From: a virus
DNA length: 64,000 bases
Strand: one strand, 5' to 3'
Virus record (IMG/VR): IMGVR_UViG_3300034691_000037
Span: 1-64,000 of that record
Within the stretch, counting starts at the first letter, position 1. The number at the start of each line of letters is the position of its first letter. Below, in pieces: positions 1 through 64,000 of this stretch. The notes under the pieces are model-generated. The model was not told the origin of the DNA. It searched no databases and was given only the letters and a program-made list of their open reading frames with translations. Both the position numbers and the translations under genes were made by a program.

Positions 1-80
1 GTTTTGGTAAAGTCATCCAGCAACATGTATAGTCGACGTGCAAGTTCCCGAGTGTCCAGATTGCTAAAGGTGTTTGACAT
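1..80 (-). CDS. Hypothetical protein, 5' end only (runs off the window)
   Basis: ATG at 80 with purine-rich upstream; frame open to the edge (MSNTFSNLDTRELARRLY...). Confidence 0.5.
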   Translation of the reverse strand, partial: MSNTFSNLDTRELARRLYMLLDDFTK

Positions 81-118
81 GGCATCTCTCTCATTAGGTG
101 GGTTTCATACCAATCTAA

Positions 119-161
119 CAAAAAAAAGAAATGACTAGACAGAGCCCCGAAGGGCTCTGTC
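119..161 (-). terminator. Intrinsic terminator
   Basis: Hairpin gacagagccc-cgaa-gggctctgtc followed on the minus strand by a T-tract. Confidence 0.8.
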
Positions 162-167
162 GTTATG

Positions 168-545
168 TCACTCTGGATCGTGGCTGTTAAATACCACCTC
201 GTTCCATTTGAGTACTTTCACGATCTGACAGTTATCAATACGCAGATAGTACTCGACCCATTTACCATCGTGCCCATCGCCGTAGATCGTGAGCCAGTCT
301 TCATACGGATCATCCCCCGCCGTGCTGTACTTCCCATCCTTGATCTGCATGACCTCCTCATTACCGCGGTCGGACTCATAGCCGCGTTCGTTCATGCTAC
401 CTGGAGGGGTATAGGTAATGCGCCCATCCACGATTGTCATGTGGGCTAAAGTACACCCCAGACACTTGGTCTGATAGTTACCTGCATCGATACCAACTTT
501 GTTCGCCAAAACTTCCACGCTATCAAACATACCCATTTCACACAT
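168..545 (-). CDS. Hypothetical protein
   Basis: ORF in minus-strand gene string, ending at terminator. Confidence 0.7.
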   Translation of the reverse strand: MCEMGMFDSVEVLANKVGIDAGNYQTKCLGCTLAHMTIVDGRITYTPPGSMNERGYESDRGNEEVMQIKDGKYSTAGDDPYEDWLTIYGDGHDGKWVEYYLRIDNCQIVKVLKWNEVVFNSHDPE

Positions 546-561
546 CCTTCAAACAGTAAGA

Positions 562-855
562 TTATTCCGGATCTTTAGCAGCCAAATACTTAGCGGCTTT
601 TGCAAGGTTCTTGCGAAGTTCACGAACCGTCTTCTTCTTGGTAAGGGACATGTTGTTAAACTCTCGGCGCAGTCTGACGCGCATAGTGCGGTTCTTCGGC
701 ACTTTCGCCGCTGGGGCGTAGTTTGGCGTATCTCCGTCGAAGTTAGCGCTGAATGAAACCAAGGGTTTATCGAAGATGCTAGATGCTACATCTCGTGCAC
801 GAATCTGCCTCCGGGTGATCATCATTGCGCCTTCTTGTAACTCGGTAGATGTCAT
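562..855 (-). CDS. Small basic hypothetical protein
   Basis: ATGA overlap with upstream gene; Arg/Lys-rich. Confidence 0.65.
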   Translation of the reverse strand: MTSTELQEGAMMITRRQIRARDVASSIFDKPLVSFSANFDGDTPNYAPAAKVPKNRTMRVRLRREFNNMSLTKKKTVRELRKNLAKAAKYLAAKDPE

Positions 856-1349
856 GCTTGTTCTCCATCAGTCACGTCAGTGCGCAGCAGATGCGCTTGG
901 TATTCTTCTTCATCCTTGTCCAGCTTAGACTGGAACGCTTCCTCATCTTCAGGAGTCCATGGATCGTCATCTTGATCATCATCTTCACAATGATCATCTT
1001 GATCTTGACCACGCTCAGATTCACTGAGACCCTCCAGGTAGTACGCGTTAGAGATTTTCAAGCACGGCCCACAGAGGTAGTACAGAGGGCCGTTACTACC
1101 TTCATCCGGATCGCGGTGTGCGATCAATACTGCTTCAGCTTTACAGCGAGGGCAGGTTTCCAGATGAGGGTTTTCTTCAGCTTGTTTCTTCATGTCGTCA
1201 TAGCAAGCACGGCACATGAAGTGGAATTCTGAACCAAAGCTGTCGGTTTCCCCGACTACCTTCAGTTCGGAAGGCTTACCGCATTTGCACGCATTTTCTG
1301 ACAGTTCAGAAGTACAGGTACGTGCAAGTTGACCTGGTAGGTATGCCAT
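852..1349 (-). CDS. Putative Zn-binding protein with acidic tail
   Basis: CKC, CRAC, CPRC and CGPC motifs; D/E-rich C-terminus. Confidence 0.7.
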   Translation of the reverse strand: MAYLPGQLARTCTSELSENACKCGKPSELKVVGETDSFGSEFHFMCRACYDDMKKQAEENPHLETCPRCKAEAVLIAHRDPDEGSNGPLYYLCGPCLKISNAYYLEGLSESERGQDQDDHCEDDDQDDDPWTPEDEEAFQSKLDKDEEEYQAHLLRTDVTDGEQA

Positions 1350-1351
1350 GA

Positions 1352-1633
1352 TTAAACCCTCGCCTTAGCTTTCAATGCGGCCATCAATTTTTTAAACGCT
1401 GGATGCCTGATAACGTCAGCGAGTTGACCAGCGGCGTACTTCATGATATCTTTCATCATCATGTTGCAACGCAGCACGTCGTCAACCATGAGCGCTTTGA
1501 TGTCATCGCTGTAAGTCTCAGCCTGTACGCTACCAAGCGTCTCCTCGATCGCTAGAAGGCGTTTGTTAAGGTCGCTGTAAAGCTCAGCCATCAGCTGGAG
1601 TTGCTCAGGAAAATCTTTGTTCATTTTGTTCAC
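1352..1633 (-). CDS. Hypothetical helical protein
   Basis: ORF tightly packed in operon. Confidence 0.7.
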   Translation of the reverse strand: MNKMNKDFPEQLQLMAELYSDLNKRLLAIEETLGSVQAETYSDDIKALMVDDVLRCNMMMKDIMKYAAGQLADVIRHPAFKKLMAALKAKARV

Positions 1634-1657
1634 CTTTGAACAGGATGGGGAATTAAA

Positions 1658-2203
1658 TTAAGATCGTGCAGCCGCGCCCGGCAGTACCCGAGTCAGATCT
1701 TCCAGATACAGGATTTTGTGGGCATAGAAATCCAGCACCAATATCAGAGGTACGTGACGGACAGGATCATTACGGTCCATCACGATGCCGCTGTCAGTGC
1801 GGAAGAATGGAATGTTGTAGACAGTGTCAGTAGGTGTGTGGCGAACCTTTACAGCGCTGCCAGTGAGATGGCTGAACTGATTAATCCGAGACTGCACGTA
1901 GTCCTTAGGGTGTGTCGTGAGACGATCCTTGTGGCACTCCACCAGCTCTTTCAGTTCATCATTGGTCAGAGTGATTCGGTCCTTGCTGAACTGAGCCAAT
2001 ATGCCATTGACATCGATGAAGACCTTCTTGTCGTTGTAGCCAACGACACTACGTTTTGTTATGTTACCGTTATTATCGGTAAACGGGAGCCTGACATGGG
2101 TCTGACACGATGCAACGATGCTGATCAGCAAGGTATCAATATCGTCGTGTTGGAAATAGTACTTCACCTTACGCATCAAATTTTTAAACATGCCAATCTC
2201 CAT
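1658..2203 (-). CDS. Hypothetical protein
   Basis: 181-aa ORF in gene string. Confidence 0.75.
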   Translation of the reverse strand: MEIGMFKNLMRKVKYYFQHDDIDTLLISIVASCQTHVRLPFTDNNGNITKRSVVGYNDKKVFIDVNGILAQFSKDRITLTNDELKELVECHKDRLTTHPKDYVQSRINQFSHLTGSAVKVRHTPTDTVYNIPFFRTDSGIVMDRNDPVRHVPLILVLDFYAHKILYLEDLTRVLPGAAARS

Positions 2204-2213
2204 GAATAGGTGT

Positions 2214-2239
2214 GCCAGCTAGGGTCATTCCTAGCTGGC
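2214..2239. terminator. Intergenic hairpin
   Basis: gccagctagg-gtcatt-cctagctggc. Confidence 0.6.
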
Positions 2240-2248
2240 TTATTAAGG

Positions 2249-3694
2249 TTAATAGACGTCGTCGCCTTTAGGACCTTTGTTTTTCGTGTGTTTTGACGAC
2301 AGGACTCGGCTGGAAGGGTCTGTAAAAGAGTCTTTAAGATGGACTCCCTTTAGTTCCAACATACGCGGCCGGTGCATTCGAGCCAGGATTTGCGTATCCA
2401 TGTGGGCCGGCAGGATATAAGGGAATACCATGCTTTTAGCGGCAGGATCTACTTTACCCAGGGATTCAAGCCTATCCGCAGCCGCCTCGGCTTCTTCCTT
2501 AGTCCCCAGAAGATCGTGATAGAAATTACCGACCTTCGGGCTCGGTAATACCGAATCCTGCACTTGCACCTGGCTGCCCCAATACAGCTTTCCCACAGGC
2601 TCCTGGGCAACCTCTTCTTCAACCGGTACCGGGCGTTTATCCGCACTGACTATGACACTATCTTTAGTAGCAGTGTAGGCACGCGCACCACGGTGTACGA
2701 CTACTTCAATGTTACCAGGCAGTTTATGATAAAGCTGGTATTTACCTTCTTCATCACAGCTGATATCGAACTCTTCGAACAGGTCAATGCCGTGTTCATC
2801 ATTCTTGATGTGCAGGGCAAATGAACGAAAGTCCGTCATGTCGAAGGTCAGGTCTTCCCTGTAGAACTGCTTACCAGCGACTTGGACACTGGCCAGGTTA
2901 TATTCGTAGTGGTACATGCCGGGTACGTTCAAGATACGTACGCGTTTTACCAACGATTTCCAGTCAGCGCACTTAGCCGCTTCTTTACACACGAACTTCA
3001 GAATATCGAAGCTCATGATAGAAGCGTCGCCCTGAGCCCATTCACGCAGTGACGGCCGAAGCTGATGAGGAACGTTGAAAGCTTCCATCATCTCAACCAC
3101 TACCTGGTCTTCAATACCGCGATACTGAATCCAGTACTTGATTCGACCAGGGCGGTTGATCAAGAAATTGTTAATGCCACTGGCCTCGTTGACGGTCATG
3201 ATAAACAGGATTTTCTTAAGATCGCTGTCACTGAACAGAGTCAGCAGCTTCTTCTGGTCGTCCTCGTCGTAGATCTTTTCGAATTCATCGAACATGACCA
3301 TAGCGCCACCAGGGCATGCCATCACGGCAGCCTTGATCATGCCAGGTGGAATACACGAATCAACCATGAACACCGGAATGTCGGCGATCAGTGATTTGTT
3401 TGCCAGCGCTTCGGCCAAGACCGTTTTACCGCAGCCTTTATTGCCGAACAGCATAGCGCCGGTGGCGCCTTCGGTAGAGCGCCAGTCATCGTACAGCAGT
3501 TCCAGGAATTCCTGGTTCGAACCGTACAGGCGTTCAGGAACGTTGAAGTTCTTACGGTCCTTGACAAGCACCAGGTTCATATTGCCGTCGATGTTCAGCT
3601 TGTAAACATACGGCGGGATATGGTCAATCAGGTTGCTGTTGTCAACCTGTTGGAAAACGATACCCCAATCACGAGAACTTAATACTGTTGGCAT
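2249..3694 (-). CDS. AAA+ ATPase
   Basis: Walker A GNKGCGKT, Walker B VMFDEFEK, SRH LINRPGRIKY. Confidence 0.9.
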   Translation of the reverse strand: MPTVLSSRDWGIVFQQVDNSNLIDHIPPYVYKLNIDGNMNLVLVKDRKNFNVPERLYGSNQEFLELLYDDWRSTEGATGAMLFGNKGCGKTVLAEALANKSLIADIPVFMVDSCIPPGMIKAAVMACPGGAMVMFDEFEKIYDEDDQKKLLTLFSDSDLKKILFIMTVNEASGINNFLINRPGRIKYWIQYRGIEDQVVVEMMEAFNVPHQLRPSLREWAQGDASIMSFDILKFVCKEAAKCADWKSLVKRVRILNVPGMYHYEYNLASVQVAGKQFYREDLTFDMTDFRSFALHIKNDEHGIDLFEEFDISCDEEGKYQLYHKLPGNIEVVVHRGARAYTATKDSVIVSADKRPVPVEEEVAQEPVGKLYWGSQVQVQDSVLPSPKVGNFYHDLLGTKEEAEAAADRLESLGKVDPAAKSMVFPYILPAHMDTQILARMHRPRMLELKGVHLKDSFTDPSSRVLSSKHTKNKGPKGDDVY

Positions 3695-3719
3695 GTTTCT
3701 TCCTTAATTGCAAAAGAAG

Positions 3720-3740
3720 CGCCCGGCTAATAGCCGGGCG
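3720..3740 (-). terminator. Intrinsic terminator
   Basis: cgcccggcta-a-tagccgggcg followed by CTTCTTTT on the minus strand. Confidence 0.75.
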
Positions 3741-3755
3741 GTAGTCAGAGGAGGT

Positions 3756-4040
3756 TTACGATGCGTGCATGCAGCTACGCAGATACCTGGTTTGTACTGC
3801 CATCAATTCGTCGATCTGGTCAGTGATCATGCGCTTGGTGCGGGAGAGCTCATCCATCTGAACTTGCAGATGGGAAGTATCGACGTGAGCCATCATCATG
3901 CCGACTTTCTTCAGCGACAATGCCTGATACTGCTGAGTCAGGTCATCACGGTACTTACGAAGCAGTGCCATTTCGTTACCGAACTCAACGTTAGTCTGGA
4001 CAAACGTGTCATCGTACTGCAGGGTGTTAATGCCAGTCAT
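3756..4040 (-). CDS. Small coiled-coil protein (early)
   Basis: AGGAGG RBS, own promoter motif upstream, heptad pattern. Confidence 0.8.
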   Translation of the reverse strand: MTGINTLQYDDTFVQTNVEFGNEMALLRKYRDDLTQQYQALSLKKVGMMMAHVDTSHLQVQMDELSRTKRMITDQIDELMAVQTRYLRSCMHAS

Positions 4041-4099
4041 GAAGCAGGCCCTCCTTAGGGCAGGTATAAATATTGCAATGAGTGGGGGTGTACGTCAAA

Positions 4100-4115
4100 G
4101 CAATGTATGACTGTA
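4100..4115 (-). promoter_or_regulatory. Putative phage early promoter
   Basis: TACAGTCATACATTGC; motif recurs upstream of about 10 gene units. Confidence 0.65.
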
Positions 4116-4122
4116 ATTATTT

Positions 4123-4422
4123 TTAATCGGGTAGATCGAGGTCATTACCCTCATCCTCCAAAGGCGTGTATGTCATGACCCCGTGCATTTTGTTAACCTG
4201 TCCGACGGCCGCTTCGATAGTGGTCTTATCGAAATCAAACCTGGCGCTATGGATCTTGTTGATGGTGTCGATACGCCACAGCTCAGCCGCATCTGGATCA
4301 TGGTACATCTTACGCTCGACACCGAGTAGTTTAGTGCGCTGAGGACCATCCAGCTGAGTAGCGGCAAAGATAAGCTTTGCTTCAGCCGAGGTAAAGAATT
4401 TGTTTTCAGGCTGGTTTGACAT
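4123..4422 (-). CDS. Small protein with J-domain-like helical hairpin (HPD replaced by HSA)
   Basis: LLGV...AELWR..INKIHSAR...AAVGQVNKMHGVM pattern; start MSNQP after AAGGAG. Confidence 0.6.
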   Translation of the reverse strand: MSNQPENKFFTSAEAKLIFAATQLDGPQRTKLLGVERKMYHDPDAAELWRIDTINKIHSARFDFDKTTIEAAVGQVNKMHGVMTYTPLEDEGNDLDLPD

Positions 4423-4957
4423 TATCGACTCCTTTAAGTGGGAACTCTTTGTGCAGGCGCTCAACGATGTCTTTCTTTGAGAACCAGTTCAGTTTACGGC
4501 CGTATGCGAGTTTGTTCTCTTGTACGAAATTCGTGACGGCTTCCTTATCCGGCTTAGCTATCAAGAAACCCATGAGCAAATCCCGGTCACTGTCGTTTAC
4601 TGTCATGGCGATTGATTTTGCTTTGCCAACTGGCATTGCCCAGCTGCTCATTCCCATGAGGTTCTTGCCTTTCTCGGTATCCGCAAAGGCATCTACCTGC
4701 CAGACTTCGCCGTAATGGTCAATCAACATCCAACTGAGACCACTGGTCGCATCGCGCACATGACCCGGCATTGGCGGTCTGCGGTTTTCAATGATTGCAC
4801 TGTAGTTGAGGTCAAAATCATTCAACGGCGCAACAAAGCCGTACTTGGTATAAAAGTGATCGAACGTCAGGCCATGCGCCGTCCAATGAAGACCTTCCAT
4901 AGAGACAGGAGTTGTCTGTAACCCCACCTCTTCGCCAATCCAAACGATCAGGCTCAT
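4406..4957 (-). CDS. Hypothetical protein, possibly a degenerate Ntn-fold partner of the upstream gene
   Basis: ATGA-coupled to the Ntn-like gene; similar length and N-terminal beta pattern (MSLIVW). Confidence 0.6.
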   Translation of the reverse strand: MSLIVWIGEEVGLQTTPVSMEGLHWTAHGLTFDHFYTKYGFVAPLNDFDLNYSAIIENRRPPMPGHVRDATSGLSWMLIDHYGEVWQVDAFADTEKGKNLMGMSSWAMPVGKAKSIAMTVNDSDRDLLMGFLIAKPDKEAVTNFVQENKLAYGRKLNWFSKKDIVERLHKEFPLKGVDNVKPA

Positions 4958-5484
4958 TTGGAGTCTCCTTTAATGACGAACGGTTTGAGGGACTTCATGG
5001 AAACGCTGTCGACATGACCTGTGGTGTACGTATCGATGTCACCGAGGTTAGCGAAGGCTTCTCTAGGTGTCATGCCGCCACTGATCATCCCGACCACAAG
5101 AAAGCCTCCAGTGCCAACTCCGGTAGTCAAATTGGTCCCATCGGCAAACCCACTAGGTGTTACTGAAAAGACCCGCTGTTTGGTAATGATCATGGCGTGA
5201 CCATCGAGTAGTGCTTTGGTTAAGGCAGTGCCATCAGTGAATTCACTCAGCTTGGCAATATCACCTAACTTAGCGACCAGTACGTCTTCGATGAATTTAC
5301 GAAGAACGGCTTCGGTCGCAGGGCGGTCATCCGGACGAATCACGGCACCGCTAACCCCGTAAGCAAACTGCTTGTCTTCAGACACAAACAACTTAGTGGC
5401 TTGGTAGGTGGTAATCGGCCGGCCTGCGCGTATGTGGCACTGGTCAGCGTAGAGTACGCCATCATGGTGAACGATGGTAGTCAT
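4954..5484 (-). CDS. Ntn-hydrolase / proteasome-beta (HslV-like) peptidase
   Basis: N-terminal MTTIVHHDGVLYAD, TKLFV, GVSG, GVGTGG, DTYTTGHV. Confidence 0.7.
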   Translation of the reverse strand: MTTIVHHDGVLYADQCHIRAGRPITTYQATKLFVSEDKQFAYGVSGAVIRPDDRPATEAVLRKFIEDVLVAKLGDIAKLSEFTDGTALTKALLDGHAMIITKQRVFSVTPSGFADGTNLTTGVGTGGFLVVGMISGGMTPREAFANLGDIDTYTTGHVDSVSMKSLKPFVIKGDSK

Positions 5485-5511
5485 GGTGTGTCCTAATTGA
5501 ATAGAGAGCAG

Positions 5512-5543
5512 CATAGAGAGCAGGCGCGTGCCTGCTCTCTATG
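5512..5543. terminator. CATA/TATG-closed hairpin
   Basis: 14-bp perfect stem catagagagcaggc/gcctgctctctatg. Confidence 0.75.
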
Positions 5544-5548
5544 TCATT

Positions 5549-5875
5549 TTACATCTGGTCGTTGCTGATCCGGGCCAACGCGCCACGGCCTGGTGCCGAT
5601 GCAGGCTTCGCTTTTTGAGCTTTTGGGGTAGTCGTGCCAGGGATCAGTTCCACATCGCCGGTTTCCAGGTTGATCTTGAAATGCTGACCCAGCAAAGTGC
5701 TAGGCTTTTCACCTTCGGGCATGGTATCCAGCTTCACCTGGACAAACATGTCACCTTGGCCGGCGACTGCCGTCAGAGTACCTTTGGTGAACGATGAGAT
5801 CTCGACGGTAGCGAAACCGTCTACGGCGATAGTTGCCAGAGCAGGGGTGATGCCAGTGAGGTTAGTTACTTTCAT
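5549..5875 (-). CDS. Hypothetical protein
   Basis: GGAGA RBS; bounded by hairpin. Confidence 0.75.
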   Translation of the reverse strand: MKVTNLTGITPALATIAVDGFATVEISSFTKGTLTAVAGQGDMFVQVKLDTMPEGEKPSTLLGQHFKINLETGDVELIPGTTTPKAQKAKPASAPGRGALARISNDQM

Positions 5876-5928
5876 GAACGTATCTCCAGAGTAGCATGAT
5901 GGGCTATAAAGAAAGGGTAATTCGGTAG

Positions 5929-6249
5929 TTACTTACAGACACCGTTGGTGCAGGTAATTGTAGTGGTTTCCAGTTTCTTCTTGTCATTGTAGGAACGTGC
6001 CCCTACAAGACGAACATTACAGTTCACAACCGACTGTACAAGATTCGCGTAAGCCACCGACCACATGTCCAACCGATGCTGAAGATTGGCAGTGTTGTAA
6101 ACGATGGGGTCAGGTGGTGAGGTAATAGGGCAGTCGGCAATCCAACGCTCATCCAGTACCGCATATTGCGTTGTAGTTTTGGTAACCACGCTAGGCTCAG
6201 TGGCGCAACCTACCAATAAGGCAAACATGCACAACAGAACGTATTTCAT
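5929..6249 (-). CDS. Outer-membrane spanin (o-spanin, Rz1-like lipoprotein)
   Basis: Lipobox LLVGC, Pro-rich segment, Cys pairs, coupled to i-spanin. Confidence 0.8.
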   Translation of the reverse strand: MKYVLLCMFALLVGCATEPSVVTKTTTQYAVLDERWIADCPITSPPDPIVYNTANLQHRLDMWSVAYANLVQSVVNCNVRLVGARSYNDKKKLETTTITCTNGVCK

Positions 6250-6722
6250 TTCACCCCCTTACACGCAGTAGCGGTTGGATTGGTTTTGCAATACACCTTC
6301 CATGCGTAGTCAAGGCCAATGTCACGCTCTGTAGGGACCACAGAGAACGCATCATCTGCCTTACACATATTGACACCACCTTTGTCTAACAACAGCTTAC
6401 GCCGCGCCTCATCGCGTTCAGCGACTGCAGTCTCAAGATCACTCGAAAGCCCGTCCATGAGCGCAGCGATTTGTTTCTGCCCCACATCGATATCTTTGTT
6501 AACCTGATTCTTGTCGAGGACATCTTGTTTCAGACGGGCAACTTCAGCATCAAGCGTTTTGTTTGCCTCAAGAGCTTTGTTTTTCTCGGACGTTTCGTTG
6601 GCCAAGTTAATGGTCATTTGGTTGTAGCTGTGTACGGCGTAAATACCAGAACCTACCACACCCCCAAGTACAGCAAGGGCAATCAGTAACCACACCCACT
6701 TAGGGATGATCGAGATATCCAT
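6246..6722 (-). CDS. Inner-membrane spanin (i-spanin, Rz-like)
   Basis: N-terminal TM helix, long coiled coil, C-terminal Cys residues. Confidence 0.8.
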   Translation of the reverse strand: MDISIIPKWVWLLIALAVLGGVVGSGIYAVHSYNQMTINLANETSEKNKALEANKTLDAEVARLKQDVLDKNQVNKDIDVGQKQIAALMDGLSSDLETAVAERDEARRKLLLDKGGVNMCKADDAFSVVPTERDIGLDYAWKVYCKTNPTATACKGVK

Positions 6723-6723
6723 G

Positions 6724-7401
6724 TTACTTTACTCCGGCGTCAGCGATCATACCGAAAAGAGAGACGTGGATATTAACACCGCGCCAAGGACCAGGGTGTG
6801 AGAAAAACCGACCCTGTTGCGTATACCCAACCGCCGTCAGTTCATCAATCAAACCTTGCGGTACGATTGGAGACTTCAGCATGATGTCAGAAGTCAGCTT
6901 GTCACTGATGTCCAAGTTAACGTGAATCTTGTAAAAACGATCCATGCGTGAAGGGCTTTGCAGTTGGAAGAGAGCCGGACCACGGGATTCTGGAATACTG
7001 CCAGTGTCAGCAGACAGTCTGTAAATGTAACCATCGAACTCACGCAGCACTTCTACTGCCACAGCCAGCACATGCTTAGACTTGAACTGACGACTTGCTG
7101 TGTTGTGAGTCACATGACCCATCCATGGCAAGTTGGTATCCAACACCTCAGCCAAGTCAGGCAGGTCATTGACATCAACCCCTTTCTCAGTGAGTTCATC
7201 TTTGGCCACCTTAGCGATAGTGATCAGGTGACGCATCACATCACCGCTGGTCGACGGCATGCTGTATTTGATGACATCGGTGGTCGAGTGCTTCTTCAGC
7301 TCTTTGATGATCTCGCTGAATCCGGCCACGATGGGACTGGCCTTCATATCGATCGAGCTGATGGGTAACTTGACCAAATACTTTCGAACGGGCGTGCTCA
7401 T
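6724..7401 (-). CDS. Hypothetical protein
   Basis: 225-aa coupled ORF. Confidence 0.75.
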   Translation of the reverse strand: MSTPVRKYLVKLPISSIDMKASPIVAGFSEIIKELKKHSTTDVIKYSMPSTSGDVMRHLITIAKVAKDELTEKGVDVNDLPDLAEVLDTNLPWMGHVTHNTASRQFKSKHVLAVAVEVLREFDGYIYRLSADTGSIPESRGPALFQLQSPSRMDRFYKIHVNLDISDKLTSDIMLKSPIVPQGLIDELTAVGYTQQGRFFSHPGPWRGVNIHVSLFGMIADAGVK

Positions 7402-7802
7402 GACGGAGTCCCTGCTTGAGTAACGGCTTCACAAACCATGATCACGAGATCCTTACGGCAGGCATACAGCGTGCTGGCGCTGTACAGATAACGCGGCTCT
7501 GTATCCTTGGCGTTGGAGACAGCGCTCAGTATATCGGCCATCCCTTGATCCCCCAACATCTCCCGCAGGAAGTGAGGGATGCGACTGCCGAATGATTCCA
7601 GTGTGGTTTCAGTCAACCCCATTGGTACCGACACGTCTTTATCGTAAAAGTGCGAAGGCAAAGTCGCCGGAATAGCCGCTACGAAGTCGATTGACTTTTC
7701 ACGACTGGTCGCTTCAGGATTGAAACGGATCTGCCGCGCGGTACCACTGACCGCATCAGCGATGATTTCCAAAATGGTTTCTACAGCTACGTTACTGGTC
7801 AT
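7398..7802 (-). CDS. Hypothetical protein, paralog of 27531..27932
   Basis: Shared P.x.LP.HF..D and C-terminal S.L.....vlMV.E pattern. Confidence 0.7.
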   Translation of the reverse strand: MTSNVAVETILEIIADAVSGTARQIRFNPEATSREKSIDFVAAIPATLPSHFYDKDVSVPMGLTETTLESFGSRIPHFLREMLGDQGMADILSAVSNAKDTEPRYLYSASTLYACRKDLVIMVCEAVTQAGTPS

Positions 7803-8437
7803 GGTTTATCTGATTCCTTTTTAACGGTCGTTTGTTCAACAGAGAGATCGAGACCACCCTGCCAACGTTCTTTATTATTGAGGAGTGTGAAATTAAGCGC
7901 TCTCGACTTAAAGACAACGACTACCTTTCCGTGATCACAGTCGGTCATGACTGCCTCGATCTTGGATTCCATCCTTAAAGCAATGTATCGCAGCGTCTCA
8001 CTAAGTTCACGGGTTGGTCCGCCCGAAAGAAGATCAATGAGGGGCATATTCTCAAAAGATGATTCATTTGAGAGGTAAAGTATTTGCACCGTCGGTAAGC
8101 CCATCTCAGTAATTTGAGGTGACAGTATTTCGGATGCTTTCAACCCAAGACCATTGGGGAGTAACACAGATAGGCTTCGAACTGTACAGCCAGTCAATCG
8201 CGTAGTCGCATTAACTATTTGCCGATCCCAGGGTATTGTAAATTCGTTTACCTCACCTCGACGCCAACCGTATTGAAGGAACTGGTTAGCCGTTTCCTGA
8301 TAAATAGAATCCCACTCAACGATCGACATTACAATTGGTGGCTTTACTAACTTGGGCGTTTCAGGAGACTTAGGGGTATTTCTTGAAGACCACCATTTGA
8401 ACACGCTCATGACGGCATTCCTTTCAGTGTATTTCAT
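7799..8437 (-). CDS. Hypothetical protein
   Basis: 212-aa coupled ORF. Confidence 0.7.
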   Translation of the reverse strand: MKYTERNAVMSVFKWWSSRNTPKSPETPKLVKPPIVMSIVEWDSIYQETANQFLQYGWRRGEVNEFTIPWDRQIVNATTRLTGCTVRSLSVLLPNGLGLKASEILSPQITEMGLPTVQILYLSNESSFENMPLIDLLSGGPTRELSETLRYIALRMESKIEAVMTDCDHGKVVVVFKSRALNFTLLNNKERWQGGLDLSVEQTTVKKESDKP

Positions 8438-8446
8438 ATAACGGTG

Positions 8447-8899
8447 TTACCGAGCCCACCATGTATCGCGATTCTTTTGCTGAGCTTCCCTCAGGGCTTC
8501 ACGCTTCTGTTCGTACATCGCTTGCGGACCCATGTAGTCATACGTGACGATGTGATTGAGACCACCACGGATAAGGAAGACCAGTTCTTTGACGTCCTTA
8601 ATATTAGCGATGTGCGCTTCCAGCACTGGCTTCAATGGACCATACGGTTCGATGATCGCCGAAGCGGTACCTTTGATCTCGTTCAACTCGATACTAAGAA
8701 ACCTGCCGCAGACACGATTCTCATCGATGTACGCAATACGCGAGTTGGACCACATGCCGTTAGACAGCTCCTCGATATATTCGATACCGATAGGATCTCG
8801 CCGACAGCGTTTTTCAAAAGAACGCCAGTTTTCGATATTCCCATCGCGGACGAGGGCCAGGCTAGAACCAACCGGCGGTTTAAATTCGATTGTGATCAT
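8447..8899 (-). CDS. Degenerate prohead-protease-fold protein
   Basis: IDENRVCG, IEPYGP, FLIRG, IVTYD resemble the gp21/gp175-type fold; catalytic His/Ser not evident. Confidence 0.55.
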   Translation of the reverse strand: MITIEFKPPVGSSLALVRDGNIENWRSFEKRCRRDPIGIEYIEELSNGMWSNSRIAYIDENRVCGRFLSIELNEIKGTASAIIEPYGPLKPVLEAHIANIKDVKELVFLIRGGLNHIVTYDYMGPQAMYEQKREALREAQQKNRDTWWAR

Positions 8900-8921
8900 A
8901 GTGAACTTCCTTCGCTAATCT

Positions 8922-9083
8922 TTAGAATTTAATAATCAGGGTAAAGAAAACCGCAAGTTCGAGAACTACCCAAACCGCCCTACCCAGTATAGGCCACTTC
9001 CGCATATCGCTTTCCATCAGGATAAACGCAATGGCGCAATACAGAAAACTCCCAATAAGCACACTACCTATAGCTACGTTCAT
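8922..9083 (-). CDS. Small 2-TM membrane protein
   Basis: Start MNVAIG after AAGGA; two hydrophobic segments. Confidence 0.6.
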   Translation of the reverse strand: MNVAIGSVLIGSFLYCAIAFILMESDMRKWPILGRAVWVVLELAVFFTLIIKF

Positions 9084-9241
9084 GGAGCAGTCCTTACGTA
9101 GATTAAACCGCCAGCCACGGCGATAATTACAAGGACCAGTTTCCAAAAGGAATCCCAGTGCTCAGGGTTGAAACCACCTGAGACAAACGCCCCACAGAAA
9201 TAAATTGCACAAATGAAAAGTGCGAATTTAAAGTATCGCAT
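9080..9241 (-). CDS. Small 2-TM membrane protein
   Basis: MRYFKFALF...; overlaps neighbours by a few bases. Confidence 0.6.
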   Translation of the reverse strand: MRYFKFALFICAIYFCGAFVSGGFNPEHWDSFWKLVLVIIAVAGGLIYVRTAP

Positions 9242-9971
9242 CTTGAGTCCCCGTTTGACCCATGTACTTGCCACCGCGGTCTTTATAGCTGACTTCGCAA
9301 GGCTCGTTACCTTGGAGGAACAACAGCTGGGCAATGCCGGTTTCCAGGTAGATGCGCATAGGCAACTCTACCAGGTTAGCGATCTCCAGCACCAGCTCGC
9401 CTTCCCACTCAGGTTCCAGCGGGGTAACAATCGGCATCATCGCTACACGGGCGTACGTGCTCTTACCCAGACACATGACAAGGATGTCACGAGGGATGGC
9501 AAACGATTCCACGGTGTGGCCCAGCGCTACAGACTTTGGCGGCAGGACAAAGTAGTGCAGCTTGAACTCTTCATCGTACTGAACGATTGGTTCTTTGTAC
9601 GCCTCAGGGGACATACGCATCGGATCGATGATGGCCGAGTTGATGTTGGTAAAGATCTTCAGACCTTCTTTCTTCATCCGGATGTCGTAGCCAAACGAAC
9701 TTGTTCCGTAGCTTATTACTTTAACGTCACCAATAAATCGAACTGCTTGCGGCTCGAACGGCGTAATCATTGGTTTCCAATTTACACGTTTAAGCGCTTC
9801 AGGGGTAGCGTCAATCAGCCGTGCGTAGGAACGCGCTACCCATTGCTCAACACATTCAGCTGTGTGCGTAACACCGGAGATTACAGGACTGTGTTTACCA
9901 TCATTCTCCAACAGCAAATGACTTGGTTTCATGCAGCGTTCTTTGATTTGCCGATCTGATAAAAGTGCCAT
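9228..9971 (-). CDS. dcd: dCTP deaminase
   Basis: MALLSDRQI, ISYGTSSFGYDIR, GKSTYAR, TPLEPEWEG, GIAQLLF, SYKDRGGKYMGQ. Confidence 0.93.
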   Translation of the reverse strand: MALLSDRQIKERCMKPSHLLLENDGKHSPVISGVTHTAECVEQWVARSYARLIDATPEALKRVNWKPMITPFEPQAVRFIGDVKVISYGTSSFGYDIRMKKEGLKIFTNINSAIIDPMRMSPEAYKEPIVQYDEEFKLHYFVLPPKSVALGHTVESFAIPRDILVMCLGKSTYARVAMMPIVTPLEPEWEGELVLEIANLVELPMRIYLETGIAQLLFLQGNEPCEVSYKDRGGKYMGQTGTQDAIL

Positions 9972-10040
9972 GTACAGAATCCTTTTAAATAACATAGAAG
10001 ACGGAGGGCTCATACAGCCCCCCGTTGCGTCATTAAATAC

Positions 10041-10358
10041 TCAGTAGATATCGAAACTCCACGTCTTGCCTTTACCCTTACTGACGTAGAGCGTTTCCTT
10101 GTCGTAATGGACGTCGACATCAATACCGAATTTCTCCAACATCTTGAGTCGGCGATAAATGCCTTTCAGATGTATGCCTTTTGGAATACAGCTGAAGTCG
10201 TTCTTTGCAAAGCATGTCGAAACAGCCGTGCACCAATCAAGCATTTCTTTACGTTCGTCATAGCGCACTGAGCTAAGCTTTAGCCAGATAAGTACGATGA
10301 CTAGGAAGCTAAGCGCCACAAGAACTCCGTGCGCCTCAACCCCGAAAAACTCGTTCAT
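10041..10358 (-). CDS. Membrane-anchored hypothetical protein
   Basis: N-terminal TM helix. Confidence 0.7.
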   Translation of the reverse strand: MNEFFGVEAHGVLVALSFLVIVLIWLKLSSVRYDERKEMLDWCTAVSTCFAKNDFSCIPKGIHLKGIYRRLKMLEKFGIDVDVHYDKETLYVSKGKGKTWSFDIY

Positions 10359-11389
10359 TGATAGACCTTCAATACGGTGGAGGCTTCGGCGTCGAGATAA
10401 CGGTCAACGACCATTTCCATGAATTGAACATGCATGGAGTGGATGATCGTTTGCGGAATACCCGAGATCCCGAATTGGTTACAGAACTCGAAAATACCCC
10501 AGTGTCCGTCGTTTGTAACGAACAGGTCAATCGAACTCATTGGTCCAACCGCATGGCGGCACAGATAGTTGAGCATGTCACGTTCGACACACCCAGGCAT
10601 TTCATCAATGTCTACAATGGAGTCCTTGTCGATCAAAGCACCACCACCAGTAGCCTGAGGGAACACTGATTCTGGATCACGAATCCGACGCTTCTGAATA
10701 TAGGTGGGTTCGCAATCCTTGTTGGTGATGATGCGGTATTCGGTACCAATGTTTTCGACCACGGTCTGGACAATGACACCTTGCTCTTTGAGCGTGGTCA
10801 AACCTTCAAGCGGTTTGTTTTCACTACCGGTATGGTAAGTAACCGCGTCTTCATATTTGGCAAGGAACTCGGCCAACGATTCAGCGGTATATTCGCTAGC
10901 CAAAAGAGTGTTAAGGCTTTTGAGGAAAGCGTCGATGTTAACAAGATGTGTGTTAACAACAAACTGTCCGATGCCGCGAGCGCCGTCGTTTGGCTTAACA
11001 ACCATACGACCCGGCTGGATTGGGTAATTGCGACCACCCCAGCCTTGTTTCCAGGTGGGGACGTTAATGAAGAAGTTGCGTCGGGTTTGACCTGCAGAGT
11101 AAGCGGCGGCGGTTTGCTGCAAGAGGCAGTGCTGAACAATCTTACCATAGCGAGGGATTTCAACCAGGCGCCAGCTAGGGACAATACTGCCAAGCAGTTC
11201 TTGCTTGTACTTACCCGACACAAAGATATCGAAGTTGAAAACGGTCTTATCGCCGACCATGTTGAAATCAGGTGTGTTGTGGATTACAACCTCATCACCA
11301 TTCGCCAACGTGTGGCGCAAACCCAATACGCTGAAGTTATCCATGAATGGATCTACGGCAACAACGATAGTACGCTTAGCCATTTTCAA
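10355..11389 (-). CDS. ATP-grasp family protein
   Basis: VVKPNDGARGIGQ, IVQTVV, EYRII, SIDLF...IFEFCNQFG. Confidence 0.8.
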   Translation of the reverse strand: MKMAKRTIVVAVDPFMDNFSVLGLRHTLANGDEVVIHNTPDFNMVGDKTVFNFDIFVSGKYKQELLGSIVPSWRLVEIPRYGKIVQHCLLQQTAAAYSAGQTRRNFFINVPTWKQGWGGRNYPIQPGRMVVKPNDGARGIGQFVVNTHLVNIDAFLKSLNTLLASEYTAESLAEFLAKYEDAVTYHTGSENKPLEGLTTLKEQGVIVQTVVENIGTEYRIITNKDCEPTYIQKRRIRDPESVFPQATGGGALIDKDSIVDIDEMPGCVERDMLNYLCRHAVGPMSSIDLFVTNDGHWGIFEFCNQFGISGIPQTIIHSMHVQFMEMVVDRYLDAEASTVLKVYQ

Positions 11390-11394
11390 AACCC

Positions 11395-11838
11395 TTAATA
11401 ATGATTGCGTTTATTACGGTAGCCTTTGAACAGACCACCGCGTTCAAGATGAGGTACTTTCCCACAGCCGACACTCATACCACCACCCATACGGCTGTGG
11501 AACTGGCTACGAGTGCATTCACGCAGCGTTACGCGGTATTGGTCATTACGACCCACCGACTCTTCTGACACGACCTCAAAGCCATATGGAGAGACCAGGA
11601 TAGCTTTACCGCCATTGAACGGCTGGATGCAGGTGGTGTCGGTATCAGCGCGGTCTTGGAGTTCTTTCATCTCGTCAGTGAGATAGACGCCATAGGCGCC
11701 CATGAAGATCTCTTCTGCGATTTCGATCAGCAGGCGCCGGGCCATGTGCGGGTCAAGACCTTCTGCTAACGCTGAGATGCGATCAGTGAGGATCTGTTGG
11801 GCTTCTTCTTGAGTTGGGTACTTCTGTTCGTCAGTCAT
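11395..11838 (-). CDS. Hypothetical protein
   Basis: Coupled ORF between the HD and ATP-grasp genes. Confidence 0.7.
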   Translation of the reverse strand: MTDEQKYPTQEEAQQILTDRISALAEGLDPHMARRLLIEIAEEIFMGAYGVYLTDEMKELQDRADTDTTCIQPFNGGKAILVSPYGFEVVSEESVGRNDQYRVTLRECTRSQFHSRMGGGMSVGCGKVPHLERGGLFKGYRNKRNHY

Positions 11839-11841
11839 GCT

Positions 11842-12567
11842 TTATCCGTTTTGTAGCGCCAGCAGCTGCTGACCATATTTGATTTGTTCTTTGATGACCG
11901 TCTGTTTCAACTCGCGATGGATTGCGAGACCCGTGTGGGTGAACAGCTGCACTTCATCGTGGAATTTGGTTTGTCCTTCAATCATTCGATCAAAGGTTAC
12001 TTCGGCCGGGAATTTACCCGCATTAGCAAGTTCGGTATAAAGTCCGTGAAGGATGGGACCTGTTGCATCAGAGAAGCTGTACAGAAGATCGGCATCCCGA
12101 ATGATCTTCTCGGCCATGTAACGAGGCTCCTGGACGAATGGAAACTCGGTGACACGCACCAGTTCGCCAACGCGCCAAGGCTGAAGGTCTTTGAAGATCT
12201 CTTCAGCGACCTCTATGTATTCTGGAAGCGCCCGCCAGTGATCGAGTGATACCAGCGCCACTTTGATGTTTTCAACATCAGGGAGATACCCTGCACTATG
12301 ATCATAATCGTGCCACAGACATGCAATCATCAACGCCTTCAGCGTGAAGTCATGATGATCATCAGCTCGGTTTTCCTCACCCACCTCGACAGACCAGATC
12401 TTCCAGGCGAGTTGAGCGACACTAAACATGTGCTCGGTATTGTGGTAGGCGTTGATCTTTGCCGGGTTGGTTCGGCAGATATATTCCCACATTGGTGTCA
12501 GGCCCATCTGGTCCAACTTACGTAGGAACAGGATTTCTTCTATGCGTTTCGAAATGGACATAAACAC
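11842..12567 (-). CDS. HD-domain phosphohydrolase (PDEase-like motif set)
   Basis: YHNTEH, LWHDYDHS, IIRDADL. Confidence 0.85.
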   Translation of the reverse strand: MFMSISKRIEEILFLRKLDQMGLTPMWEYICRTNPAKINAYHNTEHMFSVAQLAWKIWSVEVGEENRADDHHDFTLKALMIACLWHDYDHSAGYLPDVENIKVALVSLDHWRALPEYIEVAEEIFKDLQPWRVGELVRVTEFPFVQEPRYMAEKIIRDADLLYSFSDATGPILHGLYTELANAGKFPAEVTFDRMIEGQTKFHDEVQLFTHTGLAIHRELKQTVIKEQIKYGQQLLALQNG

Positions 12568-12568
12568 C

Positions 12569-13297
12569 TCAGTTTTCGTCTTTGATGAGTTGCATGAATT
12601 CTTCGCTTAACGGCTTATCTTCAATAAGTTTAGCGCTAGGCGTGTGAAATGTCTCCAACGACATACCTTGCTTCAATAAGAAACGATGTTCTTCAACAGC
12701 GCGGGTGATACATGCGTGACAATGCTCGCAGGCACGCAACGCACCGCCCTCTTCCATAACTGGAAGTTCACACACCCACGTTAACTTGTAAAGCTCCCCC
12801 GGTAATTGCTTGAGGATATCGTACTTGCTGGTGATGCGCAGCGGGAATTCAAGTGGGATCGGATCGCCCATCTTACTGAACTTCCACAAAGACTTCCAGG
12901 CGTCTTGAATATCGTGTAAATGCTGACTGATCTCATCCCCCATTACGTACCCAATTTCAACACAACCGTGTTTTGTATAGTCAACTACCGCCAACGCTGA
13001 TACAAGCCAACCAATGGCCTGTCTCCACGATGCATGCTTAGCGGCCCCAAACTGTACCTCAACCTGATTATCCCGAACTTCAGTGATATCAGCAGGGTTT
13101 TCTTCAGTCGCGTGTTCTTCAATCCAAGCTTTAATCAGCTCACGCCGTTGCTTTTCACATTCTTGCTTGAATTGGGACTGACCACCCTTGGCGTAAAACA
13201 CATCGACAGCGCAACCCTCCTTCACCCGATTGTACAACAACCAGGTAGAGTCCAGACCACCAGAGAACAACATAAGAATTCGTTTGTCATCGCTCAT
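12569..13297 (-). CDS. QueC-like PP-loop ATPase
   Basis: LFSGGLDS PP-loop; TWVCE...CEHCHAC Zn site; start MSDDKR after AAGGA (upstream start at 13363 possible). Confidence 0.8.
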   Translation of the reverse strand: MSDDKRILMLFSGGLDSTWLLYNRVKEGCAVDVFYAKGGQSQFKQECEKQRRELIKAWIEEHATEENPADITEVRDNQVEVQFGAAKHASWRQAIGWLVSALAVVDYTKHGCVEIGYVMGDEISQHLHDIQDAWKSLWKFSKMGDPIPLEFPLRITSKYDILKQLPGELYKLTWVCELPVMEEGGALRACEHCHACITRAVEEHRFLLKQGMSLETFHTPSAKLIEDKPLSEEFMQLIKDEN

Positions 13298-13313
13298 GAA
13301 GCTTAAGTCCTTA

Positions 13314-13670
13314 TCAAGAGAGGATGATGTTGCCAATATTTTTGATATCGCCAGAAGGGTCACGGTGCAATGTCAGCAACCACTCCGACATGGTTTTGAT
13401 TGAATTGTAAGCCGTACTGCGCTGAAGAGAACGGAACTGCCCATCTGTCGTTTTCTTCAACCAGCAGATTTTTACCTTCTCTACCGAAATACCGGCTACT
13501 TCTGGGATCTGTTCATTGCGCCCACCGGGTGCCCAGCATTGAAAATGAACAGCCTGTAAATGAGACACCATCTTACCAGCTCGATCAACTGGGATAAACA
13601 GTTGCACATCTGGATTCTTGAAAGCATCGATGTAGTGCTCACGAGAAAGTAGTTCGATATTAATTGTCAC
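13314..13670 (-). CDS. Hypothetical protein
   Basis: GTG start after AAGGAG, downstream of promoter motif. Confidence 0.65.
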   Translation of the reverse strand: MTINIELLSREHYIDAFKNPDVQLFIPVDRAGKMVSHLQAVHFQCWAPGGRNEQIPEVAGISVEKVKICWLKKTTDGQFRSLQRSTAYNSIKTMSEWLLTLHRDPSGDIKNIGNIILS

Positions 13671-13715
13671 GATGTAACTCCTTGTTTTACGAATAATAAA
13701 TGGATATCTACCTAC

Positions 13716-13731
13716 GTAATGTATTGCTGTA
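13716..13731 (-). promoter_or_regulatory. Putative phage early promoter
   Basis: TACAGCAATACATTAC just downstream of a terminator. Confidence 0.65.
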
Positions 13732-13748
13732 GACACCTTCACTAGAAA

Positions 13749-13781
13749 CAAAAAAAAGACCTGCAGCGACTAACTGCAGGC
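13749..13781 (-). terminator. Intrinsic terminator
   Basis: cctgcag-cgactaa-ctgcagg followed by T-tract on the minus strand. Confidence 0.75.
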
Positions 13782-13787
13782 TGTGCA

Positions 13788-14729
13788 TCATTTTAATGAT
13801 GCGAGTTTGTGTGAATGCGGTACTTTAAACCCGGCGGATGTAACATGTCCACCACCACCATAATGCTCCGCTACCAGACTGACATCGATCTTATCCACTT
13901 CCCCACGTAGACTAAACTCACGATATTCTCGTGAGTCGAAGTAAGTTACGCCAAAATCGTTAGTCTTGGCTAGGATGTTGCCGATCTCGGATGCGTACAT
14001 TTTTGGGGCATTGACGGCTTCAACGACATATCCGCCAATCGTCATCTTAACGAGATTGTTATCGATCATCACCTTAATATTCTGCGCTTGCCCACGTAGC
14101 AATGCAGCACCCTCCACCCTGAGGTGGAATTTGGTCAGAGGATTTGCGACCCAATAGTCCCACAGCTCAAAACTACTAGGGTAGCTATAGACGGCAGTCG
14201 TTATTTCGCGAGTACCTTCCAACTTAAACTGCCACAGATCACGATCCTGAACATGGCGAATAATGTCCGGTGGTTGCTGACCTGGAAAGAAATGGTTCCA
14301 CGCTAGCATCGCACCACTGCGCGTCATATCGAAGCAACATGCGATGGCGGACTCACCTCTGGCGCGCTGTTTAGCAAATGCTGTTTCGCACCCAAAGAAG
14401 TGATCGGAACCATGTTGCATGTCGTTAACGCACCCAGCCGTAAACTTCGGAAAGGATGCGAGCGCCAAAGCTGCCGATTTGTGATGGTCGAGCACAAGGA
14501 CACTTTCAGCCTTATGACTCATTTCCACCAACTGGTCCGCACTATAGCTGAAGTCGACAATGATGACATGTTTGCCGGTGACGCCAGGTGCTTCACAACC
14601 GTAGTCAGCGCTGAAGAACTCAACGTCCTCACCCACCAGTCCTTTGCGCACCACCCACGCCGCGCCAAAACCGTCGATGCACTTATCGTGGTAGATACAG
14701 AGATATTTTTTCTTCTGTTGTTCTTGCAT
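13788..14729 (-). CDS. DHH/DHHA1 phosphoesterase
   Basis: IYHDKCIDG, IVDFS, LDHHKS, QDRDLW, GGGGHVTSAGF. Confidence 0.92.
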   Translation of the reverse strand: MQEQQKKKYLCIYHDKCIDGFGAAWVVRKGLVGEDVEFFSADYGCEAPGVTGKHVIIVDFSYSADQLVEMSHKAESVLVLDHHKSAALALASFPKFTAGCVNDMQHGSDHFFGCETAFAKQRARGESAIACCFDMTRSGAMLAWNHFFPGQQPPDIIRHVQDRDLWQFKLEGTREITTAVYSYPSSFELWDYWVANPLTKFHLRVEGAALLRGQAQNIKVMIDNNLVKMTIGGYVVEAVNAPKMYASEIGNILAKTNDFGVTYFDSREYREFSLRGEVDKIDVSLVAEHYGGGGHVTSAGFKVPHSHKLASLK

Positions 14730-14735
14730 TGCTCA

Positions 14736-14990
14736 CTACCTTTGTTTAAACAAATGACGATAGTTGGTTGAGACGTAAACGCCCATGGCGTAGAGGCATG
14801 CAAGAATCAATACCGCTGGCCAGCACACCATCACCAACCATACTTGCCAGTCGGGGATGTAAGTGATGCCTTGATCACGTTTATCCCAATCTTCAGGATA
14901 CTTGTAATAGATCCAGATTTCATGGGCAAACAAACCAATGACGCCAATGACCCATACAGCGATGAGTAAGTAACCGATATAGTCAAGCAT
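14736..14990 (-). CDS. Small 2-TM membrane protein
   Basis: Two hydrophobic helices; CWP motif similar to 24926..25207. Confidence 0.65.
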   Translation of the reverse strand: MLDYIGYLLIAVWVIGVIGLFAHEIWIYYKYPEDWDKRDQGITYIPDWQVWLVMVCWPAVLILACLYAMGVYVSTNYRHLFKQR

Positions 14991-15681
14991 GTTTTGCGAC
15001 CTTATCCCATCCGGGATGTTTCCACTGTGCCCGATCAACCACATTGGCTGTCAGCAAATATTGAGTACCAAGCTGTATCGCCAAATCTCGTGCTGCTCGC
15101 TTTGCTTCGTTAAGAGTCGGGATGCCTTCCTTGTGGAGTTCGTGGATGAAAGAGTTGGTCTCATTGAAGGGACCACGCTTTCGCGAGAAGTTCATTACGA
15201 TGGGATTGCCCGTTACGTGGGTCTGTTTGATCTTTCCATTGAGCATCCTGTACAGACGCATCAATGGATCTTCCCTGGACGCCATGGTTTGGATCGAGAT
15301 GAAATACTCACTCGTTTCAGGGTAAGTAAACAAGTTGATCTTGTAGCCGAGGCCGTCAGTACCACGAGTGTTCTGAACGACAAGCTTGCCTTTAAGGAGC
15401 ATGCGCAGTCGGTACTTGTGGACAGTCAAGCTAGCGACGTACCCAAGCGAACAGTAGAAGAACTCAACGCGATCTTCAGGAGAGATGGGATAACGTGCTT
15501 TAATAAGCGAACCAACTTCTCCATTAACTGCCTGATGCAGACGGCGCCGTAAGCTGTTGGCGCAGAGTACGTCAAAGTGATGATCGGACCTATCGCGGAT
15601 AAGTACCAGCCCACTACTTTCCGGCAGTGACTCTACTTCATTGCGACAGACTTGTTTAAAGTCATAAGAGCCAAATTTCAT
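14983..15681 (-). CDS. Hypothetical protein with degenerate GIY-YIG-like N-terminus; paralog of 31736..32404
   Basis: LPESSGLVLI...ANSLRRRL; C-terminal half aligns with the 31736 ORF. Confidence 0.6.
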   Translation of the reverse strand: MKFGSYDFKQVCRNEVESLPESSGLVLIRDRSDHHFDVLCANSLRRRLHQAVNGEVGSLIKARYPISPEDRVEFFYCSLGYVASLTVHKYRLRMLLKGKLVVQNTRGTDGLGYKINLFTYPETSEYFISIQTMASREDPLMRLYRMLNGKIKQTHVTGNPIVMNFSRKRGPFNETNSFIHELHKEGIPTLNEAKRAARDLAIQLGTQYLLTANVVDRAQWKHPGWDKVAKHA

Positions 15682-15733
15682 GATAAGATCCCTTGGTGGA
15701 TATATAAGCAGATGTCTTAGTTGATACTTACAG

Positions 15734-15763
15734 CATAAAGACCTGCCGAAGCAGGCCAGTATG
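15734..15763 (-). terminator. Hairpin ending the non-coding block
   Basis: cctgc-cgaa-gcagg with CATA/TATG flanks. Confidence 0.55.
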
Positions 15764-16360
15764 GGAGGTACTACTGCACTGATGCTCCATCCGGCTGCGA
15801 GGTCTTTTCCATCATCCTGATGTCCATATGTTCTATTCGCCCTTACGAGGGGTTGTAACAATCGCAATACGGTACCAGTACAGTATCTGCTGCAGCAGAT
15901 TAGGCGCCCGCGGCACGCACCTATTCGCTCCTGCCCGAGGCTTCGGCACGGCAGGAATTACTTAGTGGACCGCAGGCATAACACTTGAAACAGGCCCGAG
16001 AGGCGGGACTTGAACCCACGACCTTTACCCTGAGGAGCGACCTTAAGGTAACGTTCTAACCAACTGAAACTACTCTCGGATATAGCTACCCTCGTCCCGA
16101 AGGACCTGCCTACACTAGCAGCAACTAACCTTTAGGGTCAACGCTACAAATTGGGGTCCGGACCAAGACACTCCATTCCTACGACAGTTTAGAAGGTACA
16201 ACAAGGCCGGCTGACCCGTTTATACTCGGATAAGGTTTCCCAGCATCTATAAAGACGCAGCCGATAAATAGGCGCTCGCGCACCGGCGGTAGCGGCAACA
16301 AAATGGCCAGCTGCCTTAAGCCGCCACGTTACCCCCAGGCGCGAGCATTGCGGTTTCTCT
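15764..16360 (-). ncRNA. Putative structured non-coding RNA block surrounding the tRNA-like gene
   Basis: No credible ORF; multiple complementary stems and junctions visible by eye. Confidence 0.5.
15995..16079 (-). tRNA. tRNA-like gene with 17-nt anticodon loop (identity undetermined)
   Basis: Acceptor CCGAGAG/CTCTCGG, D arm GTTT-CAGTTGGTTA-GAAC, anticodon stem TTACC/GGTAA, variable AGGTC, T arm GTGGG-TTCAAGT-CCCGC, G73, no encoded CCA. Confidence 0.8.
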
Positions 16361-16366
16361 ACATAC

Positions 16367-16942
16367 CTATACGGGCTTTAGTAAATAGTTACTGGCATAC
16401 ATCTGTAACATAGACGTAGGAACGCCTAGCTTGTCGAGATCCGAAATGGTCGCTGTAACGTCATTCAGCACAAGCGTACCATTAGGGCGGTAAAGAATAC
16501 GTACGCTTTGAATGCAATCTGGCATATTTTCACTAAGCCACTTCATTCGAAACAGCGTGAGTTGCGCAACCTCTTCACTGACCGTGTTTTCAACCCAAGT
16601 GGAACTATTGCGGTGGATGGCCGAGTATGAATACTCATTACGTTCATCAACGACTTCCACTTGCCAGCGGCCAGCGGCTGTGTACAGGGAGACCTGATCG
16701 ACAATACCGCCAAGTTTTTTAGCCACCATCTTCAATAGGTCTGGGTGGTAGTTGTGGTCACCCATCAAAGACTTATTGCCACACAGTTCATCTAACAGGT
16801 CTGGATCGACATCTTCTACAGTGCCATTGGGGTGGATGACCTCAAGTCCGTACCACTTTGGATAGTTCTCCATTGTGATAACCGGTAACGTACCAACGGT
16901 TTGGCAGATCAGTGGAATCTTTCGCGATGATACAAACGTCAT
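16367..16942 (-). CDS. Hypothetical protein
   Basis: Start MTFVSS after GAGGG. Confidence 0.7.
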   Translation of the reverse strand: MTFVSSRKIPLICQTVGTLPVITMENYPKWYGLEVIHPNGTVEDVDPDLLDELCGNKSLMGDHNYHPDLLKMVAKKLGGIVDQVSLYTAAGRWQVEVVDERNEYSYSAIHRNSSTWVENTVSEEVAQLTLFRMKWLSENMPDCIQSVRILYRPNGTLVLNDVTATISDLDKLGVPTSMLQMYASNYLLKPV

Positions 16943-16958
16943 TTTGAAACCCTCGTTA

Positions 16959-17477
16959 TTACCAGCCAAGCCAAGAAAGTTGTTTTGTCTCTGGATAATA
17001 CCTGCCGGAATCACTGCGTTCAATAACCGCCATATGTCCAAAGAGGGCAGGGATGGGTGATGGGTCACCTAATTCAATAGACCGCTCGGTGCGAAGATGT
17101 GCATCACCGACAACAACGCACACAGTGCCCTTCAGACGATAACGTTCTATCATCTTCACCATGTGTCGCTCACGGCGTTTAAACTGCTCAGCGAGCGGTA
17201 GGTGCGTCAGCCCGTCTACATCCAGATCAATGCCCACTAACTTAATGTCGTGCGCAAGGCCTAATTCGTAAATGTCTTTGTTTAGCCGTGGGTCGCAGAT
17301 ACCTCCATCTTTACAATGATGGAGTCTTTGTTCAATGACTTCTTTGGTCAGAGCCAAATCGGCGTACAGCAATTCGTGCAAAAGGTAATCTGGTTTGATA
17401 TTGGCGATCTTTGCATCGATCTTTGCAATCTCCTTAAGTTTAGAATGATCCTCACCGAAGAAGTATAATTTTGACAT
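16959..17477 (-). CDS. EreA/ChaN/TraB(Tiki)-like metallohydrolase-fold protein
   Basis: FFGEDH, LLHEL, LVGID, RRERHM, VVVGDAHL. Confidence 0.6.
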   Translation of the reverse strand: MSKLYFFGEDHSKLKEIAKIDAKIANIKPDYLLHELLYADLALTKEVIEQRLHHCKDGGICDPRLNKDIYELGLAHDIKLVGIDLDVDGLTHLPLAEQFKRRERHMVKMIERYRLKGTVCVVVGDAHLRTERSIELGDPSPIPALFGHMAVIERSDSGRYYPETKQLSWLGW

Positions 17478-17529
17478 AGCGGTTACCTCAAAGACACCAC
17501 GGTCTTTTGACCGTGGTGTGTATGTCAAC

Positions 17530-18237
17530 TTACTGCGCGTTGAAGAAGGCACTAGCGTTGACAAGGATCTGGTCCTTGCGAACTATCGTATCGTACAGAT
17601 ACAGAGCACCTTCTTCGTTTTCCGATAATGGTTCTGGGATGTCGCCATGCCACAGCGCTTCCAGCGCAGTCCTGTTGTGGTTTGTTAGGAGATAACATTT
17701 GTGACTGAGCTTATCGTGCAATACAACGCCTTCGGCCCCACGCAACTGACCCAACGCTTTGTTCGTTTTGAAGAACTCACGGAAGATAGCAAGTTGCCGG
17801 TAAGTTAACCGAACTTCGCTAAGGATTTCAGCGGTGTTGGTAAACGAAGCCGGCAGTTTGAAGGACAGCGTGTCTTCAAGTTCACGACCAGGGTTGAAGA
17901 ACTCGTCGCTAACCTTAAAATTACGCACAGGCATAGCGAACTTTGAGTTTTCTATGCAGACGATGCTAGCCAGCCGCGATGGATCGTGAGTGCCATTCAC
18001 GACCAGACTTAACTTCAGATCCCCTGTGATCGGTTCGCCACTGATCAAGTCCATCACGTCGGTGCTGATTGCGACACCATCGCCGACCCAATCGTCTTTT
18101 GGAATTACGGGATATTCGTTACTGTCCCCAGGGATCGTGAGACACCAACCATCACGCTCAAAATATTTGAATTCCAACTCCACGTCATTCCCCTTGCTTA
18201 TTTTGGATAGCGGCGGCCAGAACGATACCTCGGACAT
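17530..18237 (-). CDS. Hypothetical protein
   Basis: Long ORF in gene string; start uncertain. Confidence 0.7.
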   Translation of the reverse strand: MSEVSFWPPLSKISKGNDVELEFKYFERDGWCLTIPGDSNEYPVIPKDDWVGDGVAISTDVMDLISGEPITGDLKLSLVVNGTHDPSRLASIVCIENSKFAMPVRNFKVSDEFFNPGRELEDTLSFKLPASFTNTAEILSEVRLTYRQLAIFREFFKTNKALGQLRGAEGVVLHDKLSHKCYLLTNHNRTALEALWHGDIPEPLSENEEGALYLYDTIVRKDQILVNASAFFNAQ

Positions 18238-18856
18238 ATTCCGTCAGGCGCAGTTCCATCATTTTCTCAACAGCGTACACGCTGCCGAAGACAACGCGCC
18301 CCTGGTCATCGAGCACAGCGCCGAGGTGTTCGTACCACTTACCTGGTCCCCACTTCGACCGATCTTCCATTGCTTCGTAGTGCTCAATGGTTTTCTCGGA
18401 GAAGTCGCCCATGTTGGCAATAGCCACCACACCTATTTCGCGGTAGTACTGGTCCATCCTGTCCATCAGGGCTTCACCGGCCTTGAAGACATATTCCTTG
18501 AGGTCGGTCTCGCCTTCCTTAACCGTGAACCCGTACACCTTGAACAAACGGCGGATAAGGTTACGTCGAGCCACTGTGAAGGCCTCTGCGGCACGTTCCC
18601 CTGCCACTGCCACCTTTCCCCAGATGCTAAGTATGTCCGCGACGGGTGGTACTACAGGCGCTGTGATGCTGTATTTCTGATGATGTTTAGCCAACACTTC
18701 CAAGGCAATCATCTTAGCGGACATGGGGAGTTCGCTAAGGAGTTCGTTGATCACCTTATCGTGCATTTCGATAGCGGTTTTATCAACGGGGTTAGTTGGA
18801 ACTTCCGGAGTATCCATTTCACTCCCCTTCTTTGTGAGCGTCTTTATCCAAGACAT
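18185..18856 (-). CDS. Hypothetical protein
   Basis: Long ORF; start may be MDTPE. Confidence 0.75.
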   Translation of the reverse strand: MSWIKTLTKKGSEMDTPEVPTNPVDKTAIEMHDKVINELLSELPMSAKMIALEVLAKHHQKYSITAPVVPPVADILSIWGKVAVAGERAAEAFTVARRNLIRRLFKVYGFTVKEGETDLKEYVFKAGEALMDRMDQYYREIGVVAIANMGDFSEKTIEHYEAMEDRSKWGPGKWYEHLGAVLDDQGRVVFGSVYAVEKMMELRLTEYVRGIVLAAAIQNKQGE

Positions 18857-19283
18857 GCTTGTCGAAGGCTTTCTTCATCCGGCGGATATACCGCGTCAGA
18901 TGAGCCAGAGCAAACGCTACGACTACAGTTAGCGTAAGGCTGTAGAACGTCAGAAGCGTTATAAGGACCGCAGGTCCTGCAAACACGGTAAGCATGGGGA
19001 GTAGATGAATGTAGTCAGTACTCCCCATCCTTTCAGACCGCCAGGTATATAGACCTCCGATGCATTCATACCCGGTAAGCTTGGCAACGAACATACTGAG
19101 GCAGTTATGCCGCTGACATGGTTGCTCATCAATCCACGACCAGGTATAGTTCCAGAGCACGGCGCCCAGCCATACGAAGATATAGGTCATGAACAACAAA
19201 AAGCCAATAAACAACCCTCGGCCAAGGTTGTCCAAATACGACCCACTGAAATCCGTGGCGTGTGCAAATATCGTTGCGAACAT
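18819..19283 (-). CDS. Multi-TM membrane protein
   Basis: Three hydrophobic segments. Confidence 0.75.
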   Translation of the reverse strand: MFATIFAHATDFSGSYLDNLGRGLFIGFLLFMTYIFVWLGAVLWNYTWSWIDEQPCQRHNCLSMFVAKLTGYECIGGLYTWRSERMGSTDYIHLLPMLTVFAGPAVLITLLTFYSLTLTVVVAFALAHLTRYIRRMKKAFDKHVLDKDAHKEGE

Positions 19284-19285
19284 GA

Positions 19286-19525
19286 TTACAATGCCTGTTT
19301 GGAACGCTCGAAGATAGCTTCGGCGTCATTCTTGATGGAACGCACTGCGCGTACGCCGCCCTTGACTTCAGTCCAGTCCTGATCTGGACCAACGCTGGCC
19401 ATTGGCTGGCCGTACAGCGTAGCGCCATCGTACATGTACCAGGCGGCACTGAACCCATCGTCATCCAACACGAAATGGGTGGCACCTTTAGGCGGGGTGT
19501 GTTTCAGCATATCTGCAACGTTCAT
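19286..19525 (-). CDS. Hypothetical protein
   Basis: PPKGATHF motif typical of small phage proteins; coupled. Confidence 0.7.
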   Translation of the reverse strand: MNVADMLKHTPPKGATHFVLDDDGFSAAWYMYDGATLYGQPMASVGPDQDWTEVKGGVRAVRSIKNDAEAIFERSKQAL

Positions 19526-19779
19526 GGTTCTCTCCTGGCTTCTATTTGTAACGACTGAATAAGCGTTACAGTTTTAATTTCAGTAAGTACCGCCCAGTTC
19601 TTAGCAACCAGCCACTGAGCAATGTTGTACGCGCTTTCACAGGTTTTTTGGTGCCTGTCCACGATGCGTTGAATCACATCGTCTGGAGCAAGTACTGTCA
19701 GCGTTACGGTTTCTTCAGTGCGGCCGGTTGTGAGCAATAAAGTTTCACCGTAACGCGCCGTAACCTTGACACTGGGCAT
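19522..19779 (-). CDS. Hypothetical protein
   Basis: Coupled ORF. Confidence 0.7.
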   Translation of the reverse strand: MPSVKVTARYGETLLLTTGRTEETVTLTVLAPDDVIQRIVDRHQKTCESAYNIAQWLVAKNWAVLTEIKTVTLIQSLQIEARREP

Positions 19780-20048
19780 TAGTCGGCCACTTCAATAACG
19801 ATATCGATAGTCCCGCTACCTACCTCGCCTGCCGGCCAGTGATTGATGATCCCGTTTTCTTCGGTGAAATCAAACGTGTTGTTGTCCTCGTACAGTCGCT
19901 TACGATTGACGGCAAAGCCTGGATCGGTTTCGGAAACGGGCGTTACAGCAATGCCCATAGAAGCCAAACATTCTTTGACATCAATGACACCCTCGGCGTA
20001 GACTTCAACGCGGATGGTGAGGTCCACCAATTTCATTTTGTTTGACAT
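19779..20048 (-). CDS. Hypothetical protein
   Basis: GGAGG RBS, coupled. Confidence 0.7.
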   Translation of the reverse strand: MSNKMKLVDLTIRVEVYAEGVIDVKECLASMGIAVTPVSETDPGFAVNRKRLYEDNNTFDFTEENGIINHWPAGEVGSGTIDIVIEVAD

Positions 20049-20549
20049 TTAAACCTCCTGGGTTTCTTTAGGTTGGTCAGAGCCTTTGATGGCTTCCAGT
20101 TCGCCACTGAGGCGGATCACTTGACGTGACAGCCAGCGAATGCGTTCTTTACCGCCGGTCATGTAGACGATGGGCATTTTACCTGCACCGGAAAGCAGAT
20201 CCTGAATCGGTGGGAACACGTCGTAGTTCATGAAGATGGCATTGGCGAGGGCATCGTCAGTCATCTCACCCAGCGCCAAATCGGCACGCTCTTTATCGAG
20301 GTAGTTGGCGAATGGATCTTTTTCACCCATCAGCCCATGCCGGGAAGCTGGCGTGCCTTCCCATTTCATCAAGCGGCCTTCAAGCGTAGCGCTGTAGGTA
20401 CTCGATTTATTCAACTCATTACGCAGATAAGTATTTTGTTGCTCAAGATCCGTGATCTTTTTATCGAACAGTTCTTGTTGAGTGTACTTGCCGTCAAGTT
20501 CAGCTTCGAGTGCTTTAACGCGAGCATGCAGGTTGGAAAGTTTAGACAT
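20049..20549 (-). CDS. Coiled-coil hypothetical protein
   Basis: N-terminal heptads; C-terminal KERIRWLSRQ. Confidence 0.75.
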   Translation of the reverse strand: MSKLSNLHARVKALEAELDGKYTQQELFDKKITDLEQQNTYLRNELNKSSTYSATLEGRLMKWEGTPASRHGLMGEKDPFANYLDKERADLALGEMTDDALANAIFMNYDVFPPIQDLLSGAGKMPIVYMTGGKERIRWLSRQVIRLSGELEAIKGSDQPKETQEV

Positions 20550-20718
20550 CTTCTTGTTCCTTCTTTAATTTCAGGGCGGCTTGTTCGGCGATATGTTTCT
20601 TCATACGGCGCCAAGTTGTCGTACGACGATCAGGATTAGAGGTGACGTAAACCGTCCTTTCTTTACCTTCCTTATCGGTGTAGGTGAATGCACCGCGTGG
20701 CAATGGCAGCTTGGTCAT
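20542..20718 (-). CDS. Small basic protein (58 aa, below ORF-track cutoff)
   Basis: Hand translation MTKLPLPRGAFTYTDKEGKERTVYVTS...; fills the gap and overlaps the next start. Confidence 0.6.
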   Translation of the reverse strand: MTKLPLPRGAFTYTDKEGKERTVYVTSNPDRRTTTWRRMKKHIAEQAALKLKKEQEDV

Positions 20719-20728
20719 CGTTAGTCAC

Positions 20729-20974
20729 CTAGAGTCTTCGAGGCAGGTTGTAACGCTGAGACTTGCTGAGAGTAAGGAGAACCTTGGCCAGGTATTCGCC
20801 TTCCGCATCACCGGTCTCATGAGCGTGGTTGATACACCACTGTACGTCACTGTCCCTGATGTTGTTATCGGCAAGGACAATGTGCAAAGAACCCCACGCT
20901 GGGTGCTTGCTTAGATAGGTCGCAAATCGAGCCAGATCATCACCAGAGACAGGTTTGTTATTTGGAGCGGTCAT
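20729..20974 (-). CDS. Hypothetical protein
   Basis: WGSLHIVLADNN; GAGG RBS. Confidence 0.75.
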   Translation of the reverse strand: MTAPNNKPVSGDDLARFATYLSKHPAWGSLHIVLADNNIRDSDVQWCINHAHETGDAEGEYLAKVLLTLSKSQRYNLPRRL

Positions 20975-20983
20975 TGAAACCTC

Positions 20984-21220
20984 TCAATTTAAAGAATTGG
21001 GTTTGATGTAACCTTCGGCAACAAGATGTCCTGCAAGTTCATGCGAGCTGACTTCACGCGCCAGTTTAGTTTTGAGCTGACTATGAACAGACTGGGGGAA
21101 GTAAGGCTTGATTACCTCGTACGTTACCTTACCTGTCGCATCACCTATAGTGACAGTATCGCCAACACTACAACCATCAAGCTTATCTGGTTCGTAATTA
21201 GGACCTTCGGTAAACTGCAT
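20984..21220 (-). CDS. Hypothetical protein
   Basis: ORF in gene string. Confidence 0.65.
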   Translation of the reverse strand: MQFTEGPNYEPDKLDGCSVGDTVTIGDATGKVTYEVIKPYFPQSVHSQLKTKLAREVSSHELAGHLVAEGYIKPNSLN

Positions 21221-21231
21221 AAACCCACCCT

Positions 21232-21561
21232 TTATTCTGCAATGAACACCAATGTTATCGATCCACAGAATCCAGACCCTGGGATAGCGTCCATGAAGAC
21301 GTGACCGACATTACCCACGTAGTCGATCGGGTGGTTGTGTACGACTTTCAAGTACCCTGAGAAATGTGGATGGTTCTCTAGAAACTCATGGACGGTTGCA
21401 ACGCGCCGATAACGGGGGAGGTCGTCATTGGTTCGATACATCCCAGACTGATAACTTTCTAACATTGCCAGGGCGTTAGTGAGGGCGTGACGCAGCTTAT
21501 ATTCCATGGAACTTGCCGCCAACTTAAAATCAGTAGCGGCTACAGCGAACACATTCGTCAT
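21232..21561 (-). CDS. Hypothetical protein
   Basis: ATGA-coupled. Confidence 0.7.
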   Translation of the reverse strand: MTNVFAVAATDFKLAASSMEYKLRHALTNALAMLESYQSGMYRTNDDLPRYRRVATVHEFLENHPHFSGYLKVVHNHPIDYVGNVGHVFMDAIPGSGFCGSITLVFIAE

Positions 21562-22634
21562 TTAAAGGAATCCTCGTTGATCCGATAGGTTTTCTCAATC
21601 TTACCCTTCGTACCTTTATTAACAGTCAGGGCTTTGATGCGAATCCGTTTACCGCTTTGTAGCGTACGCCAATGACCAGCACGTTCGTGTTCACGCGGTG
21701 AGGCGTGAGTACCACCCAAGTGCTCAGTTGGGCGTTTGATGACACCGGACATCCAAACAACACTGACGCCGTCCTCGGTCTTCATTTCACCCGCTGTGTG
21801 CAAGTTACCGGAAGGGCGGACGATGACGATCTTCTTGTTCTCAAGCCCGTGTAGCAATGCAAGGATTGCACTGAGGTATTTCTTGAACTGGGCTTTTACT
21901 TCTTTGTACTCATCCTTACCCAATGCGTCCAAGACACCTTTAGGATCTACGTACATTACTTGTAGCTTCCCAGTAGAATCATGCTGGACGCGCTGAATGA
22001 TGTTACGGTAGACCCACTGGCTTTCTTCATTCACCTTGTAGAACATGGTGACCAGAAGCACTGGTTTACCGTTGTTATGCATCTTGTTCTGCACGCGGTG
22101 CTGTTTAACACGAACCAGAGCCTTAGCGCCCTTATTGTCAAACTCGAACACGCAGTTCGGGAATGGCATTTCAAGCGGGGTGGTCATTGCGTTTTGATCA
22201 AACTTGTAGTTAGCATTATCGCCAAACACAAATCGACTAGCCTCGGCAGACGCGACGTACTCCTCCAGCATTTCAGATGAAGCATTAAGCTCCAATGCGT
22301 TAAGATGCTCCATCAGTCCCTGCATGATAGCCGATTGCTGAACCTCTGGCTTCATTAACACTTCCATGGTGTTATCCATGTTGCCACGACCGAGCATCAT
22401 TTGATCCAGCTGATTGTCTTTTATCAGCATCCGGTCACGAAGGTTCTTCAGTTCGTTACGGTTGTATGCCTGTCGGCGAAGACGATCTACTTCTTCAGGG
22501 TTGTCATGCGCCATAGCCAGAGCCATCTTACGACCCATGTATTCGACGGTCTCTAAGGCAGTGTCGCCTACGAGTGAGTACTTAGCGCTAGACAGAAGAG
22601 GGGCGTACTTTGGAACAGGTGTGCGATTGTCCAC
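21558..22634 (-). CDS. Hypothetical protein with C-terminal HxRxGHxR motif
   Basis: SPREHERAGHWRTLQSGK; paralog of next gene. Confidence 0.8.
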   Translation of the reverse strand: MDNRTPVPKYAPLLSSAKYSLVGDTALETVEYMGRKMALAMAHDNPEEVDRLRRQAYNRNELKNLRDRMLIKDNQLDQMMLGRGNMDNTMEVLMKPEVQQSAIMQGLMEHLNALELNASSEMLEEYVASAEASRFVFGDNANYKFDQNAMTTPLEMPFPNCVFEFDNKGAKALVRVKQHRVQNKMHNNGKPVLLVTMFYKVNEESQWVYRNIIQRVQHDSTGKLQVMYVDPKGVLDALGKDEYKEVKAQFKKYLSAILALLHGLENKKIVIVRPSGNLHTAGEMKTEDGVSVVWMSGVIKRPTEHLGGTHASPREHERAGHWRTLQSGKRIRIKALTVNKGTKGKIEKTYRINEDSFK

Positions 22635-22666
22635 AGTAGGACTCCTTAAGTAAGTTGTTCGAGTCT

Positions 22667-22680
22667 GTAATGTACGACTA
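22667..22680 (-). promoter_or_regulatory. Putative phage early promoter
   Basis: TAGTCGTACATTAC. Confidence 0.6.
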
Positions 22681-22698
22681 TGGAACTGTTACCTAAAC

Positions 22699-22746
22699 AA
22701 AAAAAGAACATAAGAAACCAGCCAGGGAATTACCCCTGGCTGTATG
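22699..22746 (-). terminator. Intrinsic terminator
   Basis: cagccaggg/ccctggctg stem followed by T-tract. Confidence 0.75.
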
Positions 22747-22750
22747 CCAT

Positions 22751-23617
22751 TTACTTGATTTTATAATGTTTGTTGAGCTTACCGGTAGACCCGGCATTAA
22801 CGACATGCGCCTGAACCCAAACTTTCAGACCTGACTGATAACGACGAATATGTCCACGCCGTAGGTGCTCACGTCGTTTACTAATGCCTTCGTCACTCGG
22901 GTCGTTTAGGTTAACGGATTTAGCCCCGCTTACATGCACCACTAACTCATGATAATCATCGTAAGGTAACTCCCCAGGTCTGCGGCCTTTTAGTCGTTTC
23001 GGGTTAGGTTTAAGTTCAGCGACCACGTTAGAGCAGGCTAGGGCTTCAAGGAGTTCCGCAACCGCTTTAAAAGCCGGCTTTAAGAACAGACCACCAATGG
23101 CCATAGTCGCACCTTCAGAACCGCCTATCACCTTACCCCACTCTAAGGCGGCTTTGTGCGTTGGTGTGATCTTGGCATCCACACCTTTATTAATCAAGGT
23201 CCAGGGGAAGGTCATCTTAAATGGCGCTGTGTTCCATTGACCATGCATGTCTTCGTAATGAGTGAACTTTGAAGCCAGTTGAATTTCAAGTTCGCCAGCG
23301 TCGGTTTCTCTAGCAAACACAATGTGTCTATCGTACACGTTGCTGATAAACGACATGTTCTCTAACTGGTCGGTGATGTTGATATCCTTATCCGGACTGA
23401 TGTCGGATTCGAATTCCAATACGATCATCGGAAAAGGTAAGCGCAGATCAGCTTCTAGTGCATCGCCACCATTATCAAGAATGATAGCATTTTTCGGCAG
23501 GATAAACCGTTGAGCATCTTTATAGGTATCGGTTACGGTTTTAGCAGTTTGTCCTAACTTAGTCTTATCCTTCAAACTAAACTTTACCAAATCGCGGAAC
23601 AGATTGAACTCAGCCAT
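22751..23617 (-). CDS. Hypothetical protein with C-terminal HxRxGHxR motif
   Basis: LPFPMIVLEF; KRREHLRRGHIRRYQSG. Confidence 0.8.
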   Translation of the reverse strand: MAEFNLFRDLVKFSLKDKTKLGQTAKTVTDTYKDAQRFILPKNAIILDNGGDALEADLRLPFPMIVLEFESDISPDKDINITDQLENMSFISNVYDRHIVFARETDAGELEIQLASKFTHYEDMHGQWNTAPFKMTFPWTLINKGVDAKITPTHKAALEWGKVIGGSEGATMAIGGLFLKPAFKAVAELLEALACSNVVAELKPNPKRLKGRRPGELPYDDYHELVVHVSGAKSVNLNDPSDEGISKRREHLRRGHIRRYQSGLKVWVQAHVVNAGSTGKLNKHYKIK

Positions 23618-23667
23618 GACACATTCCTTAATATCAAATAAAAAGATACAGCATAAATAAGAAGAAA

Positions 23668-23920
23668 TACCCTTCCCTGTCCACCGCCCCAGTACGGAAC
23701 TCAGCTAACCCGTCAAGGCCGCTGGAACTCACCTGGTCAATGGAATTTACGTCGGGAAGGGGTAGAGCCTGCAACGTGTATGCGCACGTTGCAGTATGCA
23801 CCGATATTGATCAGTGCCTTTCTGGTGAGCGGTTATCCCGACTCAGGCATTGCAATATGTTTTAGCGGCCGTGATGGATACACTGCCCAATGCAGTGCCC
23901 GTACGGTAGCTTTACCGAGC
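23668..23920 (-). ncRNA. Putative structured RNA / leader
   Basis: Run of hairpins, including perfect ctgcaacgtg/cacgttgcag and a rod of about 97 nt closed by cccttccc/gggaaggg. Confidence 0.45.
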
Positions 23921-24132
23921 TTGATTTCCGAAGGTCTATTCCAGGTGTTCAGTAAAATGGAAATCATCCCGTGCAGGCCCCAGAAGCCTACCGTGGAGAT
24001 AACCACTGGTTTCATGCGGAAGTGAATGGCGGGCTGTACAAAGACGCCCGGCAAACTACCCCGAATGATCCATGACCACAGGGTTAATGAACAGACCAAC
24101 AGAGGGATAATCCACCAGAGAAGAATCTCCAT
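23833..24132 (-). CDS. Small membrane protein
   Basis: AAGGA RBS and hydrophobic N-terminus; 3' part overlaps hairpins. Confidence 0.5.
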   Translation of the reverse strand: MEILLWWIIPLLVCSLTLWSWIIRGSLPGVFVQPAIHFRMKPVVISTVGFWGLHGMISILLNTWNRPSEIKLGKATVRALHWAVYPSRPLKHIAMPESG

Positions 24133-24198
24133 GCAGTTTCCTTACTGTAGGCCAAGTGTGGGTTTTGCATATTAGGGATCTTGCGGGTATATTGTTAC

Positions 24199-24618
24199 TT
24201 ACGTTTCAGGGTTGTAGAGGCGAAGTGTTGCGCAGCCTTTGTAGACTTGCGAACCCACCTTGCTCAGGATGTGTGCGTCATGGCTGTGACCGGGTTCGAT
24301 ACGCCGCCCTTCGATGAATTGAATGGTTACGTCGTTTGTGGTGAACTTCACGCCGTACGCACGCTCCAACTCCACTAGCGCTGCCTTTGTGTCGAACTGA
24401 CCCTTGACTTCAACGATGGGTGAGATGTTCCGAAACAAGGCCGGTAGGCTAACCATCCGGTAAGGTTTGCAAATACTACCATCTTCGGTCTGAAAAATAG
24501 CATCGTAACCTTGTAACCATTCTTCATGATTGGTGACAGGGGTAACACTAGTCTTACTCAGGTCGACGCCGCACAGATCGGCGAGCACTTGGAGCTGTTC
24601 ATCTTTACTGACTAGCAT
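24199..24618 (-). CDS. Hypothetical protein, possible virion-structural repeat domain
   Basis: LERAYGVKFTTNDV...SQVYKG pattern recalls jumbo-phage structural repeats. Confidence 0.6.
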   Translation of the reverse strand: MLVSKDEQLQVLADLCGVDLSKTSVTPVTNHEEWLQGYDAIFQTEDGSICKPYRMVSLPALFRNISPIVEVKGQFDTKAALVELERAYGVKFTTNDVTIQFIEGRRIEPGHSHDAHILSKVGSQVYKGCATLRLYNPET

Positions 24619-24620
24619 GT

Positions 24621-24893
24621 TTATCGTCTCCAGACGTATACGTAATGATCGGGGTCGTTATGGACGAAGTGTTTCATGTAGCTGATTTCGTGAGGGAGTA
24701 CTGCAAACGTCTTGCCATCAGTACGACCTTCATGACTTACCGAATAGGCAAACTTTCCATCAAGGCTCGACTCCTTGCGGACAATCAACTTATCCGCAAA
24801 GTTACAAAGTCTTCCGCCCGGACTATCCCCACTTGCAGGCTCGTCAATCTTCCGGACGGCGTACACGACATCATCAGGTTGATATTTTGGCAT
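24621..24893 (-). CDS. Hypothetical protein (SH3-like pattern)
   Basis: KYQPDDVVYA start; AAGGA RBS. Confidence 0.7.
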   Translation of the reverse strand: MPKYQPDDVVYAVRKIDEPASGDSPGGRLCNFADKLIVRKESSLDGKFAYSVSHEGRTDGKTFAVLPHEISYMKHFVHNDPDHYVYVWRR

Positions 24894-24925
24894 GTGCCGT
24901 CCTTAAGATTTTAATCGCATCGGCT

Positions 24926-25207
24926 TTAGGATCTCCACTTGGCCACAAGTTCGTCCATCAGCATGCAGAATGCCATGCAAATAACCGAACCTACAAAGTA
25001 AATGATCAAACCAACAATAGCAAAAGGCCAAAAGCCCATGACTAGATATTGCTGTGTTTTAGACAGGCTGATCATCCCCTCAGTACGGCGATGCTCTAGC
25101 CATGGTTCTTTCCAGTGCCTGTATATGTCACTTATCAACAAAGCTGCTGAAGAGGGTATCCAAACAATCAGAAACAGATAGAGCCAAAACATACCTACCG
25201 CTCCCAT
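24926..25207 (-). CDS. Small 2-TM membrane protein
   Basis: Two TM helices; FWP motif. Confidence 0.65.
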   Translation of the reverse strand: MGAVGMFWLYLFLIVWIPSSAALLISDIYRHWKEPWLEHRRTEGMISLSKTQQYLVMGFWPFAIVGLIIYFVGSVICMAFCMLMDELVAKWRS

Positions 25208-25359
25208 GGTTTCAGACGCCTGCCTGAACGATTGGTTGTGGGCCGTGCATTGATTTTGGCTACGGTTGAATCCCGCTTAGCCTGAATACGCACCAACCAC
25301 GCCTTTATATCGGCAATAAAACGCCGGAAATAAAAACCAACATCTTCTTTAGGTTTCAT
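25195..25359 (-). CDS. Small basic protein
   Basis: Start MKPKED, ATGA-coupled. Confidence 0.55.
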   Translation of the reverse strand: MKPKEDVGFYFRRFIADIKAWLVRIQAKRDSTVAKINARPTTNRSGRRLKPWER

Positions 25360-25931
25360 GCATTCCCCTTGTCTTGGTATGTCAAGGAGAAGCCGAGACG
25401 TACGAGCTGCGCCGACAAATGATCGATGAGGACATCTGGTTCCGTACCCCTCGCCGTAGATAGCGTATAGCACACGGATTCTTTTCGGGACGGATGCTTC
25501 AGGTTCATGATCACACCAATCGACTCGGCACCGATGACGTCATGGAGCTCGCCTGCGATCTCTACAGACCCGAGTGTGTGGATCTTTATACTTGGATCAG
25601 GCTTAACGACAGGGAGGCTCAGATCAAACATGAAACCATCAGGTTTTATAACACTTTCATCAGGATGTCTGACATGCGCCGGATACACCAGCTTGTAGAA
25701 CGGCGTTGGCGTGTTGAGCTGGAACAGGAAGTTATCCACCAAATAATCGGCATACGCAACGTTAGGTGGGATGGTGTGAGCAATCCTGGTATTGCGGTCA
25801 ACCAGCGCATAGTCGAGCTTATCACGCTTCTTTGGTACGTGGATGATCACCCGCATGTGATCAGTCATCCCACGATGATTAACGAAATTGGCCAGGTGGA
25901 CGAGGATAGTCGGGTTAGTGCTGGAAAGCAT
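25356..25931 (-). CDS. Hypothetical protein
   Basis: GAGGA RBS; 191 aa. Confidence 0.75.
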   Translation of the reverse strand: MLSSTNPTILVHLANFVNHRGMTDHMRVIIHVPKKRDKLDYALVDRNTRIAHTIPPNVAYADYLVDNFLFQLNTPTPFYKLVYPAHVRHPDESVIKPDGFMFDLSLPVVKPDPSIKIHTLGSVEIAGELHDVIGAESIGVIMNLKHPSRKESVCYTLSTARGTEPDVLIDHLSAQLVRLGFSLTYQDKGNA

Positions 25932-25942
25932 GTTTAGGTTCC

Positions 25943-26503
25943 TCAGTGGGTAAGTGCGGAGAGGAAATTCGAACTCGATTTCCAGCGCAGGTAAGTGACC
26001 TCACGTTCACGAGCACGTTCTTTAACGCGGCTCTTCGTTTTGCGCTCTGCCTTGCCGTCATCGTAATACGCCCACTCTTCAGACTCAGGAGTGGTATAAC
26101 GATAGTCCATTAACTTCGGCAAACCGTTGTCTGCGGTAATCGACAAAGTTCGACTACCGGTGAAGGTGGACGTCGAACTTGGCTTGAAGAGAAGGTAGCC
26201 AGATCCGTTAATCGTAGCTGATGAAATATCCACTTCGGACAAAGGGATGTTCGCCATGGCCGTTTGGTTAACCAGATCGAGTAACCGCTTTGGTTCAATT
26301 TCGTTAAAGCCAAGCGCTGGTTGTCGAGGGATGGAATAATTCGACAATACCTCGAACAGATGTCCAATCAGTGAAAGGTTCCCACGTCCCAACTTCTTGA
26401 TCAGCAGAGGTTCGATGGATCGCAAGTTGCCATCAAGGAGCCCCTTGACCAGATAACCGGTATGGATGCCGACTTGGCTAAGGTAGATCTTTTTCTTACG
26501 CAT
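25943..26503 (-). CDS. Hypothetical protein
   Basis: Coupled ORF. Confidence 0.7.
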   Translation of the reverse strand: MRKKKIYLSQVGIHTGYLVKGLLDGNLRSIEPLLIKKLGRGNLSLIGHLFEVLSNYSIPRQPALGFNEIEPKRLLDLVNQTAMANIPLSEVDISSATINGSGYLLFKPSSTSTFTGSRTLSITADNGLPKLMDYRYTTPESEEWAYYDDGKAERKTKSRVKERAREREVTYLRWKSSSNFLSALTH

Positions 26504-26505
26504 GA

Positions 26506-27228
26506 TTAGATTCCTTCGATACCAAAGACTTTGGCGATGTTGAGATAGGGAAGCGATGGGCCATTTTCCATAGCCGGGTATCGTTCAAGAATACGCCAGC
26601 CTTGCTCCGCCGTGATTCTCTGAGCATGTCGCCAACCTCGCGTCCCATAATCGCCGATTATGAGATACCCTGCTTTAGCGTATACATCTGTAACGTATCC
26701 AACACACCAAGGATCGCCAGGGTTAGCATCGCTATGACGACTAGCGAATACGTATTCGCCCGGCTTTATATCGTCAGTAACTGCCGGAATTGCGATAAGT
26801 TGGTGAGCGTAATCTTCACCCGCCATGATTTGTTTCAACAGGAGTGTAAACGGTCTGAAGTGAGGTGTTGGAACTTGGAACAATCGTCTCCAATCCCACA
26901 CACTGCATTTGTCAGGCTCCATTAGTTTGGGTACTGCATCATCGGCAACAGTAGCCTTGACCCATAGCGTGATCCACTGAGTACCGTCAACAATGTCATC
27001 GGTACATGCGAATGGATGGGACACCGACAATAGCTCAAGGCCGGTCTCTTCGAGTACTTCTCGCCGAGCACAGGCTTCTACGCTCTCACCATATTCCAAC
27101 CCACCGCCTGGCGGGCACCATGTATTTGCACCATGACTGCCTTGCCGGATACCTGCTAAGATAGTGTCGTCATCGCACGATTCACGACGGATGAGAATAG
27201 CGACACCTACTTTAATCTGCCCTGTCAT
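26506..27228 (-). CDS. NUDIX hydrolase (MutT/NUDT15-like) with extra C-terminal domain
   Basis: PGGGLEYGESVEACARREVLEETGL; KLMEPDKC..WDW. Confidence 0.9.
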   Translation of the reverse strand: MTGQIKVGVAILIRRESCDDDTILAGIRQGSHGANTWCPPGGGLEYGESVEACARREVLEETGLELLSVSHPFACTDDIVDGTQWITLWVKATVADDAVPKLMEPDKCSVWDWRRLFQVPTPHFRPFTLLLKQIMAGEDYAHQLIAIPAVTDDIKPGEYVFASRHSDANPGDPWCVGYVTDVYAKAGYLIIGDYGTRGWRHAQRITAEQGWRILERYPAMENGPSLPYLNIAKVFGIEGI

Positions 27229-27534
27229 CTAAACCTCTTCTTTACCAATCGGTGGTTTCCAGCCGCACTGGGCCTGGACTAATTCCCATACGCCAGAACC
27301 CTGGTTATACTTAACGCGTGGTTTTGTAGCTTTTAGCTCTTCATTCAAACGCGCGATCTCGAAGTTGAGATGGTCGATCTCTTGTTCAAGGTTATGGATA
27401 GCCAGATCCACGATTGGTTTTACCCGACTGTAATACTGGTTTCCCGTTAAGTCTTCATGGGAGGGACCACCGCAAAAGCGATCCATGGCGGACAACTCGT
27501 AAAGGGTTGATGGCCAGTTGATTTTAGTTCTCAT
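27229..27534 (-). CDS. Hypothetical protein
   Basis: Coupled ORF. Confidence 0.7.
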   Translation of the reverse strand: MRTKINWPSTLYELSAMDRFCGGPSHEDLTGNQYYSRVKPIVDLAIHNLEQEIDHLNFEIARLNEELKATKPRVKYNQGSGVWELVQAQCGWKPPIGKEEV

Positions 27535-27932
27535 TCGAGTACCATTAATAGAAGAACTTGGGGTGTAGAGATAAACAGAGATGTGGGCGACGAGGATGGT
27601 CTGATAAACAGTGGCTTTACTCCAGCCACATCTTCAACCATCTTCATCAGTTCCGAAAGCGCTCTCAGCGAATAACCGGCCGGTAACATTTCGGACATTT
27701 CATGAATGGCCTCATCGTAAGACAAGTAAGTGTCAGGGAACGCGGATGCTGCGTCTTCCTTAAGGAAATGATCCGGTACTTGTACAGGGACCATAAGGTT
27801 GATGGAAGTACCCGCATCCTCTTTCTTTTCTTTAATAAGGACATGTTGAGCTTCGCTGGTAGTGTTAAGGTCGTCCAGCTGTTTGCGAAAGCGCTCAATC
27901 AGGGCAATCTCGTTAGCATTGAAGTTGTTCAT
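27531..27932 (-). CDS. Hypothetical protein, paralog of 7398..7802
   Basis: VPVQVPDHFLKED versus IPATLPSHFYDKD. Confidence 0.7.
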   Translation of the reverse strand: MNNFNANEIALIERFRKQLDDLNTTSEAQHVLIKEKKEDAGTSINLMVPVQVPDHFLKEDAASAFPDTYLSYDEAIHEMSEMLPAGYSLRALSELMKMVEDVAGVKPLFIRPSSSPTSLFISTPQVLLLMVLE

Positions 27933-27949
27933 AAATAAACCTAGTTGTG

Positions 27950-27993
27950 TAAAAAAAGAAAGCATATAGCCGGGGCACTGCCCCGGCTATATG
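27950..27993 (-). terminator. Intrinsic terminator, CATA/TATG-closed
   Basis: catatagccgggg/ccccggctatatg followed by T-tract. Confidence 0.8.
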
Positions 27994-28001
27994 TCGCACA
28001 G

Positions 28002-28898
28002 TTACTTCACCGCTGCTGCTTGACGCACGTTACGCACGATGGCCTTGTCGACGACGGTCTGAAGAAGCTCAGCGTCGTTTTCGTCCATGCCTTCGAAGAA
28101 CGCATTGTTGTACACGAACTGAGCACGCAGGCAATAGGTGTCCGGCCTCAGTGTGGTGGAGGTTTCGATACCGTTGGTCGAAAGAACTTCACAGGTCACG
28201 TACAGCGGATTGGAATTCGAGTCCTTGACTTTCTTGAAAGCACTGACATCGATCTCGCCGATGCGCAGGTCTTCTTTGAACTCACCGGTAATTTCACCAG
28301 AGATCTTGCCTTGACGGCCGACGTAGATCAAACCAGCGATAGGGATGTCAATACCGCCTTTACGGATCTTGCCTTCAGCAGCAGCCTTGGCGGCCCAGCG
28401 CCAGTTCTTGAACCCGACGATGTTCAGATCTTTGTAGTCTTTGTCGATATTGCCGAAGTTACGCAGGGTGACTTCAGCGCCGGAGCCGTCAACAATGGCA
28501 ACGCCCATGTTCTTGTAGTCGCTATCAGACAGGTCGGCAAAGTCTTTGACCTTGCTATTCTTGCCATGAATCCAGTAGATCGCTTCCTGGTGGGCATCGG
28601 TAGTGGAGATGTCGGTCGGCATCGGACGCGAGGTTACCGCATCGTTTTGCAGGATCGCGATATCACATTCGCCGGACTTCAGGCGGGTAGCGGAATCGAC
28701 GGAACCTTTGGTGTTGACGAACTTGACAACTACCAGACTTTTGGAGTTGGACTGGATCTCGGTACCAACAACCTGGCCGATCTGGCTGTAATAGCCTTCA
28801 GCAGCGCCGGTGCAGAACTTCAGCTCTTTGGGTTCAGAGGCAAGTGCCCCGAACGAGATGGCCATCAAGGCCAGGACAGCGTAGAACATTTTCTTCAT
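28002..28898 (-). CDS. TAXI-family TRAP solute-binding periplasmic protein
   Basis: Signal peptide; FCTGAAEGYYSQIG, NTKGSVDS, GECDIAILQND, DGSGAEVT. Confidence 0.8.
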   Translation of the reverse strand: MKKMFYAVLALMAISFGALASEPKELKFCTGAAEGYYSQIGQVVGTEIQSNSKSLVVVKFVNTKGSVDSATRLKSGECDIAILQNDAVTSRPMPTDISTTDAHQEAIYWIHGKNSKVKDFADLSDSDYKNMGVAIVDGSGAEVTLRNFGNIDKDYKDLNIVGFKNWRWAAKAAAEGKIRKGGIDIPIAGLIYVGRQGKISGEITGEFKEDLRIGEIDVSAFKKVKDSNSNPLYVTCEVLSTNGIETSTTLRPDTYCLRAQFVYNNAFFEGMDENDAELLQTVVDKAIVRNVRQAAAVK

Positions 28899-28926
28899 CG
28901 TCTTACTTCCTAGTGGGTATTGCGGG

Positions 28927-29163
28927 TTATTGTTTAATGGTTACAGGTACGCCAAGCATTACAAGACCTTCCAGCAATGACTGCGGTTGTTGGTCTTTTG
29001 GCAATGCCCGCACTTCGGCAATACGATTTTCCAACTCAACTGCTGCGACGTTGTAGGCAGAGTAGTTGGGAACCGGTTCAGGTTTAAGCCAAGCAACGCC
29101 GGCCGCTTGAGCCCGCATTCGTTTATAGAGCGCCATTGCGTCAAGCTGAAAACTACTGGACAT
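28927..29163 (-). CDS. Hypothetical protein
   Basis: ORF in gene string. Confidence 0.65.
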   Translation of the reverse strand: MSSSFQLDAMALYKRMRAQAAGVAWLKPEPVPNYSAYNVAAVELENRIAEVRALPKDQQPQSLLEGLVMLGVPVTIKQ

Positions 29164-29171
29164 CTAACCCC

Positions 29172-29498
29172 CTATTGGGCACCAGGGGTTTTACACATGG
29201 TGATGATAAGCTGTTCGATCAACTCATCCGCCTTATGTAAATCCTCTGTAAATATTGTTTCAACAAAGCCATCGCTATCAAGGGTACCGGCAACCGCCTT
29301 CGCGCCAATCAGTGCAGCGTACAGACTAAACTCCCAAGAGGAATTGCCGAATGGTCGCTTGCTGTCAAAGTTTGACTTAGCTTGCCACAGAGTAAACAAC
29401 AAGCTTTGAAGGTAATTGCGGATAGACGATTTAGGACCACCCTTTTCAAACTGCCATTCGAGATCAAGCAGTTCATCATGAGTTATCTCGGTTGCCAT
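29172..29498 (-). CDS. Hypothetical protein, tandem paralog of 29483..29875
   Basis: LLFTLW...FDSKRPFGNSSW. Confidence 0.8.
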   Translation of the reverse strand: MATEITHDELLDLEWQFEKGGPKSSIRNYLQSLLFTLWQAKSNFDSKRPFGNSSWEFSLYAALIGAKAVAGTLDSDGFVETIFTEDLHKADELIEQLIITMCKTPGAQ

Positions 29499-29875
29499 GA
29501 TTCCGCCAAGGTTTTAGCACAGTCGGGAGTCGAGCACATGGCTGTGATCAGACCCATTGTGATATCGGAAGCCTTCTTGACATTACCGTCACCACGTTCC
29601 CAGCCGAACATGGTTTCGTCAATATCACCTTCAATGGCTTTAGCGGCTACGAGAGCTTCGTAGAAGTCAAGCTGCCAACCACTATTACCCCACGGCCATT
29701 TAGAATCAAAACTCTCACCCCTTTCCCAAAGGGTCAGCAACAGATGCTTAAGGAAGTCACGGATACGGACTTTACCTACATCACGGAAATCCCACTCGAA
29801 ATCGAGCAACTCCGGATTCTCGCAAACAAGCGGTGCTGGTACGAACCGCACGCCATTGATCAGAACTTCAGTCAT
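29483..29875 (-). CDS. Hypothetical protein, tandem paralog of 29172..29498
   Basis: LLLTLW...FDSKWPWGNSGW. Confidence 0.8.
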   Translation of the reverse strand: MTEVLINGVRFVPAPLVCENPELLDFEWDFRDVGKVRIRDFLKHLLLTLWERGESFDSKWPWGNSGWQLDFYEALVAAKAIEGDIDETMFGWERGDGNVKKASDITMGLITAMCSTPDCAKTLAESWQPR

Positions 29876-30452
29876 TGTCTTTCACCCGTGACTGGTGAAC
29901 GATGTCGTCCTGGATAACATCGTAGTAAATCTGTATATCCAGGAGGTACTTACGATCCTGAGTATAAGCCTGGACCGCGTAGTGGTTCTGTTCAGGCTCA
30001 CCGTCGAGACAGGTCACGAGATGATAAGCCTTGAATGCGTTTACTGCACCACGCACCAGAGCCGCAGCTGCACCAGTATCGTTCTGGTTGATGTCCTCAA
30101 TCATGAAGAGGAACTCATCCATCGTACCAGCATCTACAAATTCCTGATGGAGCTGAGGAACGTCACGACGGGTAGCCTGGACTGAAAGGAACGGTTCAGG
30201 TTCTCCACGGACCTGACTGTTCCAGAGCACCGCGACGGAGTCATCCGTCTTGACGCAAGTGGCGACATAGTCAGGATGCTGCAGTCGGTAGTCTGCTTTT
30301 GCAAACTCTTCTTGAAGCGATATCACCAGCGACCAAATGGGAAACTCGGCATGCATGCCGGCCAGGTCGTTGAGTACGTGCATCTGGCTGAGTTGGAACT
30401 TAGTAGCCAAGTCCAGCAGTCGTTTTTCTTCAAACTTATTAACGGTGCTCAT
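29868..30452 (-). CDS. Hypothetical protein
   Basis: Coupled; C-terminal half resembles 33748..34035. Confidence 0.75.
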   Translation of the reverse strand: MSTVNKFEEKRLLDLATKFQLSQMHVLNDLAGMHAEFPIWSLVISLQEEFAKADYRLQHPDYVATCVKTDDSVAVLWNSQVRGEPEPFLSVQATRRDVPQLHQEFVDAGTMDEFLFMIEDINQNDTGAAAALVRGAVNAFKAYHLVTCLDGEPEQNHYAVQAYTQDRKYLLDIQIYYDVIQDDIVHQSRVKDND

Positions 30453-31204
30453 TAATCGTCCGCCACTTTAGGACCCTGAGTAACGCTGACAACGCCACTG
30501 GCGATCAGCGCGCTCAAAGGCACAGGTTGCTTGTAGTTCATGGTTTCGTTCTGACGGGCTTCTGCTTCACGGTACTTAGGTACCCAATGCGGGAAGTCCA
30601 GACCGGTCAGCATTTCAAGGTCAGCGTGGATATAGCCCACTACAAACCACTCGTAGCCTTCATCGAGCTCAGCTACCAGGGTAATGTATGGTTTACCTGT
30701 CTTCGGATCGGTCTCAAACCCGCTGGCCGCAAACTGGTGAAACCCAGGACGGTCGGAGAAACGGTGAACAAAGCTGAAATCAAGCAAATCGTCTTTCGAC
30801 GTAGCGATGACGTTTTGGCAATCAGCATCAACGTAAGCCGGAAGGTGCTGAACCAGACGGAACGTCTTACCTTCTTGCCGGGCCTTTTCTTCGGCCATTT
30901 GTTCAGGGTTGGCAATGACCAGGACTTTACCTTGCTCCGGCAATGAAATAGTCGTACCGTCGAGAAGCATACGTGCATGCATCAGCTTGGTCACTATTTT
31001 GACCATGCTTTCCATGACCGCAGTGTGGACATCATTATGTTGAATATGAGCGGTGTGCCATTGATGCACAGCGCCGATGGAGATGGTGGTCGCTAAGATT
31101 GCGACCGTATGCCGCTCATTATCCCGGCCGTTGAACTTGTGTTCGACCGAGGTGATCCAAGCCAGCAGATCTTCCCACTTATAAATGCAGATTTTTTCGA
31201 GCAT
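30452..31204 (-). CDS. Two-domain hypothetical protein; N-domain paralogous to 38590..38898
   Basis: IYKWEDLLAWITSVEHKF versus IQKPTDLLQFVDSIKHDF. Confidence 0.75.
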   Translation of the reverse strand: MLEKICIYKWEDLLAWITSVEHKFNGRDNERHTVAILATTISIGAVHQWHTAHIQHNDVHTAVMESMVKIVTKLMHARMLLDGTTISLPEQGKVLVIANPEQMAEEKARQEGKTFRLVQHLPAYVDADCQNVIATSKDDLLDFSFVHRFSDRPGFHQFAASGFETDPKTGKPYITLVAELDEGYEWFVVGYIHADLEMLTGLDFPHWVPKYREAEARQNETMNYKQPVPLSALIASGVVSVTQGPKVADD

Positions 31205-31215
31205 GGTTAAACCCC

Positions 31216-31722
31216 TTACGATGTCAGGATGTATTTCATATTGTCTTCTGTGAGCATCTTTTGGATCTCAAGAAGTTTTGTCGGGACTGAAAACTTATCG
31301 CCTAGTTGATCGCGGATTACTGTCAGGGCAATGGCATCTTCAATCCGAATAGCCTTAACCTCTGTAGCCGCACAGGTCTTTGCAACAACATGAGTGTCTC
31401 GCTGCGTCAGAAGGGTTACGTGCTCTGCCAGATAAGGGCCAAGCTGAGCCCAGTTCCGCGTAGGTTCCCAGCGACCGTTGATCCTTGAGTCAGGACCCTC
31501 ATGCCATAGCTTCCATTCAAGATCTACGATCACGGCCGGTTTCTCCATGCAGTGGAGCAACTTAGCATTGTTACCAGGATAAGTGCCATCGTGCATGTTG
31601 AAGATAGGCGTGTCCTTAGTGGCAGCAGCAAGCGCCCAATCGAGTACCACGCCGGTCAGTAGCGGATCGTTGTAACGAAGAACCGTCAGATCAAGATCTG
31701 GATCATCTTCAGAGTACTTCAT
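31216..31722 (-). CDS. NinX/DUF2591-like phage protein
   Basis: LTGVVLDWALAAA...WEPTRNWAQLGP. Confidence 0.65.
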   Translation of the reverse strand: MKYSEDDPDLDLTVLRYNDPLLTGVVLDWALAAATKDTPIFNMHDGTYPGNNAKLLHCMEKPAVIVDLEWKLWHEGPDSRINGRWEPTRNWAQLGPYLAEHVTLLTQRDTHVVAKTCAATEVKAIRIEDAIALTVIRDQLGDKFSVPTKLLEIQKMLTEDNMKYILTS

Positions 31723-31735
31723 GCATTGCCCCTTA

Positions 31736-32404
31736 TCAGTAAAGGTATTTGCCGTGCGTGGTGTAGATGCTGAAAACATCCAGATATTCCTTGATCTCAG
31801 CAGCTCGCTGTTTCGACCAGGCCCACGCAGGTAAGGTACTGTGACAAGTAACTACCGTATTTTCATGCATGTCCAACTCGACATTAAGAGCCTGTGCGGA
31901 TTTACCATGACATACATGTTGGCACATTGCGTCAAATTGTGCCTTTGTCAGAGGCTTGCTGCCGTATTCCTGATCGATCGGAACACTAGCAGTAATCGCT
32001 TTACCGTAAGGACTTGGCTGATCATCCTGCATCCTCATCTTGGCCATGAGGTTCAGTTCCCACGCGGCCGGCTTTACAGTGTGAGCAGTCAGCAACTTAC
32101 CAGCGCCCATAGCGTGCGCTGTAGTGATCGCAATTGCTTTGGCCACCTCATGCGTCACGTCATGACACAGAAAGCGCTGATCAAAATCACCGGCGCTTAC
32201 AGGCGCATAGGCGTTGAGGAACTCGCGCAGAGCATAGTTGTTGATACGGTGAGTGCGCTTGGCGAAGTCGTTCATATACGCAATCATGGACGACACGTCA
32301 TACGCGGACGGGGTCAGTGTGGTGAGTACCAGATGAAACAGACCCGTAGCGCGATGAGTTAGCACTACCACGCAATAAGGTTTATCTTTGTGGATGATAC
32401 TCAT
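31736..32404 (-). CDS. Hypothetical protein, paralog of 14983..15681 C-domain
   Basis: YCVVVLTHRATGLF...LLTAHTV...W. Confidence 0.7.
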   Translation of the reverse strand: MSIIHKDKPYCVVVLTHRATGLFHLVLTTLTPSAYDVSSMIAYMNDFAKRTHRINNYALREFLNAYAPVSAGDFDQRFLCHDVTHEVAKAIAITTAHAMGAGKLLTAHTVKPAAWELNLMAKMRMQDDQPSPYGKAITASVPIDQEYGSKPLTKAQFDAMCQHVCHGKSAQALNVELDMHENTVVTCHSTLPAWAWSKQRAAEIKEYLDVFSIYTTHGKYLY

Positions 32405-32811
32405 TTCTTACCCTCAAAGAACGCTTTGAAGACATCGCTGACTGGCTCCTTACTGCCCGGCGCAAGGTCGTGGAAATGCACTTCATTGATGACAGTGATG
32501 TGTGGTTTTCGGTCTGTCAAAGAACCCCGCTCGGCGCGACTGATGGTTTGAAACTTAGGTAAGTCGATCACCTGAGCTACGCCGTAAGTCGCACGACGGT
32601 TGTAGAGATCGATGTACTCTTCCAGCTTCGGAAGATTACGTTCTGCACGTAGACGCGCAGGATCATCAGGAGGGGAGTGTTTGATCAAGTCGCGCATCTC
32701 TTCCAGTTCTTCTTTGGCTTCGATACCGCTAGTGCCAGCGTAGACATGGCTGATCAGTTTCATTTCTTGTTCCAGCGTTAAAGCCAGTGATTCTTCAGCG
32801 TCGTTGCTCAT
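32401..32811 (-). CDS. Hypothetical protein
   Basis: ATGA-coupled. Confidence 0.7.
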   Translation of the reverse strand: MSNDAEESLALTLEQEMKLISHVYAGTSGIEAKEELEEMRDLIKHSPPDDPARLRAERNLPKLEEYIDLYNRRATYGVAQVIDLPKFQTISRAERGSLTDRKPHITVINEVHFHDLAPGSKEPVSDVFKAFFEGKK

Positions 32812-33389
32812 ACACGATCCCCTTGAATGTAGCATGATTGTCCAGGTTTGTGAATAGCATCGCCTTTAACGCGCTGCACACCCAGATCGGCAATAGTGCC
32901 AGAGAAGCCTTTGTTTTCAAACAGCTGTACTTTGAAGTACAGCAGATCGAGGCCGAGCACGTTCATTACCGAATGACCTGCCGATCGCTGCAATTCGTAT
33001 TCGCTATTTAGCGCCCAGAATCGGTCCTGTTTGATTTCTTCACCAGCCTTCTCAGCGGTGAGGCCTTCGTACATCAGCATCCGCTGCTTTGAGTTCATCA
33101 GCGTGATCTGCACGGGATAAGCTTCATCACCCACTACGACCATAGCGGGATGACCATCTTCGGCAAACTTCTCACCCAGGACTTTAAACTGAGCGTAGAG
33201 GGATTCGAGGTATTCGAAGTGCTCGTTGTAGTCTTCGGCATCCAGGATGGGTTTGATGATATCATCACGGACTTGGTTACAGCAGAACTTACGGAACCGT
33301 GTGATGACCTTCTTGAGTTCTTTACGGTCAGTGTGGAATGCAAAAATTAACGCGAGGCGTTCCATTGCGGAAGTGGCATTATACATCAT
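32808..33389 (-). CDS. Hypothetical protein
   Basis: 193-aa ORF. Confidence 0.75.
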   Translation of the reverse strand: MMYNATSAMERLALIFAFHTDRKELKKVITRFRKFCCNQVRDDIIKPILDAEDYNEHFEYLESLYAQFKVLGEKFAEDGHPAMVVVGDEAYPVQITLMNSKQRMLMYEGLTAEKAGEEIKQDRFWALNSEYELQRSAGHSVMNVLGLDLLYFKVQLFENKGFSGTIADLGVQRVKGDAIHKPGQSCYIQGDRV

Positions 33390-33448
33390 GACTTACTCAA
33401 AAATACAAAAGGTAAAACGCTCACGGCTTGTCCGTGAGCGCTATGTTG

Positions 33449-33736
33449 TTACTTCTCGAATGGTGCGTAGATACCGAGGTTAGCACCACCTTCGATATCA
33501 ATCAGTACTGCCATTCGGCGCTCACCACTGACGTAGGTTTCCTTTACAAGCGACACCTCGCAGTTCTTCAGCGTCTCGCCGCTCTGGTCGGCGATCAACA
33601 TCATCTCAAGACCATCTGCCAGATACTCGTAAGCAGGGCAAGGGTTTTCTAGCAGATAGAGATTTAGTTGATGACAGCCAAGCTCACCCACTACTGTCGT
33701 GAACGTTTCACGATCAAACGAAACTTTAACTGACAT
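33449..33736 (-). CDS. Hypothetical protein
   Basis: GAGG RBS. Confidence 0.7.
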   Translation of the reverse strand: MSVKVSFDRETFTTVVGELGCHQLNLYLLENPCPAYEYLADGLEMMLIADQSGETLKNCEVSLVKETYVSGERRMAVLIDIEGGANLGIYAPFEK

Positions 33737-33747
33737 GGGAGTAGCCT

Positions 33748-34035
33748 CTATTTACTGCGGATTGATTTGATGGTGATAGTTTCATCAGAATCTGGGAAGT
33801 TGATGTCTAATACATACCGCCAAAGGCCGTCTGGGGATGTTGACTTCATCAACAGGTAAGTCACATCCCGAGGATTTTCCTCATCAGGGCCGAAGGTGTG
33901 GACGATCGAGAACCAGCGAGCAACCGAGGCGCTTTGTTCGGTTCCTTCGTTAGTCAAATCTTCAAGTAACCCATGAAGAAATGTTAAACCTCTACCGGAA
34001 CGAACCGTTTCAGCCCCTGGCGTAACTTCCATCAT
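33748..34035 (-). CDS. Hypothetical protein
   Basis: Coupled ORF. Confidence 0.7.
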   Translation of the reverse strand: MMEVTPGAETVRSGRGLTFLHGLLEDLTNEGTEQSASVARWFSIVHTFGPDEENPRDVTYLLMKSTSPDGLWRYVLDINFPDSDETITIKSIRSK

Positions 34036-34331
34036 TTAAGCACCTCCTCATCAGGCAGGGCAATGGTGTCATCCACATCGCTGGCCGCACTGGCCATGTG
34101 CTGAGCGATAAACTGCGCTGGCGCAAACTCAGCCTTGCTGGAGGCGAAGCTGTAGAGCGCCAGCGTTACCATCCAGTCAGGTTCATTGCCGACGTTCATC
34201 AGCAAGTCGGCAATGCGGTTAAGCAAAGCCTCTTCACCGATTTCGAAGACGTTGACCTTTTGAGCTTTCAAGGCGTTGTGCTTGGCCAGCATTGCTTTGT
34301 TGAAGATTTTGAGCTGTTTGCTGAGAGACAT
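34032..34331 (-). CDS. Hypothetical protein
   Basis: Coupled ORF. Confidence 0.7.
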   Translation of the reverse strand: MSLSKQLKIFNKAMLAKHNALKAQKVNVFEIGEEALLNRIADLLMNVGNEPDWMVTLALYSFASSKAEFAPAQFIAQHMASAASDVDDTIALPDEEVLK

Positions 34332-34666
34332 TACTTACCATCCTTAAATTTGCGGTCCCAGTTGATCTCTTTAGACCATTCTGGCTTATTGGTTACAGGG
34401 CGTTCTTGCTTGCGGTAGTAGTCGCCGATAGGGACCCTGTGCAAGACCACACCTTCATTCATGAGGATCACCTCATCACGAAACAGATCACCTGGATGCT
34501 GCACGGTGCCGTGATGGAGTTGGATCACATCGCTTTTGTTCTCGCCCATCTTTTCGATGAACTCTGCCACATGGGCACGCGTCAGGTAGTCGTTCTGGCG
34601 GAAGTTTTCTAAAGCCTTTCTTACCAACTCTTCGCCATTGGCGACGGTAACAGAAAGAGTAGCCAT
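34331..34666 (-). CDS. Hypothetical protein
   Basis: GAGG RBS; coupled. Confidence 0.7.
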   Translation of the reverse strand: MATLSVTVANGEELVRKALENFRQNDYLTRAHVAEFIEKMGENKSDVIQLHHGTVQHPGDLFRDEVILMNEGVVLHRVPIGDYYRKQERPVTNKPEWSKEINWDRKFKDGK

Positions 34667-34673
34667 GATAACC

Positions 34674-35237
34674 TCACTTACATAAAGCCGCGTGAGAAAT
34701 AGCCGCAGCCTTCTTGTTGATGATGAAGGTGTACGAATCAGCAGGCTTCAGCGCCGCAGTCCCTCGTTCACCTTCCGAAACAATGGTGACAACGGGTTGC
34801 TCGCTACCCTTACTGCTGACGATAACCATGCCGGTACCCCTCACGTCGATCAGGGTCTTTTCAGAAATACTGGACTTGTCGATACTGCGCCACCCCAGCA
34901 CATCCATGAACGGATAGCTGTAGGTACGAGTACCTGTGATGCTGTATCCGCCGACATCCATCTCACAGGTACGGAAGTCGTTCAGATAGCCTTTCGTGGA
35001 GGTGCTGTAAGCGTAGTAGCCTCCAGCACCGATTACGACGATTGCGAGAACCAGCGCTACAGCAATCGTTCGATAAAGAATACGTTTTGCCGCCTTAGCA
35101 CCAGCGCGGACAGTCATTAAACTACGGGCACGCAAACCAGCATCCAATTTTTCAGGATGGGCTTCTGCCGCTTGTTCAAGAGTCAAAGAATTGCTATTAC
35201 CAGTTTCAACGAGGGTTGTCATTGCGACTAACTCCAA
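34674..35237 (-). CDS. Single-TM membrane protein with beta-rich external domain
   Basis: TM IAVALVLAIVVIGAGGYY. Confidence 0.75.
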   Translation of the reverse strand: MELVAMTTLVETGNSNSLTLEQAAEAHPEKLDAGLRARSLMTVRAGAKAAKRILYRTIAVALVLAIVVIGAGGYYAYSTSTKGYLNDFRTCEMDVGGYSITGTRTYSYPFMDVLGWRSIDKSSISEKTLIDVRGTGMVIVSSKGSEQPVVTIVSEGERGTAALKPADSYTFIINKKAAAISHAALCK

Positions 35238-35261
35238 AAGTTTAAAAGTGTGCTGCTCGGT

Positions 35262-35588
35262 TTAACGACTAGGGGTTAAGCTGGTTACCAACTTCTCAAG
35301 AAGAGTTTTCTTGACAGTGATTGGTTTGTTCTCATCCAAGATGCGGATGACGGTATTGCGGCAACGCTGGTCACGTAAATCAATACGTGATAGTCGGCGC
35401 CGCGCATGTGCGATATCGCCATCGGCAGAAATGACAGTAATGTCTTTAAAGCCCGCGTGCTCCAGAGTTTCTTGAATCAGCGCGGCGATCACCGTTTTAC
35501 CTGCACGATTAGTACCACGCAGTTCGATCTCGATCTCAAGTCCATCTACTGGTTCATTCTTAACGACCGTAACTTTGCGAATGGTCAT
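35262..35588 (-). CDS. Small P-loop-like protein
   Basis: IELRGTNRAGKT. Confidence 0.6.
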   Translation of the reverse strand: MTIRKVTVVKNEPVDGLEIEIELRGTNRAGKTVIAALIQETLEHAGFKDITVISADGDIAHARRRLSRIDLRDQRCRNTVIRILDENKPITVKKTLLEKLVTSLTPSR

Positions 35589-35599
35589 CTGTGATTCCT

Positions 35600-36127
35600 T
35601 TAAGCAGCTAGCTCGATTAAGTCCTTACAGGACACGCCGTTCTCGACATGCAGTTCCAACAGGGTCAGCAACATGTCTTTACTGAAAGCACTGAGCTGCG
35701 GCAGTACAGACTCATCGTCACCCGCGAGTAACGCGATGATAGTACCTTTAACAATACCGGCGCCAATGAACATACCGGCCGCCATTGCAATGACAGCAGG
35801 ACTACCTTCAGAGAAGTCCAGAAGGTTTTTCGAAATGTGATTAATGTTATCAGTCGACATGGAAAGATGACGGACGTGGTTAGCGATATGCGCGGTCTTA
35901 ACGAGCATGACCATTGCCTCTTCGGTACCTTCGAAGATCGTGATGTCAATACAGCCCATGACCTCAGTCTGTACAACAACGCGCGTTGGCGTGACTTCCA
36001 TCAACTGTCCGCCGAAGCCCAGCTCGCAGCTAATGAGTACGTTAAGCGACTTACTTAACGTCCAGTCATGAATGCTGTTGTAAACGTCACCACCACCTTT
36101 GTTGCGGTTTTGAGTTACTGTGATCAT
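35600..36127 (-). CDS. Hypothetical protein
   Basis: Coupled ORF. Confidence 0.75.
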   Translation of the reverse strand: MITVTQNRNKGGGDVYNSIHDWTLSKSLNVLISCELGFGGQLMEVTPTRVVVQTEVMGCIDITIFEGTEEAMVMLVKTAHIANHVRHLSMSTDNINHISKNLLDFSEGSPAVIAMAAGMFIGAGIVKGTIIALLAGDDESVLPQLSAFSKDMLLTLLELHVENGVSCKDLIELAA

Positions 36128-36714
36128 TCTTTAGCATCCTTTTTCGTTACTGTTTCGTGAAGCCACTCACTTTCTTCAGCGATTACCGCGTAATCGAGGA
36201 CAACTGTAACAAGCTTCAACTTGCAGGGACTCAAGAGCTGAGTGACCAGCTTGCGACTTTCTGGGTCGAAATTATAAACGGGGGCGACCCAGCCCTTTCC
36301 CAACAACCACTTGACGCCCGTCCACCAGATCCGCGCCATTGGCTGCCTGTTAATAAAAGGCTGTGCGGCGACTTCTTCATCAACCTTTCTGATGGCGGCT
36401 TCCGTAAACGGTTGTATAAGGTGAGGTACCGCCAGACTGGAATACCGATACTCTACTACTTTCTTCGGGTCATCGCAGGTAACAAGGATGCTGTAGATCG
36501 AACAACAAACTTCAGTTGTACCATCCCCGATTTCAAGAACCGTATTGGTCAGCCATGCGCCATGGACGTGGTTACGATAATCTTCCAGGGCGTAAGCAAC
36601 AGCCTCCCAAAACTCTGACGGCTTTTCTACCAACTGTTGTTTAATCACATTGACGATAACATCAAAGCGCGCGGATGCCTCTTTAATGTAACGCCGTGAC
36701 TCAAGACTTAACAT
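36124..36714 (-). CDS. Hypothetical protein
   Basis: GGAGG RBS after promoter motif. Confidence 0.75.
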   Translation of the reverse strand: MLSLESRRYIKEASARFDVIVNVIKQQLVEKPSEFWEAVAYALEDYRNHVHGAWLTNTVLEIGDGTTEVCCSIYSILVTCDDPKKVVEYRYSSLAVPHLIQPFTEAAIRKVDEEVAAQPFINRQPMARIWWTGVKWLLGKGWVAPVYNFDPESRKLVTQLLSPCKLKLVTVVLDYAVIAEESEWLHETVTKKDAKE

Positions 36715-36748
36715 TTTCTACCTCCCTTAATGAGCATGTGTCAAGTTA

Positions 36749-36762
36749 GTAATGTAGGACTA
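36749..36762 (-). promoter_or_regulatory. Putative phage early promoter
   Basis: TAGTCCTACATTAC. Confidence 0.6.
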
Positions 36763-36785
36763 GCCGCTGTTTACTTCTGCCAACC

Positions 36786-37250
36786 TTAACGTTGCCAGTG
36801 TTTAGCAGGCTTACCTTGGCGGTTGACACCCGTTGGACTTACCGGCGGTGGGCGGCGCGGTTCGAGGGGGCGTACTTTCCGAACATTTCGGAACTGAGTA
36901 GGTTCACCACCTGTAAGGAAATGGTTAGCGTAAAGGTTATAGTTAGCACCACCCACTAGGATGATTTCTTTCTGCCGAACCTTTTCCTCGTGCAGAATCA
37001 CGCCAAAGCCCATCTTCTTCAGAACCGCATGATACTTATCGATATCTTTAGAGAAAATGACCGGCGTGTCCTTATAGAGGTCCTGCATTTCTTTCAGGAT
37101 CTGCTCCTTTGGAACGCTATCAGGATCTGAATAAAACATGATCACTACTTCCGCACCGCCGGTGGCCGTAGCCACAGTCAGTACATCACGCTCATTATCC
37201 ACCCAATAGTCAATGAGTGGATCAAACCCATGGTGCTTAACAAATCCCAT
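36786..37250 (-). CDS. Hypothetical protein with Pro/Arg tail
   Basis: AAGGAG RBS. Confidence 0.75.
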   Translation of the reverse strand: MGFVKHHGFDPLIDYWVDNERDVLTVATATGGAEVVIMFYSDPDSVPKEQILKEMQDLYKDTPVIFSKDIDKYHAVLKKMGFGVILHEEKVRQKEIILVGGANYNLYANHFLTGGEPTQFRNVRKVRPLEPRRPPPVSPTGVNRQGKPAKHWQR

Positions 37251-37260
37251 GTTGCTCTCC

Positions 37261-37764
37261 TTAAAGCAATTCAGCGTCAGCCAAGACGCCTATGATCTCA
37301 CCGAAGCCCGGCATTGCCATCAGGCTACGCGTAGGGTTGATGGATACGTCACACGCCTGAGCAAGGTTGATAGGCAGCTGTGTGAGACCACCGTACAGGT
37401 TCTTGTAGACCAACTTCATGTTACTGCAGAACACTACGAAGTGGTCATCACCCAATGCAGGAACCGGTAATACGATCATCTCACAGATCTGTTCTTGGGT
37501 TAGTTTAAACCCCAGGAGGTTAGGGCGATCAAACGGATTGATGCTCATGATACTACTTGTTTTCTCACTGACGCTTCCAGGCCGTAGGTCCAGTTCGAGC
37601 GGTGGGTAGAACGGACGGAACTCAAGATCGCGGTTCAAGGCATCTGTGAGTGTGTCGCCTTCGACCAAACAAAACAGATCGGTGGATGAATCAAACTTGA
37701 TGCAGGTGTACAGATAAGGCACGCCCAAAGACTGTTCAACAAGCGCTACTTTAAACTGTTGCAT
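37261..37764 (-). CDS. Hypothetical protein
   Basis: Start MQQFK after AGGAG. Confidence 0.75.
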   Translation of the reverse strand: MQQFKVALVEQSLGVPYLYTCIKFDSSTDLFCLVEGDTLTDALNRDLEFRPFYPPLELDLRPGSVSEKTSSIMSINPFDRPNLLGFKLTQEQICEMIVLPVPALGDDHFVVFCSNMKLVYKNLYGGLTQLPINLAQACDVSINPTRSLMAMPGFGEIIGVLADAELL

Positions 37765-37826
37765 TTCAATACTCCTAAAAAAAGAATTAGAAAAGACCCG
37801 CAGAGGCCGAAGCCCCCGCGGATGGG

Positions 37827-38159
37827 TCAAAGCTGGCGAGGTATTTGAGTACCCACTTTCTGCATGCAGCTGCGCCAGAACTCGTCCGTATTAGACATGT
37901 TCTCAAAGAATACCTTTTTCAGATAGTCCTTAGTCATGGGGAGCATGTCGGTAAGGCCATCCATCTTTTTGTATTCAGGTCTGCCTAACACTGCGATTAC
38001 AGTTTCGTAATCAATCTCGCCACGGGCATCGATAGCCCCTTGGATAACCTCTTCACTTTTCACACAATCGTCTTCAGTGACAGTGTGCATGTTAGAAGGC
38101 AACGATGCATGCGACATAACTGACACAAGCATCATTAAAATAAACAGCACTGGTTTCAT
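37827..38159 (-). CDS. Secreted/periplasmic small protein
   Basis: Signal peptide MKPVLFILMMLVSVMSHA; two Cys. Confidence 0.75.
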   Translation of the reverse strand: MKPVLFILMMLVSVMSHASLPSNMHTVTEDDCVKSEEVIQGAIDARGEIDYETVIAVLGRPEYKKMDGLTDMLPMTKDYLKKVFFENMSNTDEFWRSCMQKVGTQIPRQL

Positions 38160-38518
38160 TTTCCGGCAGCCTTCTTCAGCTTATTAACCTGGGCGGTGAA
38201 CTTCTTGAGTTCTTTAACGACGGCTTCGCGCTGCTCACGCGAACCGGCAACTGGATCGATACCGTCCAAATACGCTTTGAACAGTTCTTTCATTTTGCCG
38301 ATTTCTTCCTGGACGGATTCCAAGATAGTCGGCGACTCCTGCAGCAGCTCTTCGAACTGATCGTGCAACTCACGATAGCTTTCAGTCTGCAGATGATGGA
38401 ATGCCACCGCCGAAGCGATAGGTTCTTCCGACTTGGCAACAGCCTTGCCCATGTAGTAACCGACCGCATAGATAGCGGTAGCAGCACCTACATTAGCGAC
38501 GAAGCGATAAAAGGACAT
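38156..38518 (-). CDS. Membrane-anchored helical protein
   Basis: N-terminal hydrophobic helix. Confidence 0.75.
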   Translation of the reverse strand: MSFYRFVANVGAATAIYAVGYYMGKAVAKSEEPIASAVAFHHLQTESYRELHDQFEELLQESPTILESVQEEIGKMKELFKAYLDGIDPVAGSREQREAVVKELKKFTAQVNKLKKAAGK

Positions 38519-38589
38519 GGGGTGGTTCTCCCAATGGGTGAGTGAAACGGCATACAGCCAGCGAGTAAAACCCGCTGGCCGCGCTGCAG

Positions 38590-38898
38590 TTAGTCGTCTT
38601 GAGCTTGCAGCTCTTCGGACAGGACGATGACGGTGTCTTCGAACTGCATGCCGTCTTGTTCACGGATGCGTACGATGGCTTCGTCAAGCGCCATGACAAC
38701 GTTGGCGTTCATGTGGTGAACGTGGTCGGTGACCGGCTTGTTGAGCATGGTGGTGATCACGGACTCCGGACCTTCCTCAACGAAGAAGGTTACGCGGGTT
38801 TTCAGGCCGGTTTGCAGGCCTTCGTTGAAGAAGTCATGCTTGATGCTGTCGACGAATTGCAGGAGATCGGTAGGTTTCTGGATGGTAACAGTCGTCAT
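38590..38898 (-). CDS. Early hypothetical protein
   Basis: GGAG RBS, promoter motif upstream. Confidence 0.8.
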   Translation of the reverse strand: MTTVTIQKPTDLLQFVDSIKHDFFNEGLQTGLKTRVTFFVEEGPESVITTMLNKPVTDHVHHMNANVVMALDEAIVRIREQDGMQFEDTVIVLSEELQAQDD

Positions 38899-38935
38899 GG
38901 TAACTCCAAAGTAGGACGGGGTGGTTATCGAAGCA

Positions 38936-38950
38936 ATGATGTATTACTGC
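38936..38950 (-). promoter_or_regulatory. Putative phage early promoter (variant)
   Basis: GCAGTAATACATCAT. Confidence 0.5.
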
Positions 38951-39135
38951 TTCTTTTTTGATTAGAATTGCTTGACCGACTGCTGATAAGGTTGATTCTT
39001 ATATTCGACATCATCCTCCATGTGGCCGAATTGATGTTTGTTCACACCTGTGACGTCACGCGAACGTACTTTAAATACGTGCTCGGTAACATCGCGTTCG
39101 ACGCCGATCTTCAGACCTTCGTCAATTTTCAGTTG

Positions 39136-40095
39136 TCAGATAGCGCCACGTCTAACTTTGCTGACGGTGGCCCACACCAGCGGTTGGCTGTAGACCACAG
39201 CGCCTGTTTTGTTTTCGGTAAGCTCCAAGGTCAGCAGGCCTTCTTCGCTCTGATCTAACCAGCCTCGGTAATCAGTGGTACTGTTGTTGTACGTCACGTC
39301 CTTAACGGTGTAACGAATGTTGACCTTGGCGGGCAGGTTGTAGAATTCGATTTTGTTGATGAAGTCCACAGGTGTCACGCACTTGGACAGCAGCTTCTTC
39401 ATCAGAAGCAGCATATCGAAACTGATAGCGTGGTACTGCGAATACATACGCAGGTACTCAACCAGCTCAGGGCTGTGCTTAGGGTTGGCTAGCGCGGCAA
39501 TGATGGTGGCTTCTTTGATACCGTCGTAGTTGATACGGTATTTGAAACGACCGGGGCGGTTCAGCATGGCGTCAACGAATTCGCGTTCGCTGTTGGCCGT
39601 GACGATGAAGAGGATGTTGCGCTTTTCGCTATCGCTGAACAGAGTCAGGACAGAGTTACGTTCTTCGCTCTTGTCGTACACCTTGCCAAACTCATCGAAC
39701 AACACGGCACAAGGGCCGAGCAGGTTGATGATGGTAGAGATGAGACTACCCGGCAATGGCGTAGTGATGTTCAGCACAGGCCGGCCTGAGTCAAGGACCA
39801 TATTGCAAAGGTCTTCGGAAAGCATGGTTTTACCCGAGCCCTTCAGACCAACCAGGATCACGCCGACTGGCGAAGTGGTGCTGTTGTAATCGCTGATGAT
39901 CAGATCACGGATAGTGTTGTGGTCACCGAGGGGGTCTTTCGGGATTTCGAACTGGGTACGGCCTTTGTACAGGCGAGGGCCTTCTTCCGACATCATCAGG
40001 TTGTAAACTGCGGCTGGCAGCTTATCGACCTTACGGGCCAGGTTAATATCCTGGACCAAATAGTTACTGTCTTGATCGGTAGTAATCAGGGGCAT
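39136..40095 (-). CDS. AAA+ ATPase, paralog of 2249..3694; frame continues past TGA to 38962
   Basis: GLKGSGKT, VLFDEFGK, LTLFSDS, LNRPGRFKY. Confidence 0.9.
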   Translation of the reverse strand: MPLITTDQDSNYLVQDINLARKVDKLPAAVYNLMMSEEGPRLYKGRTQFEIPKDPLGDHNTIRDLIISDYNSTTSPVGVILVGLKGSGKTMLSEDLCNMVLDSGRPVLNITTPLPGSLISTIINLLGPCAVLFDEFGKVYDKSEERNSVLTLFSDSEKRNILFIVTANSEREFVDAMLNRPGRFKYRINYDGIKEATIIAALANPKHSPELVEYLRMYSQYHAISFDMLLLMKKLLSKCVTPVDFINKIEFYNLPAKVNIRYTVKDVTYNNSTTDYRGWLDQSEEGLLTLELTENKTGAVVYSQPLVWATVSKVRRGAI

Positions 40096-40108
40096 TGCAA
40101 TACTCCGG

Positions 40109-40774
40109 TTAGTTGACTTCCAATGTGATCATTATGCAGCGCTTCTCGCTATACGGGAGCGCGGCAACGTAATAGCCATTAGCCATTTTAGCAAAGCCAT
40201 CATTTTCACTGGCTAGCTGATTGATGTTGTTGATAAGGGTCTCTATCTTTGGGTAAGGTAGTTTCTTAGATTTGAAAAACTCAGCGGGTAGATCTTCAAC
40301 AGCGGTTATCTCTGACCTTAAGGTCGTGTTTTTAGATTCTTCGACCAGGTTGAAATAGTAAACGGTAATCTTACACGCCTTAACGTTTGAACTGTCACCT
40401 GATTTAGCGGCAGCCTGCATGTCTTTTAACAACATGATTGTAGCGCTAATCAGATAGCAGTCTTTATCGACCTCGTTAGTCTCCACCCTAACGCCGATAG
40501 TTTCATCGAGCCTTAGAACCACGCCCATCAGTACACGTTCAAGGACGCTGACCAGACGGTAAACTAGAATGCCTGACACGTCCTGCTTGCCACGTTGATG
40601 CCAGCACTTTGTTTTTAGCCGGTCAAGTTGCATCCCGTGATCCATCAAAAGAAAATCTTCGCCTACGACTTCGTAACCATCGACTGCGATGTATTTATCT
40701 GCATCCGGCTCAGAGCTTAATGGTTTACGGAATTCAAATACGTTATTCATCATAGCCCCCAAGGCGGTAAACAT
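40109..40774 (-). CDS. Hypothetical protein
   Basis: 221-aa ORF; start uncertain. Confidence 0.7.
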   Translation of the reverse strand: MFTALGAMMNNVFEFRKPLSSEPDADKYIAVDGYEVVGEDFLLMDHGMQLDRLKTKCWHQRGKQDVSGILVYRLVSVLERVLMGVVLRLDETIGVRVETNEVDKDCYLISATIMLLKDMQAAAKSGDSSNVKACKITVYYFNLVEESKNTTLRSEITAVEDLPAEFFKSKKLPYPKIETLINNINQLASENDGFAKMANGYYVAALPYSEKRCIMITLEVN

Positions 40775-40810
40775 ACTTGATAGGGTTTTGGTATCAAGTC
40801 ACTATTGCGA

Positions 40811-40844
40811 CATACAGGCAGGGCTTAACTGCCCTGCCTGTATG
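40811..40844. terminator. CATA/TATG-closed hairpin
   Basis: 14-bp perfect stem catacaggcagggc/gccctgcctgtatg. Confidence 0.75.
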
Positions 40845-40853
40845 CTAGAAGTG

Positions 40854-41324
40854 TTACTTACGGGCAATCAAATCGAAGGTGTACAGATGCTTAACCGACA
40901 AGACGTCAGTGATCTCCGGATCGGGTAATTGACATGCAGCACGAATGCTGAAATGGTTGTGCGCTTGGTCAGCGCCTGTAATGGTATCGCGCATCACTAC
41001 GCCGAATGGGCCGTGGGGTCTGATGTCACCGATGATTACCGCCAACCCTGGTGATTGACGGCTTTCGATCAGGCGAATGTTACTGGCTTCGCCACAGACA
41101 CGTTCATTGTTTACAGTGCTGGCCCAGTCAGGGCGTGACAGACCACCGTTCTTTGGAACGCCCATCTCCATGTACATCTTCTTACCCTGGAGCGCTCTGA
41201 CAGCCTTACGCAAGCTGTCGTTGAGTAAGTATGTCCGTCCAGTAATGCCGGTAGGTACGCCGACCTCCAGCAAGATTGATGTCTCTTGGATGGGAGCACC
41301 TGTTTGGTTATTGATAAATGACAT
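40854..41324 (-). CDS. Degenerate prohead-protease-fold protein
   Basis: GRTY, MYMEMGVP, VNNERVCG, IRPHGPFG, FSIRA, YTFD. Confidence 0.6.
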   Translation of the reverse strand: MSFINNQTGAPIQETSILLEVGVPTGITGRTYLLNDSLRKAVRALQGKKMYMEMGVPKNGGLSRPDWASTVNNERVCGEASNIRLIESRQSPGLAVIIGDIRPHGPFGVVMRDTITGADQAHNHFSIRAACQLPDPEITDVLSVKHLYTFDLIARK

Positions 41325-41590
41325 TAGTTCTGCCCTTGTGGTTCCGCTTCGGCGATAACCGAATAACGCAACCGCGTGTTTGTAAAACGACCGATCTCGA
41401 CGATGGTTGACATAGACAGCTTATTCATGTCACCCAAGTAGAGGATTGAGATTTGAGTAAGTGCAATACCGCTCAGTTTAGACACCTGACCAAGCGTGTC
41501 GCCTGTAGCCCCAAGCTGTACACACTTGGCTTCAAGCAGACCAGTCAGTAATTTACGAAGCATTTCCAGTTCTGGAGTTGTCATAAACAC
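41324..41590 (-). CDS. Putative XRE-like HTH protein
   Basis: TLGQVSKLSGIALTQISIL..G...LSMSTIVEI. Confidence 0.6.
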   Translation of the reverse strand: MFMTTPELEMLRKLLTGLLEAKCVQLGATGDTLGQVSKLSGIALTQISILYLGDMNKLSMSTIVEIGRFTNTRLRYSVIAEAEPQGQN

Positions 41591-41598
41591 CTCAAATA

Positions 41599-41626
41599 AT
41601 AGGGCGGGACTACCCCGCCCTGTATG
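41599..41626 (-). terminator. Hairpin ending the RKK-array/AAA unit
   Basis: agggcggg/cccgccct stem. Confidence 0.65.
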
Positions 41627-41631
41627 TATCG

Positions 41632-42738
41632 TTACTGAGAAAAGCCAACGCCGGTACGTTTGACGATACGGTCTTGGTGCATTTCGTGATAGTTCAAAGC
41701 TTTCGCCAGGGTCATGGTTTTGTCATCCATATCCACCGATTCCAGTTCCATCATGTCACGCACAGCGTAGGCCTGTTCCTTCGACAGAAGTTCGAAACGA
41801 AGCACGTCGAAGCAACGACCTGGGCGTGTCAGTGCGTCGTCGGTGCCAGAGAGCGACTCCAGGTTGGTGGAGAAGATAATCTTCACATCACGACTTACAA
41901 TGCCTTCAGCGGCGTTCAGGACAGCCGACATGTTGTCGTTACCCAGATCGCGAGACATCAGCAGACGGTCAGCGTCCTCACAGATTACAACAGACCCTGC
42001 TGGACAGCCACGGATGTAGTCGGACAACCCTGGGTTCAGCAGAACATCCTGACGGTCGATCATGCTGATCTTGTCATCCCAGCCGCGTGCGTCCATCATC
42101 TGCAAGATGAAGTTAGACTTACCGGTACCCGGAGGACCAATCAGAACGAGGACGTTAGCCCTGGACTTCGCGAAAGCTGCCCAGACCTCAGCAGGCGTAC
42201 GGCCAAAGTACGGGTAGAACAGAGTTTGGTTTTTGATCACGCCGATGGGTGGGATCGTTTCGATCGTCGTCGCAATCGCTTTGTCGTTCAGTGTCAGACG
42301 GCGCAGATGCGGTGTAACGCCTGTATCGATCAGCTCTTTGAATGTATCGCGGAAGTAGTTGACGAATGCATCGGTGCCGATGACATCGTACTTGGCCTGA
42401 GTGGCGCTGGTGCTTGGATTGACGAAGGCACCGATGATTTCATCCTCGTTGATGATGAGCCGACCCATCAGGGTGCGCATGAAGCGCAGACCTTGAGGTT
42501 TGAGGATACCGTCCAGAACGACCTTGTGAATATGCCGGTCGTTCTCGCCGCCAGTTTTGCCATGGGCGATGTCGGCGGTGAGGTGCGCTTGCTGAGCATC
42601 CCAGCCTTTGCTGGAGAAGAACAGGCGGGAGATGTCGTAGATGTTATCGCCACGTAGCAATGGAAGCTGGTCGTTCCAATGCTTGATGTTATCGAGGAGG
42701 TTTTGACTTACAGGTTCTGGAATGAAATTGAGACGCAT
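41632..42738 (-). CDS. AAA+ ATPase (BCS1-like motif set)
   Basis: GPPGTGKS, VICEDAD, VLNAAEG, IIFSTN, DDALTRPGRCFD, C-terminal GVGF. Confidence 0.92.
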   Translation of the reverse strand: MRLNFIPEPVSQNLLDNIKHWNDQLPLLRGDNIYDISRLFFSSKGWDAQQAHLTADIAHGKTGGENDRHIHKVVLDGILKPQGLRFMRTLMGRLIINEDEIIGAFVNPSTSATQAKYDVIGTDAFVNYFRDTFKELIDTGVTPHLRRLTLNDKAIATTIETIPPIGVIKNQTLFYPYFGRTPAEVWAAFAKSRANVLVLIGPPGTGKSNFILQMMDARGWDDKISMIDRQDVLLNPGLSDYIRGCPAGSVVICEDADRLLMSRDLGNDNMSAVLNAAEGIVSRDVKIIFSTNLESLSGTDDALTRPGRCFDVLRFELLSKEQAYAVRDMMELESVDMDDKTMTLAKALNYHEMHQDRIVKRTGVGFSQ

Positions 42739-42785
42739 GTTAACTCCAACAGGGTTTGTTTAAATTCGATAAATAAGGTTAGGTA

Positions 42786-42998
42786 TTACGACTTTGTAAA
42801 ATCTTTGCAACCACCTATGTGTACAGCAAGCATGACCTTATGAAACCTACATTGATCGCCATCAACGAAGTGACCTTCTGTCCGGAATGGCCGCGACGGA
42901 CACACGGCATTATCATTGTCGATTGCGCCACTGCCGCCGTCTGGCGATGAAACCCGCGGATCGGCAAATTTCTTACGGGTTATGTCCAACATATTCAA
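42786..42998 (-). CDS. RKK-family peptide 7
   Basis: MNMLDITRKK...DGG...CKDFTKS; GGAG RBS. Confidence 0.7.
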   Translation of the reverse strand: MNMLDITRKKFADPRVSSPDGGSGAIDNDNAVCPSRPFRTEGHFVDGDQCRFHKVMLAVHIGGCKDFTKS

Positions 42999-43003
42999 CT
43001 CCG

Positions 43004-43252
43004 CTAAGGCCGGGTGTAATCACAAGAATCACCATGTCCTGAAGCTCTGTTAGCTTGGTCCTTCCTATCGATTTCGGCATCGAAGATCCAGCCGGCCTTA
43101 AATAAATCTGGGTCTGTTCTATCAGCCGGGTGACCTGGCGATAACCACCACGGATCGTTATACCCAATGCCGTCAGGTATTGTGCCATAACCGCCCTCAT
43201 CGCCAGGCTTTCGTCCCCGCATGGCTTTCTTACGATGCTGATCAATCGACAT
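43004..43252 (-). CDS. RKK-family peptide 6
   Basis: MSIDQHRKKAM...DEGG...TDPD...CDYTRP. Confidence 0.75.
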   Translation of the reverse strand: MSIDQHRKKAMRGRKPGDEGGYGTIPDGIGYNDPWWLSPGHPADRTDPDLFKAGWIFDAEIDRKDQANRASGHGDSCDYTRP

Positions 43253-43475
43253 GTTCTTTATCCACAGGTCTAAAATCACCACCGCGAAAGCGCCTAGTAT
43301 CTCTATCAATTGAATTGATGAGATTTTCGGGGTCTGTCGCGAAACAACCAAGGCGCCGATTACCGTCATCTGAGAAGTGGGTGGTTACTCTTTTATTCCT
43401 AACTCCGCCCTCATCTTTACTGATCATCAGATGATCGCGAGAGAGAACTTTTTTACGGTATACGTCAGCTGCCAT
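43242..43475 (-). CDS. RKK-family peptide 5
   Basis: MAADVYRKK...DEGG...DGNR...TDPE. Confidence 0.75.
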   Translation of the reverse strand: MAADVYRKKVLSRDHLMISKDEGGVRNKRVTTHFSDDGNRRLGCFATDPENLINSIDRDTRRFRGGDFRPVDKEHVD

Positions 43476-43692
43476 GATGAGCCCTCTTAAACGGCGCGAC
43501 GCCGCACACTCTGAACGGATCGAGCTCTCTGGCGGGGGTTAAGACATCCGGATCAAGTTGACCATTGCCTTCTGTGCGATTACCGTCGTTGTAGTAATAG
43601 TCCCTCATTGTGTCAAGGGGTCTCCCACCATCGGATGATCTGCAGACCCACTCACCCGGCATTGCTTTCTTTCTGTGGTTGTCGTGACGCAT
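43465..43692 (-). CDS. RKK-family peptide 4
   Basis: MRHDNHRKKAM...DGG...DGNR...LDPD. Confidence 0.75.
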   Translation of the reverse strand: MRHDNHRKKAMPGEWVCRSSDGGRPLDTMRDYYYNDGNRTEGNGQLDPDVLTPARELDPFRVCGVAPFKRAHHGS

Positions 43693-43697
43693 GGGAG

Positions 43698-43958
43698 TTA
43701 CTCCCGAGTGTAATTGGACAAATCTATTTTTTCTCTAGCCGCTTCAGCATCTTCTAGGCGAATAATGTCAAGATCAGGTTCGGTGGTGTAGTTTCCTTCG
43801 ACAACGTGCCACTGCCTCATTACAAATTTCGCCTGATTAAAGTCACCGGAACGGTGAGTATCGTCAGTCATGGTTTCCCGACCCGTGGATTCAGAAAACC
43901 AATGACAACGAGGTATATGCATCCATTTCTTTCTATCGTTACCTATGTCCATCCACAC
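43698..43958 (-). CDS. RKK-family peptide 3
   Basis: MDIGNDRKK...PDLD...EDAE...NYTRE. Confidence 0.75.
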   Translation of the reverse strand: MWMDIGNDRKKWMHIPRCHWFSESTGRETMTDDTHRSGDFNQAKFVMRQWHVVEGNYTTEPDLDIIRLEDAEAAREKIDLSNYTRE

Positions 43959-44197
43959 TACTCCCGAGTGTAGTTCAATAAAGTGTGACGCTGGTTTACA
44001 AACTCAGCGTCCTCCTTACGAAATAGATCAAGATCGGGCTTATCGGTATACACGCCGTCGATGATGTAACCCTCTTTCATGTCAGAATAACTATAGTCAC
44101 CCATGAAGTTACTGTGGTCATCAACCGTTTCCTGCCCTAACTCCATAACCAAATAAAAGCGGGATGCAGGCTCTTTCTTTCTGTCCATATCGTGCAT
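43958..44197 (-). CDS. RKK-family peptide 2
   Basis: MHDMDRKK...PDLD...EDAE...NYTRE. Confidence 0.75.
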   Translation of the reverse strand: MHDMDRKKEPASRFYLVMELGQETVDDHSNFMGDYSYSDMKEGYIIDGVYTDKPDLDLFRKEDAEFVNQRHTLLNYTRE

Positions 44198-44213
44198 AAT
44201 GAATTTTATCTCA

Positions 44214-44405
44214 TTAAGACTTCATGTCACAAAAACTACTGAACATGTATACGGGAGTGAACCCACTCAGGAAGCCACCGCCATCCCTATCCGTAGGAAC
44301 TCGCTGATAGGGCTGCTTGTAGTCCATTATTGTCGACCTTCCACCACCATCTTCATTAAGGCTTGGCATTTCTTCTTTCTTACGTTCTATATTTAACCTG
44401 TCCAT
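44214..44405 (-). CDS. RKK-family peptide 1
   Basis: MDRLNIERKK...DGGG...CDMKS; GGAGGT RBS. Confidence 0.7.
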   Translation of the reverse strand: MDRLNIERKKEEMPSLNEDGGGRSTIMDYKQPYQRVPTDRDGGGFLSGFTPVYMFSSFCDMKS

Positions 44406-44433
44406 AGACACCTCCAGGACGTTCTCTATTACC

Positions 44434-44449
44434 ATGATGTATTGCCGTA
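44434..44449 (-). promoter_or_regulatory. Putative early promoter for the RKK array
   Basis: TACGGCAATACATCAT between the terminator and the first RBS. Confidence 0.55.
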
Positions 44450-44476
44450 GACTTTTACAGCGATCTAACCCATACG

Positions 44477-44510
44477 GCATATAGGCAGGGCGTACGCCCT
44501 GCCTATATGC
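44477..44510. terminator. Perfect 34-bp palindrome / terminator
   Basis: gcatataggcagggcgt-acgccctgcctatatgc. Confidence 0.75.
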
Positions 44511-44511
44511 T

Positions 44512-44772
44512 TTACGCAAGGTCCATTTCATTCATCAAGACCACTAAGGGTATTGTTGTAAGCTCCTTTAAGGGACTGTCCTTCTCGCTACCAATGACCA
44601 CTCCCGACTCCAGGTGCATGTAGCCGTACCAACCATGTTTAATACGCCTAATTAGCAGTCCAGAATCGGGATGGCTACCCTGCACCTCGTAGAGTAACCG
44701 ATCACTGTCGTTGGGTATGACGAACCTATCCCCAACTAATAGACGATGTCGATTGACCCGTATGGTTTCCAT
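44512..44772 (-). CDS. Hypothetical protein
   Basis: GAGGT RBS. Confidence 0.65.
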   Translation of the reverse strand: METIRVNRHRLLVGDRFVIPNDSDRLLYEVQGSHPDSGLLIRRIKHGWYGYMHLESGVVIGSEKDSPLKELTTIPLVVLMNEMDLA

Positions 44773-44817
44773 CCCGCAATACCTCTGGAAGGCTCATGTC
44801 ATTAACACAAAAATAAA

Positions 44818-44860
44818 AATAAAGCATAAAGTCAGCCTTTCGGCCGACCTATGCTTTATT
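44818..44860 (-). terminator. CATA/TATG-closed hairpin with T-tract
   Basis: aataaagcata...tatgctttatt. Confidence 0.65.
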
Positions 44861-44872
44861 GATCACCTGCAG

Positions 44873-45361
44873 TTATTCAGGCTGTGTGGCCACAAATACT
44901 TCAGCCGGTACGGTGAGATCGACCGCGGTGAGTCCCCGACCGTGGACCGCACCATCCGCCAAGTCAGACCGGGCTTTCATGAAGCCGATGGTGTCGTGTT
45001 GGTGGTCGTGTAGTTCATGACCACCAACTGTCTTATCGGCAGGGGTGCGTGCCGATACAACGGCGAACTCGCCACGGCGCAACCCGCCATCATCAACTGG
45101 CACCAATCCCAGATCTTCAGCCGTCTGAACGTATTTGGTCCGACCGCGCTGTAAACCCAGGTCTTCGGCAGTCTGGGCGTCCAGCATGTCCGACACTGGC
45201 TCGGATGTACCCGGAGTGCGACCATACGTCACGTTATCAGGCAACAGCGATGGGAGCAGCATGCGGTTCTTGGCATTCAGCTCTTCCAGTTGCCGATGCA
45301 TTTCGTACTGTGCGTTGTGACGTTCAACTGCTTGTTGCTTGCGGACTTTATTACGACTCAT
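44873..45361 (-). CDS. Hypothetical protein with QTAEDLGL repeat and DnaB-motif-like relic
   Basis: QTAEDLGL twice; GGLRRGEFAVVSARTPADKT. Confidence 0.7.
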   Translation of the reverse strand: MSRNKVRKQQAVERHNAQYEMHRQLEELNAKNRMLLPSLLPDNVTYGRTPGTSEPVSDMLDAQTAEDLGLQRGRTKYVQTAEDLGLVPVDDGGLRRGEFAVVSARTPADKTVGGHELHDHQHDTIGFMKARSDLADGAVHGRGLTAVDLTVPAEVFVATQPE

Positions 45362-45376
45362 GACAATATACCTTTA

Positions 45377-45688
45377 TTAACGTTCGAGATGAACCGTGTG
45401 GGGCAGGTAGCCGAAACACGTTCCGATAGAGTTCTTATCCAGCTTGATATATTCCTCCCAAGCCAGTTCGATGCGCGCATTACTCAGATACACTATCTGA
45501 ACGTGGTCAGGTGAGATATGGCTGATCCCATACACCACGTACCCATGCTGACAAATGAGTTTAGTAAATGAACCCGCTACAGCGTGCGCAGGGACCTGAA
45601 CAACACCATGCTCGTTCGTGACCGAGTGGTGGTCAACAATCACGGGTTCGTACGCGATTGGAAGATCCGACCGTCTGAAGTTGATCAT
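45377..45688 (-). CDS. Hypothetical protein
   Basis: Coupled ORF. Confidence 0.7.
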   Translation of the reverse strand: MINFRRSDLPIAYEPVIVDHHSVTNEHGVVQVPAHAVAGSFTKLICQHGYVVYGISHISPDHVQIVYLSNARIELAWEEYIKLDKNSIGTCFGYLPHTVHLER

Positions 45689-46164
45689 TGCACCACCTTC
45701 CGTCGTTCGGCTTCTTCTTTCTCAAACTTCTTGCGGTTGTAATCGTTGAAGTCATCAATCGACATGAAGCAGCTTGGGATGGCGTGGACACACCGATGTC
45801 CCGCATCCTGAATTATCTGCGCACAGATCCCGCGTTTAACTTGCCGGGATGGGCCAACGACCAATACCACATAGGCCTTTGTGATTTCGTACAGGTTTCG
45901 GATAACGAAGACTACTCGTTTACCTTCCCACTCATCAAGAAATGCCCGGACGGCTCGCTTTTCTTCCTTGATATCCACGGCCTCAGACAGGAGTTCCTGC
46001 TCTCGCTGTATGCGACGCCAGTAGTTAAACTTACGGACGTGTCGGTCAATCTTTGCAACCTCCTTGGCTGGAAGTGCGTGCAGCTTACCGCGAGCAGCGT
46101 TGATCAACGATTCGTAATGCTCGGTCGACATTACAACCTGGTGGTGGTCTTTATTCTCTTTCAT
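45685..46164 (-). CDS. Hypothetical protein
   Basis: Coupled ORF. Confidence 0.7.
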   Translation of the reverse strand: MKENKDHHQVVMSTEHYESLINAARGKLHALPAKEVAKIDRHVRKFNYWRRIQREQELLSEAVDIKEEKRAVRAFLDEWEGKRVVFVIRNLYEITKAYVVLVVGPSRQVKRGICAQIIQDAGHRCVHAIPSCFMSIDDFNDYNRKKFEKEEAERRKVVQ

Positions 46165-46535
46165 GCTGCGGCGTCCTCTTCATCATCCTCTTTAACCTCT
46201 GCGTCACGAATACCAACGCCGACGTCTTTGGTGAGGAAGCTCTGCAGATCCTGGGAGATACGAGATGCCAGGATTTCAGGTTCACGCTTATCCGCGAAAT
46301 AGATCATGAGATCAGTCTTCAGGTACTTGCGCTTCTTGTTGTAAACTGCAATCAGCTTAAGATCAATGCCGATGCGTTCAAGCATCGAGATCCTTTCAGC
46401 CATCGGCAGACGACCTGCAACCGTTTCTTTCTTGCTGAAGAACCAGGTGTACAGGGCGAGGATGGCCGCAGCGTAATCCTTGTTTACCAGTTCGGCTTGG
46501 GCTTTTTCAAACATAGCTGTGTCACTTTTGCGCAT
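46161..46535 (-). CDS. Hypothetical protein
   Basis: GGAG RBS. Confidence 0.75.
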   Translation of the reverse strand: MRKSDTAMFEKAQAELVNKDYAAAILALYTWFFSKKETVAGRLPMAERISMLERIGIDLKLIAVYNKKRKYLKTDLMIYFADKREPEILASRISQDLQSFLTKDVGVGIRDAEVKEDDEEDAAA

Positions 46536-46556
46536 GATAAATCTCCAGGGCGTGTG

Positions 46557-46781
46557 TTATTTAGAGGCGTCTGACTTAGCACGCATCCAGCAAAGTCGGT
46601 AGGTGGAATCGAGGTGGTCTTGACCATGACCTTTAGCGCGTTCGAACTCAACACACTTATCCATGCTGGCCACAACCGTATTGCCGACATCCCGCTGATG
46701 AATCCAGTGGGGCGTCACGATTGTTACGAATACAACAAAGAGGATGAGTAAGATAACTGATCCCCATGCACGAGCTGACAT
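46557..46781 (-). CDS. Small membrane-anchored protein
   Basis: N-terminal TM; two Cys. Confidence 0.7.
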   Translation of the reverse strand: MSARAWGSVILLILFVVFVTIVTPHWIHQRDVGNTVVASMDKCVEFERAKGHGQDHLDSTYRLCWMRAKSDASK

Positions 46782-47218
46782 TACTTCTCCTTTACTTGAA
46801 CCAGTTTTGTCTTTACTCGGTCTAGCTGGGCGATGAGCAATTGACGGAAGACCAGCACGTTATAACCGACCATGTCAGTCCTTAGATCACCATGGGGTTT
46901 AAGCGTATACCCCAGATGCTCAACCATGAACTTTGCTACTGCTGCGGAACGGCTGATACCTGCTTCGCAGTGAATGACGATATCCTTATCACCTTGATCT
47001 TCGAGCCACACCAGCACCTTCAGCGCCTTCAGATAGTCGAACATGACGTAAGAGTTATCAATCAGCTCTTCGACATCATCAATCTCCAAGCGATGCCGAC
47101 CTGGGTGGCTTTTTGCAAACTCGTCTTCCTGATTGGGATCGCCAATGCTGAGCAGGGAATACTCACCAGTGAGCTGACCAACAAACACACGAGGGATATA
47201 CGTTACAGACGGCATCAT
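46781..47218 (-). CDS. Cys-dependent dual-specificity / PTP-like phosphatase
   Basis: IVIHCEAGISRSAAVA (HCx5R). Confidence 0.9.
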   Translation of the reverse strand: MMPSVTYIPRVFVGQLTGEYSLLSIGDPNQEDEFAKSHPGRHRLEIDDVEELIDNSYVMFDYLKALKVLVWLEDQGDKDIVIHCEAGISRSAAVAKFMVEHLGYTLKPHGDLRTDMVGYNVLVFRQLLIAQLDRVKTKLVQVKEK

Positions 47219-47223
47219 GCCTC

Positions 47224-47553
47224 CTAGAAATTAGAAATCGCATCAACCTTAGCGGTCAGCTCTTTAATGTACTGTGCTAAAGTTATCCACGAGGATGAGG
47301 GTTCGTGGGTGGTTCCAACAGCGCCATAGAAAGTCACAATGGCTGGGTAGATGCGTTTAGCTTCACCATCAATACCCCGCCAGTCTTCCTCATCCAATCT
47401 ATTGATACAGCCGTTGTTCGTAAACGCCTGTTCTGCCGCGGCTTTAAAACTTGCTTCGTTTGCCACCAGATACATGCGGCGTTCGAGGTGTCGAAACTTT
47501 ACTTCCAAGGTCAAGTCCCTTCTTACGGCGGTTGGTATTAGACATGCGTGCAT
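47224..47553 (-). CDS. Hypothetical protein (start uncertain, possibly 47475)
   Basis: Overlaps upstream ORF if the long start is used. Confidence 0.55.
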   Translation of the reverse strand: MHACLIPTAVRRDLTLEVKFRHLERRMYLVANEASFKAAAEQAFTNNGCINRLDEEDWRGIDGEAKRIYPAIVTFYGAVGTTHEPSSSWITLAQYIKELTAKVDAISNF

Positions 47554-47845
47554 GAGGCATGTAACCGGCTACTTGAAAATATTTGTTCTTCAAATAACCC
47601 AAGGGTTTTAGTCCCTCGCTGGCCATGATCAGAGTACCGGCTTTTGTATTAAGCGTGCCCATCAGAGTACCAGCCGCAAACTTGTTATCGACAGTAACGA
47701 GCAGAAGTTTCTCAGACCCTTCGCCAGTGGTCGTTGTTTTGATACCGCTGTTAATGATTCGAATACTGCGGGCGATCTTTTTACCGCCTTTCAGCTGCTT
47801 GTAGCGAACGAAGACAATTGATTCAATGGAAACTGCAGTATCCAT
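47444..47845 (-). CDS. Basic hypothetical protein
   Basis: GAGGA RBS. Confidence 0.65.
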   Translation of the reverse strand: MDTAVSIESIVFVRYKQLKGGKKIARSIRIINSGIKTTTTGEGSEKLLLVTVDNKFAAGTLMGTLNTKAGTLIMASEGLKPLGYLKNKYFQVAGYMPHARMSNTNRRKKGLDLGSKVSTPRTPHVSGGKRSKF

Positions 47846-47847
47846 GA

Positions 47848-48270
47848 CTATTCCTCAATCATTTCAGGGTCTAGGCAATGCAGCGTACCGCGACCAATGT
47901 GGTCCAGGCAATGCGTCTCGATGGTTACGAAATAGCAGGACTCCTGTCCGATCTTGATCTTACCTGTGGCCTTGTTACGAGACATCTTGACGGCAGCATT
48001 AATGCTTGCTGTCATTGAACCTTCGAAGTGCTCGGGCTTTTCGCACTCTACATCGATGAAGATCTGCTTGACGCCCTCTTCCTGAACAATGCCATAGTTC
48101 AGGATCGTGCCGACACGTTTAGGATGGGTTTCCATCGAGTGTTCTTGTTCAGCAATGAACGCATAGATACCCACCCAGCCTGTAGCGCGAAGCTTTGACA
48201 CAATCTCTTCAACCGGACGGGCTGTGGGAACATCGCCTTTGATGTGAGGACTGAGTAGAAAACGCTTCAT
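47848..48270 (-). CDS. Hypothetical protein
   Basis: GAGGA RBS. Confidence 0.7.
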   Translation of the reverse strand: MKRFLLSPHIKGDVPTARPVEEIVSKLRATGWVGIYAFIAEQEHSMETHPKRVGTILNYGIVQEEGVKQIFIDVECEKPEHFEGSMTASINAAVKMSRNKATGKIKIGQESCYFVTIETHCLDHIGRGTLHCLDPEMIEE

Positions 48271-48281
48271 GAAGATTTCCT

Positions 48282-48653
48282 CTATCGTTTAAGAATAAGT
48301 TTCAGACCCAAGTCGGTAACAAACCCGATATTGTCATGAACGATAGGAAGATCCTTTTCGTAGAACAGAACCCCTCCGCAGTTGGCCTCAAGCAGACGGT
48401 GGAAATCGGTTGTCTTTTCCCACTTATCTTTAATCTGCTCATTGATATCGGTATCTACACCGTGACCCCAAACGGTTCCTTGAGCGTTCCGGCCATTTCG
48501 AGCCCTGAGGTTACTAAGGATATACTCTGGGATGGTATTCCCGCCTGGTACGCGAGAACACTGCATTGACCGACCGTTTATGTACTTCTCGACCGACTCC
48601 ATGTTGCTTTCGCAATCGCCCTGAGTGGTCCACCAGATATAAAGCTTGGGCAT
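48282..48653 (-). CDS. Hypothetical protein
   Basis: AAGGA RBS. Confidence 0.7.
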   Translation of the reverse strand: MPKLYIWWTTQGDCESNMESVEKYINGRSMQCSRVPGGNTIPEYILSNLRARNGRNAQGTVWGHGVDTDINEQIKDKWEKTTDFHRLLEANCGGVLFYEKDLPIVHDNIGFVTDLGLKLILKR

Positions 48654-48697
48654 ACATCTTTCCTTAATAGGGGGCCTCGTCCTTGAGGCACTGATCG

Positions 48698-50920
48698 TTA
48701 ACGGGCGATTGGCATCACCTTTGTGTTCGGTACAGGATCATAACCCGTAATAGCAAAGTCATCGATCGTGAAGTCATCGATGCTGGACACTTTGCGGGTA
48801 ATGTGCAGTTGTGGATTATCATTTTGATAGTCGGTGTAGATAACCTCGTCGACCAGGGCGGTTTGTGAATTGTAGATGTGGGAGTCGACCCCCATGATGA
48901 ACATCTCACGGGCCTCCATACCGACCACTTCAGCCACCATGCGGGTCAGCACAGCGTACTGAGGCGTGTTGAAAACGCCGCCAGCTGGCACATCCCAGCT
49001 GCGTAGTACCACAGCAATGCTGAGCCAACGTGTAGGAACGCCTTTGATGACAGCAAACTCTTGAGCCCACTTCAGGTAAAGCGCATCATTAGAGTCTTCC
49101 TCGGACGTCGCTAAAGCGACGTCTTTGAAGTGCCCGATGTACTCGCCAGTCAGATCGAGCTTGGCAAAGTCTTCCTCAAAGTCGCGAAGGTCTTTCTCGT
49201 GGCTGATGAACTGGAAGTACAGGTGGCACGGCTCAAGTGCTGCTTGCCAGTTTGTGCCTGGGTTGCAGGAGGTCACGTAGATCCGCCGGCTATCAGGATC
49301 TTTCTTAAGCATGTCGATAGCGTTCTGCAGCTGATCGATTTCTCGATGTACTACAATGGAGCCACAGTGAGCATTCACCATGTACTCGTTGTCAGGACTA
49401 CCTGGAGATACATCAGTTACGTGAACGTAACCCTGCTTTTCAAACTGCGGCCATTCGTCCCGATGAATCAGTTGCGTATCTTGGTAACGTCGCCATTGCG
49501 GGCCGTAAGCACCCTTACCAATATCTGCGTCAATCAACTTGTACTGACTGATACCCAGCTCTGTCAGCGTGATACCCAGGCAGGCTGCTACGATGCTGCG
49601 GATATCGACCTTCTGGAACTTATCGTCTTTGAAGATCTCAATCTTGACAAGTTCCCCCGCTTCCAGGATAGACTTACCTGTAGCGTTCTCCGCAAGGTTT
49701 TCCCACGGTTCATCGATCACTGCGTTGATCTTGTCCCACTTTTCTTTGTCGTTCTTGGAGACACGGTTCAGACGAGTCTGGAGAGATACGGGCTTCACCG
49801 CAGGGTGTGTGATTTCAGAAGGAACGTTGTGCTTTGTCAGCCAGTCACTGATCTGGTCAACTTCGGATTGGAACAAGTCCCAAGGTCCGGTAATTGACGG
49901 ACAGAGTTCCACGTTCAACTCAGCATAAGTGTTACTGGCCGTATCGCGAACCAAACCTTCTTTAAAATCGCAGAACTCGTACAGCTTCCGTTCCAGACCT
50001 TGTGCATGGGCCTTTTTGATACGGTCAAGGAAGCCGATAATCGTTGGTTTCGGCACTTCAGTTGTAGGTATGCCGATAGTGGTTAGTACTTTACCGATAC
50101 CTACTTCTTTAGTACCAGAAATAGCTACGGTTTCAATCTGGCCGTTTTGAACAACTTTGATTAACGTAGGTTCATCACCTGTGTTAACTTTGTTGTACAA
50201 GACCGAAAACGCAATCCCGTTAACTAAACCCCAATGTTCAACATTGTCTTTAGGGATAAGGTCCAAACGTTCTTGTAAGGTGAGGGTTCTTCCGCCGGCC
50301 TTTTGGTTGATATAGCCACAGCCCAGATCTTTGATAATCCAGCAACCAAGCAGCAGTGCTTGGAAGCGAGTCATGGTGACCTTCAATGAGCCGTTCTTTA
50401 CATTGATGTTGACATCCTGAGGGTCAACCGGATAGTCTTTACCGGAGAACTCTAAATCAATGATCGGTTGCCATTCGCACTTTGGAATCCCCGAAAGGAT
50501 AAGGGCGCTTTGCAGCTCATCGAAAGAAGGCCTGGCCGGAATGGATTGAAACAGCGTTGTGAACGGCAAGACACCATGGGCATCGACGTACATGTCGGCC
50601 AGTTCATCGATGTTGTACGGTACAGGTTCTTCGTACTTGTCAGTGCCCGGAATGAACCAGCTGTCCCAGATGCCGACGTTGTTATCTTTCAGGTACTTGA
50701 TGCTGGAACTGCCCGACACGAACCAGAGCATCTCGTGGATGAACTTCTCTGGGCGGATAACGCGCAGCGATGTGATCGGCAGACGGTTATTGCGCAGGTC
50801 ATGACGCATCCAACCCGCCAGCGCTGAGAGGGTACCCACGCCGGTACGATCGCCTTTGTCCAGGCCGTGTTGGTTAATGAAGCGATAAATGTCTTTGTAC
50901 TGACTATCAATTGCTCGCAT
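48698..50920 (-). CDS. thyA: Thymidylate synthase with about 370-aa internal insertion
   Basis: DRTGVGT, EMLWFVSG, IWDSW, YGPQWR, DPDSRR, ALEPCH, RSWDVPAGGVFN, DSHIY. Confidence 0.92.
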   Translation of the reverse strand: MRAIDSQYKDIYRFINQHGLDKGDRTGVGTLSALAGWMRHDLRNNRLPITSLRVIRPEKFIHEMLWFVSGSSSIKYLKDNNVGIWDSWFIPGTDKYEEPVPYNIDELADMYVDAHGVLPFTTLFQSIPARPSFDELQSALILSGIPKCEWQPIIDLEFSGKDYPVDPQDVNINVKNGSLKVTMTRFQALLLGCWIIKDLGCGYINQKAGGRTLTLQERLDLIPKDNVEHWGLVNGIAFSVLYNKVNTGDEPTLIKVVQNGQIETVAISGTKEVGIGKVLTTIGIPTTEVPKPTIIGFLDRIKKAHAQGLERKLYEFCDFKEGLVRDTASNTYAELNVELCPSITGPWDLFQSEVDQISDWLTKHNVPSEITHPAVKPVSLQTRLNRVSKNDKEKWDKINAVIDEPWENLAENATGKSILEAGELVKIEIFKDDKFQKVDIRSIVAACLGITLTELGISQYKLIDADIGKGAYGPQWRRYQDTQLIHRDEWPQFEKQGYVHVTDVSPGSPDNEYMVNAHCGSIVVHREIDQLQNAIDMLKKDPDSRRIYVTSCNPGTNWQAALEPCHLYFQFISHEKDLRDFEEDFAKLDLTGEYIGHFKDVALATSEEDSNDALYLKWAQEFAVIKGVPTRWLSIAVVLRSWDVPAGGVFNTPQYAVLTRMVAEVVGMEAREMFIMGVDSHIYNSQTALVDEVIYTDYQNDNPQLHITRKVSSIDDFTIDDFAITGYDPVPNTKVMPIAR

Positions 50921-51152
50921 TTCTACGTTCCTTAAATTTGCGCCAAGGGGCTGCGTTGAAGAGTCGGCGTACGCCGTATGTCCGAACCATGCCAACGGCG
51001 GCAAAGATCACTACCATGGAAAGGTTATCGTGAAACTGGACGTTTATGCCGTACCAAGGAAATATCACGAGTTGTGTAAGGACGCCTACAGCAAGACCAA
51101 TCACGGTACCGGCTACCGTTTCTATTAATGACGCAACTTTAGTCTGTTGCAT
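50907..51152 (-). CDS. Small 2-TM membrane protein
   Basis: MQQTKVASLIET...RTYGVRRLFN; coupled to thyA. Confidence 0.75.
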   Translation of the reverse strand: MQQTKVASLIETVAGTVIGLAVGVLTQLVIFPWYGINVQFHDNLSMVVIFAAVGMVRTYGVRRLFNAAPWRKFKERRNASN

Positions 51153-51202
51153 ATCTATCCTCTAAAGGGCAAAAAGCACGAGCCGAAGCCCGTGCCTTAT
51201 TG

Positions 51203-51892
51203 TTAAACCTGGGCGGAGATAGCACCGCTACGAAGGTCAGCCGTTGTCAACCCGGCGAGGATGATAGCCGACCAGCTTTCGAAGTTATAACCGGTGTCGG
51301 AGATGGCATCGACATCAACCCAATGAGGATTGAGGATTTGATTTTCGTTCGATGTGGCTGTGCACTCGGCACTAACGAACAAGATGCCGAACAGGCCGAG
51401 ATGGTAACGACCTACATCGTTACTTGGATCATAAATCAACCCAAGGAAGCGAAGCTGTGAAGGGGTTTCAGAAAGAGTTACTTCTTCACTGTTCTCGCGT
51501 TTCGCGCCAGCAACGGCGGTCGCGTATAAGTTCAATGAGTCATTGCTGTTGTAAACCACATCAGCGCGATCTGGATGACCGCCGATGCCGATGGAATGGT
51601 TTTCGGACAGGCGGGACTCTCCATTACCCTTTTTAGGTCGCTGATAAACGAGGAACTCAAACCGCTTGGCTTCGCCGCCGATGTGCGTTACGCGAACAAC
51701 CGCGTTGTAGTTGATTGGATGCAACTTGGTACGGTCGTTTTCCAGCAACTCACGCTCCTGGACCGAACCGAACCGAGATACGTCTTTAAGAAACTGACGC
51801 ACATCCATTTCGATCAGACCTTCGGCGTTAGCAGGCAGTCGATAGAACACTTCGGCTTTGTCGATTGCGATTGTAACTTCAGGCTTTGCCAT
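51203..51892 (-). CDS. NUDIX-like phosphoesterase (COG4112-type)
   Basis: YQR....GESRL...SIGIGGH, KRENSEEV, NDVGRYHLG, FESWS. Confidence 0.85.
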   Translation of the reverse strand: MAKPEVTIAIDKAEVFYRLPANAEGLIEMDVRQFLKDVSRFGSVQERELLENDRTKLHPINYNAVVRVTHIGGEAKRFEFLVYQRPKKGNGESRLSENHSIGIGGHPDRADVVYNSNDSLNLYATAVAGAKRENSEEVTLSETPSQLRFLGLIYDPSNDVGRYHLGLFGILFVSAECTATSNENQILNPHWVDVDAISDTGYNFESWSAIILAGLTTADLRSGAISAQV

Positions 51893-51926
51893 TAAAGGAC
51901 TCCGGGATGTTTATTAAGTAAGTTGA

Positions 51927-52595
51927 TTAATTGAGAACCAGTGGTTTGATCAAAGGCCCGTGTTTACGATCCCACGCTCTTGCCACTTCTTCACAGATCT
52001 TTTCATTGATGACGTCGATTGACTGATCGGCATCGATGATGACGTAAGTGGTCGGAGAGTTAGGTTGATGTGCCAGTTTCACGAAGTGTTGCTGAGCGGC
52101 AATGTAGTAATCACGCCCCTTTCCTTCCATCCGGCAGCTTTCACCACGTTCACCAGCCCGAGCAAACGCCTTATCGATGTCCATTACAAACACAAACGTC
52201 AAATCAGGTTCGGTATCACCAACCACGGTTTTACGAAGTGTTTGAAGAAACGCCTGATCCAATTTACCGCCGGCCATCTGGTAAGCTTCTGTGGAGTCAG
52301 CGAAACGGTCACAGAGAACAATCTTATTCTCAGCCAAATGGGGACGGATAACGTTTGTCAGATGAAGTTCACGGGCCGTGTAAAACAACATAGCTTCAGC
52401 CACCGTGGAGATGGTTTCATCTTTGTGGTACTTTATAATGTCACGCAACTGCATTGCCAGCTGAGTACCACCTGGTTCAAAGGTACGAGTAACTTCAAGA
52501 GTTCCCTTCTCGTAGCGATCGGCGGTCATCTCCCGCTGAGTAGTCTTGCCGGTGCCGTCAATACCCTCGAATGCTACAAACAGACCTTTATGCAT
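51927..52595 (-). CDS. tmk: Thymidylate kinase
   Basis: FEGIDGTGKTTQ, TFEPGGT, LCDRFADSTEAYQ, PDLTF. Confidence 0.95.
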   Translation of the reverse strand: MHKGLFVAFEGIDGTGKTTQREMTADRYEKGTLEVTRTFEPGGTQLAMQLRDIIKYHKDETISTVAEAMLFYTARELHLTNVIRPHLAENKIVLCDRFADSTEAYQMAGGKLDQAFLQTLRKTVVGDTEPDLTFVFVMDIDKAFARAGERGESCRMEGKGRDYYIAAQQHFVKLAHQPNSPTTYVIIDADQSIDVINEKICEEVARAWDRKHGPLIKPLVLN

Positions 52596-52656
52596 GCTAC
52601 GTACCCCTGCCGATAGATTTTGTTATACGATCGGCAGCGTTATTAACAAGTTACCA

Positions 52657-53064
52657 TTACGTGCAAACGAAAGGCTGGAGATGGCTAATTGGGGCGCTGG
52701 GTTTATTGCCATCGAGCAGATCCAAGTCTACCCAAATGGTACCATCATCAGCCTGATCGAAGTCAAGGATAACACCCACCTTCTTAATATCGAGACGGTA
52801 GCAGACCAGCATGCCAGTGCGTGGCGTCCAGGCGTCGACCACCGGCATTGACTGACCGGACTCTACGTCAATATTGATCGCTGGGTTGTTTTTCTTTTGA
52901 TCTTCCATGATGCTTGCTTCAAGCCGCGCAATCATTTCAGAGTTCATGCTACGGTGACTCCCGCGCGCGCATTCAGCAAGTACCTCACGCATACCGTCTG
53001 GCAGACGCAATACAAACTTATCAGCGGTGCGGGAAGAATAGATAACTTTATGATTCGGACGCAT
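52657..53064 (-). CDS. AmrZ(AlgZ)-like ribbon-helix-helix regulator with unrelated C-terminal domain
   Basis: [19 protein letters not shown]...[13 protein letters not shown]; AAGGA RBS; promoter motif upstream. Confidence 0.88.
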
Positions 53065-53100
53065 TGTAGAGTTCCTTGTGATGTGATATAAGTCAGTTGG

Positions 53101-53116
53101 ATAATGTATTACTGTA
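53101..53116 (-). promoter_or_regulatory. Putative phage early promoter
   Basis: TACAGTAATACATTAT. Confidence 0.65.
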
Positions 53117-53129
53117 CAACACTTGACAG

Positions 53130-53164
53130 CATAGAGCCAGCTCCATTGCGGAGCTGGCTCTATG
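53130..53164. terminator. CATA/TATG-closed hairpin
   Basis: 15-bp stem catagagccagctcc/ggagctggctctatg. Confidence 0.75.
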
Positions 53165-53167
53165 TGT

Positions 53168-53443
53168 TTATTTGACTTCAGGCAGCTGCGAGACCATCGC
53201 TTTAGACACAACGACAGCAGGTATAGTTTTATCCCCAGCTTGAATTGCCTTCACAACTCTGTGAAACCCGTCCATTGTGACAAACTTACCCGGCTCGTAT
53301 TCTGTAACAACAACCGGGATAGATTTATCGGAGCGATCCACGCGCGCCTGGTCTATCTTTTCATCCTTTAACATCCACTTGAGTTTTGATAATTCAAATG
53401 GGTGCGATTTAGCTCTAGCTGTCATGTACAAAAGGTCGTCCAC
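53168..53443 (-). CDS. ParB/Srx N-terminal-like domain protein
   Basis: PVVV......[13 protein letters not shown]...G..TIPAVV. Confidence 0.75.
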
Positions 53444-53523
53444 TCTATAGACCTTTCCCTGATGCCTGAACGTACTATCACTTCCTTCTTTGTAGGGTCC
53501 TTTACTTTCCTTAGCGTAGGACC

Positions 53524-54519
53524 CTACATCTTTACCGATTTGTTAATCAGTTCTTCGCAACCATTACGGATCTTGGCTACGATGCCATTGAGCTCATCTT
53601 CGTATTCGTATTCGTAGAAGTCGCCGGCGCATGGGAAGAGGTTCAGCATATCTCCCCAGATGTGATCATCATCCGGGTACTTGTTCGACCACCATTTGGT
53701 TTCATCCGTGTCGTCTAACGTCCACAACAAATCGTTATCTTCATCATCTGTAAAAGTATCGCTATCCACGCGAAACAGATGAGGGAGTAATGAAAGGACT
53801 TTTTTAACTTGGCCTTTAGTAAGCGCATTCATGTAATGCGGGCTTTGACCTAAGCCATCGACTGCAAACTTATACCCATGTTCGAGTTTGGTCGTGCCGA
53901 TAGCCAAGATGAATTTAGGTGGTGAGATTGCATCCAGTTTACGCTTAGCCGTGGCTGTAGCTTTGACCGCATAGTCGAGCGCGGCCTTTGGCTCCAGTGT
54001 TTCGCATTTCTTGTAGATCGTGTGCATTTCACCCGCGTAACTCGCGCGTGCTTTAAAGAACTGTTGCGCGTAGTTGGTGATTTGTGAAACACCGTTTTCA
54101 AGATCGCTCAACCAAGTGCGTTCATTAAAATGACGCAGCAGCAAATGGTTGTTAATGTTCGGAGTATCGATCTTACCTTCCTTTAATACGATCTCATCCA
54201 GAAGGTGTGCATCCTTAAACAGCTTCTTGACGTAGTTGAGTTCGACTTGCTGTGGCGTGCCTTTGATTGACGCATCAGACCCAAAGAACTTACCGAAGAA
54301 AGAGCTCAGGCTTTCCATGGATTCAGTGTGTTCTTTCTTTTTCTTTTCAAATTTATCAGGCAGGTGGTAAAACCACTTCGGGTCTTCCTTCTTCTTTTTC
54401 TCGTCAGCTTCGTGCCATTCTTTAGCAACCTTCTGATCGATCCCCTTCTTCTTTGCAAAGTCCGCATTCATAGCGGCAAACATCATGAGCTTATATTGCT
54501 TAATGCTGGAACTGGGCAT
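53524..54519 (-). CDS. Putative virion protein with SME maturation site
   Basis: ESMESLSSFFGKFFG; N-terminal MPSSS..QYKLM..AA...FAKK.GI module. Confidence 0.65.
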   Translation of the reverse strand: MPSSSIKQYKLMMFAAMNADFAKKKGIDQKVAKEWHEADEKKKKEDPKWFYHLPDKFEKKKKEHTESMESLSSFFGKFFGSDASIKGTPQQVELNYVKKLFKDAHLLDEIVLKEGKIDTPNINNHLLLRHFNERTWLSDLENGVSQITNYAQQFFKARASYAGEMHTIYKKCETLEPKAALDYAVKATATAKRKLDAISPPKFILAIGTTKLEHGYKFAVDGLGQSPHYMNALTKGQVKKVLSLLPHLFRVDSDTFTDDEDNDLLWTLDDTDETKWWSNKYPDDDHIWGDMLNLFPCAGDFYEYEYEDELNGIVAKIRNGCEELINKSVKM

Positions 54520-54586
54520 ATCGCTGTCCTTAAACAAAAAAAAGAAGGGGAGATGTGTGGGGACCCGGAGGTCCCCGTGCATCTTA

Positions 54587-54970
54587 TTACTTGGAAAAGT
54601 ATTGCATGGCTGTGAAGCCGAAGTATTTGTAGTTTTTGTACTCCGTACCGTTACCGAAATGCACAGCCAGTTGTACGACCCAGCTGATGACCCAGGTGAC
54701 GAAGAACAGAGCGGTGTAGCCAGGTACTGTGAAGATCCAGGCGAACAGGATCAGACTCAGAATGACGAACACATTCCAGAGCGCGGTTTCGCGGTTCAGG
54801 CCGCCGACAGTGAAAGTCAGGGAAGCGCAAACTTCCATGATGGCGTCGGTTGGCTTCATGCCTTTCTTAACGAAGTAGTACGCGCTGACGATGAACAGGG
54901 CGTACATGGCAAGGGACATTGCAACGAGGATGGTATCGAAAGTAGTCATTTGTGTGTCCTCCTGGGACAT
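54587..54970 (-). CDS. Multi-TM membrane protein
   Basis: Three to four hydrophobic segments; likely start MTTFD after GGAGG. Confidence 0.75.
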   Translation of the reverse strand: MSQEDTQMTTFDTILVAMSLAMYALFIVSAYYFVKKGMKPTDAIMEVCASLTFTVGGLNRETALWNVFVILSLILFAWIFTVPGYTALFFVTWVISWVVQLAVHFGNGTEYKNYKYFGFTAMQYFSK

Positions 54971-55009
54971 GTATACATTAGATCAAAAGGGTTGGGGTAT
55001 TGCGGGGTG

Positions 55010-55132
55010 TTACTTCGTCAGCTTCTCGATGCCTTTATTCACCAAGTCGCGTTCACGAACCTGATCGAGGATGATGAAGGTTACAACGAGCACGGTGACG
55101 GATACTGCGATACGGCCAATTACGTTCAACAT
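55010..55132 (-). CDS. 40-aa single-TM peptide
   Basis: MLNVIGRIAVSVTVLVVTFIILDQVRERDLVNKGIEKLTK; AGGAG RBS; promoter motif upstream. Confidence 0.7.
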   Translation of the reverse strand: MLNVIGRIAVSVTVLVVTFIILDQVRERDLVNKGIEKLTK

Positions 55133-55177
55133 GGTAATGCTCCTAGGTAAACCAAAAGATGGATCACATCTACGTTC

Positions 55178-55191
55178 GTAATGTATCAGTG
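55178..55191 (-). promoter_or_regulatory. Putative phage early promoter
   Basis: CACTGATACATTAC. Confidence 0.55.
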
Positions 55192-55213
55192 AAACTTATT
55201 TCAATCGTTTTTT

Positions 55214-55342
55214 TTACCGCTGAGCGAATGCTGCATGTGCAGCTTGTGCCTGACCTGCTTCGTCAAACACACCGCTGCCAATACCGACCGCGCCAACAAC
55301 GCCCATTACCAAACCGAATGCCAGCATTTTGAATTGTTTCAT
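55214..55342 (-). CDS. 42-aa membrane/secreted peptide
   Basis: MKQFKMLAFGLVMGVVGAVGIGSGVFDEAGQAQAAHAAFAQR; AAGGAG RBS. Confidence 0.7.
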   Translation of the reverse strand: MKQFKMLAFGLVMGVVGAVGIGSGVFDEAGQAQAAHAAFAQR

Positions 55343-55353
55343 GTGTATCTCCT

Positions 55354-55836
55354 TTATGCCATTTTACGGCTGTTAAGAAAACCCAGGCGCTCAAGCGACT
55401 TGGCTAATGCGTTGATGTTGCGTTCGGAGTTGTTGACGCCGTTGTCGACTTCACAACGGAGCGTGTAGGTGTAAACAAGTTCACCTTCTTCGTAGTGGTT
55501 ACGGAGTCGGCTTATTTCTAAGGTCGTGGTGTGATGGATATCTACCATGCCTTCGTTCGTGAGTACCTGTGAACCCAAGAACTTACACCACCACTCGTAG
55601 ATAGTGGCGATAGTGCGTTCAGCGGCTTCTGTGCTAGCATGCAAGGAGACGTACATCACGTCCCTTCCCGACTCAGTAGTATCGACATGCCCAGCGCAGC
55701 AGTTCGAAGTAGCCAGGTCCGGAACGGAGTTGATGGCCCTACACAGTTGCCACATGCCTTTATCAAAAAGCGCTGGGTCCAGCTTTGTAAACTCAGCCTT
55801 AAGCTTAGCAACGTACTTCGTACTTACTGTGAACAT
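55354..55836 (-). CDS. Hypothetical protein with Tyw3-like TxxCCxGH motif
   Basis: DKGMWQLCRAINSVPDLATSNCCAGH...YVSL. Confidence 0.6.
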   Translation of the reverse strand: MFTVSTKYVAKLKAEFTKLDPALFDKGMWQLCRAINSVPDLATSNCCAGHVDTTESGRDVMYVSLHASTEAAERTIATIYEWWCKFLGSQVLTNEGMVDIHHTTTLEISRLRNHYEEGELVYTYTLRCEVDNGVNNSERNINALAKSLERLGFLNSRKMA

Positions 55837-55886
55837 GACGATACTCCCTGTGGGTGTGAGGGGCTAATGCCCCTCATTGGTATTGA

Positions 55887-56009
55887 TTAAGAGGCCGGGG
55901 TCCTGGGTTCGAGCTTGGCAGTATGCAGAGCCAGGTTAGTCTCGTTCTTGAGGCGGGAGATATACATCCCGAGACAGAGGCCGAGGGCGAGGAACATTAA
56001 GTTTCTCAT
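55887..56009 (-). CDS. 40-aa single-TM peptide
   Basis: MRNLMFLALGLCLGMYISRLKNETNLALHTAKLEPRTPAS; AGGAGG RBS. Confidence 0.7.
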   Translation of the reverse strand: MRNLMFLALGLCLGMYISRLKNETNLALHTAKLEPRTPAS

Positions 56010-56035
56010 GGGTTTATCCTCCTACGGATAGAGTG

Positions 56036-56416
56036 TTACAGGGCGAAGGTTTCGTGTTCCAGGATGTAGTCAGCAACCAGGATCGCAGGGAAGAGGATGT
56101 TGGAGCTGATCAGCCCGCGCTTATCTTCCATTTCACGCAGACCTTCTTCAAAGGCTTCTTGCGGAGCTGGCATCAGATGCCAGTCTTCGATCGTGGTGCC
56201 GTGAGCCAGGAACTCAGGCTTGAAGAACTGCAGGATGTCGTGCATGAGGGTCAGGTCAGCTTCGGTGAGATTGTTCTCATCGTAGCCAGACATTTCCATG
56301 AGCTTGTCACGCATGGCCTTGATTTGTTTCAAGGCATCAGTGTGAACGACGATGTCGTCCGCACCTTTGGTCAGGTTTTCAGCCAGCATGGTTTTCAGGT
56401 TAGTGATAGTGATCAT
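56036..56416 (-). CDS. Early acidic hypothetical protein
   Basis: GAGGA RBS; promoter motif upstream. Confidence 0.8.
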   Translation of the reverse strand: MITITNLKTMLAENLTKGADDIVVHTDALKQIKAMRDKLMEMSGYDENNLTEADLTLMHDILQFFKPEFLAHGTTIEDWHLMPAPQEAFEEGLREMEDKRGLISSNILFPAILVADYILEHETFAL

Positions 56417-56458
56417 GTTACAGTCCTCCTTAGGACATTAGTGGTGGTGTTCAAGTAC

Positions 56459-56474
56459 GCAATGTGTGACTGTA
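56459..56474 (-). promoter_or_regulatory. Putative phage early promoter
   Basis: TACAGTCACACATTGC. Confidence 0.65.
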
Positions 56475-56513
56475 GATTTTTTAAATCGAATTTATACGGC
56501 ATAACACCAGCCA

Positions 56514-56906
56514 TTACGGCTGGTGGTATTGAGATATGCTACAAGGAACGCATTTGATCAGTAACTTGCGACTATGGTTAATGTCTAGAGGTGAATCGCA
56601 TTGTGGGCATCGGGTAGGAATGATCACAGGCGATGCAGTAGTGGGTCTGTAAATAAGGTTTAGGTTATCGTCAACAACATCGCCTAACAGTAGGTTCTTT
56701 TTAAACAGCACGTCTGTGTTTGCAAGATAAATGACGCGACATGGATCTGGATCATTCGTTTCATTATAAAGGATGCATAAGGGTTGAAGGTTTCCGTATT
56801 CAGTTACAGCAAAACCAATATCGTCTAGAATGTAACTATCTGAGACAAACGATAAATTGCTCAAAGGGATGTCGTACACCAAATTAGCGAGCGATGCATC
56901 TGACAT
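56514..56906 (-). CDS. Protein with C-terminal Zn ribbon resembling the NAD-ligase OB/Zn segment
   Basis: LLLGDVV...PVIIPTRCPQCDSPL...IKCVPC. Confidence 0.6.
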   Translation of the reverse strand: MSDASLANLVYDIPLSNLSFVSDSYILDDIGFAVTEYGNLQPLCILYNETNDPDPCRVIYLANTDVLFKKNLLLGDVVDDNLNLIYRPTTASPVIIPTRCPQCDSPLDINHSRKLLIKCVPCSISQYHQP

Positions 56907-57027
56907 GGTGGCTGTATCCTTCGATCTTATGTGGTGGTCATACAGCTAGTTGTCTTGGTGATTAATGACTACGTACTATTAAACGAATAACGACCGAACA
57001 TATCTCAACCGCTCTAGGGGAACTTGC

Positions 57028-58323
57028 ATGACCACTCTTACCGCCCAACTTGGCCGTCGCTCGGCTAACCATAACAAGGCCGCAGTAGCAGCATCGGCTC
57101 TGAGCCTGGAAAGTGACATCGTCGATCTGGTTGATGAAAGCAACACCGCTATCGACGAAGTGTCCGACGTATCCACCCAGATCACCACAGCCTCCGATGA
57201 CATCGTCGCCAGCAGCACTGGCGTTGATAGCCTGTCGGATCTGGTCGATAACACCGTAGATATCTATGGCGAAACTGGCATTCCTGAGGATGCCGCTAAA
57301 CAACTGGAGGTATCGGTTGAAGCCATCCTGCGCGTGATGGGCCACCCTGGTGGTTTCTCCACCATCCTTCCATCGATGGAAGCCTGCGCCACTCCGGTCC
57401 AGTATTCGACGGAAGCCGAAGAGAAAAAGAACGGCGTGGTTGGTCGTATCTGGGAATGGATTCAAAAGATCTTCGGCCAGTTGGTTGATTTCGTTGGCGG
57501 TCTGGTCGATAAGATGCGCAACTCCACCGAATCGCTGTCCAAGCTTACCGGCAAGCTGAAAGAAAAAGTATCAGCTCTGGAAGGCGAAGAAGCCACGGGT
57601 GAAGTTTCCCTCGGCGGCTATGGTAAGTTCTGCAGCGCAACCTCGCCTGGCGCAACCCTCAGCAATACCGGCACTAGCTTCAAGGCATTCGTCAACAAAT
57701 GGGAAGGCTACTTCGGTGCCCTGTTTACCAATGAATTGTCTAAAAAATCACTGAAGGACCCTGAAACCGCTGGCGCTACTTTCGCCGCCATGATGGAAGC
57801 GGAAGCTAAAAAACTACCCGAATGGAAAAGCGTTAAAGTTACTTCTTTCCATTCTTTGGAAATCGCACCGGGTTCGAATGCCGAAAATCCACTGATCGGG
57901 GCTAAAGCTTCCGTCAAGATCGATGGTGAAAACAAGCAAAGCAAATGCCCCGCGCTGACCAAAGCAAACATGATGGAGGTGCTGAATGCCACCGCCGCAT
58001 TGCTGGAGGAAGTAGCCGCAACTGCGAAAGACTTCGACAAATACAAAACTAATCTGAGTCACCTTAAGAGCACCGGGCTCTTAACGCGTGTTAATAGCGC
58101 TGCCGTCGGGATCAATCCCAACAATGGCCCGCTGGTACGCCAGATGGCGAAAAAGATGGGTGTTACGGGTCAGGTCTTCCAAAGCCTCGCGCGCATCGGC
58201 ATCGACGGCCTGGGGCAGTCGGTCCCTGCCGTATTGGATATCGTCCGCGCCAACCTGACCTACGTCAACAAGTCAGCTGCTGCGCACGGTAAGGCCAAAC
58301 CTGCTGAAAAAGCAACCGCCTAA
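57028..58323 (+). CDS. phiKZ-like internal head (virion) protein
   Basis: SLE/SVE/SME/STE cleavage motifs, acidic propeptide, RIWEWIQKIF amphipathic helix. Confidence 0.8.
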   Translation: MTTLTAQLGRRSANHNKAAVAASALSLESDIVDLVDESNTAIDEVSDVSTQITTASDDIVASSTGVDSLSDLVDNTVDIYGETGIPEDAAKQLEVSVEAILRVMGHPGGFSTILPSMEACATPVQYSTEAEEKKNGVVGRIWEWIQKIFGQLVDFVGGLVDKMRNSTESLSKLTGKLKEKVSALEGEEATGEVSLGGYGKFCSATSPGATLSNTGTSFKAFVNKWEGYFGALFTNELSKKSLKDPETAGATFAAMMEAEAKKLPEWKSVKVTSFHSLEIAPGSNAENPLIGAKASVKIDGENKQSKCPALTKANMMEVLNATAALLEEVAATAKDFDKYKTNLSHLKSTGLLTRVNSAAVGINPNNGPLVRQMAKKMGVTGQVFQSLARIGIDGLGQSVPAVLDIVRANLTYVNKSAAAHGKAKPAEKATA

Positions 58324-58331
58324 TTACAGCC

Positions 58332-58355
58332 GCAGGGGGTCTTCGGACCTCCTGC
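58332..58355 (+). terminator. Intergenic hairpin
   Basis: gcaggggg-tcttcgga-cctcctgc. Confidence 0.6.
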
Positions 58356-58372
58356 CTCTTTGAGGTATTCAC

Positions 58373-59710
58373 ATGACTACTGTTTCTGCAATGCTGGGTC
58401 GTCGGACCATCGACAACTACGGCATCCAAATCCAACGCGCTGCTGCTCAGCGAGAAGCCAGTTTCGAAAGCGATATGGCGGAGCTGGGGAGCGACCTCGA
58501 CGCACAAATCGCCGAGCATGATGAAGCAGTTGGTAATGTTTCTGCCGCATCTGACGACATCGTTAAAAGTACCAATGGCGCTGAAGGGCTATCCGGTCTG
58601 ATCGACAATACTGTCGCTATCTACGGCGAGGCTGGTATTCCAGAAGACGCTGTCGGCGTGTTGGAGGTTTCGGTTGAGTGCGTATTGCGCTCGATGGGGA
58701 TGAAAATTCCTACTAGCACAGTGCTGCCTTCCATGGAAGGTAAATCCCGTTCCCAGTATTCGACGGAAGCCGAAGAAAAGAAAGAAGGCATTATAGCCCG
58801 CATCTGGGAAATGATCAAAAAAGCCTTTGCTGGTTTCGGTGAGTTCATCACCAGCATGCTGGCGAAGCTGCGTAACAACATCAATGCGGTCCAAGCATAC
58901 AGCAAACGTGTGCGTGAACGTGTTGACGCTACTCAAGGCGCCACTCCATCGGGTGACGTAAAACTGGGCGGTGACGGCAACCTGACTAAGTCGGGTGAAG
59001 CCTCGCAGATCGTGAACACCACCCACACGGACTATAAGAAGTTCGTACAGGATTGGGCAGCGCATTGGGACAGTCTGATCTCCCAGGCTAACGTTGACGC
59101 GCTGGCATCGGGTGGGTCCGAACGTCTGAAACCGATGATCACTGGCAACACGGCCAAGCTGCCGAGCTCGTTGAAGTGGCCAGTTACCCCATTCCACACC
59201 CTGGAAATCACGCCTGGTTCTGATGCTGAAAACGCATTGGCTGGCGCTAAGGCCAAAGTGGTGTCCAATGAAGCCACTGCAAAAGAAACCTCGTTCACAC
59301 ATCTCTCCATCGAACAGATGAAACAGACGCTGGATTCGGTTGATGCGGTTCTGCTCGACCTGACCACTGTGGAGAAAGATGTTGCCAAGTGGAACGATAC
59401 GCTGAGTAAAATGCGTAACGTCGGCCGTGTGGGTAACGTTGCTGGTGCCATCAGTGAGAAGTTGAAATCGCAAGGTGAGGGCGAAGCGGCAACTCTACGT
59501 AAAGCCAGCCAGGCCTTGTCCGGTGGTAGCCGTGTGGCATTGGACGGTTTCAGCAACACTTCCGGACCTGTCATGAAGGTGCTCCGCGCCAACCTGGTTT
59601 ATGTGGCGAAGTCTGCCAGCGGCTATGGTAAAACAGCAGCGGCCGAGAAGCCGGCTGAGAAACCTGAAGAAAAACCAGCTGAGAAGCCAGCTGATAAAAC
59701 CGGGGAATAA
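58373..59710 (+). CDS. phiKZ-like internal head protein, paralog
   Basis: SFE/SVE/SME/STE motifs; RIWEMIKKAF. Confidence 0.8.
   Translation: MTTVSAMLGRRTIDNYGIQIQRAAAQREASFESDMAELGSDLDAQIAEHDEAVGNVSAASDDIVKSTNGAEGLSGLIDNTVAIYGEAGIPEDAVGVLEVSVECVLRSMGMKIPTSTVLPSMEGKSRSQYSTEAEEKKEGIIARIWEMIKKAFAGFGEFITSMLAKLRNNINAVQAYSKRVRERVDATQGATPSGDVKLGGDGNLTKSGEASQIVNTTHTDYKKFVQDWAAHWDSLISQANVDALASGGSERLKPMITGNTAKLPSSLKWPVTPFHTLEITPGSDAENALAGAKAKVVSNEATAKETSFTHLSIEQMKQTLDSVDAVLLDLTTVEKDVAKWNDTLSKMRNVGRVGNVAGAISEKLKSQGEGEAATLRKASQALSGGSRVALDGFSNTSGPVMKVLRANLVYVAKSASGYGKTAAAEKPAEKPEEKPAEKPADKTGE
59643..59699 (+). repeat. Coding tandem repeat (A/E-E-K-P units)
   Basis: AEKPAEKPEEKPAEKPADK tail. Confidence 0.8.
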
Positions 59711-59712
59711 TC

Positions 59713-60894
59713 ATGGATAGCGTATTGCAAAGGTTAGCAATTCGCGGTGTCGTTCGTCGCAGTGAACAGAGCCTGGAAAGTGACATCGTTGATGCCGCTG
59801 ATTACTGTGATGCGCAGCTTACTTGTTTAAGCGAACTTTCGCTAAGTTCGTGTGTAGAAGCAGATGGGATTGTAGACGTTATCGAAGGCCAGGATGGTCT
59901 CGACAACATCATGCAGCAGTTTGCCGACAATCACGTCAACACGGACGTTACAGAGGCTTTTGCACAACAACTGGCTGTCTCAGTTGAGTCTTACCTCAGA
60001 GCCGCTGGTATCAATGTAGGTATCCGTAAATGGACGCCTTCATTTGAATCATCGACTCAATACAGCGCTGAACTAAAGGATACACGTAAAACCGCAGCAG
60101 CTGGAATTGGTAAGTGGTTAGCCGATGCGCTGCGTAAGGTCATGGACATGATCAAACGATGGTGGGGTCAGTTGACGGGCTCTGTTACGGCTGTGCGGAC
60201 GTATGTCGATAAAGTATCGGCTAAGGTCAAAACCCTAAAGGGTGAAGCGACCAATAACGACCCTGTTAAGTTGGGGGCTTCTGCCAACTACCTTACCGAC
60301 CGCCACGGTGCCATTGCAAAGCCCGATAAGCAGCTTGCAGAGTCCGATTCATTGTTCTCCGACTTCCTTCAGGAATGGTACGGTCTGTTTGATAAAGAGA
60401 CCCACATTCTTAAAAACCTTCCTCCTCTTAAATCAATCAAAATCGATTTCGCGGTAGGGCAGGCGCTGGAAGTGAAGCCAGGCAGTGGAGCGGGTAACCT
60501 CACAGGCGCTAAGGTCAATGTCGTCAAGACGCTGAAGGCCGCTAAGTCCGAAGGTCCTCTTCTTTCGCTGACTGACATGGAACACGGCATCAACGCGGCT
60601 AAAGATGCATTGGTCTCGTTCGCTAAACTGGATCAGGAAATTGATCGCCTTGACGCGCTGTCTAAAAGCTCCGCTAAGGAAGCTAGTGCTCAAGCCGACC
60701 ACTACACTGACAGTGAAGCCGGACGTGCCTTCAGCAAGCGCTCACGAGATCTGGTAAAGGCCTTTCAGCTCTGCAGTAACGGTCTGACGCATGTGAGTCC
60801 GTTTTACTTGAAAACCATTCGGGCGTGTGTTGAATATGTCGCCATCTGCACACGTCGCTACGCTACATCAGCACAGGATAAAACCCCATCATGA
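59713..60894 (+). CDS. phiKZ-like internal head protein, paralog
   Basis: SLESDIVD, SVE, SFE, SAE; KWLADALRKV. Confidence 0.8.
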   Translation: MDSVLQRLAIRGVVRRSEQSLESDIVDAADYCDAQLTCLSELSLSSCVEADGIVDVIEGQDGLDNIMQQFADNHVNTDVTEAFAQQLAVSVESYLRAAGINVGIRKWTPSFESSTQYSAELKDTRKTAAAGIGKWLADALRKVMDMIKRWWGQLTGSVTAVRTYVDKVSAKVKTLKGEATNNDPVKLGASANYLTDRHGAIAKPDKQLAESDSLFSDFLQEWYGLFDKETHILKNLPPLKSIKIDFAVGQALEVKPGSGAGNLTGAKVNVVKTLKAAKSEGPLLSLTDMEHGINAAKDALVSFAKLDQEIDRLDALSKSSAKEASAQADHYTDSEAGRAFSKRSRDLVKAFQLCSNGLTHVSPFYLKTIRACVEYVAICTRRYATSAQDKTPS

Positions 60895-62132
60895 GCATCG
60901 TTCATCAAAACGCCCTGGAGATCGCGGCGGCGCAAGCGGTCTTGGAAGATAGTCCTACCGAAGTGGTGATGGACGATATTGTCGATTCCACTACCGCCAT
61001 TCAGCAAGCCGCTGACCAAGTTGGTGAGATCAGCCGTAACGTTGAGGAGATGAGTAACGTCGCCTCTTCGGTCGAGAACTACACCACCCGCTTTCTGGAA
61101 CAAGTCAGTGCTGAAAGCTGGACTCCTCGCCTGGCCCATCAGTACCAGGTTGGTATGGATGCCATCCTGCGTACCTGCGGTGTGTCTGTTCCGGCCGGTG
61201 TGTATGCTGCATCATTCGAAGCTGCAGGTGTCACGCAGACCAACGAAGAGAACCGTAAGGAAACCAAAGGTAAGTCTGAGGGCGTGATCAAGCGTCTGTG
61301 GACGTCCTTCCTTGAGATGATCACTCGTCTGTGGGATGGTATCCAGAACTTCATTGCCTTCTTGGGCGCGTCTACCGGTAAGCTTAACAAGCTGGCCGAT
61401 AACATCAAAGCGCGCGTTACCAAAGCCCGCGGTGAAAGACTGACAACGACATCGCACAGCATGCATCCTGGCCCGTGGTCCGTGTACCTGACCGAAGGTA
61501 TTGGTGGCCGCGGTGTAAAGATTTACAGCGACCCTGTCAAGGCTATTCATGCGATGACGGCCAAATCCATTGGGTTTACTGAGGAATGGTACAAGAACTA
61601 CCTCGACTCTGTGAAGGCGATGGCTGGTGCTAACTTTGCTTCATTAGCGGACATGGATGACTCCAGCTTTGACGATGAAGTGAAACGTCTGCTGAACCCT
61701 AAGTTGGCCAGCTTTAACGGTGATTGGCCGTGTGGCCACAGCGTATCCGTAGACCGCGACGGAAGCCATCCAGACAAGTTCATTCTGGAAGTGAAGTCGG
61801 GTAAACACGACCTGACCGAGGTTCCGTTGCTGACCTTTGATCAAATGGAGTCTGTGGCTCACGAAATCAAAGAGACCGCTAAGTACATCACTCATGAAGT
61901 TAGTCGATTCCAGAGCGGTAAGGCTGAGATCAACACCATGAAGAAGATGATGGAAAGCGCCATCAAAAATGGTGAGAAGCCCATCAACTCCAAAGTGGTA
62001 TCTCTGGCGGGTTCTTTGATGGACGGCATGATGGAAGGTCCTCGCAAGATCCTGCCGCTGCTTGGCACCTGCTGCGTGAATGCGGCTAAGCACGTTACCG
62101 AGTCGTTGACTATGTACTCTGCAGCGAAGTAA
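60891..62132 (+). CDS. phiKZ-like internal head protein, paralog
   Basis: ALE/SVE/SAE/SFE; KRLWTSFLEMI. Confidence 0.75.
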   Translation: MSIVHQNALEIAAAQAVLEDSPTEVVMDDIVDSTTAIQQAADQVGEISRNVEEMSNVASSVENYTTRFLEQVSAESWTPRLAHQYQVGMDAILRTCGVSVPAGVYAASFEAAGVTQTNEENRKETKGKSEGVIKRLWTSFLEMITRLWDGIQNFIAFLGASTGKLNKLADNIKARVTKARGERLTTTSHSMHPGPWSVYLTEGIGGRGVKIYSDPVKAIHAMTAKSIGFTEEWYKNYLDSVKAMAGANFASLADMDDSSFDDEVKRLLNPKLASFNGDWPCGHSVSVDRDGSHPDKFILEVKSGKHDLTEVPLLTFDQMESVAHEIKETAKYITHEVSRFQSGKAEINTMKKMMESAIKNGEKPINSKVVSLAGSLMDGMMEGPRKILPLLGTCCVNAAKHVTESLTMYSAAK

Positions 62133-62180
62133 CAAAAAAAAGACAGCATACACCTGCTCCCATCGGGAGCAGGTGTATGT
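62133..62180. terminator. Terminator between convergent genes
   Basis: catacacctgctccc/gggagcaggtgtatg with A-tract on the left. Confidence 0.85.
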
Positions 62181-62185
62181 CGCAA

Positions 62186-62638
62186 TTATGCCGCATGTTT
62201 AGATGCGTAGGACAGATTCGTTGATCTACCAAGGTCTGCGTAGTGGTACCTGAACGACCCATCGTTCGGATGCAGCACTCGCATTTTCACCTTACCTTCG
62301 TGGATTCCCCACCCAACGAAAGTTTCGGCTACGGTTGATACGACGTCACGTACATCGTAATCAGGCTTCTCATCGCAGCTACCAATGATCTCGTACTCGT
62401 ATTTGCCGCGCCAGACAAATCCAAGTCGAAACTCTGTTTGAGTAAATGCGTGTTCATTCAGCACGATATCAAGTGCTGACTCGGACTGCGCTAATGGTGC
62501 CAGTAGAGATTTCTGTACGGCCAAGCTACTGCTGTCCATAAGCGTCTCAGCGCATGCTTGCACAGAACGAGTGTCCTGCGTCAGTAATGCACAAATCGCT
62601 AGTGTGGTTGTTACATCGAGTCTTTCACGAGTTTGCAT
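62186..62638 (-). CDS. Hypothetical protein
   Basis: 150-aa ORF. Confidence 0.7.
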   Translation of the reverse strand: MQTRERLDVTTTLAICALLTQDTRSVQACAETLMDSSSLAVQKSLLAPLAQSESALDIVLNEHAFTQTEFRLGFVWRGKYEYEIIGSCDEKPDYDVRDVVSTVAETFVGWGIHEGKVKMRVLHPNDGSFRYHYADLGRSTNLSYASKHAA

Positions 62639-62680
62639 GTTGCCGTGCCTCTTTTCGAGTAGTTTGAATCCCCAGTTGTG

Positions 62681-63337
62681 TTATTGGCGTATTAGCAATG
62701 CTTCTTTGGCACTGGCTAACTCTGACTTTCTTATTCTGACAGTTACGGTAACTTCCGCTTCAGGCCATTTAAGTACAAGATCTTGCATGACGGCTAGTTG
62801 AATTTCTTCAGCCAACGTATCTGGATAATCGGCATCAGGTGGTCCTGTAAGATCAAGCGTTGTGTAAGAGATTAGCTCATTTGGAAATTCGAGGATTATC
62901 TGCACATGTGCAAGTGTTTCGCCGGTTTCCAATTTCAGCAGTTGTAATTCGCCCTCCTCGGACATGAACGTGTAATAGCTTTTGTCGATCTGCTCGATCA
63001 TTGCAAGCAGTGTAGAGGAATCGGCATTCAGTGAATGCTTGTAATAACTCTGTAAGGCTGTAGAAGGACGCCCAAGATCCCCAAGGTCTAAGGTGTACGA
63101 ATCAACGGGTTTAACGATACCGCGGTTTAGAAGTATCTCAGAGAGCTTTATAAGCACCTCTTCGGACTTAACGATACCTTCGTTTCGAATGCTACCCAAG
63201 ATTTGTTGGTGGTCGAACTCCTTGAGTACTAAAAATTGCCTTCGGCGTAATCCTCCCTCAGCGCCATAGACAATCAAGTTGATCAACGCGCCGGGCTTAA
63301 CCGGACGGTTTGCTGGAGATAGTGCTTTGTTCATCAT
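62681..63337 (-). CDS. Hypothetical protein
   Basis: 218-aa ORF; promoter motif upstream. Confidence 0.7.
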   Translation of the reverse strand: MMNKALSPANRPVKPGALINLIVYGAEGGLRRRQFLVLKEFDHQQILGSIRNEGIVKSEEVLIKLSEILLNRGIVKPVDSYTLDLGDLGRPSTALQSYYKHSLNADSSTLLAMIEQIDKSYYTFMSEEGELQLLKLETGETLAHVQIILEFPNELISYTTLDLTGPPDADYPDTLAEEIQLAVMQDLVLKWPEAEVTVTVRIRKSELASAKEALLIRQ

Positions 63338-63416
63338 AGTGTTGCCTTTTGCGGTGAAACATTATCATCGGCTGTTCCCTGATGGGCTGAACAGGTTATA
63401 GTGGTTTTACAGTATC

Positions 63417-63430
63417 GTAATGTGTTGCTA
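63417..63430 (-). promoter_or_regulatory. Putative phage early promoter
   Basis: TAGCAACACATTAC. Confidence 0.5.
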
Positions 63431-63490
63431 AGAATAGTTTCGATAGCATAATGGCATACCTGGCTAAAGAGCCAGGTATGCCACCAGTGA

Positions 63491-64000
63491 TCAGATTGCG
63501 CCCATCTCTGGTGCCGGGGATAACGTACCCCCATTTTTCAAGTACATCAAATAAGCAGGGTCGAGGCGGTCAACTGCAAGCAGCAATGACGTCTTAGCAC
63601 GATGCCGTGAAGCAATCATGCCGCGCCCTTCCAACTCGTAGCTGTGATACGCTTCTAGCAACACCCCATTCATCGTTTGGACATCACCCGCGTATTCGAA
63701 GATGATCTCGGTAGGCATCCCTGGAACGATGAGATCCGGATTGCTCCTGATCCAAGGTACCAATACGTAGACCACGGATCTAGCTGCCAATTTACTGGCT
63801 TCCAGATAAACGTTAGTGGTTGGGTCCGACCCCCTAGCCGTGTTCTGACCATTACCTACAACTGTGGTAATGAACTCATTCACGTTCTGACTACGGGACA
63901 TGGTGAACTTGTTATCCTTTACAGTACCATTGTCGCCAATGATCTTACTAGCGTCCATAAACCGAACGCCGTTACCTTGGATATTCAGCTTACCTGCCGT
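63491..64000 (-). CDS. C-terminal part of a probable virion structural (baseplate-hub-like) protein; starts outside the window
   Basis: Frame open to the edge; W..SNPDLIVPGMP...GVLLEAY pattern. Confidence 0.55.
   Translation of the reverse strand, partial: TAGKLNIQGNGVRFMDASKIIGDNGTVKDNKFTMSRSQNVNEFITTVVGNGQNTARGSDPTTNVYLEASKLAARSVVYVLVPWIRSNPDLIVPGMPTEIIFEYAGDVQTMNGVLLEAYHSYELEGRGMIASRHRAKTSLLLAVDRLDPAYLMYLKNGGTLSPAPEMGAI

Follow-up and report, generated by a model that had tools for sequence, protein, structure and literature searches.

What does a phage gain from a gene that has kept almost the whole shape of a tRNA, while its anticodon loop has grown from 7 to 17 nt? The question is raised by an 85-nt element in record IMGVR_UViG_3300034691_000037 (86.7 kb, estimated to be 35% complete), of which the first 64 kb form the window (64,000 nt), and for which an earlier note had offered several answers side by side. 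Four internal head proteins of the phiKZ type (PF12699) are encoded, which identifies the record as part of the genome of a phiKZ-like jumbo phage, ~240 kb in size; the probable source run is a peat metagenome. The element is the sole tRNA-type match in the 86.7-kb record, and its parts are as follows.

16079 (5') to 15995 (G73), minus strand: tRNA-shaped gene of 85 nt, delimited by Rfam RF00005, ARAGORN, direct reading and alignment to tRNA-Asp.
16079-16073 / 16002-15996, minus strand: acceptor stem, 7 of 7 bp.
16070-16053, minus strand: D arm, with an extra U in the T run 16069-16067.
16051-16047 / 16029-16025, minus strand: anticodon stem, UUACC/GGUAA, 5 of 5 bp.
16030-16046, minus strand: anticodon loop, UUAAGGUCGCUCCUCAG, 17 nt versus the canonical 7.
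16024-16020, minus strand: variable loop, AGGUC.
16019-16003, minus strand: T arm, stem with 5 of 5 bp (one of them U.G) and T loop UUCAAGU.
15992-15994, minus strand: CCU 3' of the discriminator base G73; A76 is not encoded.

The Rfam model RF00005 recognized the gene with 46.4 bits (gathering score 29; E 1e-6 over the window; model positions 1 to 71), on a scale where canonical tRNAs from related phages reach 53 to 73 bits, and its alignment places a 15-nt insertion in the anticodon loop. Both this alignment and direct reading give the 17-nt loop, 10 nt over the canonical length, that had been reported before, the letters given then being the minus-strand reading. The 3' end, described as G73-CCT with no CCA, was likewise read directly at 15995-15992 (minus strand). 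All tertiary invariants are kept (U8, G18G19, A21, G53, U54U55C56 and A58). The earlier description of four intact stems, a GG-containing D loop, a TTCAAGT T loop and a 5-nt variable loop holds in that everything is paired or present, except that the D stem contains an extra U. Here the sequence is GUUUC where tRNA-Asp has GUUC, and in place of a regular 4-bp D stem with an adjoining A14 there is either a bulge in the D stem or an A14 shifted out of register. Infernal treats the base as an insertion with lowered posterior, and it appears as a 1-nt gap in the alignment to four tRNAs. ARAGORN, when run without introns, named the gene only "tRNA-???". A class II reading by the same program (6-nt loop CUUAAG and a long variable arm) requires a mismatched stem, and it was rejected because the class I structure gives a perfect 5-bp anticodon stem and an Asp-type AGGUC variable loop.

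One might suspect an artefact of assembly or sequencing, given that the record is a metagenome contig and that the T run of the D stem is a homopolymer. However, an independent Logan assembly of the probable source run is identical over positions 15400 to 16700 at ~83x, and colinear contigs come from a peat RNA library and a freshwater DNA run that belong to other studies. The freshwater contig (X4, 151 nt) covers positions 16027 to 16177, including the whole loop, with five substitutions and no gap; in this strain, ~3% diverged, the loop length is unchanged. The peat RNA library (X2) provided contigs for 15405-16024 and 16171-16524 at ~98.7% identity, and the gap between them (16025-16170) is a coverage hole at 4-5x in the contigs that is uninformative on expression or processing. 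The Logan assembly and X4 speak against an assembly error, which the earlier note had listed as a possible refutation. As the source of the expanded loop it is very unlikely, and we give an artefact of either kind almost no weight.

Neither a 7-nt loop with U33 nor a three-base anticodon is found in the gene. In the RNAfold prediction, the loop begins with U32.G and U33-A, passes an A/C mismatch, continues with AGG/CCU and ends in a UCGCU pentaloop, which makes the predicted anticodon arm near-continuous (a 1x1 internal loop, 3 bp and the pentaloop). The AGG/CCT mini-stem proposed before is thus predicted, but ~7% of shuffled or genomic 17-mers fold equally well (p ~0.07), and therefore the pairing does not exceed chance. 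The GUC inside the loop straddles the predicted mini-stem and is preceded by G instead of U33; the loop lacks a UGU for Tgt, and it exposes no GUC for AspRS. As the loop neither has 7 nt nor presents an anticodon, we conclude that the RNA is non-decoding, which is the natural reading of a 17-nt loop and had already been suggested. Two other features of the loop were considered and discarded. The first was an antisense target, an 11-nt complement of the 5' part of the loop located at 1576-1566 (minus strand), in codons 6 to 9 of a small ORF, when 0.29 such complements are expected by chance. The second was the 7-nt direct repeat AAGGTCG, found in the loop and at the variable/T junction, where ~0.19 such repeats are expected in 85 nt.

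Decoding would be restored if 10 nt were removed as an intron, leaving either tRNA-Glu(CUC), when cut after U33, or a tRNA with anticodon AAG, when cut after position 37. ARAGORN with the intron option (-i) does return tRNA-Glu(CUC) with a 10-nt "intron" after U33, and CUCAG at the 3' end of the loop lines up with GUCAC in tRNA-Asp. Unexplained insertions are also known in tRNA genes of the Lak megaphages, as "enigmatic introns" of ~93 nt that affect several isotypes and are conserved from one cohort to the next (Devoto et al. 2019, PMC6784885). The two cases share the interruption of the anticodon loop and the lack of a known removal mechanism in the bacterial host, but here the insertion is 10 nt long, in one gene of one phage lineage. 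Such a length is far too short for self-splicing; a group I core needs ~200 nt or more, and no Rfam intron model matched. A short anticodon-loop insertion with an extended anticodon helix in the precursor is also typical of archaeal and eukaryal bulge-helix-bulge introns. Unlike these, the gene has no 3-nt bulges 4 bp apart (the bulge-helix-bulge motif is absent from the predicted fold), it belongs to a bacterial-type phage, as the phiKZ-type head proteins point to a bacterial host, and no endonuclease or ligase accompanies it. The splicing endonuclease, RtcB and RNA ligase families (PF01974, PF01139 and PF09414), as well as a CCA enzyme, were absent from the record (35% complete) and from its closest relative, G001 (95% complete); in the controls of the PF01974 search, the endonuclease was found solely in archaea. 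In addition, an Asp-type body with a CUC or AAG anticodon fits no synthetase's known identity set. The tiny protein-spliced intron suggested before is not supported by these results, and we regard an intron-bearing tRNA as highly improbable.

The resemblance to tRNA-Asp that had been remarked on was borne out by the best full-length match among 50,697 GenBank phages, an unannotated tRNA-Asp(GUC) of Proteus phage 10 (E 4e-4), which also ranks first in a 51-tRNA panel. The alignment to tRNA-Asp shows near identity in the D arm, at G26 and in the variable loop and T arm. A single compensated pair separates the anticodon stems, the acceptor stem is unrelated, and the gene has one additional base in the D stem and 10 in the loop. 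Of the features that define the Asp isotype, the body with G73 and G10 is present, and GUC at 34-36 and C38 are not. A tRNA-Asp(GUC) is also found in two relatives, G002 and G004, among their few tRNAs. An origin from an Asp-type tRNA is thus supported by sequence comparison.

Look-alikes were sought with scans that rely on exact anchor words. The full odd arm gave no match in IMG/VR, and the D arm plus anticodon stem, with any loop of 5 to 30 nt between them, gave none in IMG/VR, JGI metagenomes or GTDB genomes; with these anchors, none of the three collections yielded another genome sharing the expanded loop. The combination of T arm and 3' acceptor strand returned only unrelated tRNA-Leu(UAA) and tRNA-Ile genes, and that of D loop and T arm an unrelated tRNA-Ile(UAU). 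A scan for Asp-like bodies in which the anticodon region is expanded turned up two unrelated IMG/VR contigs (L032, 12064-12154, minus strand, and L033, ~4633-4725, plus strand) that carry a tRNA-shaped gene of 43.3 bits with Asp-like D and T arms, in which a region of 30 to 34 nt replaces the anticodon arm and the acceptor helix extends to ~17 bp. They were rejected as relatives, their expanded parts not being homologous to the loop described here. No match was obtained for a 600-nt region around the gene by blastn against GenBank phages, for the 85-nt element against E. coli genomes, or for the tRNA-like gene in nine syntenic loci of relatives even at E 1.

The genomic context of the element varies among strains, as can be seen when the following features are compared with the closest relative.

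16269-15990, minus strand: strain-variable cassette of 280 nt, made of 190 nt of non-coding filler and the tRNA-like gene, delimited by blastn against locus L002.
16367-17068, minus strand: upstream gene, 233 aa, phrog_19982, function unknown.
14983-15681, minus strand: downstream gene, 232 aa, with homologues of 232 aa and a GIY-YIG-like fold predicted for the N-terminal ~90 residues.

This relative (G001, 237 kb, with loci L002 and L010) has ~91.6% nucleotide identity in the flanks. Homology to L002 breaks at 16270 and 15989 (blastn), and the 280 nt in between are replaced by 536 other nt with a 141-aa DUF7448 ORF; a landfill contig (X3) has the same replacement. The tRNA-like gene therefore sits in a strain-variable cassette of which both alleles circulate, being present in X2 and X4 and absent from G001 and X3. 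In L002 the DUF7448 ORF occupies positions 3880 to 4305 (plus strand) and comes with its own small hairpin. No ORF of 41 aa or more is present in the 190-nt filler, whose fold z-score is -0.43.

Strains that differ in the cassette are only 1 to 8% diverged, and no stem damage is seen in the tRNA-like gene. At this divergence a dead gene would look intact too, so the intact stems, which had been taken as an argument for selection, are a weak argument and no proof of it. The tRNA content of the clade is uneven, with counts of 7, 3, 2+, 1, 0, 0, 0 and 0: G004 has seven and G005 three, and no tRNA at all was found in G001, in spite of its 95% completeness, or in G003, G007 and G008. There is no synteny between the tRNA operons of G002, G004 and G005 and the locus described here. 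In G002, a tRNA-Asp(GUC) and a tRNA-Asn(GUU) are followed by ~1 kb of non-coding DNA (L019, ~1460-2400, minus strand). This stretch contains at least five further perfect T-arm motifs inside aberrant tRNA-like units, among them a partial tRNA of 28.7 bits and a 22.4-bit unit that has a 7-bp acceptor stem and no anticodon arm.

All of this could describe a plain pseudogene, i.e., the tRNA-Asp of a decaying locus that lost its function when 10 nt were inserted into the loop and the D stem slipped by 1 nt, and that is not yet eroded but has no present role. Two indels and the loss of A76 separate the gene from the nearest tRNA-Asp, tRNAs dwindle from 7 to 0 in the clade, and the whole cassette is replaced in the closest relative. 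The unstructured, non-coding 190 nt upstream, the lack of a look-alike family in the exact-anchor scans, the chance level of the extra loop pairing and a strain divergence so low that intact stems are expected even without selection all agree with it. On the other hand, neither the 21 stem pairs nor the tertiary invariants show any damage by substitution, indels of this kind usually arise by simple tandem duplication and the insertion is not one, the loop has the same length in the peat and freshwater strains, and the ends of the gene match those of two adjoining hairpins that appear to be under selection (see below). We consider decay without function a plausible explanation, although at less than even odds.

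The two hairpins and a third, terminator-like one lie on the same strand.

16270-16346, minus strand: hairpin A, stem-loop 16346-16274 with a G-CCU tail at 16273-16270, preceded by AAU; fold z-score -3.95.
15902-15977, minus strand: hairpin B, stem-loop 15977-15906 with a G-CCU tail at 15905-15902, preceded by UAU.
15757-15730, minus strand: terminator-like hairpin (15757-15740) followed by TTTATGCTGT, a copy of a recurrent motif.

Hairpins A and B bracket the cassette, and each of them differs from its counterpart in L002 by two compensatory double changes with no broken pair. By this comparison both are demonstrably under structural selection, which argues that units mimicking tRNA ends are being selected at the locus. 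Hairpin A, the tRNA-like gene and hairpin B have common ends: (A/U)AU, one strand of a 7-bp GC-rich stem, an interior, the other strand and G-CCU. In the 86.7-kb record, 533 GC-rich 7-bp stems spanning 45 to 130 nt were scanned for this signature. GCCT follows the stem in 4 of the 533, and three of the four are hairpin A, the tRNA-like gene and hairpin B, consecutive and all preceded by AT. Neither hairpin resembles the tRNA operons of G002, G004 or G005 (blastn-short).

Such ends are reminiscent of RNase P substrates. The C4 RNA of phages P1 and P7 is a natural non-tRNA substrate of bacterial RNase P. Bacterial RNase P also cleaves other hairpins that are not tRNAs, for example pre-4.5S RNA, and its determinants include a U at -1, a 7-bp acceptor-type helix and the pairing of R73-C74-C75 with RNase P RNA (PMC4919922, PMC12710915). 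The tRNA-like gene has all the features of this type (type A): its acceptor helix of 7 bp stacks on the T stem, R73-C74-C75 follows, and position -1 is a U. As in C4 RNA and pre-4.5S RNA (PMC4919922), a closing helix followed by RCC, with U at -1, is found in the tRNA-like gene and in hairpins A and B; unlike in them, the tail is CCU and not CCA. The late-promoter motif of phiKZ is TATG (PMC7598289), and the AT that precedes each unit overlaps it, with an exact fit in hairpin B, where UAU plus the first stem base G reads TATG. The AT therefore need not be an RNase P feature.

Other signals give some indication of how the region might be transcribed. The hairpin at 15757-15730 is likely the end of a transcription unit combined with a start signal for the next gene. 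It is one copy of a palindromic hairpin that also occurs at 40818 and 62154 of the window and at 71176, 79422 and 84815 of the record, flanked by CATAC...GTATGC or TTTATGCTGT. This hairpin together with a (G/T)TATGC motif recurs genome-wide and is probably a bidirectional terminator with a TATG-type start signal. An AT-rich motif, approximately ACAGYAATACATYAY, is shared by positions 53110, 44443, 38945 and 13725 (minus strand) of the window. We consider ACAGYAATACATYAY a candidate early promoter of the phage; it is absent from 15700-16370, and a scan for sigma-70 promoters returned no site.

The reading that we favor, with a probability of roughly 0.45, is that a former tRNA-Asp which no longer decodes persists as the middle unit of a putative array of the RNase P type. 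This value covers solely a processed, non-decoding unit, a decoy role being judged separately below, and it lies close to that of the pseudogene. Transcription of the minus strand, from the upstream gene or from an unrecognized promoter, would run to the hairpin terminator at 15757-15740. Host RNase P would then cut 5' of hairpin A, of the tRNA-like unit and of hairpin B, and the 3' side would be trimmed back to GCC. The RNA thus released, of ~85-88 nt, would keep the elbow and the acceptor end of a tRNA but would be neither charged nor employed in translation. What the phage gains would come from the ends and shape of this RNA, not from an anticodon. It might punctuate the transcript, or it might be a stable RNA that keeps host factors with an affinity for tRNA ends occupied.

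Several observations speak for this processed, non-decoding unit. All the stems are paired and every tertiary invariant is kept, the ends are those of two hairpins under structural selection, the loop has not changed length in the freshwater strain, and the Asp-type origin is supported, with tRNA-Asp carried by G002 and G004. The aberrant tRNA-like units of G002 offer a parallel. With the RNase-P-type ends common to the three units, the idea of a processing signal for the flanking RNAs, one of those put forward in the earlier note, gains support. Since other strains hold the DUF7448 gene in the same slot, the unit would be accessory. There are also reasons for doubt: the exact-anchor scans brought up no other genome with the expanded loop, the gene is absent from the closest relative, and four complete relatives are free of tRNAs, which fits an ongoing loss. 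Furthermore, three lesions mark the gene (one extra base in the D stem, 10 in the loop and a U in place of A76), the part of the cassette upstream of it resembles filler over 190 nt, a divergence of 1 to 8% among strains is too low for stem intactness to prove selection, and the end signature could come from a common tRNA ancestor.

A more ambitious interpretation takes hairpin A, the tRNA-like unit and hairpin B as a purpose-built module of nucleus-forming jumbo phages. Tandem mimics of the acceptor end would bracket a swappable cargo slot, with the tRNA-like unit as just one of the interchangeable cargos, and once released by RNase P they would act on host factors that recognize tRNA ends, for instance as decoys for tail-cleaving immunity, of which Cas12a3 is an example (PMC12851939), or as signals for the handling or export of the enclosed RNA. 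We find this unlikely.

By analogy with known counter-defences, the tRNA-like RNA itself might be a decoy. During infection it would soak up a host defence or enzyme that binds tRNA-Asp or the ends of tRNAs, for instance AspRS or a nuclease that cleaves anticodons or tails. An accessory slot between conserved genes is typical of counter-defence cargo, and the acceptor end and the elbow are intact. Phage tRNAs are known to counter tRNA-targeting defences, and changes in the anticodon loop allow such tRNAs to evade the tRNA nucleases of the host (van den Berg et al. 2023, PMC10264068; Azam et al. 2024, PMC11555353). Here too the anticodon loop departs from that of the host, but the escaping tRNAs keep a 7-nt loop and decode, and the former study makes no mention of insertions or decoys (PMC10264068). 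A decoy for an anticodon nuclease should keep a recognizable 7-nt loop, which this one does not; the missing UGU (for Tgt) and exposed GUC (for AspRS) also count against a decoy, and the gene is a singleton. A decoy role is, in our estimate, unlikely.

The genes around the locus deserve some comment. In the AlphaFold model of the downstream 232-aa protein, the N-terminal domain has a pLDDT of ~90, and Foldseek matched it to the GIY-YIG domain of UvrC (probability 0.99, TM[target] 0.55 to 0.66, E only 0.025), with T4 EndoII and I-TevI among the lower matches; the protein has no Pfam or PDB sequence match. The two tyrosines of the GIY-YIG motif are apparently replaced by Leu and Val. Variants of the gene occur in ~10 Logan contigs. 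Since it is conserved in all strains, nothing obvious marks it as a mobile homing gene, but a gene with a modelled nuclease fold beside a swappable slot is worth noting. A link to a nearby cluster of QueC-like, HD and DHH genes was considered and rejected, as an early-promoter-like motif of its own lies at 13725 and the closest relative, which is free of the tRNA-like gene, retains the cluster. Further non-coding gaps of 250 to 440 nt lie near the locus (14730-14982, 17069-17506 and 17696-17989), a clustering that is unusual in a genome ~92% coding. Elsewhere in the window, a thymidylate synthase ORF of 768 aa (48698-51004, minus strand) matches its Pfam domain in three stretches, which suggests a large insertion, e.g., an intein or an endonuclease domain.

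Stable tRNA-like RNAs have been described in phage tRNA clusters, namely, species 1 and 2 of T4 (rnaC and rnaD) and RNA1 and RNA2 of T5. Like them, the RNA described here would be phage encoded and non-decoding, with tRNA-like ends, and located among or beside tRNA-type units. In contrast to them, which lack a full cloverleaf, it keeps the four arms and departs from a tRNA by the loop and one base of the D stem. In bacteria, the Y RNA YrlA also has tRNA-like D and T arms and does not decode (RF02553; Chen et al. 2014, PMC4201824), but the gene has no Ro-binding helix, and RF02553 found no match in 15690-16400 even at E 10. Non-decoding phage RNAs with the shape of a tRNA are thus already known, as the T4 and T5 stable RNAs and the Lak "introns" illustrate. 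What distinguishes this one is a complete cloverleaf with just a 10-nt expansion of the loop, placed between two hairpins that mimic its ends, and it is currently a singleton.

If the gene is just a pseudogene, it would capture a phiKZ-like lineage in the course of losing its tRNAs, an ordinary event. Should the RNA be transcribed and processed, it would be a clear added case of a phage RNA that has the shape of a tRNA minus the decoding, one in which the whole cloverleaf is kept and the anticodon loop alone is disabled. It would then provide a simple system for asking what phages gain from mimicking the ends of tRNAs, around a slot where the cargo is swapped.

Follow-up and report, generated by a model that had tools for sequence, protein, structure and literature searches.

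Why would a virus keep a row of very small, mutually divergent proteins that all open in the same manner, directly ahead of a gene for an AAA+ ATPase? The question arises from the window analysed here, a stretch of 64,000 nucleotides of viral DNA (IMGVR_UViG_3300034691_000037:1-64000), in which seven close-packed minus-strand genes (42786-44405; 63-84 aa) precede such a gene (table 1). Hairpins flank the array and ATPase on both sides, the upstream one being a perfect 34-nt palindrome. Our analysis of this unit and its relatives points to an undescribed tagging system.

A family of microproteins with a conserved N-terminal tag

The original prediction, made from the window alone, described seven tightly packed ORFs with an RKK leader, recurrent D(E)GG and DPD-like motifs and shared C-terminal tails. 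All of this was recovered. RKK lies at residues 6-10 in every array protein, giving a leader of the form M-x(4-7)-R-K-K; D(E)GG follows 6-11 residues past RKK in five of the seven, five of the seven carry DPD, DPE or PDLD, and the tails NYTRE, DYTRP and DFTKS are present. Every gene is preceded by a Shine-Dalgarno sequence of its own and has a separate start; the best starts for p3 and p7 are ATG 43952 and ATG 42992, with a Shine-Dalgarno sequence 6-8 nt 5' of each. Comparison with the sister phage L003 revealed purifying selection (dN/dS 0.07-0.44 for p2 and p4-p7), which identifies the array ORFs as real genes.

Table 1. Features of the array, the ATPase gene and the flanking signals (positions in the window).
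Feature	Position	Strand	Description
p1	44214..44405	-	63 aa; leader MDRLNIERKK; most divergent of the seven; family HMM E 3.7e-7
p2	43958..44197	-	79 aa; leader MHDMDRKK; tail NYTRE; p3 paralog (blastp E 5e-16); dN/dS 0.44 vs L003
p3	43698..43952	-	84 aa; leader MDIGNDRKK; tail NYTRE; core is a diverged allele in L003, X3 and X4
p4	43465..43692	-	75 aa; leader MRHDNHRKK; dN/dS 0.21; hhalign vs p5 group E 2.2e-5
p5	43242..43475	-	77 aa; leader MAADVYRKK; dN/dS 0.15, dS 3.0 (saturated); orthologs P0008, P0011
p6	43004..43252	-	82 aa; leader MSIDQHRKK; tail DYTRP; dN/dS 0.20; hhalign vs p2/p3 group E 4.6e-6
p7	42786..42992	-	68 aa; leader MLDITRKK; tail DFTKS; dN/dS 0.07, 96% aa identity in L003; family HMM E 1.8e-13
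Bcs1-like AAA+ ATPase	41632..42738	-	368 aa; phiKZ gp208 / PHROG 14322 family; Pfam AAA; dN/dS 0.03
Perfect 17+17-nt palindrome	44477..44510	.	terminator-like hairpin bounding the module upstream; repeat search
Promoter-like motif GTCTACGGCAATACATCA	44435..44452	-	~30 nt upstream of p1 start; near copy of ACATTAC sites
AT-rich 47-nt spacer	42739..42785	-	GGAG ribosome site ahead of the ATPase; 47/47 identical to L003
GC-rich hairpin 3' of the ATPase	41601..41621	-	9 bp, 7 GC; probable unit end; terminator-like scan

In the alignment of the seven proteins the invariant columns are R, K, K and one Gly. In the wider family the tag takes the form M-x(3-8)-R-K-K, and a C-terminal D/N-aromatic-T-x-x end is kept in part of the family. 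The tag Arg is encoded by five different codons in 36 genes (CGT, CGC, CGA, CGG and AGA), showing that the tag is conserved as protein. When the pattern ^M.{3,9}RKK was searched against approximately 897 six-frame ORFs from the window's contig and seven comparison loci, it returned only array members, one fused-leader ATPase and one helicase, and a chance origin of the tag pattern is thereby excluded.

The original prediction treated the seven as paralogs with conserved ends and highly divergent middles. Comparison of profiles with hhalign bore out a single divergent family, linking the p2/p3 group to the p6 group (E 4.6e-6) and p4 to the p5 group (E 2.2e-5), and a family HMM matched the array alone in both the 86.7-kb contig and the 237-kb sister genome. 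The proteins are very hydrophilic (GRAVY -0.5 to -1.7; 12% Asp, 10% Arg). AlphaFold modelling of p2 with 21 family rows gave no fold (pLDDT 50), and the small array proteins are probably disordered.

No small protein matched a Pfam or PHROG family. Searches of 50,697 phage records by megablast with the region, and by tblastn with p2 and p6, gave no match; an ESM Atlas search with p2 returned scores of 0.76 and no lead, and a metagenome scan found the window's own IMG/VR contig as the sole match. As judged from these searches, relatives appear to occur only in a few uncultured jumbo phages. We found no account of the module in the literature on phiKZ gp208, jumbo-phage Bcs1 or disordered small-protein arrays; the papers on Goslar, Churi and Sharanji use 'gp208' for unrelated genes.

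A Bcs1-like ATPase downstream of the array

The ATPase had been called BCS1-like, an assignment in line with its best sequence and fold matches. It matches the PHROG 14322 profile at full length (E 1e-100 over residues 15-366), scores above the Pfam PF00004 cut-off and is 38-47% identical to the phiKZ and Phabio homologues. The motifs GPPGTGKS (Walker A), ICEDAD and RPGRC are invariant in 32-47 homologues. The best PDB sequence match was Bcs1, for the AAA part only (E 3.6e-9 with a single sequence, 8.7e-12 with a profile), and Foldseek with a homologue model placed Bcs1 and YjoB on top over approximately 370 columns, at TM scores of only 0.3-0.4. The N-terminus is hydrophilic, with no membrane anchor or long hydrophobic helix in sequence or model, and the aligned stretch holds no aromatic pore-loop motif.

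Bcs1 and YjoB are both chambered AAA+ enzymes whose targets are folded proteins. Bcs1 moves a folded protein (PMC10567702), YjoB is a chambered, substrate-specific chaperone (PMC9565160), and Iyer et al. proposed that jumbo-phage Bcs1 orthologues translocate folded proteins (PMC7824862). The phiKZ homologue, orf208, tolerates transposon insertion (bioRxiv 10.1101/2025.11.23.690004) and is thus dispensable in that phage.

Adjacency and fusion across lineages

The original prediction placed the array together with the AAA+ gene, and we found that association well beyond the window. In the window and four other lineages, which comprise all reachable arrays, an RKK array lies directly upstream of the same ATPase. 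L003 has six RKK genes and an ATPase 98% identical to the window's, while L007, L008 and L009 have seven each, with ATPases 63, 51 and 47% identical, respectively. The genes upstream of the array differ from lineage to lineage. Two outcomes that the original prediction had named as refuting it, an absence of profile similarity and homologues that never occur together with the ATPase, were thus not observed.

In two lineages the ATPase carries an RKK-led module at its N-terminus, joined in frame. The fused homologues P0023, P0024, P0025 (451 aa) and P0031 (437 aa) start with MKHDPLRKK, MKNDPLRKK, MKHDLLRTK and xIHDINRKK, respectively, and continue in a single open frame through an extension of 70-82 aa after the leader, which was modelled at pLDDT 30-47. 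The ATPase family reaches far beyond the RKK family: in phiKZ, Phabio, PS119XW and GAP32 the ATPase gene has unrelated neighbours, so the enzyme does not need RKK proteins. Neither RKK genes nor an RKK extension were found in the cultured carriers phiKZ, Phabio and GAP32.

A chimallin-type shell protein is encoded in all array-bearing lineages. The sister genome G001 has a chimallin homologue (38% identical, E 5e-130), a G003 protein is 46% identical to phiKZ gp54, and a 683-aa ORF of G004 matches PHROG 4795, the nuclear shell protein (E 9e-25). The window's own contig, which is only 35% complete, has no chimallin gene. On this comparison of gene content, the module belongs to chimallin-encoding jumbo phages and forms one conserved unit with the ATPase.

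Cassette turnover at the tag

The array evolves by gain, loss and replacement of cassettes, with recombination joints at the tag codons. L003 and the relatives in runs X3 and X4 lack the body of p1, and the joint falls precisely at the codons for RKK. In p3 and p5 the core has been replaced and the ends are conserved: p3 shares 39% amino acid identity with the L003/X3/X4 allele, and for p5 replacement is indicated by a dS saturated at 3.0 (dN/dS 0.15). The ATPase stays conserved (dN/dS 0.03) while the array varies. The array offers a clear case, from nature, of cassettes being shuffled at a short coding motif that is itself conserved.

Control signals and unit boundaries

The perfect palindrome predicted ahead of the array was found (17+17 nt at 44477-44510), and two of its arm positions show compensatory changes in L003. 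Related hairpins lie at 40811-40844 and 41601-41621. A hairpin scan between the 44477-44510 palindrome and the 41601-41621 hairpin detected no terminator-like hairpin longer than 5 bp, in agreement with the hairpin-free run into the ATPase gene noted originally. The array had also been credited with its own copy of a promoter motif; a similar motif does lie at 44435-44452, but as a near copy rather than an exact one. It resembles intergenic ACATTAC copies at 13722, 22673, 36755 and 55184, most closely that at 13722, and is almost invariant in L003. We infer that it is a putative promoter, like the AT-rich motifs of jumbo-phage early promoters (PMC7598289).

The p7-ATPase spacer is identical to that of L003 at 47 of 47 positions though the dS of the flanking genes is approximately 0.3, which suggests a separate regulatory site; on this sequence conservation, the ATPase may have its own control element within 42739-42785. 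In the window the 47-nt spacer sets p7 and the ATPase gene out of frame, which rules out a readthrough fusion of the two.

Contigs from a peat metatranscriptome, 100% identical to the window, cover the ATPase, p1-p4 and p6; they indicate presence in an RNA library only, and may reflect DNA carry-over. The RNA-library contigs of run X2 leave p7 (42743-43008) and part of p5 uncovered, although contigs cannot show absence, and the end of one, at 42742, lies 4 nt upstream of the ATPase start, although contigs cannot show transcript starts.

A coupling model and its alternatives

We propose, with slightly less than even confidence, that within this conserved module the tag serves as a short linear motif, for address or docking, by which variable, disordered proteins are coupled to the ATPase as its clients or adaptors. 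The module would probably be expressed from an early-type promoter between the two hairpins, the early timing being part of the proposal. The tagged proteins would be coupled physically to the ATPase through the RKK leader, and the presumably chambered Bcs1/YjoB-type enzyme would either handle them as clients or employ them as adaptors that can be exchanged. Some lineages have one tagged module turned into the ATPase's own N-terminal extension. The client-or-adaptor direction and the biological target are parts of the model that we infer. Several points weigh against coupling. Since the ATPase can itself bear the tag, a shared address fits better than a substrate degron. The ATPase family is wider than the RKK family and the phiKZ orf208 insertion is viable, the fully conserved 47-nt spacer suggests separate ATPase control, and the small proteins offer no predictable structure or interface.

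Somewhat unlikely, in our judgement, is that the tag is an address read by another receptor, for example the shell of the phage nucleus or the machinery for import into it, the vesicle of early infection, the capsid, ribosomes or nucleic acid. The small proteins, and the ATPase where it is fused, would then simply share a destination, with the ATPase as a co-located helper and not the reader of the tag. A shared address predicts that the ATPase should itself be tagged, as it is in two lineages; the shell protein accompanies every array, phiKZ-like phages run the ATPase without RKK genes, and a helicase beside the L008 array starts x8-RKK, although one chance match is expected. This reading leaves unexplained why the arrays keep strictly beside the ATPase over a range of 47-98% identity: other proteins bound for that location should be tagged too, and the family HMM found no further tagged ORF in the 237-kb sister genome. 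We are not aware of a published linear signal for import into phage nuclei. A bolder version, which we regard as a long shot, is that M-x(3-8)-RKK would be the first linear signal for addressing proteins in nucleus-forming phages, read by a Bcs1-like translocase of folded proteins that moves or anchors a changing set of disordered effectors, and in some lineages itself, to a compartment built by the phage (shell, early vesicle or capsid). In that version the seven-gene arrays of four of the five strict-array lineages might even mirror heptameric Bcs1, with one tagged subunit for each position in the ring.

We think it improbable that the array is an ordinary accessory hot spot of early host-takeover or anti-defence genes, in which adjacency to the ATPase is inherited and the tag serves the stability or activity of each protein. 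Such a hot spot would turn over fast, and the array does so, with cassette gain and loss, replaced cores and relatives in only a few phages, beside an ATPase at dN/dS 0.03; it also sits among many small early-type genes. However, approximately 35 proteins that otherwise cannot be aligned share three invariant residues at a set distance from their starts, which argues for a common partner, retention of position and gene number (6-7) across lineages with differing flanks is not normal for a hot spot, and the in-frame ATPase fusion in two lineages is left unexplained.

The original prediction also offered leader-core precursors cut at the double Gly. In the bacteriocin or RiPP manner, the cut would come after a double Gly about 20 residues in. 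The D(E)GG of five window proteins, 6-11 residues after RKK, fits this idea, but we consider it very improbable: just one Gly is invariant, GG is absent from p2, p3 and most L007, L008 and L009 members, no peptidase, transporter or modifying enzyme lies beside the array in any lineage, and no member matches Pfam or PHROG. Chance ORFs or remnants around a conserved nucleic-acid signal, AAGAAA, can practically be set aside, since AAG as the first Lys codon in most genes, the use in three window leaders of AGA, a rare codon (3 of the 150 Arg codons of long genes), and tail codons CGGGAG that double as the ribosome site of the next gene are outweighed by dN/dS well under 1, five synonymous codons for the tag Arg, tails kept as protein through different codons (ACC CGG versus ACA AAG) and a separate Shine-Dalgarno sequence and start for each gene.

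Returning to the coupling model, the tag is a conserved three-residue handle on approximately 35 otherwise unrelated microproteins, beside one ATPase gene and occasionally fused to it. It provides a handle that can be mutated (RKK to AAA) and a candidate motor for protein sorting in nucleus-forming jumbo phages. Should the ATPase read the tag, the module would represent a new form of adaptor or client logic, used by a non-threading AAA+ protein; should the tag be an address, phage cell biology would gain a new targeting signal.

Comparison with known systems

Double-glycine leader peptides are set apart by their conserved GG and their C39 peptidase or transporter; GG occurs in five of the seven window proteins and in few members of other lineages, and the array neighbourhoods hold no such peptidase or transporter gene. 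The window ATPase is a clear member of the phiKZ gp208 / PHROG 14322 family, whose cultured members lack the RKK genes and the extension. With Bcs1 and YjoB it shares Walker A and B and the RPGR arginine motif; mitochondrial Bcs1 has an N-terminal membrane anchor, whereas the window ATPase, like YjoB, has none. To our knowledge, neither Bcs1 nor YjoB works with a family of tagged microproteins. ClpX with SspB, and adaptor and degron systems in general, use short terminal motifs on unrelated proteins that are read by one AAA+ enzyme. The likeness is conceptual only, as the array has neither sequence similarity to these systems nor a partner protease, and its ATPase is of the non-threading Bcs1 type.

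The internal proteins of T4-even phages (IPI, IPII, IPIII and Alt), which are loaded into the capsid and injected, are encoded by tandem, polymorphic small-protein genes with a common short N-terminal address, shuffled at the leader; the array is likewise tandem, polymorphic and recombining at its leader. The T4 capsid targeting sequence has a consensus of approximately 10 residues, MKTYQEFIAE-like, to which the RKK leaders show no similarity, and in alignment the array has no conserved prohead-protease site (hydrophobic-x-Glu) after the tag. An S/A/G-x-E site was considered as a family feature and rejected, being present in only some members (p2, p3 and p6). The array bodies are predicted to be disordered, unlike the T4 internal proteins, which are encoded in the head-gene cluster, whereas the position of the array is probably early. 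Finally, the T4 internal proteins have no linked or fused AAA+ ATPase, whereas the RKK array has one.

A tandem array of tagged small genes

The source contig of the window is an 86,681 bp IMG/VR sequence, of which the first 64 kb were used. On the minus strand, seven small ORFs (p1−p7) run in tandem from 44405 to 42786, upstream of a gene for an AAA+ ATPase. As the original prediction stated, all seven products carry an Arg-Lys-Lys (RKK) tag near the N-terminus, here placed at residues 6−10, and the D(E)GG, DPD/DPE/PDLD and C-terminal NYTRE, DYTRP and DFTKS motifs were found as described there. In an alignment of p1−p7, the only invariant columns are the R, K and K of the tag and a Gly some 12 residues further on.

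Features of the array and ATPase unit, with dN/dS against the sister-phage locus L003
Feature	Coordinates	Strand	Description	dN/dS
Perfect palindrome	44477-44510		Upstream of array	
Promoter-like motif	~30 nt before p1		GTCTACGGCAATACATCA	
p1	44214-44405	minus	63 aa	
p2	43958-44197	minus	79 aa	0.44
p3	43698-43952	minus	84 aa	(dS not computable)
p4	43465-43692	minus	75 aa	0.21
p5	43242-43475	minus	77 aa	0.15 (dS saturated)
p6	43004-43252	minus	82 aa	0.20
p7	42786-42992	minus	68 aa	0.07
Spacer	42739-42785		AT-rich, 47 nt, between p7 and ATPase	
AAA+ ATPase	41632-42738	minus	368 aa, downstream of p7	0.03
GC-rich hairpin	41601-41621		9 bp, after ATPase	

Codon comparison with L003 (IMG/VR UViG, 237 kb, ATPase 98% identical) indicates that the small ORFs are genuine genes. 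In 36 leaders from five lineages, the tag Arg is encoded by CGT, CGC, CGA, CGG or AGA, so the tag is conserved as protein rather than as a nucleic-acid word. In all, about 35 microproteins that are otherwise unrelated share a tag kept at the level of protein. Most of the 36 leaders have AAG as the first tag Lys codon, and the tag codons may also be under a secondary constraint at the nucleotide level. AGA is rare in the window phage (3 of 150 Arg codons of long genes) and is used for Arg in three window leaders (44175-44182, 43926-43934 and 43666-43674). Each small gene has its own Shine-Dalgarno sequence, and the tail codons CGG GAG of p2 and p3 also serve as the next gene's ribosome site. 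Since p6 and p7 keep the C-terminal tail through different codons, the tail is a protein feature as well.

The pattern ^M.{3,9}RKK was compared with approximately 897 six-frame ORFs from the window contig and seven comparison loci, where composition predicts about one chance match. It matched only array members, one ATPase with a fused leader and one helicase. The last, a 702-aa protein beginning MPAMFDFYRKK (minus strand, 920-3028 of L008, locus of a more distant ATPase homologue; transcribed divergently from the array there), is the sole tag-like N-terminus beyond arrays and ATPases.

A divergent family of hydrophilic proteins

By pairwise BLAST only p2/p3 are clearly related (E 5e-16), with weak similarity for p4/p5, p4/p6, p2/p4 and p1/p7. 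Profile-profile comparisons, made after adding orthologues, linked the p2/p3 group to the p6 group over the full length (E 4.6e-6), p4 to the p5 group (E 2.2e-5) and p2/p3 to p5 (E 1.1e-3); the alignment of p6 with p5 was limited to the leader. By this profile similarity the seven proteins are one divergent family, as their initial description as paralogues had proposed.

None of the small proteins matched Pfam or PHROGs. Searching 1.84 billion representative proteins with a profile yielded nine true relatives, all of 68−99 aa with the same leader; two further matches were repeat-protein artefacts. A word-indexed search returned the same small circle. Matches to the family HMM numbered seven in the window contig and six in the sister genome, all inside the array, with none in phiKZ or Phabio. 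When p2 and p6 were used as tblastn queries, no match turned up in 50,697 phage records. The proteins are extremely hydrophilic (GRAVY −0.5 to −1.7; 12% Asp, 10% Arg, 13% Gly+Pro; net charge −17 to +3), and AlphaFold modelled p2 with a pLDDT of 50 from 21 alignment rows. We read them as largely disordered.

Exchange of array genes

Relative to the window, the p1 body is absent from L003 and from related contigs of a landfill (X3) and a factory (X4) run. The X3 joint leads from 44386, the codon before the p1 RKK, to 44183, the codon before the p2 RKK, making the first gene a chimera of p1 leader and p2 body. In p3 and p5, diverged sequence of equal length takes the place of the core, with breakpoints at the tag and the C-terminal tail. 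The conserved ends thus act as recombination joints for whole cassettes. Upstream of the module, a 162-aa gene (44873-45361) carries a tandem internal duplication (QTAEDLGL twice) and differs from its relatives in L003, X3 and X4 by a 120-nt indel (44911-45032).

Boundaries and expression of the unit

The palindrome bounding the array upstream was confirmed, and its pairing is kept in L003 via two compensatory changes. It belongs to a family of palindromic hairpins, with others at 40811-40844 and 41601-41627, that share the arms ATA(C/T)AGGCAGGGC / GCCCTGCCT(G/A)TAT. Each 3′ arm ends in (T/G)TATG, with the four-letter late-promoter core reported for phiKZ; these hairpins might combine terminator and start site.

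All eight genes may share one transcript, as proposed: no hairpin longer than 5 bp lies inside the unit, including before the ATPase. The spacer, however, is identical to L003 at 47 of 47 positions. Synonymous divergence of the flanking genes is approximately 0.3 (synonymous sites differ by about 25−30%), and by our own arithmetic the chance of such identity is of the order of 1e-6. From this conservation, a control element (promoter, operator or RNA site) probably lies in the spacer, and readthrough from the array may not be the only way in which the ATPase is expressed. A peat metatranscriptome (X2) has contigs that match the window at 100% identity across the ATPase, p1−p4 and p6, reflecting presence in an RNA library and not proven transcription. 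The promoter-like motif is similar to ACATTAC sites found in four other intergenic positions of the contig, and fits the phage-specific AT-rich early-promoter motifs described for RNAP-encoding jumbo phages (PMC7598289); by analogy, we infer early timing of the array.

The ATPase and its association with the array

The ATPase falls in PHROG 14322 (E 1e-100), the family of phiKZ gp208 (38% identity) and Phabio gp308 (47%). Its best solved sequence relatives are Bcs1 proteins (E 3.6e-9 by single sequence, 8.7e-12 by profile). The model of a homologue was confident (core pLDDT >90), and its top Foldseek matches were Bcs1 and B. subtilis YjoB over approximately 370 columns, with low TM-scores of 0.3−0.4. 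Walker A, Walker B and RPGR motifs are invariant among homologues, and the ATPase has no membrane anchor. Sequence and model point to a Bcs1/YjoB-type ATPase, in keeping with the BCS1-like assignment made originally. Members of this class act on folded cargo inside a chamber, not by threading chains. Iyer et al. noted that jumbo phages encode Bcs1 orthologues, for which they suggested a role in moving folded proteins during head assembly (PMC7824862). YjoB is a chaperone with a chamber and is specific for its substrate (PMC9565160). A viable phiKZ mutant with a transposon in orf208 has been isolated (bioRxiv 10.1101/2025.11.23.690004), so that homologue is dispensable in the laboratory.

We compared loci fetched around more distant ATPase homologues; all array-bearing phages are uncultured. 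A row of RKK-led genes lies immediately upstream of the ATPase in four loci besides the window.

Array-bearing loci
Locus	Genome	ATPase identity	RKK genes upstream	Fused extension
L003	237 kb	98%	6	no
L007	248.6 kb	63%	7	yes
L008	307 kb	51%	7	yes
L009	243 kb	47%	7	no

Some leaders in L007 read RSK, RRK or RKN. Protein bodies in other lineages cannot be aligned with those of the window; leader, composition and occasional tails are common to them, and the window-clade HMM still ranks these proteins top of the background set. What lies upstream of the array differs between lineages: the window, L003 and L007 have an 86/94-aa gene there, L008 has the divergently transcribed helicase, and L009 has other genes. 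A chimallin-type shell protein is encoded in every array-bearing lineage: a protein of one genome (G003) shares 46% identity with phiKZ gp54, an ORF of another (G004) matches PHROG 4795 (E 9e-25), and G001 and G002 have homologues 37−38% identical to the latter.

The proposed association held: among the loci reached, RKK genes were never found away from the ATPase, which favours a link between them, and the ATPase often occurs without RKK genes. In sequence terms, adjacency to one ATPase has been fixed over deep divergence. In the cultured phages phiKZ, PS119XW, GAP32 and Phabio, the ATPase has unrelated neighbours and no RKK extension. Exactly seven free RKK genes are present in four of five strict-array lineages, the sister phage having six; Bcs1 is a heptamer, and the match may be coincidence.

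Two further arrangements were observed. In L012 and L013 (320-kb phages, ATPase 46% identical), the ATPase is preceded by four small hydrophilic genes (2955-3975) with only a degenerate x(8-10)-R-K start. They begin MRKGEP...ERKN and MRRDEP...GRKV, which may represent the tag in degenerate form. Pseudomonas phage Phabio (L001, 2025-3360; PHABIO_302-306) encodes five 82−92 aa paralogues upstream of an RNA ligase and the gp208-type ATPase. They share a different N-proximal motif, which reads (S/D/F)EAR(V/S)EN in three paralogues and has YRVEN and SARNES as variants, and they may form an analogous array with another tag. PHABIO_299 (QRKE...DEDNGDNG...DPD) is reminiscent of the RKK family.

Possible roles of the tag

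The ATPase ORFs of L007 and L008 themselves open with the leader, followed by a 70−82 aa extension in one open frame. Such extensions occur in four of 45 full-length homologues, which start MKHDPLRKK (P0023), MKNDPLRKK (P0024), MKHDLLRTK (P0025) and xIHDINRKK (P0031); the extension is conserved among three proteins 74−77% identical and predicted to be disordered (pLDDT 30−47). Judged from these frames, the tagged module is occasionally fused to the ATPase. The simplest reading, which we hold tentatively, is that the tag would link the variable small proteins to the ATPase, as its clients or exchangeable adaptors. Somewhat doubtful, though the main rival, is an address role, in which something else reads the tag and the ATPase shares it when fused; that the ATPase can be tagged is somewhat more in keeping with an address than with a degron. 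A plain hot spot for accessory genes is improbable, as it leaves both the invariant motif and the ATPase fusion unexplained. Precursors cut at a double Gly, as originally suggested, are contradicted by the single invariant Gly column and very improbable, and non-coding readings, contradicted by dN/dS of 0.07−0.44 and five synonymous Arg codons, are more improbable still.

Comparison with known systems

Our literature search found no paper describing this tagged array. By analogy, the T4 internal-protein locus and its capsid targeting sequence come closest in concept; there, tandem polymorphic genes share a short leader at which shuffling occurs. The RKK array is likewise tandem and polymorphic, with a short common leader and joints at that leader. 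Unlike the T4 proteins, it has neither a matching leader sequence nor a conserved protease site, and it has a linked ATPase, which the T4 internal proteins lack. That ATPase is itself a Bcs1-like member of the phiKZ gp208 family.
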